Shown here one piece after another: positions 1 to 64,000 of a stretch of 64,000 bases of DNA; within the stretch, counting starts at the first letter, position 1, and every line of letters starts with the position of its first letter. Source of the DNA: Octopus vulgaris (lineage: Eukaryota); assembly GCA_951406725.2 (NCBI GenBank), contig OX597823.1:89094001-89158000 (forward strand), read 5' to 3'. The position numbers were made by a program, and so were the translations under genes. Under the pieces are notes generated by a model, which was not told the origin of the DNA, ran no database searches, and was given only the letters and a program-made list of their open reading frames with translations.

Positions 1-52
<52 letters not shown>

Positions 53-99
53 GTAATAATAATAATAATAATAACAATAATAACAATAATAATAATAAA

Positions 100-162
<63 letters not shown>
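1..162. repeat. (AAT)n microsatellite; a second AAT/AAC/GAT tract lies at 340-537
   Basis: Direct reading of the trinucleotide runs. Confidence 0.98.
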
Positions 163-337
163 TTCTACTATAGGCAAAGGGTCGGAAATTTGGTGGGAGG
201 GGCCAGTGGAGTGGATCGACCCAAGTACGTTACTAGTACTTAATTTATCGACCTCCGAAAGTATGAAAGGCAAAGTCGACCTCAGCGGAATTTGAAATAA
301 GAACGTAGCGTGCTAACAATTCTGCCAGCTAACCGCT

Positions 338-407
<70 letters not shown>

Positions 408-952
408 CAACAACAGCAACAACAACAACAACAAAAACAACAACAACAACAATAATAATAATAATAATAATAATAATGATGATGATGATGAAAATCATGG
501 TCATGATGATCATGATGATGATGATGATGATGATCATTTCAAATTTTTGTCCAAGGGTAGTTATTCCGGAGAGAGGGTAAGTCGATTATATTGTCCCCAG
601 TTGTCAACGCCCCGAGAGGATAAATGTCAAAGTCAACTTCGACGGAATTTGAACAACTAAGAACATAAAGATAGATGAAATGTCACTGAGCATTCTGCCC
701 GACGTGGTAACAATTCTGCCAGTTCGTTGCCTGAATGATATTAATAACCCACTATAGACACAAGGTCTGACATTGGGAGTGAGGGACAAATCGCTTAGAA
801 TGACGCCAGTGCGTAAGTGGTTCATATTTTATCTACCACGAGAGAATGAAAGGCAAAGTCTACCTCGGCGGAATTTCAACTCTGAACATAAAGATGGACA
901 AAATGACACTAAACATTTTTCCCGGTGCGCTAACGATTCAGCCAGCTCGCCA
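163..952 (-). mobile_element. Three decayed copies of SINE family A (tRNA head, Meta-like central domain) at about 163-338, 537-730 and 745-952
   Basis: Reverse complements of the family-A copy at 39644 (motifs atgaaaggcaaagtcgacctcggcggaatttgaa and gctaacgattctgccagctcgcc). Confidence 0.85.
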
Positions 953-1029
953 AAAGTCGTATATTAGTAACGAAGAGAAATAATTGTCCAATGGTTTCCA
1001 ATACATATTTGATACGTAATACTTCCATG

Positions 1030-1640
1030 TGATTAAATAAAAATGAAACGGAACTTAGCTGGAATAGTGAACATCAGCATAAAAACTTACATTCAAGTCA
1101 GCTCTTCCATCAGCCAAGAGACCTCCCTGTATTGGGGGTCAGGCTTGCCAATACTCCATGTCTTTTTTGTATCGTGCAGTATGCTTACAATCATCCAGGC
1201 TCTTGCTTCCGATCCACCTCTTCATGACTCGGTCCACAACCATCTTTGACTGCTTCTTGCCCAAAAGATGATAGCTTTATGGACTTCATTCTCTAACATA
1301 AATGTCTTTGGACTGTCAACTATGCCACTACTTAATTGTTTGTAACCCCGAATTTGCAGCATATGCTGACTAAACTGCGAAAGTATCACGTCGCAAAGCC
1401 TTCTAATTTTACTTTATTGCTGTGTACATTGTCAAAGTTTTTGCCCTCACTAGATGACATATAATATAATATAGCAGTTTAATAGAGTTGAAGATCTTTT
1501 TCATTCTTATAAATGCTGTTTGTCCTTTGAGTAACTTCCCTGCAGCAACCTCCCTGATTTATTACTTGCCCTGAATTCTAGAAGTATTTTACTTATTCAA
1601 TATACATAGGTATTTAAACACGTCATGATAATGATCAACC
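1030..1640 (-). pseudogene. Heavily decayed R4/Dong-like non-LTR retrotransposon fragment (post-RT region)
   Basis: Minus-strand remnants FKYLCIL (~YKYLGIL), KTLTMY (~KLLTMH) and an SWL motif in the order expected for R4-clade ORFs; many stops and frameshifts. Confidence 0.45.
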
Positions 1641-1849
1641 CGTCAGCACAAAGTGTAACAATTATATCCAGAGCTTAACAAAGATTTTATCACAAAAATA
1701 TATCGTGAAAGCTTTCAGTAATCCCCCTACGAGATCTGAAGAATGACGTGATAAACAAATAAAGCTATGTTTGCTAGATTTTCTGATTGTGCAATAAAAA
1801 TTTTAGCTGCTAATAAATAATGAAGTGATAATGTCTTTAATGATGTGAT

Positions 1850-3130
1850 TAACTCTACTCAACAATATATTCTTGGTAAGCAGAAATACATCTTATTAGA
1901 TAGTACTTCTGCTTAATAGGATTGTAACCATGCTCGATCCACTTCTTCATAAGAAACCGAATGGATTTAGAAGGGGCCGGCCAACAACTGCACAAATCCT
2001 CTCCACCCGTCGCATACTGGAAGAAATGAAAAATATCAACAAGAGAGACACAATCTATTTTGTAAACTTTCGCAAAGCATTTGATTCCATCAGCAGAGAT
2101 CTTATGTTTGATATCATTGTACTCTGTGGTATTCCTCCCAGGATAGTTGATGCTATCAGAGCACTGTATACAAACAACACTGCCACAGTTATAACCCCTG
2201 ATGGAGAGACTGATTTCTTTCAAGTTGAAGCAGATGTTCTGCAGAGTGACACACTCGCATCTTTCTTGTTCATCGTTGTTCTCGACTATGTTTTACGCAT
2301 TTCCCTAGGCGGTATGGATGAAAAGAGACTCTTTTTGAAACCCCACCAGAGCAGTTGGCATTGTACGCAATATTTAACTGATCTTAACTTTGCTGACGAA
2401 CTTGCCTTAATATCCCATTGTATTAAAGATGCAGAATCTTTGTTACAAGTACTAGAGAAAGTGGCAAACCAGGTTAGCCTTTACTGCAACGAGAGTAAGA
2501 CAGAGTTTATCACGACCTTCTCCAACTTAAATCGATCAATAATATATCAATCAAAGATGTTGACAACTTCAAATACCTTGCATCACACATACTAGACTCC
2601 CAAAATGACTTTAGCAGCTGCAAGGCTCTTGCTTGGGATACATGTAACAGAGTTGATAAGGCCTGGCACTCAAACCTTCCACCCAAGTTAAAAGTTAAAA
2701 TATTTAAAACACTGATTAAAGCAGTCCTTCTCTATGGATCAGAGACCTGGACCTTATCGGCTCTCTTAGAAAAACAGCTTGGAGGAACATATACCAACTG
2801 CTCAGAAAGATACAGAAAATCATTTGGAGATCACGTCCAACACTTAGCTACATCTACGGAAATCTGATACCAGTACCCCTCAAGCTAAAGCAGAAACGAC
2901 TACAATTTGCTGGCCACTATTACCGAGCAGAGAAAGAGGTTATCTCATCCGTGCTTCTATGGGATCCCTCCCGAAGTGTTTTCTCCTGGAAACTGACGTT
3001 TCCAGATACTATATCTCGGGATTCATGGATGGATATTAGAGGTCTGAACACATTAACGCAGGACCGTGTAGTGTGGAAAGAGGTTATCAATGGAGTTCCA
3101 ACCAACCATAGGATGGTGCAAGGATGATGA
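1850..3130 (+). mobile_element. 5'-truncated RTE-clade LINE (reverse transcriptase pseudogene)
   Basis: ORF 1930-2595 has NGFRRGRPT, FVNFRKAFDSI, VLQSDTLASFLF and DLNFADELAL (RT motifs; catalytic DD degraded). Frameshifted continuation gives VLLYGSETWTL and KRLQFAGH, followed by a short GAT-type tail. Confidence 0.92.
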
Positions 3131-3273
3131 AGAAAAGCTGAATAATGGCAAGGGACACAACTCAAAAAGTAATCTTGTAATTTCTGTTTGAAATTGTTGG
3201 TGGCATTCAATTGTTAATGGTACTAATTGCTGTTTTCTAATTTAGACAGAAACCCAACAATTATACATGGGGG

Positions 3274-4449
3274 AAATTAGACGATTACTTAACTGTTATT
3301 TTATAGGCCTCGAAAAGACGAAAGACAAAGTGAGCCGCAGCGGGATCTGAAATCAGGACGTAAAGCAGAAATATCGGAAGACATCTTTTGCGGTGCTCTA
3401 ACAATTCTGCTAAGCCAACGACTTTAAAATTCTTAATAAAGACAATAAATAATGCGTTGAATAGAAAAGTATAACAGTTTGGATTGAAGAACGGCCTCTA
3501 TACGGCTTTGACTACTTATATCAAAATAAATTAACGTTAAATATTTACCCGCCCAATGACAGGTAACTTTGGATGTAAGCTTTGGCCACCATGGGTATTA
3601 CCAAGAAATATAGAATACATACAATAACTATATTTTAATTTTCATCAAATTTCTTGCTATTTATAATAAACGGAGAAATGAATATAAATTTTTTAAATAA
3701 AAATCTTACCTTAAACCAAATTTGAATAAAACAGATGTCTCATTTGCATAACTTCTCCCATAACTACTCATTTACTCTCTCTCCTCCTTCGTTATCTCTA
3801 TGATTCTGTCTCTCACTCAATGCATTTACAGTCTTATTTTATTCATTGCTAGCCACCAAGTCTAGTACGCTGCACTTATGATAACTCACAGTGTAGTTCT
3901 CTTTTATGCTGGCTCTCCTTTCTATAACTCGTGACTGGATATCTCCACCAACCAGCATCTATAACGGCTATTAGTATATAGAGATATATCACATTGACAT
4001 ATCTGGTTTAAATTATCACCAGATGTTGTGAGTTCTCTGAAATCTTGATTTTTTTTAATAATAGGAGAAACGTTAGAATATATGGAAAGAGCACAAACCA
4101 TAAAATTAATAAGATAAATTCCAGACTGGCAACCGCTGGTTTGAACCTAGATCTAACAATTTGTTTTTTAAACCAAATTAGACGATTACTTAACTGTTAT
4201 TTTATAGGCCTCGAAAAGACGAAAGACAAAGTGAGCCGCAGCGGGATCTGAAATCAGAACGTAAAGCAGAAATATCGGAAGACATCTTTTGCGGTGCTCT
4301 AACAATTCCGCTAATCCAACGACTTTAACATTCTTAATAAAGACAATAGATAATGCGTTGAATAGAAAGGTATAACAATTTGGACTGAAGAACGATCTCT
4401 ATACAGCTTTGATTGCTAATATCAAAATGAATTAATCTCAAACATTTAT
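3274..4449 (+). repeat. Local direct duplication of ~275 bp (3274-3548 and 4175-4449, offset 901) containing a minus-strand SINE-A fragment plus flank
   Basis: Both copies begin aaattagacgattacttaactgttattttataggcctcg, share the same SINE decay pattern and continue into the same non-SINE flank. Confidence 0.9.
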
Positions 4450-4534
4450 TACCTAATAAATCCTCTGCCGCTTAAGATTATTTTAATCCAACATCGAGGT
4501 TCCAATCTCCTCTTTTTTATGAAGTTCGAAATAT

Positions 4535-4750
4535 TGATTTCAAACATTTGGCACAAGGCCAGCAATTTCGAGGGAGGAGCCAAGTTGATAACATCGATCC
4601 CAGTGTTCGGATAGTACTTAGTTTATTGACTCGGAAAGCCCGAAAAGCAAAGCCGACCTCGGCGGAACCCGAACTCAGAAAACAAAGACGGACGAATTGC
4701 AGCTAAGTATTTTGCTCGGCGTGCTAACGATTCTGCCAGCTCGCCGCCTA
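4535..4750 (-). mobile_element. SINE family A copy
   Basis: gcaaagccgacctcggcggaacccgaactcagaa...gctaacgattctgccagctcgccgcc is the reverse complement of the family-A head and core. Confidence 0.88.
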
Positions 4751-5489
4751 TATGAAGTCCAAAATATTGAATATTATTATTAAAATAAGTATCTCGCACA
4801 TAAGTTGTCTATTTGTGCTCCATTAAGCGTATCCTTAAATCCGCCAAGTAATAGCTATAACGATAGAAGTAAAACCTTACGTCAGAACAGTGACAGAGTT
4901 GGAAGCCACGGTTTAAAATGTAATGTTTTATAGCTTATAAACCAACATGGAATCTCCTTTGGGTCTGATAAATGACTCTGTCTCGGAAGGATGAACAAGT
5001 CAAAAATGACTGATAGTATATTAGTAAACTACTAAAAACTACTAAATGCACATGAAAGGAAGCGATAAAAATTATCTTGGAACCAAAAGAGAATAAAGCA
5101 ATTATGCTAAAATTTATAGTGTGATCCCCAAGGGCCATTTCCAGTGACGAAAACCGATAATATTTGGAAGTGAGCTCACTTTAAGAATATAAATCGGAAG
5201 TGACGAACATTCGGAACATGTATCTCGATGAGATACACTGGGTGTTGCATGTGTGTGTGTGTGTAAGTGTGCGTGTAAGTGTGTGTGTGTGTGTGTGTGT
5301 GCGTGTAAGTGTGTGTGTATGTGTGTGTGGTTTTCTTGGTGGAGGTGATGGTCATAGTCGTCGTCGTAGCGGTGTGGTGACTAAGGTAGAAGTCGTGGTT
5401 GCATCACGATTTTTTTGTTTTTGTTACCGTTATTTTATTGCTACTGTTGTTGCTGTCGGTACTGTTTTATAAATAAGGATTTGATAAAA

Positions 5490-5745
5490 AGTAAGAGTAA
5501 TACTTAGATATGAAAAAATATAAGAAATCGCTATAAAGCGGACGGTAGGAATAAGGATTGAGAAATAGCAAGTGCTTGATACACCGTTTCCATGCCACCC
5601 CAATTTAGGTTTTTCTAATATTTATCACCTTATTTAACTATGTATCAAGCGCTTACTTCCTATTTGTCAATCCTTAATCCTACCCCTCTCTTTACAGAGA
5701 TTTCTATATCTTTATAACTTACTACTACATTTTACTTTCTACCTC
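5490..5745. mobile_element. Hairpin/MITE-like element with ~65-100 bp imperfect inverted repeats
   Basis: agaaatcgctataaagcggacggtaggaataaggattgagaaatagcaagtgcttgataca pairs with tgtatcaagcgcttacttcctatttgtcaatccttaatcctacccctctctttacagagatttct. Confidence 0.7.
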
Positions 5746-6084
5746 ATCTATACTCTCTTTTTGCATTATAACAGTGTTCCTAGGTCTAGTCTAATTTCAT
5801 TTCATTTCATTCTCTGTCATTAACAGTTATATGTTTGTTCCTTTACCAAATTGAGACTTCTTTCTTAATTTTAGTTTAGTACTTTAATTCATTAAAACAC
5901 AGCCACCCCTATTAACTTTTTTTTTTACTTTTTTTATATGTCTCTGCATATCGCATACCAGGGTAATCAGATCACTTCTGCTACTTATATTTCCATCCCT
6001 TTCAATTTACTCACGTCGTTTATTGCCGTCGCACTTCCCTTACAACACGCAATACTCTTTCTTATAGTCGTCATCACGACTAAA

Positions 6085-6270
6085 AGAGTGAAATCTTTAG
6101 CGGTATTTCGTCTGTCTTTACGTTCTGGGTTCAAATTCCACCGAAGTCATCTTTGCCTTTCATCCTTTCAGGATCGATATATTAAGTACCAGTCAGGGAC
6201 TGGGTTCGATGTGATCGATTAATCCCCTAGCTACAAATTCCAGGCCTTGTGCCCATAATAGAAAGGCTTA
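6085..6270 (+). mobile_element. SINE family A copy (5' truncated)
   Basis: ggttcaaattccaccgaagtcatctttgcctttcatcctttcaggatcgatatattaagtaccag. Confidence 0.85.
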
Positions 6271-6339
6271 TTATTACTATTATTATTTCTTTTTATCACA
6301 GGTTTTGTTGGAACTCCTAGAGTCTAGCATGCGTACGCG

Positions 6340-7100
6340 CTTGCTATCCGCAGCCTACGGTACCATACTACCCTTTTTTTTGCAGCTATTTAATGCTTTC
6401 CTGATTATTCTGGCCGTGCCAAGGAGGAAAACCTTTAAATTACAATTTCCTTTATATTTCTCTTGATACCCTCTGATACTGTACTCGAGGACCCAACAAT
6501 AATTGGGTGTTTCTTCATTTTCTATAACTAGGCCATTTCATGCTTAAGAGGGTTGTATTTATCTATTTATTCGCATCCCTTCTTGATAATTCCTGGGTCA
6601 TTCAACATCAACTATATAGCACACATGATGCATCTTGTCGACATCAACTAAGTCTGATTTATTATACACTAGCACCTGATCTGATTGGATTGGAAAATCC
6701 CAGAGTACTTTGCTAGTCTTCGACTCTGCCACTCTGCTGCAGTTTGTGCTCATACCACATTTTTGCCTCTCCCTTGGCCCCACTTTTCGCACAGTTTCTA
6801 ATTTAATACGCTACCTGATCGTGTCACCACAACGTGTAGTGGTTTTGGGCAACTCTAGGGCATTCGTTCGTGATATGGGCAATGGTTTTATCCATTCTGT
6901 TACAAATGCGGTACAGCGGAGACATTTGATCATTCCAAAAGTTAACCCTCCAGTTCGTGCCCCCCCCACCACCACCGAAAGATTTCTCTCTTGATTTTCA
7001 CCTCTGTTAATACTTGATTCCGTTCTCCAACATTTCATACTGTTTCATATAAGACTTCTCATGTTTTCTACTACCCCATACATTTCCATTGTTCTTATTA
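6340..7100 (-). pseudogene. R4/Dong-clade LINE fragment (zinc knuckle and restriction-like endonuclease)
   Basis: Minus-strand CLRC..., HDQVA and KVLWDFPIQSDQVLVYNKSDLVDVDK...CYIVDV match the R4-type RHD / WDF.IQTD...RPD...IIDV signature. Confidence 0.8.
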
Positions 7101-8673
7101 TCCAGGTTGGTACAGAAACAATTGTCGCTGATCAGAAAAGATCTTTCTGTGCATTCTTATTTGGATATTTCACTCTTCGCTAAACCCACACAACGGATTA
7201 TCCGACCTGAAACTAGGGTTTTCTACACCTGAAAAATTTTAGTATTAGTCTGGAATCCGACAATGTTGATAGCCCAGAGGTCAGTTTGGTGTTGCACAGA
7301 CAGGATATACATTGTACCGTTTGACAAAAATTAATCTAAAATTCTCTGTCCATTTTTAAAATGGTGGTGGAGGTGGTGGTACAGAACGTCCCTCTTCACC
7401 CTCACTTTCCTTTTTAAGTAAAAATTGAAAACGTGGCTGAGGGCTTGGCCGAAGAGAAAGGTCTCTAGTCCATTCAGTCTCCTCCACCACTATACCTACT
7501 TCGCTATAGCCGTAAGACAGAGGGAAATTGCCTTTCCTTCCGGCCAAAAGAAGGTAGTGGGGTAATTTTTACAATGGACTCGGCTGATAACCGGATCCAT
7601 CCAATATTTAAACACTGTTAATCGTAGCATTATGTACTTCGAGTTACACCGTTAAAATCGAATTGCGTTACGTCTCTTCACGTGTCTCAAAGTTTCTATA
7701 TTCGCATGACTTACACAGCATACAATTCTCCCTGGTAAGAATAAAGCTTCTGAAATGGGTAAAGAACTTGAACGGGTTGCTTTTGTCCTGTGATAGTACG
7801 TCGATCACTTTTTTTACAGCTTTCATCTCTTTGTATTCAAAGTTCTATTTTTCTAATTCATTATTTACACTATTATTTATAACTTTACCAACTCCGATTT
7901 CCACCGTAAAAACATATTACAAATACCCCCCGCCCCCAAGACACACATATGTGTGTAGGTATGTACATAAAATATGTATGTATGTATGAGTGTGTCCATG
8001 CGGGCACGCTTGTATGTATGTATGTTTGATATACGCAAATATAAATCGACGAAGAGCTAAGAACAAATAGCGTTGATATTGTCATAAAAGACAGAATGTC
8101 CATGTTATGCGCATTGATTGATTTTAATCCCCAAACGTAACATCTCAGCGAAGGAGACTGGATATTTCAATTCCCCATATTGAGCAAGAAAAACATGAAA
8201 AATGACTTGAAGGGGACACATCAAACTATGCAAACGGTTTGAAGGAATATCATTATTCTATCAATAATAGAAGATCTAAAGACGAGTAACCAAGTAGAAA
8301 ATTGAAAAAGAATATAAAAGAAGCACTATGTAAACCTTTCATATGTAAAATCCAAAACGTAAGCCCCCAAGAAATTGCAAATATTCTCATGAAAATACTG
8401 TACATAAATAACAAAGTAAATGTTTAGAACATACATCTACTGTCTTCAGAGTAAAACAAAAGTATGTGAACAGAAGTGGTGTATCAATAAAAATAATCAC
8501 ATGTATTCTATAACTGACATATGGGTAACGAATGAGAGAAACTTCAAGTACAGATTGCAAAACAATATGGATATTATATCAAATGTGATATGGAAAATAT
8601 ATAACATGGAACATAGACAGACAGACAGCCATACAGATAGGCAAACAGACGGACAAATAGACAGACAGATAGT

Positions 8674-8770
<97 letters not shown>
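8674..8770. repeat. (GATA)n microsatellite
   Basis: Direct reading. Confidence 0.98.
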
Positions 8771-8771
<1 letters not shown>

Positions 8772-9161
8772 TGTTTTTATTATGGTCACACAGGGCTAAA
8801 CATAGAAAATAGACGAAATACAATGTAGACTTTTTCTTTTCGAGGTGGGATGGGTGGGACACATAAATGAAAAAGTCCGATCAATAGGGATCGTTGGGCT
8901 GTGTTATGTACAAAAAAGGAAAGACATATATATAAAGTTCCAAAAAAAAGGGGGAGGAAGATATTGTTTACAGTTTTATTGTTTACAATAGGGGAAGAGT
9001 ATTTTTTTCACGGACAAGAGAATTTTGTATGAAGTGCCTTATGAGTCTACCAGAGAGCACTGTCGAAAATATGGAGAGTATATTCTAGATTAAAAAAAGA
9101 ATTTTGTCCTAATTTTAAAACAAATAAAAGTATAACAAAACCGCATTATTTATGGGATGAG

Positions 9162-9200
<39 letters not shown>

Positions 9201-9211
9201 CGATAGATAGA

Positions 9212-9248
<37 letters not shown>

Positions 9249-9939
9249 ATACATACGTGTGCTTGTATGTGTGGTGTGTGCGCGCGCGTACAGTTTGATT
9301 AATTATATATTTATAAAACAAAAACAATGAAAGTTATAAGAAATAGTACAGGCCGATTGTGAGTGTAATGACCTCGTAGGACCACTCCTTCAGGATATCT
9401 TCTGTGAAATAGTGTTGTATAATATTCCATAAATTCTTACTTGAAAATAGCGTAGTTTGAATCACGATACGCGAAGAAAGAGTCTTGACTTACCTGTAAT
9501 CAAAAAGAAAATATTCAAAATTTAGTAATAAATATGTTACAATAATTTTTATTTTCATTATACGTATGTAATCATGTATCGAATTTCACGTGTCTCGCGG
9601 TATTGCTTATAATGTAGCGCTCACAGTTCCTGTGTCGATCAAGTCTATGAAATACTTTGTTACGGTAATGTCAGTCTCGAATATTTTCGGAGGTTATAAG
9701 ATGTTTCACCACAGTAGTTCCGACGAGCTTAACAGGTGCCGCTTAATCAACGCTAACGTCTTTGTTTTAATATTTAATAGGTTTTAATGTTATTCTTGTC
9801 CTCAGCCTCTCTTTCACTCTATTTCTTTCTCTCTCCTCACCTTCACTCTCATTCTTTCTCTCTCCCTATCCCACTTTCATTCTCTCTCTCTCACTCTCTC
9901 TCTTTATACACACACACACATATATATATATATACATAT

Positions 9940-9970
<31 letters not shown>

Positions 9971-9972
<2 letters not shown>

Positions 9973-11261
9973 GGATGGTGGGTGAACAGTAAGTAAGCAT
10001 TAAAAATTGGTAATAAAATCCATATTCCTTTTACAAATTTATTGAAGCACATGATACATGTAATTTATTAAATGAGAAAATGAAAGTAAATCTTCATATT
10101 TCAACGTAAGCACCGGTGGCGTCAAACAGTTTTTTTTCAAATGGCCAGGGATGGAATGAACAACCTTCTGAAGGACTTCGTATGGAATATCATTGAGAAC
10201 CTCCTGAATCCATGTCTCCACCTCTTCCACTGTGCGAGATTTTGTCTTGTTCACGTCTTTTGTTTAACCACCACAGGTAAAAGTCACTTGGAGTGAGATC
10301 TGGACTTCCTGGAGGCGAGGCCATTCATGAGGTCCGCATCGTTCTATCCAACGTCCTTACAAATGTTGGTCTAATTGCGCACGCACAGTAAGATCAAAAT
10401 GGGGTGGTGCATTACCCTGCATCAATATCAGGTCACCAATGTTATCCTAGCTAGACATCATGGACCACGCATAATTTTCGAGCATCTGAAGATAGCAGTC
10501 CATATTCATGGTGTCACGCAAAAGATATGGGGCTGACAACTCTCGTCGCTGATATTCGGTCAGTTTTGGTCGAGCTTGCATCCTCTCAACCGTCATGTTT
10601 GGATCCTTATCACTCGTCGCCCGATAATGGAATACAGTCTCATCACTCCAGAGGATGTCTTCAAACAATTCAGGCCAATCTTCATGTCAACCCAGAATTA
10701 ACTTTCCCTATTCCATTCTGCAGTCAGTTTTCAGGTTTTAGCTCCTGCACGTAATAGGATTTCCACGGACGAAAATTCAATTCTTTATGCAACACCGTAC
10801 ATATTGTCTGTCTTACTAGTCCACTTCGACAAGCCGCTTGACGTGTTGATTTTTGCGGGCTGCGATTAAACATTCCCTGCACTGTGTCACGCATTCCGTC
10901 GCTGATCGGGATGTGATTGGACAGCCACTTGTTCTATCGTTCACAGAGCCCGTCGTCATCAGTTTGAATGACAACCTCTTACTGTCTCCGGGCGTAGTGT
11001 TGCATGCTTACCTTTCCATGCACACCACCATCTCTGAACCAAAACAATGGAATTCCACATTTCATAGCACGCTGCTATCTTAACTCGCTCCTGAACAATC
11101 AAGCGACCAGCCATCTGCAAAATAAGAAACAACAACTATGTCAATGAAAAATAAATAATCCTCATTAATGTTGTCTGTTTCAAAAATGTTTTCGTCATGA
11201 CTTCAGTGATACTAAAAATTCTACAAGGAATTTCTAATGCCTAGTTACTTTCCACCCATCC

Positions 11262-11264
<3 letters not shown>
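9971..11264 (-). mobile_element. Fossil Tc1/mariner-superfamily DNA transposon
   Basis: Imperfect ~35-bp TIRs (aggatggtgggtgaacagtaagtaagcattaaaaatt and aatttctaatgcctagttactttcccacccatcct). Minus-strand transposase remnants ILWSDETVFH, MQGNAPPHF (~QQDGAPPH) and PGSPDLTPSDFYLW (~WPPRSPDLTPCDFFLWG). Confidence 0.88.
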
Positions 11265-11334
<70 letters not shown>

Positions 11335-12910
11335 GCCAAGAAAATTTACTTGTTTAACCCCTCCCTTTTCCCTTAATATAAAAACTAACACAGGTAAAAT
11401 ATTCCTGTCTCTCCTAGGCAAACATTTTCCAGCAACTCACAGATACAGGAAATTTTTTTGATAGGCGCTCTGTAAAATTAACATGCAGGTGATGGCCCAG
11501 TATGGAGAGTATCATTATACGAGGTCAATAGGAAGGGCCTAATCCCAATTGTAACTCGTACAACCCAGGATCCTGTCCACTCGACCAACGATATATGATT
11601 AAATCTGTCGTATATAAGGTAGATGTTACTGCAACGCTAAATGATAATGCAACAGATAAGAAGGCCTACATTGGATTACGTAAAGGTTTGTGTTTGTGTT
11701 TATATACGTGTTACTGTTGTCGAAAAGAAGAACGTCAACCACAAGTTTTAAAGCCATGAACATCACCCCCGAAATAGTGTATCTATGACTATATAATTTC
11801 GAATGTACTGTAAGACGGCAGGGTTTGAGAAAGATTTAGCTGCAACTTCTAGCAGGTTGAAAAACCATATAGTCTGTCCCACCTCGTTAGCTAGTTGTAT
11901 ATACTTCGAACAACTTTCAGCGTTTGATTAAGAATAAGATAATGTTATGTGTCTGTGTGTTCTGCATCATTTCTTCTAGCTCGCTGGATGTGTGTGTGCA
12001 TTTTACTGTTTCGGATTTGTTGCTGCTGCCTTGTTTCTATTATAACTCGATTTATATCTGAAATGAACAATATGTATATAAATTAACTAAATACCACAAT
12101 GACATTTTCTTCGACGCTGGTCGTGTATGAAGTTTGAAAGCTAACGAATCACCACATATGATTAAATGGAAAATAATTGAGAAATCCACACCTTATGTTA
12201 ATGGTTCAAATAAATGTAGGCTATGTTTAACTGAAAGAGCTCAGATCCGTTTCATATCTAAGATCCCTAACTCTCTACTTAACTCTAAGTCTAACTTTTC
12301 AGCGATAGAATGCAAAACTGTCGAAAGTCCAAAACGTTGCTTTTTCAGAAAACGAAAAAATAGTTTCACTATTCCATAGCAAAACCGTTGTACTACACTT
12401 TGACACTTTATTGATATCCTAGCATCTAAAGCAGCCGAAAACACGATTGTTTGACCAAAAGAACCGGCTATTGCAAGCAAAAATAAATATTGAAAAAAAT
12501 GTGCATTTCGCCAAATTTGGACATACGACTGTTTAACCTAATAGTAATGATATGTATAAATATATTTTGAAAGCTGGAATATTTCACCTATACCTCATTA
12601 ACTTGTTGGTATCGTTCCAGCCTTAATATTTAAGGTTTAAGGAAGATAACATTTTTATCTTTTTTTTTACTTTTTACATTTTAGCCTTTACATTTTGCTT
12701 TTCCGTTTTTCGTTTTCCGTTCTTTTTTTGATCTTCCGCATTTTCTATATACTGCCTTCTCAGCTTTTTCATATTTTTTCTCTTAATCAATTTTTTAGTT
12801 TGTTATATGTGGTTTGTGCATGATGAATATGCTTGAGATATTTCTCAACATACGAAACTATTAGTAGCAATTAAAGACATGTGTTATGTCCATCAAATAA
12901 ATAATATATA
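11335..12910 (+). mobile_element. 5'-truncated, interrupted Penelope-like element (linker, GIY-YIG endonuclease and HHR-bearing 3' region)
   Basis: PPFSLNIKTNTGKIFLSLLGKHFPATHRYRKFF; SCPLDQRYMIKSVVYKVDV...KKAYIGL (GIY-YIG); IKWKIIEKSTPYVNGSNKCRLCLTE. T-rich 3' region ends in a hammerhead remnant. Insertions at ~11700-12030 and ~12310-12540. Confidence 0.85.
12817..12869 (+). ncRNA. Decayed type-I hammerhead ribozyme at the PLE 3' end
   Basis: TGC-aTGATGA-a-TATG(C)TTGAGA-tatt-TCTCAA-CATA-C-GAAAC-TATTA-GT-A-GCA. Stems intact; C3 and G10.1 appear substituted by A. Confidence 0.65.
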
Positions 12911-13801
12911 CGCTTTGTATCCGTATGCGTACATTTTTTTCTATCTGTATGTGTATATGTATTCTTTTTGTGTACATGTATGCGTTTGAGTCTAGCACCA
13001 AGAAGTACGCTAAAACAGGCTGATTGTCCAGTTAGCCGTGCAAATTCCTCAGCGTGTCGTTCTAATTTTATTGAGAAGGCAATTCTTTATCCAGATGAGA
13101 TAATGTGATTCGAGGGACATTAGGTGGTATGTTTTTCATGCATAGTAAGCAGGAATATGACTTCCATTTACTCATAATGATGCATGTAGAGTCAAATAAA
13201 GCCTCAAGGAACAAACCATAAACAGCGCTGAACGTTGTACCATAATCTTCATGATTTTAAACTTAGCTTGTTAAGTAGTCCCTTGCTAGCTTTCTAATGT
13301 AAGGATCGATGCAAAACTTTAAGTTCTATATGCAGTGTTCCTAAACAATCTCTTTAAATTAACGCATATATATATATATATATATATATATACGATGCCA
13401 AATATTTGAAAAGAATAATGTATGACACCTTTCCAATAGTTTGAACATTATTTTGTATAAAAATCAGTTTGAAGTCAACATAATGGAAAAGTTCTTCCGA
13501 GAAATTCTCAGTATCAGCTCTTGTGGAAAATCTCCGAATCGGAAGTAATTTTCTTACTTGTGACAGCTTCATGTGCAACTAGGCAAGAGAGATATGTGAA
13601 CTGGAAAACTTTCGACATTGTCATAAAACAGTTCCCACAACTATACAGATAAATGATTTCATTAAAACTAAAACTAAATAAAAGGAAATATATGGAAACT
13701 GGGTTCGTAAGGCAGTTAATGGTAGTGTGAATAGTGAAGTAAATTTCTGAAATGGTACAGCGTTGGACTAAATGAATTACTACATTGCAGTTCAATTATA
13801 C

Positions 13802-13804
<3 letters not shown>

Positions 13805-13844
<40 letters not shown>

Positions 13845-13858
13845 AGTATGTGCGTATA

Positions 13859-13892
<34 letters not shown>

Positions 13893-13906
13893 CATACATG
13901 TATATA

Positions 13907-13948
<42 letters not shown>

Positions 13949-13977
13949 CATATATATATATACATACATATATATAT

Positions 13978-14027
<50 letters not shown>

Positions 14028-14106
14028 TATATATATATGCGTATGTGTGTGTGTGTTTATATACAAGTATGTATGTATCTATGCATCTATGTATGTATAT
14101 ATATAT
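13805..14106. repeat. Compound (TG)n/(TA)n/(TACA)n microsatellite
   Basis: Direct reading. Confidence 0.97.
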
Positions 14107-14384
14107 TATTTTGTAGGCTACGGATTCGTATACCTCGCAAAATCAATGATTCTTTCAATGGCATATAAATTCATTCTACAACTGCCTTTATATTATCTAT
14201 ATTTGCATACAGAGAGTCGTAAAAGGAAGAGTTGAATTCATAAATTCGATTTCACTATTCTCGTTTCATAAACATATCGTTGACTGCAATTGCTTTTCTT
14301 TTAGAAAATCATCGAGGGACTTCTCAATACGTAGTCTTTCCATCTGTTTATATAACGAGTATATCTATCTATCTGTCTGTTTAG

Positions 14385-14429
<45 letters not shown>

Positions 14430-15134
14430 GAGAGAGAGAGAGAGAATAGGAGAAAGAGGGAAAGAGAGGACAGAGAAAGAGTGAGAGGCGTGGACAGATA
14501 GATACACAAGCATACACATATATAGATATATGCTTACGTTGATGCTGACTAATTACGATGTCCATTAAGAGGCGAAAGTTTGCTGGAAGAGTTGAAAGTT
14601 TGCTGAAATATACATACATACATGCATACATAAACTGACACGCACATACATACCCTCACAAACATACACACAGACACACACATGCACGAACATGTGTGTG
14701 TCTGTGTGTCTGTCTAAATTTCTTAAAAGTATTTCTTCTCGTGAATGATAGTCGCTCGCATTAAAATTAATCAATAAGATACGTTAATTACGTAATTATT
14801 TGAATGATGATTTACACACACACTTGCATACATGTATACATATATATGCATGTATACACACACACACATATATATGTATGTATATATCGTGGCTATAATT
14901 TCGCAACCACGAAAGATTAAGAAAAATAGTTAGTGCAGTTTCCTAGCAATTATACCATGTGACCTGATGTGACCAATAGACGACTAATCTGCTCTTAGTA
15001 TCTGATGAGATGAACGTGTCCCTTTCCTACGCAACTACGAAACCTTAAGTCATGTGCAGCTGCGTCAAGCTGCTACAATAAAGTCATGACTCGTACAAAT
15101 GTGTTGAATGCTTCTTTCTTTCGGTCGTGCTCTT

Positions 15135-15200
<66 letters not shown>

Positions 15201-15344
15201 GCATGTGTGTGTGTGCGTTTGTGTGTTACGAGGACGGAAACACACCAACATTGGTTGTCAAGTGGTCGTGGGGGACAAACAGAGACACACACAGATATAT
15301 ACACACACACACATATATACATACACACACACACAGACATATAT

Positions 15345-15545
15345 ATATTTTTTTAAAACGAAGAGAAAAACACAAGAAATAAACAACAACGCGAGGACGT
15401 GGTACATGCAAAGTATTAACACACGCTCAGGGAAAGTAAGAAATGTAGTTTTACGTTTCGAGCAAAGCTCTTCTTCAGAAACAGGGAAAGATGAAAAGTC
15501 CAAGAGAAAAGGAGGACGGAGGAAAAAAATCGCCAAGGATCCACA
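15345..15545 (-). mobile_element. ~200-bp hammerhead-bearing non-autonomous element (family H3)
   Basis: Colinear with 61541-61749 in the opposite orientation (acaacaacgcgaggacgtgg vs ccacgtcctcgcgttgttgt; ggaaaaaaatcgcc vs ggcgagtttttttcc); carries an HHR. Confidence 0.8.
15448..15482 (-). ncRNA. Minimal type-I hammerhead ribozyme
   Basis: Minus strand GTTT-CTGAAGA-A-GAGC-ttt-GCTC-GAAAC-GT-A-AAAC: intact core, 4-bp stems I and II, palindromic ACGT stem III, GUA cleavage triplet. Confidence 0.8.
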
Positions 15546-16686
15546 AGGTTTTGGTCGGCTCGCGGCTTGTGTTAGAAAGCAGTTGCCCATGGTAGCACGC
15601 ACTGAAGCTGAGCCCGACACCATATGATTGGGAAACAAGCTTCTTACTGCACAGCCACACCAGAGAGTAATATCAATTTACAAGAGAAAAATATTCGTTA
15701 TATTGAAATAATTTTTTTTTAAATGCCGTAGATATTCATTCATAATACGTTCGTGAAGATTCTTACTTGAATATGGTATTTTTCCTCCTTATAATTTTTT
15801 GTTTATTTATGTCTTACCACATATACTGAGGGAAAAACTCTCCCCTCTCTCGTTTCATCTCTTTTTCTTTATTCACCCTCCTAACATTCTTTTACTCATT
15901 GCGCGCCACAAAGCCTAGTACTCATCTTGCTCCTCTTATGTTAACTGCTTCTGTATTTCTCTCTCTCTCTCTCTCTCTCCCATCCTCTCTCTTTCCCCCC
16001 TCTCTCTCTACGAGCGGACAAGAAGGAAATAAAGAGAAGGAAATAAATAAAGGAAGAACAAAAAGGAAATAAATAAAGGAAGAACAATAAGGAAATAAAA
16101 AGAGCAGGCGCTAGAGAGTCATACAGACAGACAGATTAATACGAAAAACACTCTTTGTTTTATTTCATTCCTATAATTCTTTACATTACCCACAAAACTT
16201 TACTTTCATTTTTAATTCTTTTAACAATTATCTCCATTGCTTACTTTCATATTAACAACGTATCGTTCATTATATATACATATACAGTTCTTGTGAAACT
16301 CAGTGTTGTTTCCATTTGATAAAGATTTGTTATATAAGTTCTTATATCTGACATTCAGACATCAAAGTAAATCTTTTTGTTAGATTATTTTTTCTGTCTG
16401 TGCGCAAGTATTAAGCTTTTATAATTTAATCTATGTACAGTCTGTATGTCATATTTTGTCTAAGTATAACATTTTTTGGCGCAATACTACATATGTACAC
16501 ATACATACATATGTACATACACACACACATACATATATATATATACATATAAATATATAGACATATGTACATATATGTATAACTGTATATGCGTATACAC
16601 ACTCATATATTTATGTATATATATATTCGTGTGTGTTTGTGTATATATGTGTGAGTAAGTACATATATGCATATATATATATATAT

Positions 16687-16730
<44 letters not shown>

Positions 16731-17230
16731 TGAAAGATAACATTAATCTAATGATCACAATATAAATATTGTTCCGTTTTTCTATTAACAGATTTTCATA
16801 TGATATCTGATACATTATCGCATAATGTGCTTATTGCCCATATGTTGCTTTCTACGCATTGATATAAAAATTAAATATTCGTGTCATTTCTTTCGTCGTT
16901 GGAAATAATTATTGCTATTAAGATAAAGTGGTTGCCAAAAATATATACGACAGAATTGTCGGCTTGTTCGCTCTTACAGAAATTGGGTGGTAGGGAAGTA
17001 GGTGTCTGGCGATAAAAAGAAATAAAACGAGTGAATGCCTCGGTGAGTGGCAGTGGAAAAAGTAAAATGAACGTATGGAAAATATAAAGGCTGAATCATT
17101 TTGCTCTAATAATAAACCAAGAAACTGGTGGGTGTGGGGGAAATTAAGTTAGAATGCGTCGGAATAAGAAGTACTTTAATGGTCAGAGTGACAGTTGTTT
17201 TGGTGATATTTTAAATTCAGAAAGTCTTAT

Positions 17231-18186
17231 AGGAGTGGCTGTGTGGTAAGTAGCTTGCTTACCAACCACATGGTTCGTCCGGGATCAGTCCCACTGCGCG
17301 GCACCTTGGGCAAATGTCTTCAGCTATAGACTCGGGCGGACCAAAACCTTGTGAGTGGATTTGGTAGGCGGAAACTGAAAGAAGCCCGTCGTATATATGT
17401 ATATAGTTTTTCCTTGGGGCAGGCCGGATCGGAGCGATCTCAATATTAATCAGCCGAAATTGCTAGGATGATCCGGTTCTTGACTGAAGATTGAAGGCTT
17501 CGAATGTCTTCTAAATGTTTTACGTTCTTGTCCCAGTTTGTATTTTTCTACATATAATATATATATACACTACCATCAGAAATTAATTAGCACCCTTGAT
17601 TTGCTCTTCACTCAAGGTATGTGCTGTCACCTAGTGGACCATATCTCGAACTATTGCTTTGTTGCGAGTTCACTGTTGCGCAGAACGATGACGTAACTTT
17701 GTTTGCAGAGCAGTTTGAGAGTCTACAGCCTTATGATGTTGACATAGCAGTGCAACAACTTGGAGTGCGGATGCAGACAAATCTTCTTTGTTTAATAGAT
17801 ATAGGTAGCGCCTCGCAAGGACCGAAATCACACCATACTAAGTTTTCTCAGTTTTCTCATCGCGTAAGACGTTTTGAACAGCTCATAGGTTAATTGATTT
17901 AACCTATTTAATGTAGAAATTTTGCTAATTAATTTCTGACGCAAGTGTATATACGTATGTGTGTGTGTGTTTGATTGTGTGTCTGTGTTTGACCCCCACC
18001 CCCAACATCGCTTGACAACCGATGGTGTGTTTACGTCCCCGTAACTTAGCGGTTCGGCAAAAGAAACCGATAGAATGAGTACTAAGCTTACAAAAAATAA
18101 GTCATGGGGCCGATTTGCTCGACTAAATGCGGTGCTCCAGCATGGCCACAGTCACATGACTAAAACAATTTAAAGAGTAAAATAGT
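17231..18186 (+). mobile_element. SINE family B split at its internal (TA)n by two insertions
   Basis: Head 17231-17400 (aggagtggctgtgtggtaag...gaagcccgtcg) and tail 17950-18186 (gcggtgctccagcatggccacagtcacatgact). Confidence 0.88.
17568..17947. mobile_element. Tc1/mariner-type MITE with TA target duplication
   Basis: TA|cactaccatcagaaattaattagca ... tgctaattaatttctgacgcaagtg|TA. Confidence 0.85.
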
Positions 18187-18203
18187 GTTTAAAACAAATA
18201 CAT

Positions 18204-18345
18204 AGGCGTAGAGTGGCTGTGTGTTAAGTAGTTTCCTTCCCAGCCACATGGTTCGCAGTTCAGTCTTACTTCGTGGTATCTTGGGCAAGAATCTTCTTTA
18301 ATTACAATTCGGCGACAGCTTTGTAAAGACTTTAGAGACTGAAAC
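18204..18345 (+). mobile_element. SINE family B 5' fragment
   Basis: ggcgtagagtggctgtgtgttaagtag...tcttgggcaag. Confidence 0.75.
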
Positions 18346-18839
18346 ACGCGCGTTATTTGTGTGCGTGAGTGCGTGCGCATAGAAAAAAAGTTATGTTAAT
18401 AAAAAGGAGGAGTTAAATGTTTTAATTATTGTATGAAAAGCACAGTGAAATTTTGAATGAGGAATATTTTCGATAGGACTTGAGCAGAGTACTAAGAAGC
18501 GATAAGTTTTGATTAAAGGTTAAGGAGCAATTCGGCACATATACATACACACATACACATACACAAATACACTGTCGATTGTCATATATTATTGTGTATA
18601 ACATCACTTCAATCAGGAAGTTGGTAAGGACTTCCACCTGGGAAATGTTAACTCTCTTTTGATTTACGGCAGCAATGGTGTGAAGACCGAAAACATAAGT
18701 TCGTGCTTTCGTTAATTTCTTTGCAGCACGCAGCGTTTAATTAAATGAAATGAGGAATATTTTCGATAGGACTTGTTTTGCACTAATTTTGTGCGTGTGT
18801 GCGCGCGCGCGCGTGTGTATAGGATTTGGATGAAAATAA

Positions 18840-18975
18840 TCTTTTCTACTCTAGGCACAAGATCCGAAATTTTAGGGAGGATACCAGACGATTAGATCGA
18901 CCCCAGTACGCAACTGGTACGTAATTTATCGACCACGAAAGGATGAAAAACAAAGTCGACCTCGGCGGAATTTGA
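18840..18975 (-). mobile_element. SINE family A 3' half
   Basis: gatcgaccccagtacgcaactggtacgtaatttatcgaccacgaaaggatgaaaaacaaagtcgacctcggcggaatttg. Confidence 0.85.
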
Positions 18976-19749
18976 TTTGGGTGAAAATAATAGTTAATAA
19001 TTTAGAGAGAGAGAGAGAGAGAGAGGGTTGTATTGAAATAAAAACTTGTTAACTCGAGGTTAACGCCACTGCAATCTTCATGTGCGAAACGCGAATGACG
19101 AGACAAACACTCAGCGGTTTATCTACCACTTTAGCTATACTATTCCTGTGAAAGAAATTAATTTAAATGTTAACAAATGTTTCTAGTTTCGTGGGTGATA
19201 ATTAATTTCCATTCGACTCTATATCTCATTTCATTGTTCATGAGTTGCGTCGATCAGATATTGAGATATCTTTAGCCGATAGGAAAGGATACAGAAACAA
19301 AATAGAAATACTACTACTTAAACTATTTTTGAACCTTTAATCTATGTCTTGTATTGAAAATTAACATAGATGATCGACAATAAACAATTGCATTCATAAA
19401 ACTTCGTACACTTTAACAACTGTAGGCCAGGCTTCATCTAATGATTTGTATTAGACAATAAATAATTACTTCTACACAAAAGAGAAAGAAAATGAAACAC
19501 AGACAACAGTGGGAGAAGTGATACGTTATAATGAGACAAATATTGTATTATATATAATAGAATCAAAACCATTTCCCGGTCGGATTTTCTCCAACTTCCT
19601 GCGGAAACCTTTTGTTGATCAGTGTCCCTTTTGCCTGAGGTAAACCGGAATTGAACTCAATTTACTTACAATGTTATTTTCTCCTTCTAGCAATTAAATA
19701 AGGACTTAAATTACAGCATAAAAAAAACAGGATATACACAAGTCCACGC

Positions 19750-19792
<43 letters not shown>

Positions 19793-20049
19793 AGCATAGA
19801 GACATATGTGCTCATGTAAACGTGTGTATATCCATCCTATATATATATACATGTGTGTGTGTGTGTGTGCGCGTGTCTGTGTATGTGTGTGCGTGTGTGT
19901 GCATCCATGTCGTATACATATATAACTATATAATATTAGAGTAGAATATCTTTTTGTAGGTACTTGCAAGTGTCGCTATCAACAAAATAGAAGGTGAACG
20001 TACTTTCATCAAAGTTATTTTCCTCTTTTAACAAGTAAATAGTATCTTT

Positions 20050-20050
20050 A

Positions 20051-20149
<99 letters not shown>

Positions 20150-20229
20150 ATATATATACATATATATATATGTATATATGTGTGTCGTATGTATATATAT
20201 ATATATATATACATATATATACATATATA

Positions 20230-20263
<34 letters not shown>

Positions 20264-20316
20264 CATGTATATATATATGTATATATATGTATATATATAT
20301 ATATATACATATATAC

Positions 20317-20361
<45 letters not shown>

Positions 20362-20425
20362 TATATACATACATACATACATACATACATACATACATAC
20401 ATACATACATACATACATACATACA

Positions 20426-20461
<36 letters not shown>

Positions 20462-20462
20462 T
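20050..20462. repeat. ~410-bp (TA)n/(TACA)n compound microsatellite
   Basis: Direct reading. Confidence 0.98.
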
Positions 20463-21230
20463 CTGGTTGTAAAATCTCTTCGCACATAAAATAGTATATA
20501 CTCTTTTTATCAATACATACAGAACTGCTTTATCGGATATGTTTCTATCTCTTTAGTCCTCTGCCCTGCTGATGGCAGAGCTTCAAACTTCATGAATGAA
20601 ATATATTATGCAACAAATAATTTTAAATGTTCCTTCATTCTTTTACGTATTTTAGTTATAAGGCAATGGATGTGAATGAGCGCCCTTTATCGCATTAGCG
20701 AAAATATAACAATGAAATATAGACAACCAAATGAATGATGGATACATGAACATACGCCCATAAATATAAAGAGTAAAGTAAAACATTAGAAACTAAAAAC
20801 AAACGACACACTGTTACTCTCCTCAATCACCAATCGAATCAAAGAATTTAAATTTAAAAAATAAGTCTAAATCGATGGATATGACAAAATGAAATATAAT
20901 GTGTCACAACAGTTCTTACCTAATGATCGTTTTCGTAAGAAACTTAATAGGTAGAAACTGTACAATCCAGTGGTACATTTGCGTTTGCAATTGCACCTTT
21001 CTGCTGAGAGCGCTTAATAACAGGTGATCATTCTTAGCCCCCCCCCCATTCAGAATTCATGAATGCCTCTCACAAAGAACATTAAGTTCTAGAGCCGATA
21101 TAATCAATTTAAACTCCTCAAGATGATGGGTAGGTATAGAGACAATCCTGTGATAAATAAACTTGGAAGTATATGTCGATGGCGCTCTCACTTTCTCTGT
21201 CTCTCTCGCTCTCTTTCTCTCTCACCCCTT

Positions 21231-21310
<80 letters not shown>

Positions 21311-21416
21311 TATATACATATATATACACACATATATACATATACATATATATAAATATATACTCACATATATATACATATGTATGTGTTTGTGTGTATA
21401 TATATGTTTATATATA

Positions 21417-22422
21417 TAGGGTGCGTAAGGTATTTGAGAGCATACTTTTTGGGGGTCCTTGCTGCGTTTTTTGCTAACTGTATAAACTTTATTTCAGAAA
21501 ATAATAATGGCAGACTACTCAAGAAATGAAGAGGCATGCTGTTGTTATGATTATAAAGGCTGAGCAGAGTGATTTAGAAATAACTCAATTTTTAAAATTT
21601 GCCTGATCTATCGTCTACAAAGTTTGTAAGAAGGTAGAGACTGAAGATAGTAACGTATCATAAGTATTATAAGTACCTGAATTTATCCAGCAAGTTCAAC
21701 AGACCAATGATTACAATCCCAGAAACTCCATGAGGTCAATTGCAAAAGATCTCCATGTTTCAGAAATGTTGTCCACGAAGACATCAGATATAAGTTTTAT
21801 ATGATGGAGAAATGTCAAAGTGTAATGGATACAAAATTTCCTGCAACTTCCATGGGTTTAGGATTTCTCAGCAATGAAGTACATGCGATGCCTCGTTAGT
21901 TCTTTCCACAAGAACTTAGAGTTAACTCTGCCGCCTACATTGAGGTCCTGGAAGTTATTGTTAAGCTCTGGATAGACAGGGTATGCAATGGAAGGCCATA
22001 TGTGTTTCAGTGAGAGTCTGCACTATTACACATGACTCTAGTAACACAGGAATGGATGGCTAACAATTTTCATGATCACATATCCCCGAACATTTGGCCT
22101 CCTAATTCCCCAGATCTCAATCCATTGGACAATTACATGTGCAACGTTGTTGAGAGGTCAATGAACACGTCCATAACACCTAAGATTCTTTGAAAGCTGC
22201 CATAGTCAGAGTAATGTCCAAAATGAACCTGGATCACTTGATTCGAGCATGTAGTTGACTTAGATCTCATATAGAAAGAGTTATTGAAGCTTCATTGAAT
22301 AACATTATAGAAAGGAAGGTTTATTTTTATCCACATAACATTTTTTGATAAATAAAATTTATATCTGCTATTATCTGTTTTTATATAAACATAAATCTGT
22401 CCTCAAATATCTGACGTACCCG
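21417..22422 (+). mobile_element. Internally deleted Tc1/mariner (maT/DD37D-like) transposon
   Basis: TIRs gggtgcgtaaggtatttgagagca and tgtcctcaaatatctgacgtaccc. Transposase remnants MKRHAVVMIIKAEQSDLEITQFLK, GRPYVFQ*ESALLH (~FQQDSAPSH) and IWPPNSPDLNPLD. Family assignment is by motif only. Confidence 0.87.
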
Positions 22423-22457
22423 TTCTCTCTATATATATGTGTGTGTGTATATATATA

Positions 22458-22512
<55 letters not shown>

Positions 22513-22728
22513 GAATATAAACAAGAAGGGTAGTAATATTATTTACTACCAGGTGCCCAGCACAAAAGACGAATTAGTCATAAGACAAAAATATTATTCA
22601 TATAGAAGAATATTATTCATGTAGTTATACAATTAAGGGCTCCTAAATTAAGATGCCGAGTGCTGGGAACACAAAAAGGGGATGAATTTATCGAGAGTGA
22701 AAATCAAAAACGTTTACCGATAACTTTT

Positions 22729-22808
22729 ACAACTCGAACCGCGGTTTCTGCTTCTTTCTAGCAAAACACAGAATATGTTTGCTAAGGCTAGCTTCATCAG
22801 CGAGTCGC
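22729..22808 (-). ncRNA. Type-I hammerhead ribozyme (H1, left arm)
   Basis: Reverse complement of 23422-23501. Confidence 0.78.
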
Positions 22809-23421
22809 CTAAATTTAATCGAGGTCTGCGGCGATGTGGGACCATGTGTTGAACCCGACTACTAGCAGATTTTAACTTTTCAAATCTCTGCGCAGACGCA
22901 AAAATTTACACGGCATTATAGGGCATGCCGGGAAGAATTTTACGAATAAATCCATCATGTAATATACGAATATAAACAAGAAGCTAGCCTTAGCAAACAT
23001 ATTCTGTGTTTTGCTAGAAAGAAGCAGAAACCGCGGTTCGAGTTGTAAAAGTTATCGGTAAACGTTTTTGATTTTCACTCTCGATAAATTCATCCCCTTT
23101 TTGTGTTCCCAGCACTCGGCATCTTAATTTAGGAGCCCTTAATTGTATAACTACATGAATAATATTTTTCTATATGAATAATATTTTTGTCTTATGACTA
23201 ATTCGTCTTTTGTGTTGGGCACCTGGTAGTAAATAATATTACTACCCTTCTTGTTTATATTCGTAAATTACATGATGGATTTATTCGTAAAATTCTTCCC
23301 GGCATGCCCTATACTGCCGTGTAAATTTTTGCGTCTGCGCAGAGATTTGAAAAGTTAAGATCTGCTAGTAGTCGGGTTCAACACATGGTCCCACATCGCC
23401 GCAGACCTCGATTAAATTTAG

Positions 23422-23501
23422 GCGACTCGCTGATGAAGCTAGCCTTAGCAAACATATTCTGTGTTTTGCTAGAAAGAAGCAGAAACCGCGGTTCGAGTTG
23501 T
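23422..23501 (+). ncRNA. Type-I hammerhead ribozyme (H1, right arm)
   Basis: Stem I GCGACTCG/CGAGTTGT (8 bp, 2 GU); core CTGATGA 23430-23436; long stem II (GCT..TAGCAAA-CAT-attct-GTG-t-TTTGCTA..AGC); GAAAC 23482-23486; palindromic stem III ACCGCGGT; GUU triplet with predicted cut after 23493. Confidence 0.78.
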
Positions 23502-23596
23502 AAAAGTAATCGGTAAACGTTTTTGATTTTCACTCTCGATAAATTCATCCCCTTTTTGTGTTCCCAGCACTCGGCATCTTAATTTAGGAGCCCTTA

Positions 23597-23668
<72 letters not shown>

Positions 23669-23700
23669 TATATACATATGCAGAGAGAGGGAGAGTTAGT

Positions 23701-23752
<52 letters not shown>

Positions 23753-25294
23753 CAGATAGATAGATAGATAGATATGCATTCACTTTTATACAGATATATG
23801 AAAAGGCATATAAAAATCATCCCCATATACACACATACACACACACAACATGCACACACAGACACACATGCACACACAGATGCACAACATATACGCGCGC
23901 GCGCACACACACACACACACTAGAAAATATATGCATATAATATTTCTGTATTCTGCATACGTTTGATTTACACATAATTCATGAATCCTCTTTAGTTCTT
24001 TAGTTCTTCAGTTCCAAAATTCTTTCGATTATCGTCATGCAGCTAAATTTAGATATCACTTGTCTTATGTGGAAAAGTCAAAAACATTATATTTTTTCTT
24101 TTCGTTTGCAAATGATTTATTGATTATTTATACTAAGAAGATAGTTTTCGACGCCATAAGACTTAACTGGCATGGAACTCTATGATTTGTCTATGTTGCG
24201 TGTATGTGCGGAAAACGAAAGCCAGGCCAAAGCTTATGGTTCGCGTGCTATATTTTCTAATTATTTGTGCAGCTCATGATAAAAATATACAAGGCATGTT
24301 TCTAGCTTGTGCTATGTGCAATATATTTACTGACAAAAATTAAAACCCTGTTCGATATTTAATACTTTACATTATCTATTTAATCGGAAATATCATGAAA
24401 ACAGTTTATCCTAGTTGTTAAGATATGTCGGCACGAGAAAACTATTTGATTTTCATCCAACATTTGGAAAGAAACAAAACGTGGAGATGATGGACAGGTA
24501 CAGCAAAATACCTGGATAAATGATACACTACATCTACTTTCGCTCTTCTATATTCTGAATTCAAATCGCAATACGATCATGTTTACATTGGAATAGTATA
24601 TAGTTTATATATACATTTTCTATTACAATTTTTATCTTTTTCCAGAAGCACCGTTGGCTACAGGTTCTATCATCATAAAACATCATTTCTTCAGCTTCTT
24701 GATGGCATTTATGTCCTATGCCGATTGCTGGTATTATCAGTAAGCAAATATTAGCAAAAGGCATGCAGACACACGCGCGCGCGCGCACACACTTACTCAC
24801 ACACACATACACGCGCATGCGTACTTACTCACACACACAAAGTCATTTAAACAAATACACACACTCATGAACACACATAGGCATAAATATATCGAGATAT
24901 ATCACAGGCTACCGGAAAATATGCAGCTCCCAAATTCTTCTCATAATATACGGGTCAAACTTGAGGATTGGTAACTGATATTTGCCCATACTTTGTGCAA
25001 TGGATTCGAATCAGAAACAATATAGTTGCCAAGCAATCAATTAACCATACAATCATATCTGAAGTAAACTCATTTCCATTTGTCTTTCCATTCCTTTCAT
25101 GCGAGAAAAATATTCATTAATATTTTATGAAGTAGATTGCTGTGGACACCCAACTTTCGGTGGCTGGTCTTAGACTGTATTGCGATTGTTAAAGTAAGCT
25201 CCTATGTAACTGACCCAATAAACCGCACTGTAGTTGGTCCAGTAAAATACAATGATTCACTACACAGTAATATTGTCTACTACATTACTAGACA

Positions 25295-25459
25295 GGCGCA
25301 GGAGTGGGTGTGTGGTAAGTAGCTTGCTAACCAACCACATGGTTCCGGGTTCAGTCCCACAGCGTGGCATCTTGAGCAAGTGTCTTCTGCTATAGCCCCG
25401 GGCCGACCAATGCCTTGTGAGTGGATTTGGTAGACGGAAACTGAGAGAAGCCTGTCATA

Positions 25460-25520
<61 letters not shown>

Positions 25521-25745
25521 TTGTGTGTCTGTGTTTGTCCCCCTAGCATTGCTTGACAACCGATGCTGGTGTGTTTACGTCCCCGTCACCTAGCGGTTCA
25601 GCAAAAGAGACCGATAGAATAAGTACTGGGCTTACAAAGAATAAGTCCCGGGGTCGATTTGCTCGACTAAAGGCGGTGCTCCAGCATGGCCGCAGTCAAA
25701 TAACTGAAACAAGTAAAAGAGTAAAAAAGAGAGTAAAAGAGTAAT
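25295..25745 (+). mobile_element. Full-length SINE family B (tRNA-like head, internal TA/TG microsatellite, CR1-type tail, (GTAAAAGA)n end)
   Basis: A-box-like gtgtggtaag and B-box-like gggttcagtccc; colinear with the copies at 36245 and 61770. Confidence 0.93.
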
Positions 25746-26895
25746 ATAGAGTAAATGGACAATATAGAGTAAATTCCAAAGTACTTAATCCAATATACTG
25801 TACAAGTAAACAGCATTGTAGTTGTGCGAAAAGACTCTCCAGTTGTTGACCTAGAAAACTGCAAGTGAAGTGATAGCTTGTAGTGTGATTGAACAGACAG
25901 TACAAAATTTTTCATACAATAGACTTCACACTGTGTTTACTATGGTTGATGCAACAGCATATAGTGGTCGGTTCCATACAATACTGGGGTTGGTTCAATT
26001 ATCTGCTGTCGTTGATCAATTAGACACGCTATTGAGGTAAATTCAGTAGTATAACATGGTTGATCTTTAAATTGTGATTATTGAATAGATTATTGTGATT
26101 GATAATATTCAATTAAGAAAAGAATACGAGTATAGTCCTTTTTTCAGTAAAGACATTTTCAAAATAATTATGCCCTTTTCTGTTAAAGAAAAAACACAAA
26201 CTTGTACTCACTTAAGATAAACTAACTAAACTCTATTCAGTCTTATACGCTCGCCGCCTTTTATTATGAAACTGAAGACAGGGAGACTCTACATGCTCAC
26301 AAGATTTGCTTGTAAAAACTCTAGATGTTTTTCCTTTCTTAAAAGCTAAACAGACTTAAAACAGAGGAATAGTGCCGTCGATAATGTATTCATACAAACA
26401 CAAAAGAAATGCAAAACAAGAATATGCAGAACAAGAATATGCAGCCGTGGCTGGAACACTAATGAACATAGGTCATCTCATGCAGGGCTAACATAGAATA
26501 CATACGGCCTCGGTCAAGGAATCTTTATATGTAGATAGATTAGGCTGTGTTAGATTACATGTTTAAATAGATTAGGTCATTGTGGATTACGGGTTTTGGC
26601 GTAGCAACGTTTTCAGCGTTGATATGTCAAAACTAGATTCAAACAAGCGATATTTTGGAGAATCCTTTGATATCATATGAAGCCAGCTATCCAAATCTCT
26701 TATATTGTGCAATCACTGAATCATACATTGCTTCGAATTACAAATCCGGAGACTCATAGCTTAGGGAAAAATACATGTCCAGAAATGTTTAGAATAGAAT
26801 TCGTTTTATATGTGTTGCTACTTTTTCTCCGTCTCGCCGAGACATGTTTTATCTTTTCATAAGTACGACTGATATTTTTCTGAGTAGTAGTTGAT

Positions 26896-26963
<68 letters not shown>

Positions 26964-27133
26964 AATATAGATAGACAGACAGAAAGACATAAAGAGAGAT
27001 AGATATAGATATCATCAACGTATGTATATGTATATATATATAAATGTATATATGCAAATACATGCATCTATATGTTATATATATATATATATATATATAT
27101 ACATACACACATAGGTACATGTATGTATGTATG

Positions 27134-27180
<47 letters not shown>

Positions 27181-28264
27181 GCACATATGCATATGTACAT
27201 TTATTCATGTATATTATTCATATATATTTATATTTGTGTGTGTGTGTGTGTATTTATATATATACATACAGCCACACAAAAATAATTCTCAGGCAAATCA
27301 CGTGACATTTGCATAGTCTACTGCTGAATTGGATGTAAGAGAATTTTTCTTTGAACGAACATTTTCTATAGATATTCAAGTTAAGTTAAGTTCACGGCAT
27401 CCGTCCAAGAACCTGCTTGGCAAAGAATTGAGAGCTGCGCATATAAATCAAAAGGAACTCATAAGAAGTAACATAGTTACGATAAATACAGGAATTATGC
27501 TGTTCTGCAGCAGTAATCGCCAGAGCTTACAAATTAACTAAGTGCGTGCCAAGGCCTCGATTTCAAAAAATAGAAACTATGACTGGAAATTGAAGTATTT
27601 CATTCTCAGACAAAAATCAGTCAACTGTAAAATATTTATTTTCCTTTTTATTTGTAACATTAGAGAACGGGAAAGAAACGTTACACCGTCGTATGCTTCC
27701 GGTTAATTGAATATCTTTGAACAGGAGTTCGATCCCTGTTTGCGTTATTTAATTTCAAATCTCCCACATAGTACGATTCCAGCGTTATGTGCCCTCAACG
27801 AATAATCTACTTCGATGTACATGACGCTTCAAAAACGGAGGAAAGTCTGTATAGTCTATCTATCTGCTGGAAATAATAATCAAATTGCTTCGAAATCAAA
27901 CACCACTGTTGTATAGAACAAAGGATGAAATAGACCAGGAACTGGCTAAGTGGTCAATGCTGATCACTATGGGATATATGTGGTTATCGAAGGGAATGAT
28001 GAATATTAAATATTGAACAATTTCAATAGATAGCACTGAAATTTTAATGTTCTTCATCAATTTCAATTAATTACTTTAAAGATTTCTTACTAAAAAGCGG
28101 TAATGACACGCAAGAAGGAAGGAAATGGTCTCTTTAACTCAAGAAATGCTTTAATTAATTATAGTTTTCAGTTTTATTTCAGAAATTTACACGTGTAAGT
28201 CAATAAGTTATGAACGATTCCACGACTCTCTCTCGCCACCGTCCGATGCATTTCTGTACAACTA

Positions 28265-28465
28265 AGTCGGTGACCTGGCAGAACCGTTAGCACGCCGGAC
28301 AAAATGCTTAACGGTATTCCGTTCGTCGTTACGTTCCAAGTTCAAATTCCAACGAAGTTGACTGTTTTCCATCCATTTTTAATCGATAAAATAAATAATA
28401 GTTGATGGCTGGGGTCGATATAAACGACTTAGTTTTCCCCACTTGAGCCAAAATTTGAAACTAAT
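28265..28465 (+). mobile_element. SINE family A copy
   Basis: ctggcagaaccgttagcacgccggacaaaatgct...agttcaaattcc. Confidence 0.82.
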
Positions 28466-29439
28466 ATATTTCTGTGTGATTATTCTTACATAACTAGTTG
28501 AGAAGTATACGGCGAAGAGTTAAGTCTCTTAATTCTGGTTTCCGAGATAGATGCCCAATGATAATATTCAGAACAATAATTGAAAGAGCAACTATGATAA
28601 TAGCTATTGCTCCTAGAAAAGATTCAATTTAAGAGGTGACAAAATTGTAATTAGATTACTAAATTTCACATAGAATTTGTCTGAGATAAACATTTCCAAG
28701 CAGCAATGCTTCCCCAGTAGTTTAACCGATAACAGTGAATTTAAGATATTAAGCGATCAATTCGTGTTCGTGTAGTCCACATAGATTTTCTTAACCTTCA
28801 GAAAATAAACAAAGCAAGAAGCAAAACACACATTAATGCAACCTATTAATAATTTCTATCGCTGTTGGTTGTCTAAAGCAAGCGAGTGAAGTAGAGCAAA
28901 AGACATAGATTACGTAGTTACCTTTCATAAAACGCAACGTAAACCAATGATGTGTATTTCATTAGCTTTATGGTCTAATAAAGGAGTTAAATTGAAAACA
29001 ACGATAACTAGCAACATACAGATTAAGCGGACGTAACACTGGTGCGGAAAATAAAACAAATAATCGGCCTTACGGTTTTCATTTCCATGTATAGTAATAA
29101 TGTTACTGTCATAAACATGATTATTATTTTGTTTCTGCGGTCATACTAGAGCACCACCTATGCGAGTAGTAACTAATTGTATTGTTATATGCAACGTGTA
29201 ACAAAACCGGAGGCTCACGTTTTGAGTTCTCTGAAGTAACAGCAGAGATCCGCATTGACTCGAGTTACATGCATACATACATACATACATACATACATAC
29301 ATACATACATACATACATACATACGTACGTACGTACGTACATACATACATAAATACATACATACATACATACATACATACATACATACATACATACATGC
29401 ATGAGCTAAATATTGCCAACAAATGTACATCCTCAGTAG

Positions 29440-29590
29440 ACATGCACGGTATTCCATACGCCAGACGATGTCCAAGTGATCACATGAAATGAAGCGTTTT
29501 CCTCAGGAACACACTTCCAGGTCTGCGAATCGAAACCACCAACTCGCAATCGTGGGTGCAACGCCTTAACAACTAAGCCACGCGCTCTCA
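29440..29590 (-). mobile_element. SINE family C 5' part (another decayed copy at ~33070-33300, minus strand)
   Basis: Reverse complement reads gcgtggcttagttgttaag...ttcgattc...gtgttcctgaggaaaacgcttcatttca, matching 29934. Confidence 0.7.
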
Positions 29591-29933
29591 CATACAGCTC
29601 ATGTACAGCAATTGGTTGAACATCTTTCTCGGAAGCGAGAAGCTACCAATCACATACATATGTTCATACGTGTATGAACTTATGTACGATTGTATGTATC
29701 TATATTAATCTAATAAAGAAAACTGGATGATCACAGACTTTCTTTGAAAGTGTTATCCTGGTGGTAACCAACAGCAATTGTCCTGCGATTGAATGAACTG
29801 CTGAATTTAGCACCGATAATTCGCTTAACTCAAGCTCAGGTATTGTAAACATGTTAGTTAAGGTTATCCTTCAGATGGCTTCAAGGTGGAAATTTTTCTT
29901 TCAGAAATTACCTTGGGTCAACTTGGCCAGCTT

Positions 29934-30272
29934 GGGTGCATGGTTTAGTGGTTAGTTTATTCGGCTCACGATCGTAAAGTCTTGAGTTCGATTCTCGGCG
30001 TTGTGTCCTTGAGCAAGACACTTCATTTCATGTTTCCCCAGTCCACTCACCTGGCGAAAATAATTTGTACCAATAATCCAAACGGTCAGCTTTGTCAGAC
30101 TGTGACACGCTGAATGTCCCCAAGGACTACGTTAAGGGCATGTCTGCGGAGTGTTCAGCCACTTGCACGTAAATTTCAGGATTAGGTTGTTCAGTTGACG
30201 ATATCAACTAGTACACTCATCGTCGCAACCGACGGAGAGCCAGGCCCACCTGCGACTAAACAACAACAATAA
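29934..30272 (+). mobile_element. SINE family C (tRNA head and gtgtccttgagcaagacactt central domain)
   Basis: A box tggtttagtgg, B box gagttcgattc, (CAA)n tail. Confidence 0.85.
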
Positions 30273-32436
30273 CAGTTGGTTTGTTAAATATAAATCGAGT
30301 TTTGCGATTTGATTGATTGATAATCTCTTCTTTCCCATTTCCTGCGTTTCCAATTTCTCATAAATTCGAATATAAATGCACCGAAACTAAAATCGGAACA
30401 CTGTGACATCAGTGAGGATTTCGTCTCCATGCAGTACTCTAATGTGTATAGAACAGAGAAGCCACTCATTCCGGAAACCTTTTGTTGCATTTTACTACAA
30501 AGAAATAATAAAAACGACGTATAAAGTCGGTGAATCTTTTCAGCAGGGAATCAAACCTGCACCGCAAACTCCATTTAGAAACTCAGAGACATTTTAAAGG
30601 ATTATAAATATTTATTAATCTCATGCATTATCCCTGAACAGAGTTAGTCGTAGTAGCTGTTGCTGTTATTGTTGTCATAGATTGTTGTTTATTGTTGTGT
30701 TTGTTTCACCGATCAGTTCTGTATGAGGAGACATATGACCAAAGAGATTCCAGCCACGACTATCTCTTCTTGGTACATATCTTAGATATATTTGTCAACG
30801 TGTCCTCCCTTATTAAAAATAGTGAGTTTTGAATGGATGGAATTTGATTGTTATTTCTAGCAAATATATTAATCACTTAGTATTTTCCCTCATTTGTTTA
30901 ATTTTTAGTGATGACAGATATCGATCATTGATTAATCCATCCCAATGACTTCGGATGGTTGGAATTTGGTATATTAGAATAAAACGGCATCAGAAGAGGT
31001 GGAAAATATTTACGATTGATTTGAATCAACCCTGACCGAAACATAAGCTATTTTTACCCACTGTCTTTAAAGACTCCATCCACTCTCATCAGTAGATGAA
31101 CCTATCAACTTTGTTGTTTTTTATATTTCGGCTAGTTGATAATATTGGAGTTGTATTCCTTTCCTCTTATTTTTTTATGGAATTCTGAACACCATTCTAC
31201 AAATGTTCTCGAAATTTCGATTCTAGAATAGAGTAGAGAAAACAACTTGATAGAGGAATGCTAATAACACAAATCCCACGGACATGTTGCACGTCTCACA
31301 GAGATCAGGTAGACCCGTGCAGCATTGGCATTCAAGGGAGTGGAAGAGAGCTATCGCAAGGCCTCACACACAATGTTTAGATGACGTAGTTTAAAACTCG
31401 TTCTGAAATGAATGAGGTCACAATAAAAGGAAGTGCATTAATAACACCGATGTATAAAGGCATCTGATAGTCTGGAAGATAACGAGATAGAACGCTATTA
31501 TATTTTTGGGATTATAAGTGTTGTATTTTTCATTTTTATCATGTATTGTTATGCATTGCCAATATTCGCCAATATTGCAAAACTGTGTAATACACTGCAC
31601 TCAACTTTCAATATCCACTTACAGAAATAGATATATGCTTAAAATTAAATATTTTTAATTAGATCTTTGGAAAAAATGGAGAATGGCTTACTGTCCATTA
31701 CGTTGTTTGTGCTTTAATCTCCTCAATAATACAGATTGAAAATAAAAGAGAATTAATTACAATTAGCTCTAATGCATTTGCTACGAGTATTTTCTATTTT
31801 AGAGAACAAAAGCCAACAATGTTTCTATTTTTTATCCGTGAATTTAATATTCCTAAACTAATTTTCTAGAAAAACATCATAAATTTCAGGAGCCAAGTCA
31901 ATATATAGTGTTTACTTTGCTTTTTCTATGAAGGGCATTAATTATTTATGTATAAAACAAATGATTTACAATATAGAACAATAACAGTATTTGAGAAAAA
32001 CAAGAACACGTAATAATATATACCATATATATGTATTTATATTCTTTCACAATCTTTCACTTTAATTCCATGAGAGTATATCCCATAAAATGAACATTTT
32101 TAAACAGTTAAAGGGTCTTTATTACTGCAATATTTGTGATATATATTTCATATAGGGTATGCTTTAGATTTGGTGTGATATTTTACTTTCTCTTCCGAAA
32201 ATACAAAGTATAAGAGCAAGTTCGATTATGTGTATAATAGTTTTAAGCTACAGTTCATTTTTTTTCACAAATCTGTAAAAGGAGATGCAGCGCTGACCTT
32301 AGCTTGATAGTGAAACTGGTTTGCTTGTTGTCCAGTTTAGGCCTGTCTAATCAACTTTATATCTACGAGTTCCAATCGTAACTAATGACGTTCGGTGAAA
32401 GAGCTTCGGAGTGTCTTCTTTGCATTATGCATATTG

Positions 32437-32642
32437 CTTTCAACTTTTTGGTACAAGGCCAGCAAGCTCAAGGGGAAGTCGATTACATCGACGCCATTGC
32501 TCAACTAGGACTTTTTTTTATCACCTCCAAAAGGATGTCAGGTGAAGTGGGCCTCGGCGGAATTTGAACTTGAAACATAAAGAAGGACAAAAAGCCGCTA
32601 AGCATTTTCCCATGGTGCTAACGATTCTGCCAGATGGCAGCC
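32437..32642 (-). mobile_element. SINE family A copy
   Basis: cctcggcggaatttgaact...gctaacgattctgccag. Confidence 0.82.
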
Positions 32643-33939
32643 TTTTTCACATAATATATATAACAAAGTTATACGACAATCTGACAATATACTAATAGAT
32701 CTAGTAAGGTAAGCTACAAGCGTATTGTTGGATATACTCATTCACATCGATCCTGCTGTGTCCAATTTCTAACTTGTGTATAAATATAACACGTACCATA
32801 ACCGGTTTTTTGAAGCTTACCTTTAAAACAGCAGAAGATATATTAGATAAAATAGAAACATGTAACCGGGACGTCATAATACACTAAGGTATTGCAGAGA
32901 ATAGTCAGGGATTTCGTGATAATTTGAATTTAAGTAACACCATTTTCTAACGATCTTTAAGCCTGTATTCTAAACGAAGCAAAAATTACGGAGCGAGTGA
33001 GAAAACAGAATTAGGGTAATAGATAATTTTCCTCTGCAGATTATATTTTGTATGGTTAGTTCAATTACTCGGTAAGGACCATAGGTCCAGTTTCATGGTT
33101 TCTCTGGCATATGTGTTCTCCCTGGAACAGGGTCACCGGTTCATCACGTGATTACTCATTTTTACCTGGTTTATAAACTGGAGCAACGTGAAATGAAGTG
33201 TTTTGCTCAAAAATACAACGCATCGCTCGTTACAGAAATCGTAACCGCAAACTTACGATCATTAATACAGCACATTAACCACTAAGCTTTGTGCTTCTAC
33301 TGGAGTAAAATAAAGACGTCGCATGTCTTAAAGATTGGAAATATAGTAATGGGATCATAGTAACGCTAGAAATTATTGGAATTAGATTTACCAAAATTGC
33401 ATTTTTTGTATGCAGAATCTCATGAAATTATTCAAAAATATCAGCCCATATTTATACATAGTTTAATTTTGTCATTAAAAATCGAAATAATATTTGTAAA
33501 TGGTCGCTTATCAAGCCGTCTACTGTGCATCTAGATGTTCATTCGATCTGCTCGAAATAGTAGTAAAACCTCACTTATCGCACACTATTATGTTGCAGGC
33601 TGGGGTCGTATCGATCGATGTATAGTGTTTTCTAATCATGGATAAAATGACATTTGCCGTTGGTCTAATTGATCACAGCTGACTTGGGGTTAGATAAAAA
33701 CTTATTGATCAATACATCATATTTATCGACTGATCATTTGATCGTCTTTTTTCAGTTGATCTGATGGTGCAAGCGATTATCGACTGATTGATGTGATTTC
33801 CTGCTCCAGTTTTAAAGTTGTATTCATCGTCACGCTAAATGTTAAGTGAGCCGGGGACGAAAATATTTAACCTCGGCATTACGATCTAAAAAGCTATTTG
33901 TCAATGATACATTCATTTTGATATTTACACACTAAATAA

Positions 33940-34141
33940 GGTGGCGAGCTTCCACGACGGGTAAAATGCTTAGCGGCATTTTGCCAGCCTTAACGTTGTG
34001 AGTTCAAATTCCGCCGAGGTTAACTTTGTCCTTCATCCTCTCGGAACTGATAAAAGTAAGCACCAGTTTAGTAATGGGGGCCGATGTAAACGGCTTACCT
34101 CCTCTACCGAAAATGTTGGCATTTTCCCAAAATTTGAAACC
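33940..34141 (+). mobile_element. SINE family A copy
   Basis: ggtggcgagct...gagttcaaattccgccgaggttaactttgtccttcatcctctcgg. Confidence 0.82.
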
Positions 34142-35154
34142 GATATTTACAAACTAATTGCAGTGTAAATAACGATATGAAGAATTTGCTCGAATTCACA
34201 AGCAAGTGTCTCTCTAAGCGCATCTTACAGTTTTAACAATGAAAAAGACAAGTTGGATAATGTAGTACTAGATATTCTAGGTCATCAAAAAAGATAGAGT
34301 AGTTATGATGCTAATACAAGAATTGACTTCATGCTTAAAAACATAAAGCAACCCAAAGAAACTGGTTATTTATGTTACATATGTATTACATATATAAACC
34401 AGTTCCATATAGAATGGTAACGATGAAGCAGAACTGGCTTTCAAAACTGAATTGTTCAACGCAAACAGAAATTACTAATTGGATGGTATAATGCAATTTT
34501 CAGGTCATTAATTTCGAGACTAAGTCTCTTAATATTTTCATCTACACTATGGATCAACAGAACCTGTGGCTCTCCATCTCAGATCATATGACAATATCTT
34601 GAAAGTACAGTGTTTATATTGCATAACGGAGAGCAGAGTTTATTACATCTGAAAAATGTCAGATAGTTCCCACCTGAATACCTTTGATTTTAAATCTAAT
34701 CGGTTGTCAAACATATGGTGCTTGTTTAATCCATAGGATTTGCTTGAACTGTGCAGACTATCTTAGATCAACATTGACACTCCCAGAGATTAGATTTTGC
34801 GATTCAGTTCTGAAATCTGATTTCGAAATCTGTTGAACTGTAGTAAATACTTGGCTAGTAGTGCCTAACATCCATTAAGATGTAATTCATGGTTGGTCAC
34901 TTTCTTATATAAGCCAAATCATGTGAGGAAGGATGACGTCTTTGGAGGACTCAAAACACATTATTTATTAAGTTTTCAATGCCATCATTCTGAAGGACAT
35001 ATTATTGGGAAGAGGTATTTATGTGGTATTTATGGTAAAAACAGCAGCTCATCATCTGAGGTACAGGGTCATCTTTGCTATGCAGTTCATTAGCAAGCAA
35101 TGTTCATACTCAAGGTTTATTAATCTAAACTCTATTATGATATATATATATATA

Positions 35155-36243
35155 TCGTCGGCTCCGGCTTACATTCGAGCATCCAGTCTCCTCTCCAGAT
35201 GTCTGTCCCGAATGTAGCTCTGGAGTCCAAGTCGTTGGTGAAAGAGTCGTGGGCAGAATTTGCGCAGGAGGGTCAATGCGAATCGAGGATGTTGAAGACG
35301 CTCCTTTCTTCTCCAGCGTTTTACTTATCCATGGCAATATGTTCCCATGAGGATGGCTCGAGGATAGGTTGAGCCGGGGTCCATTTAAGCTGGTCTTTAA
35401 AACGGAAGTTTGGGCCTCTTCTGAGTCTTGTTCCGATTGCAAGTTCTCCGAAGAGCATGATCCTCGGGAGACAAGAGGGTTCCATACACTGCAGGTGAGA
35501 CGAAGGCGAAGAATCGTAGCTTCAACGCTTGGTAGTGAGACGCGGCGAAGAACCTCATTGTTGTTAATGTGATCTTCCCATCGAATACTGAGGGACTACC
35601 GTAGTATGGATTGCTGAAAACATTCAAGGCGCTTGAAGCCACGGTGGTACAGCGTCCAAGTCTCACAAGCGTATAGAAGAGTTGATAGGACAATGGCAAG
35701 GAAGACCATGATCTTTATCCAGACCCGCGTGATTGTAGAATACACGTCTGCTGAGTCTACCGAAGGCGGAGTGGCTTCTCCAAGTTTTTTTCACACCTGG
35801 GAGTCTTCGGAAGAATACATGCAAGGTATGAGAGGTGCTCAAATTCTAGACGTTGGCCGTTGATGCTAATGTTCGAAGGTTCTCTGTTCTAGCCTGGTGC
35901 AGGTTGATTCAGGGTTTTGCTCTTTAATATGTTTACCTGCATCCCGAAGCGTTCATAAGCCGCGTTGTAAAGAATGCCGTCTTTTCTAGGCCTTCTACGG
36001 CATCTCATGGACTAGGATGGCGGTTTTGCACGGAGATGTGCGAGATTGAAGAGTCTGCAATCCAACCGTTAGCGCATGTTCATGGAAGACGAGTCCAGTG
36101 GGATTTCGTTGAACATGGCGGCCATGTACAAAGAGAAACAGATTGGTGCCAGAATGCATCCTTGCTTAAGTCTCTGAGTGATGGGAAACTGGTATGTACG
36201 GGCATTTTGACGACATACCCAACCCACCATGCCGTCGTGAAGG
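35155..36243 (-). pseudogene. RTE-clade LINE fragment (3' half of RT)
   Basis: Minus-strand QFPITQRLKQGCILAPICFSLYMAAMF (RT QG motif) and downstream RTE-type remnants; truncated at the SINE at 36245. Confidence 0.8.
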
Positions 36244-36244
36244 G

Positions 36245-36409
36245 AGCGCAGGAGTGGCTGTGTGGTAAGTAGCTTGCTTACCAACCACATGGTTCCGGGT
36301 TCAGTCCCACTGCGTGGCACCTTGGACAAGTGTCTTCTACTATAGCCTCGGGCCGACCGAAGCCTTGTGAGTGGATTTGGTAGACGGAAACTGAAAGAAG
36401 CCCGTCGCA

Positions 36410-36455
<46 letters not shown>

Positions 36456-36670
36456 CGTGTGTGTTTGTGTGTCTGTGTTTGTCACCCTAGTATTGCTTGA
36501 CAACCGATGCTGGTGTGTTTATGTCCCCGTCACATAGCGGTTCGGCAAAAGTACTGGGCTTACAACGAATAAGTCCCGGGTCGAGTTGCTCGATTAAAGG
36601 TGGTGCTCCAGCATGGCCGCAGTGAAATGACTGAAACAAGTAAAAGAGTAAAAGAGTAAAAGAGTAAAGA

Positions 36671-36672
<2 letters not shown>
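36245..36672 (+). mobile_element. Near full-length SINE family B
   Basis: Colinear with 25295-25745 apart from a small internal deletion. Confidence 0.93.
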
Positions 36673-36738
<66 letters not shown>

Positions 36739-36744
<6 letters not shown>

Positions 36745-37427
36745 ATAGTTATCGCCATACTAATATGGCATTCTTATAAAAATAAGAAAAGCTGTCCGCT
36801 TATTAGCTCCATGAGGCCATCGCCTTAAGTTAGCTATTTGATACACAAACTGTATCCATATAACCTTCGAACAAGGGAGGCCTTAAGCTAACTTAAGGCG
36901 ATGGCCTCATGGAGCTAATAAGCGGACAGCTTTTTTCTTATTTTTATAAGAATGCCATATTAGTATGGCGATAACTATTATTTTCCGGGAACGCTGCCGC
37001 TGTTCTCTTTTAGAGAGACTTAGTTATTTTAATATTTCTATTATTGAAAACAAGTGGATGTATTCCACCGAAACTAGGTAAATAAAACCATCGAACAGAG
37101 ATTGTCGGAAGCGACACCTACTGGCTGGCTACGCTGCATTGAAAAGGGGCAATACCCCGAAACGCGTCTGTAGCTGCCGGTCAAGTAGTGTGGAGCGACT
37201 GACCTCCCTTGTTCGAAGGTTATATGGATACAGTTTGTGTATCAAATAGCTAACTTAAGGCGATGGCCTCATGGAGCTAATAAGCGGACAGCTTTTTTCT
37301 TATTTTTATAAGAATGCCATATTAGTATGGCGATAACTATTATTTTCCGGGAACGCTGCCGCTGTTCTCTTTTAGAGAGACTTAGTTATTTTAATATTTC
37401 TATTATATATTTCTATTTTAATATTTC

Positions 37428-37430
<3 letters not shown>
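36739..37430. mobile_element. Retrozyme-like element H2: 362-bp monomer (~1.44 units) preceded by a 142-bp inverted arm; inside (TA)n
   Basis: 36886-37044 is repeated at 37248-37406 (period 362). 36739-36880 is the reverse complement of 37203-37346 apart from a 2-nt homopolymer difference. Flanked by (TA)n on both sides. Confidence 0.92.
37133..37174 (+). ncRNA. Type-I hammerhead ribozyme with U3-A8 covariant core (H2)
   Basis: GCTGCA-TTGAAAA-GGGG-caata-CCCC-GAAAC-GC-GTC-TGTAGC. Stem I extends through GGCTGGC/GCCGGTC. Palindromic ACGCGT stem III; GUC triplet with predicted cut after 37168. Confidence 0.88.
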
Positions 37431-37475
<45 letters not shown>

Positions 37476-37479
37476 GTAC

Positions 37480-37612
37480 GATAGATCCTTTCAGTTTCCG
37501 TCTACCAAATCCACTCAAAAAGCTTTCGTCGGCAAGTAGCTATAGTAGAAGACATCCAAGAATTGTGCTACGCAGTAGAACTGAACTCGGAAACATGTTG
37601 TTGGAAGGACTT
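37480..37612 (-). mobile_element. SINE family B head fragment
   Basis: ctttcagtttccgtctaccaaatccactca...gctatagtagaagaca. Confidence 0.8.
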
Positions 37613-37644
37613 ATTAGTTGATTGGTATTAATATGTATATACTG

Positions 37645-37846
<202 letters not shown>

Positions 37847-38644
37847 AGTTCTTTTGTTTTGTTTTGATTTTTTGCATGATGTTCAAGTAAATAACGCCTC
37901 CAAAACTTGACCACTATTTTACCACAAAATCATATTTGTCCATATTTATTAAATGAAAAGTTACGATTACTGCCGCACTTGCTTGTATTCTCTGTAATTT
38001 GTACTTGCACCTAATTTGTACTCTCTTTAGTGCTGGAACTACCTTGACAATCATATGGACCTCAGATTCTATCGTGTGAATTAGGTAATATCCCTTCTTC
38101 ACTGAACAGAGTGCCAATCTATTACAAGTAACAATGACAGATCTTCTGCTACTATCTAACTTGGCAATGAAATAATGGATAGTTCTGACTTTGAGTTGAA
38201 AACCCTGCAGAGGAATTGAAACCCTTAATTATGTACAAGTATCATTAACGTAATCCATATCCCCATTATGCTTCCAATCAGACGTATTTCTGTTCGGTGA
38301 CAATTTCTAACAGATTTTCCTTTTTTTTTTTAAATGCTAGTTCTATGTTTTGTGCCCGTTGATCATTTCGCATGAACTAAATTCAATATATTTAGTGTCA
38401 CATAATACATAACGCCAAATCATATCCTAAAAGCTTTTAGCAAAACTCATTAGTAAAATCATGTATTAGCACGCCCCTCAAAAAATAAATGTAGTAAATA
38501 AACATGATATACATTGCGATATTGTTTATATTTTGTATTCCACGTTATCACTAGAAATATATCAATAATATTAATATAATAAACTGATGGAATCGGTAGA
38601 GTGCCGATTTAAACTTGCTCTTAAATTATCATCATCATCATTAC

Positions 38645-38698
<54 letters not shown>

Positions 38699-38725
38699 CA
38701 TTATTATTATTATTATTATTATTAT

Positions 38726-38866
38726 TCAGTAGTTTTATTTTTATAGCGTGCTTTCACTTCACTACCGAGCGCAGCTCTGTGTGCCTTGGGTATGTGCTGT
38801 GATTTGTTGTGATGCTCTAATGTTTATTGTATGGAAAGTGTTGGTATTGGATGGTATTGTATGGAA
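38726..38866 (-). mobile_element. 3' end of an R4/Dong-like LINE embedded in (TAA)n
   Basis: Minus strand aacactttccatacaataa (TLSIQ*, resembling the R4-type C-terminus), then a ~100-nt UTR running into (AAT)n; TAA tracts on both sides. Confidence 0.6.
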
Positions 38867-38926
<60 letters not shown>

Positions 38927-38942
38927 GTTATTGCTATTGTTA

Positions 38943-39000
<58 letters not shown>

Positions 39001-39001
<1 letters not shown>

Positions 39002-39460
39002 GAGTGAGAGAGCAGTGCATGTCATCAAACTGACACTGGGGTAAAATACACGAAGCCCAGTATACCCATCATAACTACTCGTCTCATAAGGGTACACCAG
39101 ATACATACATCACAATCATATGTGCGAAACATGATTTCATATCAAGATAAACAGCACATGACCTTGCAAGTGGGACCCAGTTAGAATTTTCTGCAGGTCG
39201 AGTAGCCCATACCACTCAAAAGGTCCCTGAATAAGGGTTTTTAAGAACGTTGAACGAAACACCCATATTTCCGGAGGTGAATTATTCAAACCCCAAAGAA
39301 TTCCTCTCAACACATGGGCATGATGCTCCCCAACTACTTCTACTCGTGACAAGAGATGCGCATATCGTCAACCACTAAGGGACATGCGCAAATGGTTATG
39401 GTCAAACAACTGACAAGCAAATCTGTGGTATTGAGCAGAATATTTGCTGTAGTCCATCTT
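39001..39460. mobile_element. ~460-bp non-coding interspersed repeat flanked by (TAA)n; second copy at ~49400-49850
   Basis: Colinear blocks ataaacagcacatgaccttgc, caaaaggtcc.tgaata, gtgaattattcaa.cccca, atgatgctcccc and tttgctgtag.ccatctt occur in both copies. Confidence 0.85.
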
Positions 39461-39493
39461 TATTATTATTGTTCTTATTTATGTTAATATTAA

Positions 39494-39535
<42 letters not shown>

Positions 39536-39603
39536 CATTATTATTGTTGTTGTTGTTGTTGTTATTGTTATTATTATTGTTATTATTGTTGTTGTTGTTG
39601 TTG

Positions 39604-39641
<38 letters not shown>

Positions 39642-39643
39642 TA

Positions 39644-39875
39644 GGCGGCGAGCTGGCAGAAACGTTAGCACGCCGGGCGAAATGATCAACGATATTTCGT
39701 CTGCCGTTACGTTCTGAGTTCAAATTCCGCCGAGGTCGACTTTGCCTTTCATCCTTTCGGGGTCGATAAATCAAGTACCAGTTACGCAGTGGGGTCGATA
39801 TAATCGACTTAATCCCTTTGTCTGTCCTTGTTTATTCCCTCTGTGTGTAGCCCCTGCTGGGTAGTAAAGAAATAG
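39644..39875 (+). mobile_element. Best-preserved SINE family A copy (a partial copy follows to ~40000)
   Basis: A-box-like gagctggcagaa and B box gagttcaaattcc. Central gcctttcatcctttcggggtcgataaatcaagtacc resembles the Meta-SINE domain. Confidence 0.92.
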
Positions 39876-42379
39876 GTATTTCGTTTGTCTTTACGTTCTG
39901 AGTTTGCCTTTCACCTTTTTGGGGTTGATAAATTATGTACCAGTGAAACATTGAGGTCGATGTAATCGTCTTACCCCATGCCCGCCTCGAAATTTGAAAT
40001 CATTATTGTTCTTCTACGGCGAGTGGGCAGAACTGTTAGATCACTTCAAAATAATTGATATCGTAGATCTAGGGGCTCTATACACTCACACACACAGACA
40101 CACAGATAGATAGACAGATAGATAGATAAATAGATAGATATACATATATATACATACATGCATATATATGTATGTATGCGTGTATGTATGTTTATACATG
40201 TATGTATATGTATAAATACATGCGTGTAAGAGCACGCGCGTTTGTGGCCTTTTCATGATAAAATCACCAATTTCATTATCAGTATCATCATATCAACAAC
40301 TGCATGTCAACAAAACATTTCATTGTTGATCAAACTGTAGGAAATAACACTTACTGCTCCCTTCCTTAAATTTGCATGTTATCTCTTTAAACAAAATCTC
40401 TCAGTATTGCCTAATGTGTGTGTGTGTGTGTGTGTGTGTAACGCTGCTGTGTTTATGCCTTAACTTACCTTCATTGTAGATCTGTTTGATTAGGGTTGGT
40501 CTGTGATCAAGCTATAAGACCAAGTACGGAGTCACCTCATAGCCAGTCACAACAAAAGCTGCCGGAATCAATTTCACGTCATTTATACTAGTTATATCTC
40601 CAGAATATGTATGAGTGTCATAAATATGTTGCAGTTTTCTTAGTCCAAAAGAATCCTGTTTCTCATGCAAATGAATTACTAACTAACTATAACAAGGGAC
40701 CGTGTTTAAAGGTATTTAAAGTCAGCTCTCTACACACTGAATCCAAATCAGTAATTTCGCGTCTATGAATGTGGGGATTTTAATTCCATCGCTATATTCA
40801 ACCTCTCCAACTTCTTTCCAGAGATTCTTGTATAGCACTATATTTACGAAAACAAGTTAGGGAATGCATTGATTAAACGTGGTCCAAGATATCCCTTAAA
40901 CATGCAGTATACAACACTTGAGCTAAATTTCCATGAGGAAGGTTACCACCTACAAAGAATCAATATGGATAAATGTTTACTCTGACTAATAAAGCTAGTC
41001 CCTCTTACAGTCTCTGTTCACTGGCCTCAAGGTACCTCTCGAGTGCATGTGCATTCACTCACTCGCTTTTCATAAAATTACTGTGGGTTAGTTTGAACGA
41101 GTTGACGCACAGCCAGAACACAATCGCTCTTCATATAAACTAGATAAAGGAAAACTGAACTTCTCGGCAAAGGAAACGGGCGGTGGTTATCTTCACAACG
41201 GACTCGGCTGAAAACTACATTTAATTATAATACGCTTGCTAACCATAATTTTGCAAATATGCTTTCGTCTTCCACTCTGCAGCAACTTAGCGAAACCCAA
41301 CAATAACAGTTAAGAGAAACTGAAATTCCGGTCAACATTTTATGTGTGAACTAAATGTAATTAGCAGTTGAAAGCAACTGTCTTCTTTATAGAAGCTCTT
41401 CAACGGTCTTAATTAGAAACTTCTTACGACGAATCTTCTGACTCTCTTCAGGGAGAAATGATGTGGCGAATGAAGAGTTTTTCACCTATGTGAGTGTGTT
41501 TTGCTAGTCTTAGGGAAATACTGGGAGTTTCTGTTGGTTGTTATGGTTATTATGCGGGTTCAGTCGAGGCTATTTTCGGGACTCACGTCGTTATAATTGC
41601 TGCTATTGTTGGAGATAGTGACTCGTGACTCTGTCGTTGCTGTTGTTGCAATTGCTGTCATGACTGCGTGATCAATGCTTCAGCTGGATGCTAACCGGTA
41701 ACAACAACAAAACAACAATAACTAAAACTGTGGAAGGCGGGGGGGGGTCTACTAAAAAAATAGAAATCATTGTTAGTACTGTCGTATCACTGACTAGACT
41801 AGCGTGATTTTTGATTCACTTTCGTCATATACTTGGAATTGAAAATCTTAATTTCAAGTACAACTTTGTTCTACAGAAGTTATACTTCAAAGAACAAAAC
41901 AACCGTCTTTTAACATGAATATTATGACATTTCAGCTAAGGAAAGCCAAAAATATCGACCAAAATTATATACCAACAGAGAAGTTTGAAGAAATCTGTTA
42001 ACTTTAGGAAATATTGTAGTGACTAATAATTATTGAATATAAATGTAATTGTCTTTACAGAGAAGCAGTCGAGCGAAATGTTGGAACATTCGAAGATCTT
42101 TCTACGTGGTCATCTTTAATATAATAAATTTTATAGAAATTATGCTAAGTTAGCAAATTTTTCTAAAAGTATTATTTTACTGTAATGATAAAAAGCCCAA
42201 ATGTTTGCTTTAAATATAGATATTATAGATTCACTATATATGATAGTGTTAGTCTATAACATTGTACGTCATATTTAATAGCGCTAACCTTGTAAAAGTC
42301 GTGATATATATCATATGAGGGTCTATGGAAATGGTAAAGCTCCGAATAAAATGGTTCGTATTATTTAGATTCAATAAGA

Positions 42380-42980
42380 AGGCGGCGAGCTAACATAATC
42401 ATTAAAGAGTGAGAAGAAATTCTTTTCATGATTGGTTCCGGCTCTTTCCGTTCTAAGTTCAAATCCCGCTGAGAACAGCTCGTCCTTTCGTTCCTTCGAG
42501 ATCTATACAATAAAGCGTTATTCCAGTACTAGCATCGATGTAATCGACTAATTGTCTCTTCCTAAAATAGCTAAACATGTATCAAAATGCTTTACTGCAT
42601 TTTTTCCGGGTCTTTACATTCAGAATTCGAATATCGTTGTGGCCAACTTTACATTTCATTCTCCCTTGCCAAATAAATGAATCACCTTTCTGTGATCGAA
42701 GGTATCGACTACACCAACATCCTCAAAATTCTTGGCTTTGCACCTAAATGAGAAACCATTATTTAATTTCATCACGGCGGCGATTGTTAGAGCGTGGGGC
42801 AAAGACTTTAAGGCATTTGTTCGTCCTCTTTACGTTCTGACTTCAAAGCTAGCGAAGGGCATCTTTGCTTTAATTTATCTATGATCAAATGAATAAAATA
42901 TTAGTCAAGTACTGTGATCGATGTATTTAAGTAACATTCGCCTGACAAAATTTGCTAGTCTTACACCGAAATTTGAAACT
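42380..42980 (+). mobile_element. Three consecutive old SINE family A copies
   Basis: ggcggcgagct...agttcaaatcccgctgag at 42380, with further decayed heads and cores at ~42590 and ~42775. Confidence 0.7.
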
Positions 42981-43910
42981 ATGTTGTAAGAAACATTTAC
43001 ATGCCATTGATTTTTGTTCCTTAATCCAGTGATGTCGATGTACCAAGTACCAGTCATATGCCTGGACTCAGTGGTCATGTGACAAAAAGTAACAGTTCTT
43101 ATCCATATAATGGTGAAGTAGCAGAAACGTCAATAGCCAGTGCTATTCAATTACTTCTTTGTATGTATAATCGTTCTTTGTATATAATAATCCCACTTGA
43201 TATGACTTGACTATTATCTTATGGTTATTGATTTATTCCCACCTTGAAATTCTCTTAAACATTTCGGAACAAAATCTCAATTTTGAGATATCAATTCAGA
43301 AATGTCTAAGATGAGTTATTTATAAGATTATAGATTTTATAGATTTATTATTAGATACGCCACGATTTTCGATTGCTATTACATTTTGTACTACTATATA
43401 TATATATATATAGTAACCTTCAGACTTTAATATGCTAGACCACTGGTTTTAAATTGATATTAATTAAATTTAATATTCAATTTTTACCCTTATTATTTTA
43501 AATATAAATTTAAATAACTATGTTCTCTAACCGGTAAAATTTACTGCAAGGAATTATTTTCTGCAGAATTATTCCCGGTATTTTAGCGCGCCGAAACGAG
43601 GACTTTCGAAAGATAACCCCAATCGTAATTGGTAGAACTTTATGCATGTTCGATCTCATGCGGACGTCTCGTGTATAGTTATGCAAATTTTATTTGCAAT
43701 GACGATCGTACCGAAGAGCTACGGACAATTGCGTAACTGCTGATAGCGGAACATGTCTATGATTAATCTATAGCTTTGTTTCTTTTCATTTATCTTGCTC
43801 GCTTACGTTCTGGCGTTTGCTAAATTCTCTTGAGAACACTCCTTTCTTAGTGGTAAGACCATAACAGATCTATTTCTAGCATAAAGGTTGTCCACGTAGT
43901 GGTCATCCCT

Positions 43911-43960
<50 letters not shown>

Positions 43961-46900
43961 TATATACATTGTATTACACAGGATTGTGTCACGGAACACT
44001 TATTTCTAAATTAAAGAATCATATCTGTGTGAATCCGAGAGGCTACTGATGCAAGTACAGTGAATGGTGCCGTGCAATCATTCCAAAACTAACAAATAAC
44101 ATTTCCACCAAAAGAAAAAGGGAACTCTGCTCCGTATGAGCAAGAAGACCAAACAGTCTTTGCATCCATATAATAATTTATTTCTTTGCTATAGTTTTGG
44201 ACAACTTGAAATAGTAAAAAAAAAACCTATTTAACGTTATTAAAAAGCAGAATGAATCCATTTTATTTTCAAACTTCATATCCGCCTCACTCGTGAGGAA
44301 CAAGAATCAAGGGAATCTGTATTGTGGATTCTCTAGAGTTAATATGAAGTAAATAACTCAAAATCGTATCATATTGTTTTGCTGAGTTAGTATGTCTTAT
44401 AACCATCGGTCACCAATCCTCGTTCAATATCTGTTCATTCAATATCTGTTCATTTCAATCATTTCTCCTCGGGTATGAATATAAAATGGTTCATTATTCA
44501 AAAGAGAAAGAGAAATGCTCATATGGGAGAAACAGAATATTTTCCAGATACTAAACACGAAAATGAATTATGCAAAGGGTACCCAAGAGCAATTCACTAT
44601 TACATCTTCGTCTCTCGACGTTGGTTTTGAAAACATCGGGGTTTCTTATTTTCTTCTCGTTCTTATCGTCATGTACCTTTTCTAATAATTATCGCGTCTC
44701 CTTCTTTCCGTAGGAATTCCCTCTCTCTATTTATTTTGCGTCAGTTGTTCGCATCTCATTCCTCCCGCACAAAACATTCTGCTCTAAGCTTTGAGTTTGA
44801 GTCAATTTTTGCGTTTGATGATTTTGTTTTTAATGATATATTCAAAAGATAAAGAGAAATGGTCATATACTCCGTTGCCAATGAGGGGAGGAATAGATTT
44901 CTATTCAAATATTTTCTCCAAACTGAATTATGTAAGGGCAAATTAACGGAATTAAACTAGGAGACGGCTAATTATTATAATGCATACAAAGCAGATGCAT
45001 CCAATCCGGCAGACACCAGCACAGTTTCTGTCTGCTTAATTTTGCTCATAATACAAAAGTTGTCTGTCAAGTATATAGTACAAGATACATCTCCTAGTTG
45101 CTATAGATCAGAATCAAATTTGGAACGAAGAGGTTGTGATGTGAAGTTCTTATCAGACATAATCTGATGCCTACCCTAAAGTTTGTCTTTTATTCAATCA
45201 ACAGCATATATGGAGTATACTGTTAATTAATCAATATAGCGCCACTATATATGTTCCATCTAACAACTTTAAAATTCTCAAATTATATTTTTTAATCCAC
45301 ATTTTATTGTTTTTTTAGGGATTTGTTTTGTAACTCAAACCCGTCACAAACCTCAGAACAAACACTAAACGGGAGTTTGTATAGTTGATCTCATATCTAA
45401 AATCCCGTTACTAATCTACCTTTTATATTCCAAATAATTTGTTTTAAGCCACTTGAATCTAATCGTTTATAGTGACATTGTTATCTTATTTCTTAAAACT
45501 TCCAAAATATTTCTATTAATCATACAATACAAAGGAAAGAAAATAAATAAACCCACAGAGGAAACACAGCAAACACATTCATACGGAGAATAATACGATA
45601 CTCATATAGATATATATATGTGTGTGTGTGTGTGTGCGTGTGTATACATACACACGCATAGACATACATAAAATAAAACGCAGCCACATTTATACTAAAG
45701 CTATTCAATAGAATTTACAATCAGCTAGCAAGAGTAAATATTTTTTAACATTCTAAGCCTAGTAATGCAATCTCTTTTCAGTGCAGTATAAACTGAAAAT
45801 AGAATAAGAGTCGAATATTTTTCTTAAGCTAAACATCTCAACATTTTTTTTTCTTAAGCTAAACATATATAACTTTGAAGAGTTTTTATTTTTAATTTTT
45901 ATTATGATAGGTTTTGTTTTTTGTGCTTACCTTTTATTTTTCCGTTTATTTATTTACATTTTCTTTATTTATTTTTTCGTTAGAACACAGACGAACGATA
46001 ATCTTCAGGAATATAAATATTTACAAATAACAGTAAAAGACTATGTTCCAGCAGCTAACGAGGGAAACTCTATGACGCTAATCGTTCTGCTAGAAATAAC
46101 AGCTAAATATGACCAACTCCTAAATCTATTATCTTAAAAGTAAGAACAAAATTTCTTTTACGTAATGTATTGCTGGAAATAATGTATATCAAAAAATAAA
46201 TGGGAATGTTCACAACTTGACCGTAGATCTAATTAACCGGGTATGACCTGAAATTTTCATTATAGTTTAGTTCCAGATCGACACTGACCAGCTGGAACTG
46301 TTGTCTAAAGGTGAAAACAAATTACCCATGAAACCATATCGTCTTCTCCCTAGGACCTTATTATCCAATTCCTTTACCGTATTTTTTCTAAGATGACGAT
46401 ATTTGAGGAAGATAAGTCTACTAATTTAAGGGTCTTATCTTTTCATCAGTGTATCTGTAAACTAGGTCATGTGACTACTAACTCTTGGATCTGTTTCTAC
46501 AGAAATATCGAAATTGTCTCACGTTCCCAAGCTGCTCAAATTTTGTGACAGTAATAAAGTTACTCTCATATTTCCTTCAATAATTTTAGAATGATGTAGA
46601 TAGTTCTGAACAATGACGAGTCTCACTCCTTTCTCGAAGTCGAGTTGCACAATTCCTATAGTATCTGAGCTAAGAGAAACTGATTTAACCCCCAAACACC
46701 AGTAGCTCACCTATGAAAGAGTTCAGACAAATGCAATTCTAGAAGGCCTTCGACTCAATAAATCAGAATGTGTGTGCCTCTCATCTGCTCGATCATTTTA
46801 AATAGATATTTTTTTTAACTATTCATACATTGATAGGCAAATATACACACTGATTGATTGGCGCGTGTAAACTTTATCTTATATTCCATCAACTCAAGAA

Positions 46901-47032
46901 TATAGCGATACATGGTTATGTATTTGAAGTTCTTTGTCCTCCATGACGTTTTGCACACAAGTGAGTTGCAAAAGGACTAGGCAGCTACAGTAAAGCAGGA
47001 CTCTAAAAAACAGACTCAACCCACTCACATGC

Positions 47033-47070
<38 letters not shown>

Positions 47071-47104
47071 TGTTTTAGAGTCCTGCTTTACTGTATCTGC
47101 CTAG

Positions 47105-47480
47105 TTCTAATAACTTTAAAAAATACTCGTCGACAGACACTACTCAACTTCGCTTATAGATGATGGCATAAAACGTGCAAAAAGAATTGATATACAGACA
47201 CTATGAAAGTCAAACAAAACAACATATCCAATCCAAAAATATTACTTTATATTTCCACATACAATCCCAGAAACAACGAAGTATATAACACTATTTATCC
47301 AAAGCATTTCAATACTACATAAGGACCCTAAACTGTATGAAATTTAACGCATCCATGGAACTCTTTAAAGCAACAAACAGCTAAATCCTCTAAATCGGAT
47401 GCTCGTAAAATCTCTCGCCGTCTGCTAAAGAAAATACGTAGTAAATGATCCGCACCCTAAGATTGTTTCAATTGCCAAAA
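47105..47480 (+). pseudogene. Penelope-like element fragment (RT thumb/linker)
   Basis: HYSTSLIDDGIKRAKRIDIQTL, LLYISTYNPRNNEVYNTI, SISILHKDPKLYEI and SNKQLNPLNRMLVKS, resembling PLE YP..LI...I..A, PFISTYNP and KRQP.NL..LL. Confidence 0.75.
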
Positions 47481-47682
47481 GGTTTGCAAAGCATTAGCAG
47501 GCCTCAAGAGACACAATCGTGTCCAGAGAACATGATCAACGCTTTATTTCACTGAACTTTCTTTTGTCGTTCAAGACAAGAGAATCCAACATCATATGTA
47601 TACATATATGCATACGTACATACATGCATATATACGTACGTACATACATACATGCATACATATATACATACATGCATATATA

Positions 47683-47718
<36 letters not shown>

Positions 47719-47754
47719 CATACATACATACATACATACATGCATACATACATT

Positions 47755-48000
47755 TTGTTAGTAAATTCTTAAAGGAGAATCTGAATAAACTGGAATTTTC
47801 AGAAAGAGAAATCGACCGGCTACTTCATACAGTACAATTGCAATCAGTGAGCGGAAGAGTAAAAATATGTAAGACATTTCTCAAGTTCCAAATGTGAATT
47901 TGTCTGTGTTGACTACATCCAAAATATGGAGCTTTGTATCTTTGTTGGAAACCGGCTCCCTCCTCAGTGGAAGAGTTATAATAATTAAAAAATAGAAGAG
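47755..48000 (+). mobile_element. 3' end of an RLE-type (R4-like) LINE inserted in (CATA)n
   Basis: VSKFLKENLNKLEFSEREIDRLLHTVQLQSVSGRVKICKTFLKFQM* plus a ~100-nt UTR; (CATA)n on both sides. Confidence 0.7.
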
Positions 48001-48169
48001 GCACATACATGCATGCATGCATACATACATACATACATACATACATACATACATACATACATACATACATACATACATAGTTACAACATTTTCAAAGGAC
48101 TTATGTTAGCGTTTGGTCAGCATAATTGTTGTTATCTGGTTGTGTAAAAGGGAAAAACTATAAGCCAGA

Positions 48170-48545
48170 TTAGTAACATCTCCATCAATGATTTGATTGT
48201 TTCCTCTGTATCGGATAAGGAACGTTACAGGTCTCTAAGATGAAAACATATCTTGCAATGGCGCCTGCAGCAAAAACACGTGTCACTAAAGAATATCGCA
48301 GCCGAATAAAGAATGCCCACAGAATCCGCACGACTTTACCGCAACGTATCATCAGATGAAGGGATGAGCCTACATGAGCAGAAGATTATGAATGGATATG
48401 TTAGTAGAAAGCATCTTGATGATAGTAACATCGATCATCAAAGCAGTTTATCATGAACGAATAGCCGGATTACTACCGCCAATTTGAATGGTATGCGTTT
48501 GCAATCCAGGAACAGGAAATATTAACCAAGTACCTGATGCACAAA
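48170..48545 (+). pseudogene. Decayed R4-like LINE RT C-terminal fragment
   Basis: ERYRSL..DENISCNG....RVTKEYRSRIK (~YKYLGIDENI.Y.G..NK.RV.KEY..R). Confidence 0.55.
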
Positions 48546-50455
48546 AGGGATCTGAATGTTATCCAATAGCTTTACGATTCTACCAGTTCACCTTCTTTAG
48601 GCACAAAACAACAATTTAAGAGGTTAGTTGACCCACTACTTGATTGGAATTATTTTATCAACCCTAGAAGATGACAGGAAAAGTTGACCTCAGCTGTATT
48701 TTGAACTCCGAATGTAAAAATCTGCTAAGCAATTTCCCCGACGCATTAACAATTCTGCCATCTTGCTTCTTTAACTAAGTTATTCTACATCACTAGAATA
48801 TACGGTATATATGAACATATATTTGTCCAATTAGCTATGAAATTTGACATATTTCAAACACTATGTTTTATTAGATTTCTCCATACAGCAATGTCAAATG
48901 GTATCCATTTAAATGCTCTCCATTATCATTGTGTGTCTACGTTTCCTTGATATATGTACTTTGTAGGAGGTCAACAACTTATCAAGGCTGAAGAATTTCA
49001 AACAAATTGTTCATTAGATCTTTCCATAAAACTTCAATGCAATAATGTATCATCTTGGCTACTGAAAATCAATAATTTCTATTTCTTTATATTTTCTGTA
49101 TATTTTGAATATATATCTGTAAATAGAATATATAAAAATATCTTTATTTGTTATAACATGAGTTTCTATCCTAAATTCGCATTCAGGCAACTTCATTATC
49201 GGACAATAATAAAAAAAAAAATGGAACTAAATTTTGACACAGCGCCAGCAATTTTAGAGGTGGTGTTTAGTTAATTGCATTGCTTAACTGGCACTTATTT
49301 CATTGACCTGGAAAGGGTAAAAGGCAAAGTCAGCAGAATTTCAACTGTGAATTGCCCGATACAAATATACGAATAAATTCTGAAAGTAAATTATTAGGAT
49401 ACAAATATACGAAGCTCAATATATCCATCATGACAATCAGTCTGGTAAGGATACTCCAGGCACATACATCACAACGATATGCGCACTACATCATGACCTT
49501 ATATCAAAATAAACAGCACATGACCTTGCTGATGGGGCGCAGATAGAATTGTTTTTCAGGTGAAGTATCCCATCCTCTTCAAAAGGTCCTTGAATAGCGG
49601 TTCTCTAAGAATGACGATCGAAGCACCCATGCTTTCGGGAGTGAATTATTCAAGCCCCAATTAATTCCTCCCTACACATGGATATGATGCTCCCCCAGTA
49701 CTTCTGTTCGTGATTAGAAATACACACATCATTAGCCACTAACTGGTTAAGGCCAAGCAACTGACAAACAAATTTACAGTACTGAGCAAAATAATTGCTG
49801 TAGCCCATCTTTTACGCCAAGACAAAACGTACATGTTAACACTTCTAAGCAGAAAGGTTCATAAGTTATGAGAGCCACTGCTTGGGTTTGCATCAAAGCA
49901 TTGTTGTTCTTGGTGTTGTTCTTCATACAGAGAGAAACACTACATTTATTACAACACAGAATCATCCTGTTTTATGAGAAATTGTGCCATAAAACTATCC
50001 TCTATATAACGGGTTTCTTTGATACCCTTTTACATAGCCAATGAACGAAATATGCTTGTGCTTAGGGTTGCTTATGCAGAATACTAACTGTCGGATAAAA
50101 ATCCGATTGAAACTTGTCCTAATGTCTCAAATTTATGTCGCCGTTGGATCGATCAAGACGAAAAAAGAAATCACATACGAGGTCGTCATATCTGCTAGAT
50201 ACAGCAGCGAAATTGCATCAAGCCCATGTCTGCCGTATTAAACAACAGAAAAATCCTATTGGAGGATACAGATTAGATGCCCATACATAATTAGAGAGAG
50301 AGAGAAAGGGGAGGGTAAGAGAATCAGACAGAAAAACAGATAGAAATGTGGATAGTTGGATTGAAAATACATGCACATATACATACGTGTGTGTGCGCAT
50401 ATGTTCGTGTGAGTTTGTGTGTGTTTGTATGTGTGTGTGTATACTGTTGAGTGCA

Positions 50456-50563
<108 letters not shown>

Positions 50564-51060
50564 TTATATTGCTATGGATATACATACATATATTGTCATA
50601 TTAGTACATATATTGTCATATTAGTACATATATATGTATATATACACACATAAATATATATATATATATTTATATATTTATACACACATACACATATATA
50701 TATACACACACACAAAGATATGTCTATAAATCCACACACGCGCACACACATAAATACAAACATACGCACGTATGTTTATATATTCAGGCAAAGTAGATAA
50801 ACCTGTAATGTATTTGTGTGTGCAGATGTGTGTCGTGGTGGTGGTGGGGGGCGTGTGAGTGCATATGTATAGACAGCGATGGGTAATGAGATAGATAGAC
50901 AGACAGATGGACGGACAGATAGGTAGATAGATATATAGAGAGAAAGAGCGAGAGAGAGAGAGAGAGTAAATGATTAAATATGGCTTTCTTGCAAGTGGTT
51001 TAATTTTCCATTCGTACATACTCTAGCCTACAGTTATTTTAGCAAACATTGATATATTTA

Positions 51061-51130
<70 letters not shown>
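51061..51130. repeat. (TAG)n microsatellite followed by a GTG/GTT-rich tract
   Basis: Direct reading. Confidence 0.97.
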
Positions 51131-51132
<2 letters not shown>

Positions 51133-51827
51133 CGGTGGTGGTGGTGATGGTGGTGGTGGGTGTGTTGTTAGTGATGGTGGTTAAAGTCGTAGTAGTGGTG
51201 GTGTTGTCTGTAGCTGCAGTAGTAGTAGTGTTAGCAATAGTTTTATTGTTGTTGTTGGGTAATATAAGTATTATTATTGTGAAAGTAAAAGAAAAAAAAT
51301 ATATCCGTCATACGTATTCTTGTCGTTATTCAATTTATTTTGAATTTGTAACAAATATATATTCAATTTGCTTCTATTGTAATTTTATCTCTTCCAATGA
51401 ATTGTGTAGTTTGTATGTAATTGCCAACATATATCTGTACAAACATACATATCTGTTTTGTATGTGTATGTAATTCTTTATATTTGTGTATGATTGTTTA
51501 GTCTGTTCTCTAATAATTTTTGTGTGTTTTTCTTCGGTTTTTCTTCGTTCGTGTCCCATCCTTTTCAATCACAGATGAATATAAGATTTTATTGAAAACA
51601 CACTTAAACAAACTGAATTTTGCAATCATTGTCTCGGCGAATTTAAGTAGCAACATGGAGTGCATTTTTAATAATAGGAATCCAATTTAGATACATTTCG
51701 AGGCGAGCTTTACGTATACCTGTGAGTGTGCGTTTCTGTGTCTTTCCGCGTGTGTATGCGGAGGGGGGTATGTAAGCATGTGTATGTATATACCACTATA
51801 TACGTATTCACTTTTATATACATACAT

Positions 51828-51858
<31 letters not shown>

Positions 51859-54073
51859 CTCTGAGGACATATATAAATATATGCATTTGAAGATTAATGT
51901 ATAAATATTTATGCTTATACATACCCACCCCTATATATATATATATGTTTTATGTATGTATATATGCCTTGTATGAATAGATATATACATTTTTATTTAA
52001 CCATATATATATATATAATATATAATGTATATACCCACATAAATATATGTCTACAGATATGTGTGTTTATGTATATCATATATATATATAATATACATTT
52101 ATATACATTTATATATATATATATATATATACATATATAAGTATACAAGCACGCACGCACACCACACACACACACTCTCTCTCTCTCACACACACACACA
52201 AACATGCACACATATACACACAGTCATACTTATTGGAAAAAGCTCAGTGATTCATATCCTTGTTGCTCAGAAATCCTCACTCATGAAGTAAACATTGATT
52301 GTACAAGCTATGTACAGAGAATATCACTCTAGCTGTAAATATAACGGTAGGCCGATTCTCATTGGTCGTTGAGAACCACATTGTTGAATCTGATTCAGCT
52401 GATTCAGGCTTACCCGGATGAAACTATATTTTTATTTAAAGAAAGACTACCTTTTCGGGACCTGTGAACATTAGACTGAATAATTCTTCGGAGCTCCTCA
52501 GAAGTAGAGTATGTCTTGTCAGAGTATCCAGAATTTTTCTGCTTATAAAACCAGAAATGTTTTCATTCCTTAAAAGAAGGCGTTTATTTATCAAAGATAG
52601 TCTGAGCATCTAGAATATATTCAGTTCCTTGTTCATTAAGTTTCCGGGCAAATGGGAGAAGATACCTTTCAAAAACCCACAGTCACCTTTGGGCAGGGTA
52701 CATTTTCTGATGCAATCAATTACAACAGCTGCTGCAGCTCTGTTGGCTTTATGGTGTTTTAATGTTTTTTGTCGTAGGATTTCACAGTGAGGATATTAGC
52801 AATTAAAGATTATATGTGATGTTGCATTTAGAAGATTTAGAAAGTATTTGATAGCAATATTTGAAGTATTTTATGGAATATGATTATTAACAATAATTAA
52901 CGTCTACCAACTAACAAGAAATAACAATATATTTACGAAGAAGCAAATCCTACCATTAGGGCACGCAAAATCGGGCGTTCTATACATCTACAGAAATTCT
53001 GCTATTCCAGTTATAACTAGGAAACATGTAGCTGATATAAATAGGCTTGTCTCTGGTATATACGCGTTAAGTGGGGCAATCGTAACAGAGTTGCGCCAAT
53101 ATAGCAAAAAGAAGCGGATTCAACAAGGACATAGGATAAATGGAGAAACAACCCCAGCACTACTGCCGCACACCAGAGATGAAACAGAACTACGTATATA
53201 ATCTAGTTTGATACACAGTATAGCTCATATGTTAGCACGAGCAGAGCCAGAAATTTTGAAGATCAAGTAAAACAAACACTTCCAACCGACACACTTATAC
53301 GATACACATAACAACAACACCATAGTAAAGTAAGTTATTCTCATGTGGACACCATCACATTCTACATAACGCTAAAACTGAAACTACTCCCAAACAGTCA
53401 GTAACTCAGCAGACAACTTGTAACCGTCGAAATCATTCTATTTCTCCATCGAGGGGATACATCCGTACCAAAGATGTTGTATATTGAGTATTCATAACAG
53501 CTGTGGATACATTGAAGGAAACAAAACGAGAATTACTGCAAGCTATTTCAATCTCCATTGCTACAAACAACTCTGCGCGTTTAAAACAGGAACAAATGAA
53601 AACTACATATCTGTTCTTTCTTAGGAAACTTGGGTGATTTGAACGCCTTCCATAACTTCGTCTGTATGTCACTCTATAATTCAAGTGTTCATAAAAGAGA
53701 AGCATCGGATAAATGATCTGTCCCATAGCTGAAACCAAACGACCATATCTCTTAACCGGATGACCAGGGATATTTTATAACAGCTGCCATCAAAGCTGGT
53801 TTCTTCTAAATAGTTTTCAGATAACTGAAAACACCATTGTCACCACAGAAAATGATAAAGTATGATTTTAGGGGATAACAGGTAGATTGTCCTAGATTTC
53901 TTGATGAGGAAATCTTCTCTTTCTAAACTGCAAAAATCTAGTGCCTAATGTATTTGACTGTGTCCATCATCAGTACGTGTAAGTCCGTTTGGATGTAGGA
54001 AGTTGTCTGTTTATCACTGCATGTTTGTATGTATACATGAGTGTTTTGGATAAGTAGACATATATACACACTA

Positions 54074-54107
<34 letters not shown>

Positions 54108-55434
54108 TTGGGAGTAAATATACATTTATATATACTTCTTTTATATGTGTGCAGATATGTAGTTTTTTATGTACTTATGTATGTATGTATGTATGTATGT
54201 ATGATTGTATAAGTACGTGATGGAGGGTCTATAGCTGTGAATGGATATGATATATACATAAATTTCTCGAGAAAAAAATTTGAAAGAAGCGAGAAAGCTT
54301 TGAGAAAACGACTGAAAAAATATCTCTAAGAAGCTATAATGCAAACTTCCATACAAATACAAAAATAATGGTGAAGGTTTGAATGACCAGCAAATAGAAT
54401 GCAGTGAGGAAGAGTAACTGTCACAGGCAAGAAAGAATAGAATATTGATAAATAACTAACAATCACCAACACTCTTTACATATGTACACACGTACGTGAG
54501 GACAATTATTCATATATATATATGTATATACAGGTATATATAATAGACAGACAGACAGACAGAGGGAGAGAGAGTTTGTGTGCTTGTGTGTGTGTACAGG
54601 CAAATTTTGTCAGTTTGCATAAAGGAAAAGAAAACACAATACACCACCCCAAACAGAAGTGTTTGGAAAATTCAGACATTAACTACGTATGTTATGAGAG
54701 AAAAATTACAGTTTATTCAAAGTAGCGGCACTCAGCTTTCTTCTATGTCCTCAAGACAGCTCAGAAACCTTGTACGTGTTTTCCTCCCTACTTCCTTACG
54801 AGGATCTCCGAATACCTCCGTGATAATGAACAACACCAGGACCTTGGTTCCGTAGACGGAGCAGTTGGTGTGTTTCTCAACCACTCGATATAGTGGTAAT
54901 ATAGAGGATTACTTCGACATAGAGTAATATATAGGATTAGGATCGAAGAAATTAGAAGGCCAGAAATTGGGACTGGTCAAGACTAGGAATACTCCGACAA
55001 CCACTTCTGACAAGTAGACGAACCCTTCTGCTACACATATGTCCTTCTAACAGCAACCTTCTGCAGCCAGGCATTGACCACAGACTGCAACACCTTCACA
55101 TCGCCGTCTGAATAAACGAACACACACATACTCTACTGTATGCTAATGCCGTTTAGGTATTTTAAGATCGCTGTTAAATTTTCTGGGATGAAACCTTTCC
55201 GTTTTGGTCAATTATTTCATTTGAGATAATTTTCGTTAAAATTAAGAGTTAAATAACTAAGCACAATGTATAATAAGGGATTCACAACTTAAAAATCACT
55301 CACTCAAACGTTTCTGAAACTGTCAAATATTTTTCATTGTTTCTGTGTAGCGAGAAATTTTCCACGTCAGTATTTTATTTCTTCCTTAAATATTTTTAAA
55401 AATTCATCCTACGATGCTAAAAAAATGAAGAGAC

Positions 55435-55647
55435 AGTCCACGCGGCTCGGCAGAAGGTAATGGCGAACTTCTGCTGACTCTTCTGCCACAACTTTTTCTC
55501 ACTCTTTCCTCCTACATCTTGCAGCTCACCTGCGACGGACCGGCGACGGACCGGCGTCCCATCCAGGTGGGGAACCTAGACATCCAGGAAACCGGGAAAC
55601 CGGTCCTTATGAGCCAGGCATGGCTCGAGAAGGAACAAACAACAAAA
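55435..55647 (+). mobile_element. SINE-like 3' segment with a V-domain-like motif
   Basis: cctgcgacggaccggcg...tcccatccagg resembles V-SINE cctgcgatggactggcg.cc.gtccagg; ends in an (AAC)-rich tail. Confidence 0.5.
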
Positions 55648-55905
55648 CATTCGTTATATTGATCAATATTTAAAAACAAAACTGTAGCTTGGTTATTCGA
55701 TAATTTTGTTTTAAGAAATCACCAAGTTTTTAGCTTCTTTATATGTATCTAAGGAAATATTAAAGGGTAGCTTATAATCCGCTCTAAAACATAAATTCTT
55801 CCGACGCGATAAGCTTGCTGTGATAGTATTCATCCCAGAATCATGCTCATGCTAAAAGTTTAAATATTACCTGCAATCTTATGAGATTTTTTTTTCAATT
55901 TTCTA

Positions 55906-57904
<1,999 letters not shown>

Positions 57905-58597
57905 TATTCTATTACATTTTGAATTTCCCCACCCATGCTTCAACCGAAAACAGTGACAGACTACACCACCTGTGTAACTGATTTCGAACTTTAGCACAGG
58001 GCCAGCAAGTTCGGGGTAGCGGGTAAGTCAATTACATCGACCACAGTACTCAACTACTACGGATTTTATCGCACCTGGCTGAAAGGCAAAGCCATCAAGC
58101 AGATTGGATTTTCATGTAAGTTAGTCGGCACCCTTATGTGTGTGTGGCATTGTAGCAACAATAGTCACGCATACATAACCATTATATATATCTGAGTATG
58201 TGCGCGCGTGAGAGAGAGAGAAAGAGTTGTTTATTATGCATTCCACCAACATAGCGGAAGTCAGATATCTCAAAGGAACCTACTTAACACATAATATACA
58301 TACGTTAATACTTCACTTATTCAATATAGCGAAATAAAATGCTTTCTCCAACTGTAATCCAAGATGTTAGTAACGAAAGTCAACCCCATAAATGCTTTAA
58401 AAAATCTGAAAACATTAAACAAAAATGAATACCTCCAATACGTTCAGATACGAGAAATATATGTATATTATAGGCAATGCAAACTAGAGGTGATTTGGTT
58501 ACAAAAACGAATTGGTGTAAGTAACGTCTATATTTCGGTATTACATCACTTCTTCAGTAAAATGTATCCTACACAGATGGAAAGTACAAGATTGATC

Positions 58598-58632
<35 letters not shown>

Positions 58633-58636
<4 letters not shown>

Positions 58637-58831
58637 TCTTCTTGTCAGGTGTCCCAGATGAACCAAATTCACGGCAGGAGGTGCAGATGAGGGCAGCTGC
58701 ATCAAACTCTCTCATGCACCAAATGTCAATTGCTAAAAAGCATTCGTGAAGTAAAATCATGTAGCAACACCGAATGGCGGTGCCCCAGCATGGCCACAGC
58801 TCGTGAGCTGAAACTAAATGAAATGAAAATG

Positions 58832-58834
<3 letters not shown>
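58633..58834 (+). mobile_element. 3' end of a second CR1-type LINE in (TA)n
   Basis: HLFLSGVPDEPNSRQEVQMRAAASNSLMHQMSIAKKHS*, homologous to the C-terminus of the 56684-57133 ORF. UTR ggcggtgccccagcatggccacagctcgtgagctgaaac followed by (TGAAA)n. Confidence 0.82.
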
Positions 58835-58900
<66 letters not shown>

Positions 58901-59592
58901 AGAGAGAGAGGTATACAGAATATAGTGACGCTCTAATGACTGTCAACAATACGGCATTGAGGATATACATGAAGGCGTCTATCAGAGAATGTTCAGTACC
59001 AAAAAGAAAATAGTAAATAAATAGTTAAATAACGTTGATTATAACATGACTCTACCAAAGAAAAAAAATATTTTTGTTTTAATTTAACAATTCAATTTTA
59101 AAGTTTTCTCCAAAATTATTTCACTTGTAGTGAGAAAAAAAAATCTTTTAGAAACACTCCTTATGAAACAGATACTTAATAAACTATCAAAATGAAAGTT
59201 TTGGAAAATAAGAAAGAGGAAGAAGGAAGTTTTATTGTATTCTGCACACTGGAAATCTAAAAAGAAAAAAAAACTGCATTCACTTCCTTTTAGCGAAAAG
59301 CATCAGATGCGAGTGGATTTTACCTCAGCTACGATTAAAGATTTTGCTGTCATCCATCAATACAATTGTTCCGAAAAGAGACATGCTGTCGCTTTTCAAA
59401 TACGAAACAGGTTAATATTTTTATAGTTTTTCTTTTTCTGTATATAGTTTTTCTTTTCTTTTCCTCAAATATTTCACTAATGCATACACTCCGGGCATAC
59501 ATGAGTGTGTGTGTGTGTGTGCGTGTGTCTGGGTGTGTGAATTCACATATACACGTATATATGTGCGTCTATGTATGTATATGTGCGAGTCA

Positions 59593-59638
<46 letters not shown>

Positions 59639-59785
59639 ATACACTCACACACACATACACACACACACAGATATATATATGTATAGATGCATATATGAAT
59701 ATTTAATCATAAAACTACAGACATGCAGACATATATGGATATAGATATTCATGTATACATGCATACAAACGAAAGCATATGATTC

Positions 59786-59828
<43 letters not shown>

Positions 59829-59892
59829 GTATGCATGTATGTATATATGTATGTATAATGCACTGTTCCTTTAGATAAATCATAAATACACT

Positions 59893-59926
<34 letters not shown>

Positions 59927-59963
59927 CATACATATACAGGTATATGTATATATGTACTGATAC

Positions 59964-60022
<59 letters not shown>

Positions 60023-60654
60023 CACTTGATGTTAATACGATATGAGCACAGATGGTTTCCAGTAAACTTCGCTGTACTTATGTCAAAGGAGAATGAAAAT
60101 GTGATTGGCAAGTCTAGATCGCTTTGAATTGTAACTTAATAGAGACGCCAAACATTCTATACTGATACCATTTCTATTGAGATTAAACGTTCAAATACGA
60201 TATATACGATTTTTCTTGCCAATAATGTTAATAAATTACTTTTTGTTCGACTTTTGTGTCTATAACCTGTATTATTCTTGCATTGCCTGGGTCCTAAAAG
60301 ATAAAAAAGGAAACCAAACCTCTTAGTAAACAGTTTTTATTGCGTTTTGTATGTATTTTAATTTGAAATCAGTCATAACGGGAAAGTACAAAGATTTAGT
60401 GGTCAAAACCTATGTAACATCTTTTTAATGTGAATTTTGCATTTACTTATTGCAACAGTTATTTTATGTTCGATTGTTTCAGAAAACCTGAGTTCTGGAT
60501 TCGTTCGCTATGGAAGGATTGTCCTTTCAAAACTCAAAAATTTACAGTGGCCAAAACGTAGGACACAAGAGCTCACACAGCAGACCAAAGTTAGGAAAGC
60601 CGAACATAAAAATTCTACACTTTTCTCAACGGAAAGTAGAAGCGACACCAAAAT

Positions 60655-60755
60655 GAGGAAATTTGTATGTGTAAAAGTAAACGAGGTGAATATTAAATTA
60701 CAACTAGATACTGGTAGCGACATCTCGATTATTAATACCGACACATGGATGTGTA
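60655..60755 (+). pseudogene. Ty3/Gypsy aspartic protease remnant
   Basis: RKFVCVKVNEVNIKLQLDTGSDISIINTDTW contains the retropepsin LDTG motif in a typical context. Confidence 0.75.
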
Positions 60756-60789
60756 TATATAAATGAATATAATTTAGCATCAAGTGATC

Positions 60790-61100
60790 CCCACCGTGTA
60801 CCTACAAAACAAAATGCAGAAAACTTTGACAGACAACAAATGTAAGCTGTGCAAGATTGAAGACAGCACATTACTAGCAACTGACACAGAATGTCTTCCT
60901 AATATCATCTTCCTATGAGACGTGATGCAGTGGTCAGAACGGTCTGGAAAAGGATAACAAAGAAGAAAACACCTACACACGAAGTTGACAATACCGATGG
61001 GTCAAAAGAATATTGGTGGAACTTAAAATTAAGAGGTATCAAGTGGCCAGATATTGTAGTGTAGGATCACTAGGAAAAGTGCTGGGTTGTGAGAATCAGC
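60790..61100 (+). pseudogene. Decayed R4-like LINE zinc-knuckle/RLE fragment
   Basis: DNKCKLCK-IED..HITSN, YHLPMRRDAVVRTVW (~YYLP.RHD.VA) and EYWWNL. Confidence 0.65.
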
Positions 61101-61425
61101 AGTTATCTCGACACCAATGTGGTTCGAAAAATCCAAGAGAAAGAGGACATTTATGGACCATTGATAAACTCAGGACCCACGATACACTTTTAGTGTCAGG
61201 CATATTATTATTGGAGCAACAGGATGCATATCAATCTCTTTGGATACATATCAATCTCTTTAGCTGAAGCAAGGAATTTGAGTACAGAGGGCAAATCCTT
61301 TCTTCATACGGTGTATGGAACAATGAAAATCACGATATATGGAACTATGAAAATCTGAACGACATGCTTGAGATTTAGGGGATAGTGGTTAAGGCGAGGC
61401 ACTTCTTTTCGCTACGTTGCTGGCA

Positions 61426-61540
<115 letters not shown>

Positions 61541-61749
61541 CATTCAAAATGTGACCGCGTGTGTACCGATGGCGAGTTTTTTTCCTCTGTCTTCCCTTCT
61601 CTGGATCTTTCCTTCTCCTATGTTTCCGACGAAGTGCTCCGCTCGAAACATTAAACCCTCCTTCTTTCCTTCTTTCCTGAACCTCCAATAATACTATATT
61701 TGTTCCACGTCCTCGCGTTGTTGTGTTTTTTTGTGCTTTCATGTTTGGA
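61541..61749 (+). mobile_element. ~210-bp hammerhead-bearing element (family H3) between (TA)n tracts
   Basis: Homologous to 15345-15545; HHR remnant at 61622-61656. Confidence 0.8.
61622..61656 (+). ncRNA. Decayed minimal hammerhead ribozyme
   Basis: GTTT-CcGACGA-A-GtGC-tcc-GCTC-GAAAC-aT-T-AAAC: three disruptive substitutions relative to the intact 15448-15482 copy. Confidence 0.65.
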
Positions 61750-61769
61750 TATATATATATATATATATA

Positions 61770-62185
61770 GGCGCAGGAGTAGCTGTGTGGTAAGTAGCTT
61801 GCTAACCAGCCACATGGTTCCGGGTTCAGTGCGGCTGCGTGGCATCTTGGGCAAGTGTCCTCTGAGATAGCCCCGGGCCGACCAATGCCTTGTGAGTGGA
61901 TTTGGTAGACGGAAACTGAAATAAGCCTGTCGTATATATGTATATATATATATAAGTGTGTGTGTATATATGTTTGTGTGGTCTGTGTTTGTCCCCCTAG
62001 CATTGCTTGACAACCGATGCTGGTGTGTTTACGTCCCCGTCACTTAGCGGTTCGGCAAAAGAGACGGATAGAATAAGTACTGGGCTTACAAAGAATAAGT
62101 CCCGGGGTTGATTTGCTCGACTAAAGGCGGTGCTCCAGCATGGCCGCAGTTAAATGACTGAAACAAGTAAAAGAGTAAAAAGTAA
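61770..62185 (+). mobile_element. Full-length SINE family B
   Basis: Colinear with 25295-25745. Confidence 0.93.
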
Positions 62186-62788
62186 TATATATATATGCAC
62201 ACGCACACACACACATTTCTGGTGTTCTCAGCGCTAGAGGCGGGGGGATATGTCTCCCCGCTAGCGATATAAACAAGAGTCATTTTTCGTCGAAAGCTAA
62301 TAGGAGAAATCTTCTCATGGTATCTATTGCAGTATAGTTTTTCCGAACAGAACGTCCGCGTTTAAGTGGAGATAAATATTCTCTCTCGGTATTAATACTT
62401 GTTCTGTCGTTAATATATAAAACAGTTATGTAGGTGTGTAAACATGCGTACGTGTGAATGTGTATATATGTACCACATATTAATGTATATAAACACAAAT
62501 AGCTTGAACCGAAGTATAAAACTCCATTTGGTGTTCATATTTAAGAGACCGGGGAAAAATATGTCCCTTACACAAACAATCAAGTCGTAACTCCCTGTAA
62601 AACGGGAGACGTTTTCCTTCTTTATACACGTATTTCAAAATCATTAATATATAAAAATATAAACATACCAGATTACTTTAACCAAGTAAATATTCCGTGT
62701 AACTACATTCGTTTCAGCTTTTAGTTGGCTTTATACACATTAATACTGCATCTTTTCTTGCCTTGTATTTCTGGCTAGTAATTCATTT

Positions 62789-62862
<74 letters not shown>

Positions 62863-62977
62863 ATATCTATATGTATGTATGTATGTAAATTGAATTCTAT
62901 CATATATTATAAATATATCCTATATATACATGCATATATATATTTATGTGTATATGTAAGTATATATCTGTATATAT

Positions 62978-63059
<82 letters not shown>

Positions 63060-63250
63060 ATGTATATGTAAATTCCTTCCGTTTCGATTTCCATTTTTAT
63101 TTTTCCCTGATTTCATCTATATTCGATTTGTTTCCATTCAGATCATAATACTTGGTTGAGTTTGTTTCGTACGTAAGTTAATCTGTTCTGAATACTAATT
63201 CACATTACTGTGTAATTTTTTTTTTGTTGTTTACATTTTAGTTTTTGCTT

Positions 63251-63336
<86 letters not shown>

Positions 63337-63612
63337 AATTTTTTCTATCTTCTGCTCAGTAATTCATAATTATTTGTATTAATATTTTTAAGCATTTCAT
63401 ATAGATTTGTAATACAGTGTGAAAAAATATTTTGTAATTCATATTTGTGAATATTTGTGCTTGAATTCATCTGTCTGTAAGTGTGTACATACATACATAC
63501 ATTCACAAACATATATGTACACACATATAGATACAAACGCACACGCTAATATAGTTATTGATGCACAAGTAAACACACACACAAACATATATATATATAT
63601 ATATATATATAA

Positions 63613-63690
<78 letters not shown>

Positions 63691-64000
63691 GTGTGTATAT
63701 GTATGTATGCATGTATGTATACATATACACAAATACATGTCCACACATGTAAGTATTCTGTATTTGTATAGACATTGCTGTCACTAGGGATATCTGTATA
63801 CTTTGTATGCAAATGATAAACTATGTTGTAGTTATGAAAAGTGAATTTGACGCTGTTGAGAATTGGAAATCATAAACTATGTCATGCAACGAATGTAGTT
63901 CGGTGCATTTCATTTCCACCAACTATTCCCACCACCGTTCTCCCTCTTTATGTGTGTGTTTGTTTCTTGTGTGTGTGCGTGTGTGTGCATGTGTGTGTAT

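Follow-up and report, generated by a model that had tools for sequence, protein, structure and literature searches.

Non-LTR retrozymes of metazoans, described from coral, mussel and axolotl (PMC7229834), are non-coding, contain less than 50% GC and are built of tandem units, each of which carries a single type I hammerhead. Their stated unit length is 150-450 nt, and they co-occur with PLEs. Amphibian retrozymes (bioRxiv 10.64898/2026.07.22.740005) have a short palindromic stem III. That PLEs mobilise animal retrozymes from RNA circles has been proposed on the basis of co-occurrence and phylogeny (PMC7229834; bioRxiv 10.64898/2026.07.22.740005). Endonuclease-bearing PLEs (PMC8557442, PMC3846280, PMC11167929) insert into (TA)n as partial tandems with an inverted 5'-truncated copy and a tail at one end, and they carry a hammerhead upstream of their 3' ends and two start sites bounding the tail. 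A PLE protein was reported to extend both target strands in vitro, with starts at two internal RNA sites on either side of the tail; it is predicted to dimerise, and uncleaved RNA was its main substrate (PMC11167929). The one-ended tail and the inverted copy are known features of PLEs (PMC8557442, PMC3846280), the inversion has been ascribed to self-priming (PMC3846280), and the origin of both has been called undefined (PMC8557442). MRC1-type elements of Chlamys are non-autonomous and form multicopy head-to-tail insertions driven by PLEs; their 3' ends are similar to that of the helper, and hammerheads are absent from most of them (PMC8557442).

The element studied here lies at positions 22507-23604 of a 64,000-nt stretch of Octopus vulgaris DNA (contig OX597823.1), which we call the window. 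The element itself is of a known and ordinary kind. It belongs to a young non-LTR retrozyme family with a PLE insertion footprint, and the studied locus is a two-armed daughter of this family. The family shares with the animal retrozymes all the properties listed above, including the short palindromic stem III of the amphibian ones and the co-occurrence with PLEs, and its unit of 445-455 nt is at the top of their range. It differs from them in its two-armed inserts in (TA)n with fixed ends, here termed A and B; circles and cleavage are putative for it. The insertion traits of PLE-mobilised sequences are present: the partial tandem, the inverted 5' copy, the one-ended tail and the microsatellite target. 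In contrast to PLEs, the octopus family has no ORF, its tail is about 115 nt long instead of 30-40, and no homology to the fetched PLE families was detectable. Its hammerhead shares with PLE hammerheads (PMC4209133) an extra base between A9 and G10.1, the G10.1-C11.1 pair and a palindromic 15.2-16.2 region, but has a second extra A between C11.1 and G12, a long stem II and a full 6-bp stem I. Unlike the Chlamys elements, it combines a hammerhead with the lack of a matching helper among the PLEs found. A plant-type LTR retrozyme was rejected on account of the type I (not type III) topology and the tandem units, the target duplication being unreadable in (TA)n. An A/B footprint for retrozymes was not found in titles and abstract openings of the mostly open-access literature. 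The main text of PMC7229834 uses none of the words 'inverted', 'head-to-head' and 'microsatellite', and that of bioRxiv 10.64898/2026.07.22.740005 none of 'tail', 'head-to-head' and 'priming'.

The locus is not a simple array but a head-to-head pair of arms of 477 and 625 nt, made of a 455-nt unit and placed inside (TA)n. Monomer positions 1-455 correspond to 22980-23434. The following features were annotated:

22430-22511, no strand: (TA)n target microsatellite, left flank
22507-22983, minus strand: left arm, 477 nt by BLAST, monomer 268-455 followed by 1 to about 286, with its 3' end at site B (about 22510)
22731-22806, minus strand: complete type I hammerhead motif, core start at 22800, predicted cut after 22737, placed from the pairing of the arms
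22980-22983, no strand: head-to-head junction, a 4-nt overlap common to both arms
22980-23044, plus strand: 5'-truncated hammerhead without CUGAU and without the 5' strand of stem I
22980-23604, plus strand: right arm, 625 nt, monomer 1-455 followed by 1-170, with its 3' end at site A
23150-23265, plus strand: 'tail' between end sites A and B, about 115 nt
23225-23246, plus strand: hairpin 14-19 nt ahead of site B
23330-23342, plus strand: motif mostly kept across subfamilies 47-85% alike, a candidate promoter element
23424-23499, plus strand: complete type I hammerhead motif, predicted cut after 23493
23601-23679, no strand: (TA)n target microsatellite, right flank

The arms meet by their 5' ends, and their 3' ends continue directly into (TA)n. 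This architecture is directly visible in the assembly: the outer ends are unlike, the left arm stopping at monomer position of about 286 and the right arm at 170, each next to (TA)n. The 'tail' between A and B is found family-wide at only one outer end of two-armed inserts. A preliminary description of the DNA had reported an exact 455-bp period in both arms, about six differences between the copies and no recognisable ORF, and all three observations hold. The segment 22980-23149 recurs at +455 with one mismatch, and the inverted repeat has two registers, 455 apart. Six independent differences were counted, at 23508, 22560, 22608, 22871, 22916 and monomer position 287, the last of these being a difference of 23266 from the two copies in the left arm. 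Stop codons fill all three frames of each strand. The self-complementary helices cited earlier are indeed seen in the predicted fold, but the stability of the monomer exceeds that of its shuffles only slightly, both as a linear molecule (z -1.8; 4/100 shuffles as good) and as a circle (z -1.7; 4/60). The GC content of the monomer is 37.6%. The GC-rich conserved motif at 23330-23342 is similar to an NRF1-type site. A tandem-repeat finder run over the window did not detect the array, and the public contigs of four runs of unspecified type included none across the junction of this locus. The unit itself is present in public contigs from other sequencing runs. No run that contains it is listed as RNA. 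Contigs from four presumed-RNA runs, which carry no information on strand, ends or circles, cover it, and one of 480 nt wraps around its ends, as tandem DNA would too.

For the family, the genome (2.8 Gb, 227 contigs) was searched with the monomer and with two shorter queries. The best 40 of 1079 first-look candidates were scored for the monomer, and the best 40 of 509 and the best 40 of 794 for the shorter queries; these candidate numbers are not copy numbers, and taking the best 40 of each search biases the loci towards long, young copies. The 115 family loci fetched were merged into 68 distinct genomic sites. The family is dispersed over at least these 68 sites on many contigs, with (TA)n flanks and no LTR frame, and its other loci diverge from the studied one by 0.5-4.8%. 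Full units are mostly 445-455 nt long, with a mostly uniform length within a locus, and arrays reach about 9.8 units. Because of the 68 distinct sites and the unit in public contigs of other runs, the repeat is neither a chance arrangement nor a single-locus artefact, and the possibility of a single-copy sequence raised in the preliminary description does not apply. Its proposals of a retrozyme identity, reverse-transcribed origin, youth and multicopy nature are supported by the number of sites, the low divergence and a hammerhead core kept in 140 of 146 copies. A search with the hairpin pattern returned 36 matches, compared with one in the reversed control, and revealed diverged subfamilies that are 47-85% alike over the unit and retain it whole; a similar hairpin precedes their B ends. 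One second-subfamily array (L167:1136-1921) contains a (TA)n run at site A of one of its units, which may reflect re-cutting at A or the insertion of two copies into one run.

The most informative feature of the locus is the rule that its arm ends follow. Arm 3' ends were classed as A (monomer 140-180) or B (275-296), and arms lying head-to-head within 35 nt were taken as pairs. By this definition 41 of the 68 sites are two-armed and 27 single-armed, C8:28720428 being counted as single-armed solely because its gap is 36 nt. The 41 pairs, read directly from the arm ends, comprise 30 AB, one BB and no AA, plus ten with one end outside the classes. AB thus makes up 30/31 classifiable pairs against 0.5 expected (p=1.4e-8 against independence). 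Correction by hand raises AB to 35/41: three B ends had been shortened by a nearby substitution, and two ends lie at 188 and 196. From the ten, this leaves four that pair B with another point and one that pairs A with another point. Site A lies at about 170 of the monomer and site B at about 285 (range about 281-286). Part of the loci had been chosen by their B region; such a choice should raise the number of BB pairs, not lower it. A TA run follows 95/114 arm 3' ends. The 5' ends are scattered round the unit, and most junctions overlap by 0-7 nt. The earlier expectation that genomic copies begin at varied permutation points is therefore correct for the 5' ends and wrong for the 3' ends, which are fixed at two sites. 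Hidden micro-arms were searched for in the 27 single-armed loci; two plausible A-type stubs of 8-9 nt (C24 and C4:11478164) were seen and were not counted. In the second subfamily, inspected by eye, 11/28 loci, all picked for the B hairpin, are two-armed AB and none is BB.

These data support a PLE-type machinery. The locus is in our judgement probably a daughter of the dispersed non-coding hammerhead repeat family, likely written into (TA)n by a PLE RT-endonuclease and twin-primed on one RNA at A and B. Source copies would be transcribed, and their hammerheads, probably acting as dimers through the palindromic stem III, would excise RNA of unit length, to be closed into a circle by ligation. 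The A-B region would be bound by a PLE protein, which would cut both strands of (TA)n. Both cut DNA ends would prime on the same RNA, one at A and the other at B, and the two cDNAs would follow the template, often for more than one unit, before their far ends join over an overlap of 0-7 nt. The family offers a countable footprint of such events: its arms follow the A/B end rule, share a haplotype and in part are not nested, and this favours twin priming on one RNA over self-priming. It also provides a 455-nt substrate with mapped start sites for in vitro tests of PLE chemistry.

That both arms derive from one RNA is suggested by their haplotypes, which were compared at 36 positions segregating in the family. 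The sharing is observed directly: the two arms of one locus differ at 21/2025 comparisons (1.0%) and units within an arm at 60/4331 (1.4%), while different loci differ at 17509/67133 (26%). Conversion between arms is another possible source of this identity, but it would not produce the end rule. A linear monomer released by cleavage was not the template, since 69/114 arms are longer than 455 nt, the cleavage site lies within 87 of them, and this site shows no enrichment of 5' ends (5/114 arms, p=0.37). Both arms exceed one unit in 11 loci. Within-locus variants are mostly singletons (126/138). Minor alleles at positions covered in the partner arm are shared in register in five listed cases, one of them a clean site (C14 position 338, in both arms), versus 47 unshared ones. 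A second shared variant, at C14 position 55, was excluded as a product of misalignment around an insertion in stem III. The predominance of singletons and the rarity of in-register sharing lean towards a monomeric ring, and a circle is slightly favoured as the template over an uncleaved multimer.

A more specific version, which falls somewhat short of an even chance, would have one enzyme dimer hold a single RNA circle and prime both ends of the double-strand cut at sites about 115 nt apart, both active sites rolling round the ring before the cDNAs join. If it is true, the single ring accounts for the one-ended tail and the head-to-head inversion of PLEs, and the family constitutes sequence-level evidence of animal ribozyme circles as retrotransposition templates.

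The strongest alternative keeps the PLE twin priming but takes as its template, instead of a circle, an uncleaved linear multimer that is the transcript of a tandem source locus, with a ribozyme that is slow or used in another step. We regard this as possible but rather doubtful. Ribozyme mutants of the anole PLE left insertion unaffected, and unprocessed RNA dominated (PMC11167929); likewise, 8/9 Xenopus retrozyme dimers were uncleaved (bioRxiv 10.64898/2026.07.22.740005). The clean variant shared between the arms in C14 and the variants common to neighbouring units in two long arrays fit a heterogeneous multimer or later conversion. However, an aged array as the source should transmit differences between its units, which is at odds with the many singletons and with 47 unshared alleles against five shared, and the observed arrays reach about 9.8 units.

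The state of the ribozyme bears on both sides of this question. The motif scan of the window identified one complete type I hammerhead per strand at the locus, at +23430 and -22800. The plus-strand copy has a 6-bp stem I, CUGAUGA at 23430-23436, GAAAC at 23482-23486, a palindromic stem III, and a stem II with an extra A on both sides; Rfam at the gathering threshold gave no match in the window. Conservation of the motif is plain, the core being intact in 140/146 full hammerhead copies with only N7 and H17 commonly polymorphic. Stems I and III covary among 13 sequences: 92% of the cells are paired and 24 show double changes, a result reached by 0/500 shuffles; slid controls score lower, and these statistics ignore kinship. 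Stem II was left out of the test, as its register shifts. The core and stems look selected, as judged from these alignments, which counts against the multimer. On the other side, the predicted hammerhead fold is weak, exceeding the minimum energy by 3 kcal/mol locally and by 9 in the right arm.

At the studied locus itself, the ribozymes are unlikely to be productive. The preliminary description assumed one hammerhead per unit, which does not apply here: the copy with GUU at 23036-23038 is cut by the junction and has lost CUGAU, retaining stem II, GAAAC, the GUU and the 3' strand of stem I. A cut at this GUU could occur only in a two-ribozyme fold that borrows the 5' half of the downstream copy, as in the dimer model (PMC4209133). 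Release of a 455-nt monomer by cuts after 23038 and 23493, which had been proposed, is unsupported, because the first ribozyme is truncated and the arms would pair with each other. In a transcript reading through the whole locus, a 353-bp inter-arm hairpin is predicted that would bury all 76 ribozyme positions. Given the truncated first hammerhead and this predicted fold, the locus is probably a dead-end daughter and unlikely to be a good monomer source.

Twin priming on one RNA has also to be weighed against a second arm made as a fold-back, i.e., a self-primed copy of the first strand. This route has been proposed for head-to-head PLE copies (PMC3846280) and would account for the shared haplotype. 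The arms are nested in 32/41 loci, and several junctions are nearly symmetric (e.g., 138/138 and 216/221). But a fold-back requires that one arm lies inside the other, and 9/41 loci, including the studied one, fail this in either direction (one of the nine is marginal). Furthermore, a fold-back does not explain the position of the second end at a PLE-type second start site. The non-nested loci exclude fold-back as the general route, although it may still make some of the short arms; as the explanation of the locus it is improbable.

It is equally improbable that the unit is the pseudo-LTR of an undiscovered autonomous PLE, so that the copies are 5'-truncated PLEs and not an independent retrozyme. 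The PLE-type tail and inversion agree with it, as do the extra base after A9, known from PLE hammerheads (PMC4209133), and the relation of Xenopus retrozymes to pLTRs (bioRxiv 10.64898/2026.07.22.740005). Yet unit reads into unit up to about 9.8 times without an intervening ORF, and no ORF with RT and GIY-YIG is joined to the family copies examined, for which reason an autonomous PLE was rejected as the identity of the element. Neither the ORF listing of the first 60 loci nor tblastn with the PLE protein over L001-L155 showed such a joined PLE ORF. The sole PLE match in the first 60 loci is in L055 and belongs to a truncated, unrelated PLE at a distance of about 650 nt from the insert; the tblastn search added a short fragment in L108. 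Subfamilies only 47-85% alike retain the whole unit, and none of the 30 loci of these subfamilies has a PLE match.

A young PLE is resident in the genome. PLE families were sampled through the GIY-YIG domain (PF01541) only, scoring 150 of 6136 candidates. The resident PLE has many open frames of 781 aa with a GIY-YIG match above the cut-off and an RT match just under it, and it adjoins (TA)n. In L084:268-3971 and its relatives, a 479-aa frame precedes the 781-aa RT-GIY-YIG frame, with many open copies; no confident Pfam family was assigned to this upstream frame. The relatives carry a variant hammerhead motif in their repeats. All nine two-armed copies with both ends in view have a tail of about 40 nt on one arm only and so obey the rule seen in the retrozyme family, with the limit that seven of the nine were chosen for having a tail and a tenth row was dropped. 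An apparent second 'A' end in L089 was dismissed as a chance AT-rich match. Neither blastn nor an nhmmer profile detected homology between the retrozyme and the PLE families fetched, and a helper search by blastn, hairpin pattern and profile returned more retrozymes only. A PLE as the helper of the octopus family is a prediction from the footprint.

Finally, tandem and inverted copies might stem from satellite-type DNA amplification or assembly error, for which one could cite the proposal of local amplification (bioRxiv 10.64898/2026.07.22.740005), the neighbour-shared variants of the two long arrays and the missing public contig across the studied junction, but this is very improbable as the sites are dispersed on many contigs and each of them combines a 5' junction and a haplotype of its own with the fixed 3' ends.

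An snRNA-type promoter was sought in the monomer and is not supported. The best 20-mer matches to the U1/U2 upstream regions, taken without a shuffle control, are AT-rich with 13-15/20 identical positions, and nothing like the ATCAGT-containing element near -58 is visible in the monomer. Most U1 and U2 copies in L216-L245 have this element some 58 nt upstream, and two U2 loci, L221 and L228, are without it; it is probably the snRNA promoter element of the octopus genome.

Other hammerhead-bearing small repeats were seen in the flanks of L002, L012, L016, L019, L027, L049, L064/L097, L069, L099, L102, L106, L109, L113, L164, L167 and L176. Several of them directly adjoin family copies in the same (TA)n run, and the genome is dense in such repeats. 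The window contains an unrelated second hammerhead repeat at 36741-37430 with a variant U3/A8-type core at +37139 and a 362-nt period, which is also two-armed between (TA)n, with outer ends unlike by about 60 nt. A minimal hammerhead-like motif without a stem III loop lies on the minus strand at about 15478 of the window, with similar ones in L002 and L077. Immediately to the left of the insert (about 21550-22400) is a decayed Tc1/mariner-like remnant, and the motif near 22095 we take to be a transposase motif. LINE-like reverse transcriptase fragments were recognised by eye at 1900-3127, 35125-35714 and 56684-57701 of the window.

Follow-up and report, generated by a model that had tools for sequence, protein, structure and literature searches.

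The 64,000-nt stretch of Octopus vulgaris DNA analysed here (the window) holds, between two (TA)n runs, a full copy of a non-coding 362-nt unit, followed by part of a second unit and preceded by an inverted arm. Throughout, unit positions q1 to q362 correspond to window positions 36886 to 37247. The features are as follows.

36672..36738, no strand: left (TA)n target microsatellite (window sequence)
36739..36880, minus strand: inverted arm of 142 nt (q318-362 plus q1-99), with its 3' end, the short end S, at the left TA run
36881..36885, no strand: 5-nt filler at the inversion junction (window sequence and arm limits)
36886..37247, plus strand: full 362-nt non-coding unit, 41.7% GC, no ORF longer than 38 aa
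36981..36984, plus strand: short 3' end S (q96-99) within the unit (arms end at q88-101)
37041..37044, plus strand: long 3' end L (q156-159) within the unit (arms end at q153-166)
37115..37191, plus strand: type I hammerhead with extended stem I (fold and compensatory changes between subfamilies)
37139..37145, plus strand: hammerhead core U3-U4-G5-A6-A7-A8-A9 (sequence and core counts in the family)
37162..37168, plus strand: palindromic stem III, ACGCGU, and predicted cut after C17 at 37168 (sequence and subfamily comparison)
37248..37406, plus strand: partial second unit (q1-159), terminating at the long end L
37407..37433, plus strand: 3' stutter, a short duplication of the terminal sequence (from sequence; the element ends near 37433)
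37434..37474, no strand: right (TA)n target microsatellite (window sequence)

The original prediction had described a direct repeat of 159 bp at a period of 362, an inverted arm of 142 bp and (TA)n flanks. All three are present: the two repeat copies (36886-37044 and 37248-37406) are 159 nt long and 100% identical, the arm lies at 36739-36880 and TA runs stand on either side of the element. The copy has its S end on the left and its L end on the right, and the distance between S and L defines a tail of about 63 nt in the unit. Both sites would be start sites of reverse transcription, S as one and L as the second. The inverted arm carries a 2-nt deletion inside a T run, and positions 36880-36887, at the inversion junction, match the reverse complement of q7-14. 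No tRNA is found in the unit, and its longest ORF does not exceed 38 aa. Directly left of the element, positions 36250-36665 hold what we take to be a SINE-like repeat, which itself contains a TA run; many other loci are bordered by similar sequence. Elsewhere in the window are a decayed Hydra-like Penelope fragment (11357-12292), a reverse transcriptase (RT) fragment from another retroelement (1900-2592) and two further hammerhead-like motifs with short stems, at 61626 (plus strand) and 15478 (minus strand), which belong to a common repeat type unrelated to the 362-nt unit.

The hammerhead is built of three helices around the core, with helix I open. Stem I pairs GCUGCA (37133-38) with UGUAGC (37169-74), giving 6 bp that include one G-U, and stem II consists of four G-C pairs (GGGG, 37146-49, with CCCC, 37155-58), followed by GAAA at 37159-62. 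Stem III (37162-67) has only 2 bp, closed by a 2-nt palindromic loop. The stems had been called well paired, a description that suits stems I and II and does not extend to stem III. A Watson-Crick 3-8 pair, a free position 7, the GAAA and a NUH cut site (GUC) are all in place, and C17 falls at 37168, where the cut had been expected. Compared with dinucleotide shuffles, the 101-nt hammerhead region folds at z = -3.5 and the whole 362-nt unit at z = -6.3. The core reads UUGAAAA at 37139-45, as claimed, and the literal CUGANGA core is absent. A strict CUGANGA search would therefore miss the motif, as foreseen, and so does Rfam, which gives no hammerhead model match at the gathering score or at E <= 10.

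The U3-A8 core is a published variant and not a new one. Natural U3-A8 hammerheads and their activity in vitro were noted by Perreault et al. 2011 (PMC3088659), and about 1,300 U3-A8 motifs are described in the Cercyon Penelope-like elements of Schistosoma (PMC4209133), where a short palindromic helix III is reported to block cleavage of monomers and to favour dimers. The octopus unit has the core swap in common with the min-HHR of Schistosoma mansoni Cercyon and with the hammerheads of PMC3088659; with the former it also shares the short palindromic helix III, and both are thought to act as dimers. With a stem III of this type, a cleavage assay on a monomer could fail even if the ribozyme were intact. 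Unlike the min-HHR described in those sources, the octopus hammerhead has helices of canonical size (6 bp in helix I, 4 bp in helix II) and lacks the extra base between A9 and stem II. It also occurs in a homogeneous, recently active tandem family, whereas the Schistosoma motifs are described as heterogeneous and single.

Copies were counted in the 2.8-Gb genome. A 203-nt query returned 1,365 candidates, and all 40 that were scored proved 100% identical over the 203 nt. A core pattern that left positions 3, 7 and 8 free gave 833 exact matches, and one that required position 7 to be other than A gave 259; the two sets overlap slightly, and the reversed-pattern control yielded 0 in either case. 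On contig C1, 57 cores fall into 35 clusters, from which the 833 matches extrapolate to roughly 500 insertions. The copies belong to four subfamilies that are about 81-100% alike, A being 95-100% identical to the window copy and B, C and D about 81-88%; two further subfamilies with an altered stem II were found, for which counts are partial. The family is multi-copy, dispersed over many contigs and recently mobile. A recent, retrozyme-like insertion had been proposed for the window copy, and the identity of its two 159-nt repeats, together with the 40 of 40 identical copies, bears out its youth. At least two consecutive hammerhead units, that is two ribozymes in one arm, are present at 45 of 128 loci. 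The window copy has one, so that it cannot by itself release a 362-nt monomer or circle. Two copies of the unit are themselves interrupted, one by a full LINE with a zinc-knuckle ORF1 and an RT ORF2 (L115:2182-7543), the other by a repeat of about 780 bp (L088:1941-2722).

Other copies do not show random substitutions at positions 3 and 8. In the whole genome, C3-A8 was found in 2 copies, U3-G8 in 1 and C3-G8 in 0; apart from these three single changes U3-A8 is fixed. Position 7, by comparison, is A, C, G and U in subfamilies A, B, C and D, respectively, and stem III stays palindromic while its sequence changes (ACGCGU, ACAUGU, ACGU). In 11 haplotypes drawn from subfamilies A to C (D falls outside the alignment), pairing is 100% in all three stems, double changes affect three stem pairs, and shifting the stem partners lowers pairing to 30-50%. 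None of 500 shuffles matched the covariation score, a count that overstates significance and is not usable as a probability, the 11 rows being related haplotypes. The original prediction had argued for a selected ribozyme from covariation of the U3-A8 pair. That ground falls away, since the pair is fixed and does not covary within the family. Selection itself stands on other grounds: position 7 takes all four bases while U3 and A8 are kept and the stems compensate, which is good sequence evidence for selection on the fold, core and stems of the ribozyme. On this basis, and by the precedent of the mussel retrozymes (PMC7229834), the hammerhead is likely to be a functional ribozyme of the dimer type, an estimate tempered by the report that eight of nine Xenopus retrozyme dimers remained uncleaved in vitro (Li, Clavereau and Pollet 2026).

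The segment q159-199 (window 37044-37084), just 3' of the L end, is almost invariant and forms a hairpin with a decayed hammerhead-like layout. It was considered as a second hammerhead and rejected; the layout is disrupted in subfamily C and in some of A, and a good stem I is lacking. The hairpin resembles the ribozyme hairpin of the genome's Hydra element (see below), and the segment may be a protein-binding site.

To describe the insertions, 221 arms were mapped in 128 distinct loci, comprising the best BLAST hits, all core matches on contig C1, part of those on C2 and the first matches to subfamily B. All sampled loci hold the ribozyme region, which biases the sample toward arms that cross the cut site. 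Counts of single arms are slightly too high, the inverted partner at locus L173 having been missed by the arm caller. Haplotypes of the two arms were compared in 76 of 86 inverted pairs; the other 10 had too short an overlap or too few comparators.

The 3' ends of the arms fall into two clusters, S at q88-101 (102 of 221) and L at q153-166 (106 of 221), with 13 elsewhere; the 5' ends are scattered. A (TA)4+ tract lies within 40 nt of 187 of the 208 clustered 3' ends, against 686 of 6,429 background windows. Eighty-six insertions are inverted pairs with tails pointing outward, ten of them with one unclassifiable end. Among the 76 classifiable two-armed insertions, 74 combine one S with one L end, two are S+S and none is L+L (p = 8e-20 against an expectation of 50%). 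Loci L001 and L123 at first appeared to pair arms of different subfamilies, an appearance due to internal deletions. For 22 of the 86 pairs simple fold-back is excluded, because the longer arm does not cover all of the shorter one. At most junctions the arms share 1-6 nt, and of 11 near-symmetric junctions five fall at a TTCGAA palindrome. Taken together, partial tandem copies, an inverted 5'-truncated copy, a tail at one end and a microsatellite target make up a Penelope insertion signature. The two fixed 3' ends, which the earlier sequence reading had overlooked, are the more informative feature. A 24-nt insertion that holds just the S end of the unit, within a TA run (L212:2781-2803), is a minimal, abortive priming product. 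It lies beside a Hydra ORF and was considered as a link to a parent element, but entered the TA run as a small insertion in its own right.

The arms also speak to the template. Within an insertion the two arms differ on average at 1.2 of the polymorphic sites they share, compared with 5.0 for arms of different insertions (76 pairs), and at several loci a private variant recurs in all units of both arms (for example G310T in 4/4 at L142). Since both arms carry the same haplotype, these data point to one RNA source per insertion, for which a homogeneous array transcript would serve as well as a circle; gene conversion between arms may be an alternative explanation. More than one unit is contained in 114 of the 221 arms and more than two in 27, and 174 cross the cut site. 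Five-prime ends near that site (q280-290) number 15 of 221 where 6.7 are expected, and among arms that reach the site, 8 of 169 stop no more than 5 nt from it, in a sample biased toward crossing. We rejected this excess as a signal of cleavage, larger clusters being found at palindromes (q322-331) and the junctions fitting stem complementarity.

The genome was searched for elements that could mobilise the unit. One Penelope-like family has a period of 2,589 bp and an intact ORF of about 710 aa, with no match in Pfam, that carries the motifs RWK, DKT, CxCX5C, CxxC and CxH and lacks CCHH. By the published diagnosis (PMC8557442) this combination identifies the Hydra clade; an assignment to Nematis was dropped, the relevant rows in the supplement of that paper not fitting where the Hydra diagnosis does. 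The Hydra element has two 3' ends, 67 nt apart, and combines S and L in 20 of 22 two-armed insertions; many of these loci were picked for opposite-strand hits, which biases the number of two-armed insertions and not the S+L pairing. The family is very abundant and young, with 26,257 candidates at first look. Its own hammerhead has a U4C core (L255, G000:C10:93245500-93254000; L225-L274), and an older relative (L156) has the standard core.

A second family, with a period of 4,478 bp and an intact ORF of about 1,050 aa, is abundant and likewise inserts at (TA)n. We take it to be Neptune-like from its CxxC linker and CCHH, a name that leans on figure text in PMC8557442. Its insertions have one 3' end, and a single 35-nt inverted arm was seen in 20 loci with wide flanks, three of which extend past the fetched stretch. 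The unit shares the integration signature of the Hydra family (two ends, S+L pairing, TA target), and the Neptune-like control family does not; by signature the unit groups with Hydra. At L111:3280-3530 a young Neptune-like family (5,751 candidates) has a hammerhead-like motif that reads CUGUUGA; provided that the register is correct, this puts U at position 6. At L118:2780-2860 (minus strand) a decayed Penelope 3' region, a single copy with a poor stem II, holds a hammerhead-like motif that is maybe A3-U8.

A parent of the unit was sought by homology. No significant match to the Neptune-like, L114 or Hydra families or to Hydra relatives was obtained, and when the unit's tail was aligned to the Hydra element, 473 and 744 of 1,000 shuffles did as well as the real sequence in the two comparisons. 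The unit has no ORF with RT and GIY-YIG domains, and none lies in register at about 170 family loci. One contig, 1,999 nt long and bearing a diverged ribozyme, was set aside as a candidate parent, its matching flank being a single truncated genomic copy (L215). Direct junctions of the unit to a Penelope ORF are only two, both with Neptune-like GIY-YIG coding sequence (L043, L140), and one of them shows about 8 nt of microhomology.

We hold with good confidence that the window element belongs to a dispersed, non-coding 362-nt retrozyme family with a U3-A8 hammerhead, mobilised by Penelope-type machinery into (TA)n and probably by that of a Hydra-clade element. Mobilisation of the Penelope type is, on its own, highly probable; a Hydra-clade driver is reasonably likely. 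Points to the contrary are the following: among the families compared by sequence, no autonomous element homologous to the unit was found; both direct junctions to a Penelope ORF are Neptune-like; and a cleavage signal is lacking among the 5' ends. According to the proposed mechanism, a Penelope-like reverse transcriptase-endonuclease would cut both strands of a TA run, leaving two target DNA ends as primers for reverse transcription, which would begin at S and L and use RNA of a single source. The two cDNAs would then anneal through short complementary or palindromic stretches and be filled in. Less surely, multimeric transcripts would cleave themselves as dimers after C17 and be ligated into a 362-nt circle, and such a circle as template would allow arms to exceed one unit. 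The window copy would be a product of this cycle.

The last steps of this cycle are where the strongest competing reading departs from it. It accepts the same type of element and supposes that what is copied is linear RNA, read through a tandem array and left uncleaved, the hammerhead being weak or active solely at some other step; multi-unit arms would then come from array transcripts and from duplication at the DNA level, without RNA circles. We consider this a serious possibility, though not the one we favour. The 174 of 221 arms that cross the cut site speak for it, as do the unit duplications that arose in the DNA after insertion (L147, L176), the finding of two ribozymes in one arm at only 45 of 128 loci and the anole element, whose main substrate is uncleaved RNA with, as far as the account in PMC11167929 goes, no reads ending at the cut site. 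Against it stand the maintenance of core and stems by selection across four subfamilies, arms as long as 2,000 nt whose units all carry a private variant (5/5 at L155) and the mussel retrozymes of 350-390 nt, which are described as abundant circles (PMC7229834). A bolder form of our own preferred reading is speculative and less likely than not: a 362-nt circle made by the U3-A8 ribozyme would be copied at once by the two RTs of a Hydra-clade Penelope dimer, each strand starting from its own site, 63 nt apart, and rolling round, so that each two-armed insertion would record one such event, with the RNA recognised by shape and not by homology.

The driver could also be the young Neptune-like family. 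The two junctions at L043 and L140 favour this, as do the abundance and intactness of the family and its preference for (TA)n; yet its insertions are one-ended and nearly all single-armed, unlike those of the unit, and both junctions could be deletions at or after insertion, which makes it an improbable source. Less probable still is that the unit is the pseudo-LTR of an undiscovered autonomous Penelope-like element and that its copies are 5'-truncated products. Its ends and inverted arms are indeed of the Penelope type as described in PMC8557442, and the genome's other Penelope families were sampled only in part. What lies upstream of the ribozyme in every multi-unit arm, however, is the previous unit; no ORF separates the units, even in the longest case of 5.5 units, and an in-register ORF is missing from all of about 170 family loci. 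That DNA recombination spread the sequence, as a satellite or palindromic repeat whose likeness to a hammerhead is accidental, seems hardly credible: the absence of an Rfam hammerhead match would agree with it, whereas the fixed 3' and variable 5' ends, the copies on many contigs and the S+L rule do not, and conservation is confined to positions that a hammerhead requires.

On the RNA side, 20 of 23 listed runs contain the stretch, as contigs only, and no run is recorded as RNA. The unit and its subfamilies are present in eight examined runs that we guess to be RNA, as contigs lacking strand, ends or level. One contig (X9) closes as a 362-nt cycle, as tandem DNA also would. We lean slightly towards predicting 362-nt RNA circles, from the selection on the ribozyme and the mussel precedent, again tempered by the inactive Xenopus dimers. 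In run X10, a contig over window positions 37088-37221 has 21 differences, of which those listed are A>G on the plus strand; they include core A14 and A15.1 (37161, 37162) and are absent there from the DNA-like run X16. The pattern suggests a sense transcript that underwent A-to-I hyper-editing, in a single contig without matched DNA; if so, the changes would silence the ribozyme.

Retrozymes as a class, and their proposed link to Penelope-like elements, are already in print. Metazoan non-LTR retrozymes (PMC7229834; bioRxiv 10.64898/2026.07.22.740005) are described as non-coding tandem monomers of 170-400 nt with less than 45% GC, a range that includes the octopus unit (362 nt, 41.7%). They likewise have one type I hammerhead per unit and high structure, and occur alongside Penelope-like elements, of which they are proposed to be non-autonomous passengers. 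The octopus family differs from these descriptions in its U3-A8 core and in its insertions, most of which lie in (TA)n as inverted pairs with outward tails and two fixed ends; the main text of PMC7229834 contains none of the terms inverted, microsatellite and cephalopod. In Xenopus, 24 of 57 retrozyme families are reported to match transposable elements (Li, Clavereau and Pollet 2026), whereas no homologous pseudo-LTR was found for the octopus unit. Mussel retrozymes are known as circles (Cervera and de la Pena 2020, PMC7229834), which in the octopus are predicted.

Penelope-like elements are marked by inverted copies, by TA targets and by a tail delimited by two ends (PMC8557442); the origin of their tandem and inverted insertions and one-sided tail is named there as an open question. 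Hydra-clade elements (Craig et al. 2021, PMC8557442) encode protein; the octopus unit encodes none and has no significant match to the Hydra element of its genome. The tails of the unit and of that element (63 and 67 nt) are longer than the 30-40 bp described for the clade (PMC8557442), and the Hydra hammerheads listed in that paper are C3-G8 where the unit is U3-A8. In vitro work on PAc, a Poseidon element of Anolis, traces the Penelope-like tail to a pair of internal start sites (Frangieh et al. 2024, PMC11167929); as in our proposal for the octopus family, both target strands are cut and extended at an AT-rich target. The account of PAc gives no difference in start site between strands (PMC11167929), whereas in the octopus 74 of 76 insertions have two arms that differ in the site used. 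Ribozyme mutants are reported there to have no effect on insertion by the anole element.

By title and opening of abstract, outside the subscription journals, no paper was found on a cephalopod retrozyme or on a non-autonomous retrozyme family of Hydra-type Penelope elements. The connection between retrozymes and Penelope-like elements has so far been based on co-occurrence and pseudo-LTR homology. The octopus unit is a young, non-autonomous retrozyme family in which a Penelope-type integration signature is unusually well quantifiable. As a practical lesson, CUGANGA screens and Rfam overlook a family of about 1,000 motifs in the octopus genome. In hundreds of near-identical insertions, a strict rule of one S and one L end matches one Penelope clade and not another, and the 362-nt RNA would be a small substrate, with clear predictions, for a Penelope test-tube assay.
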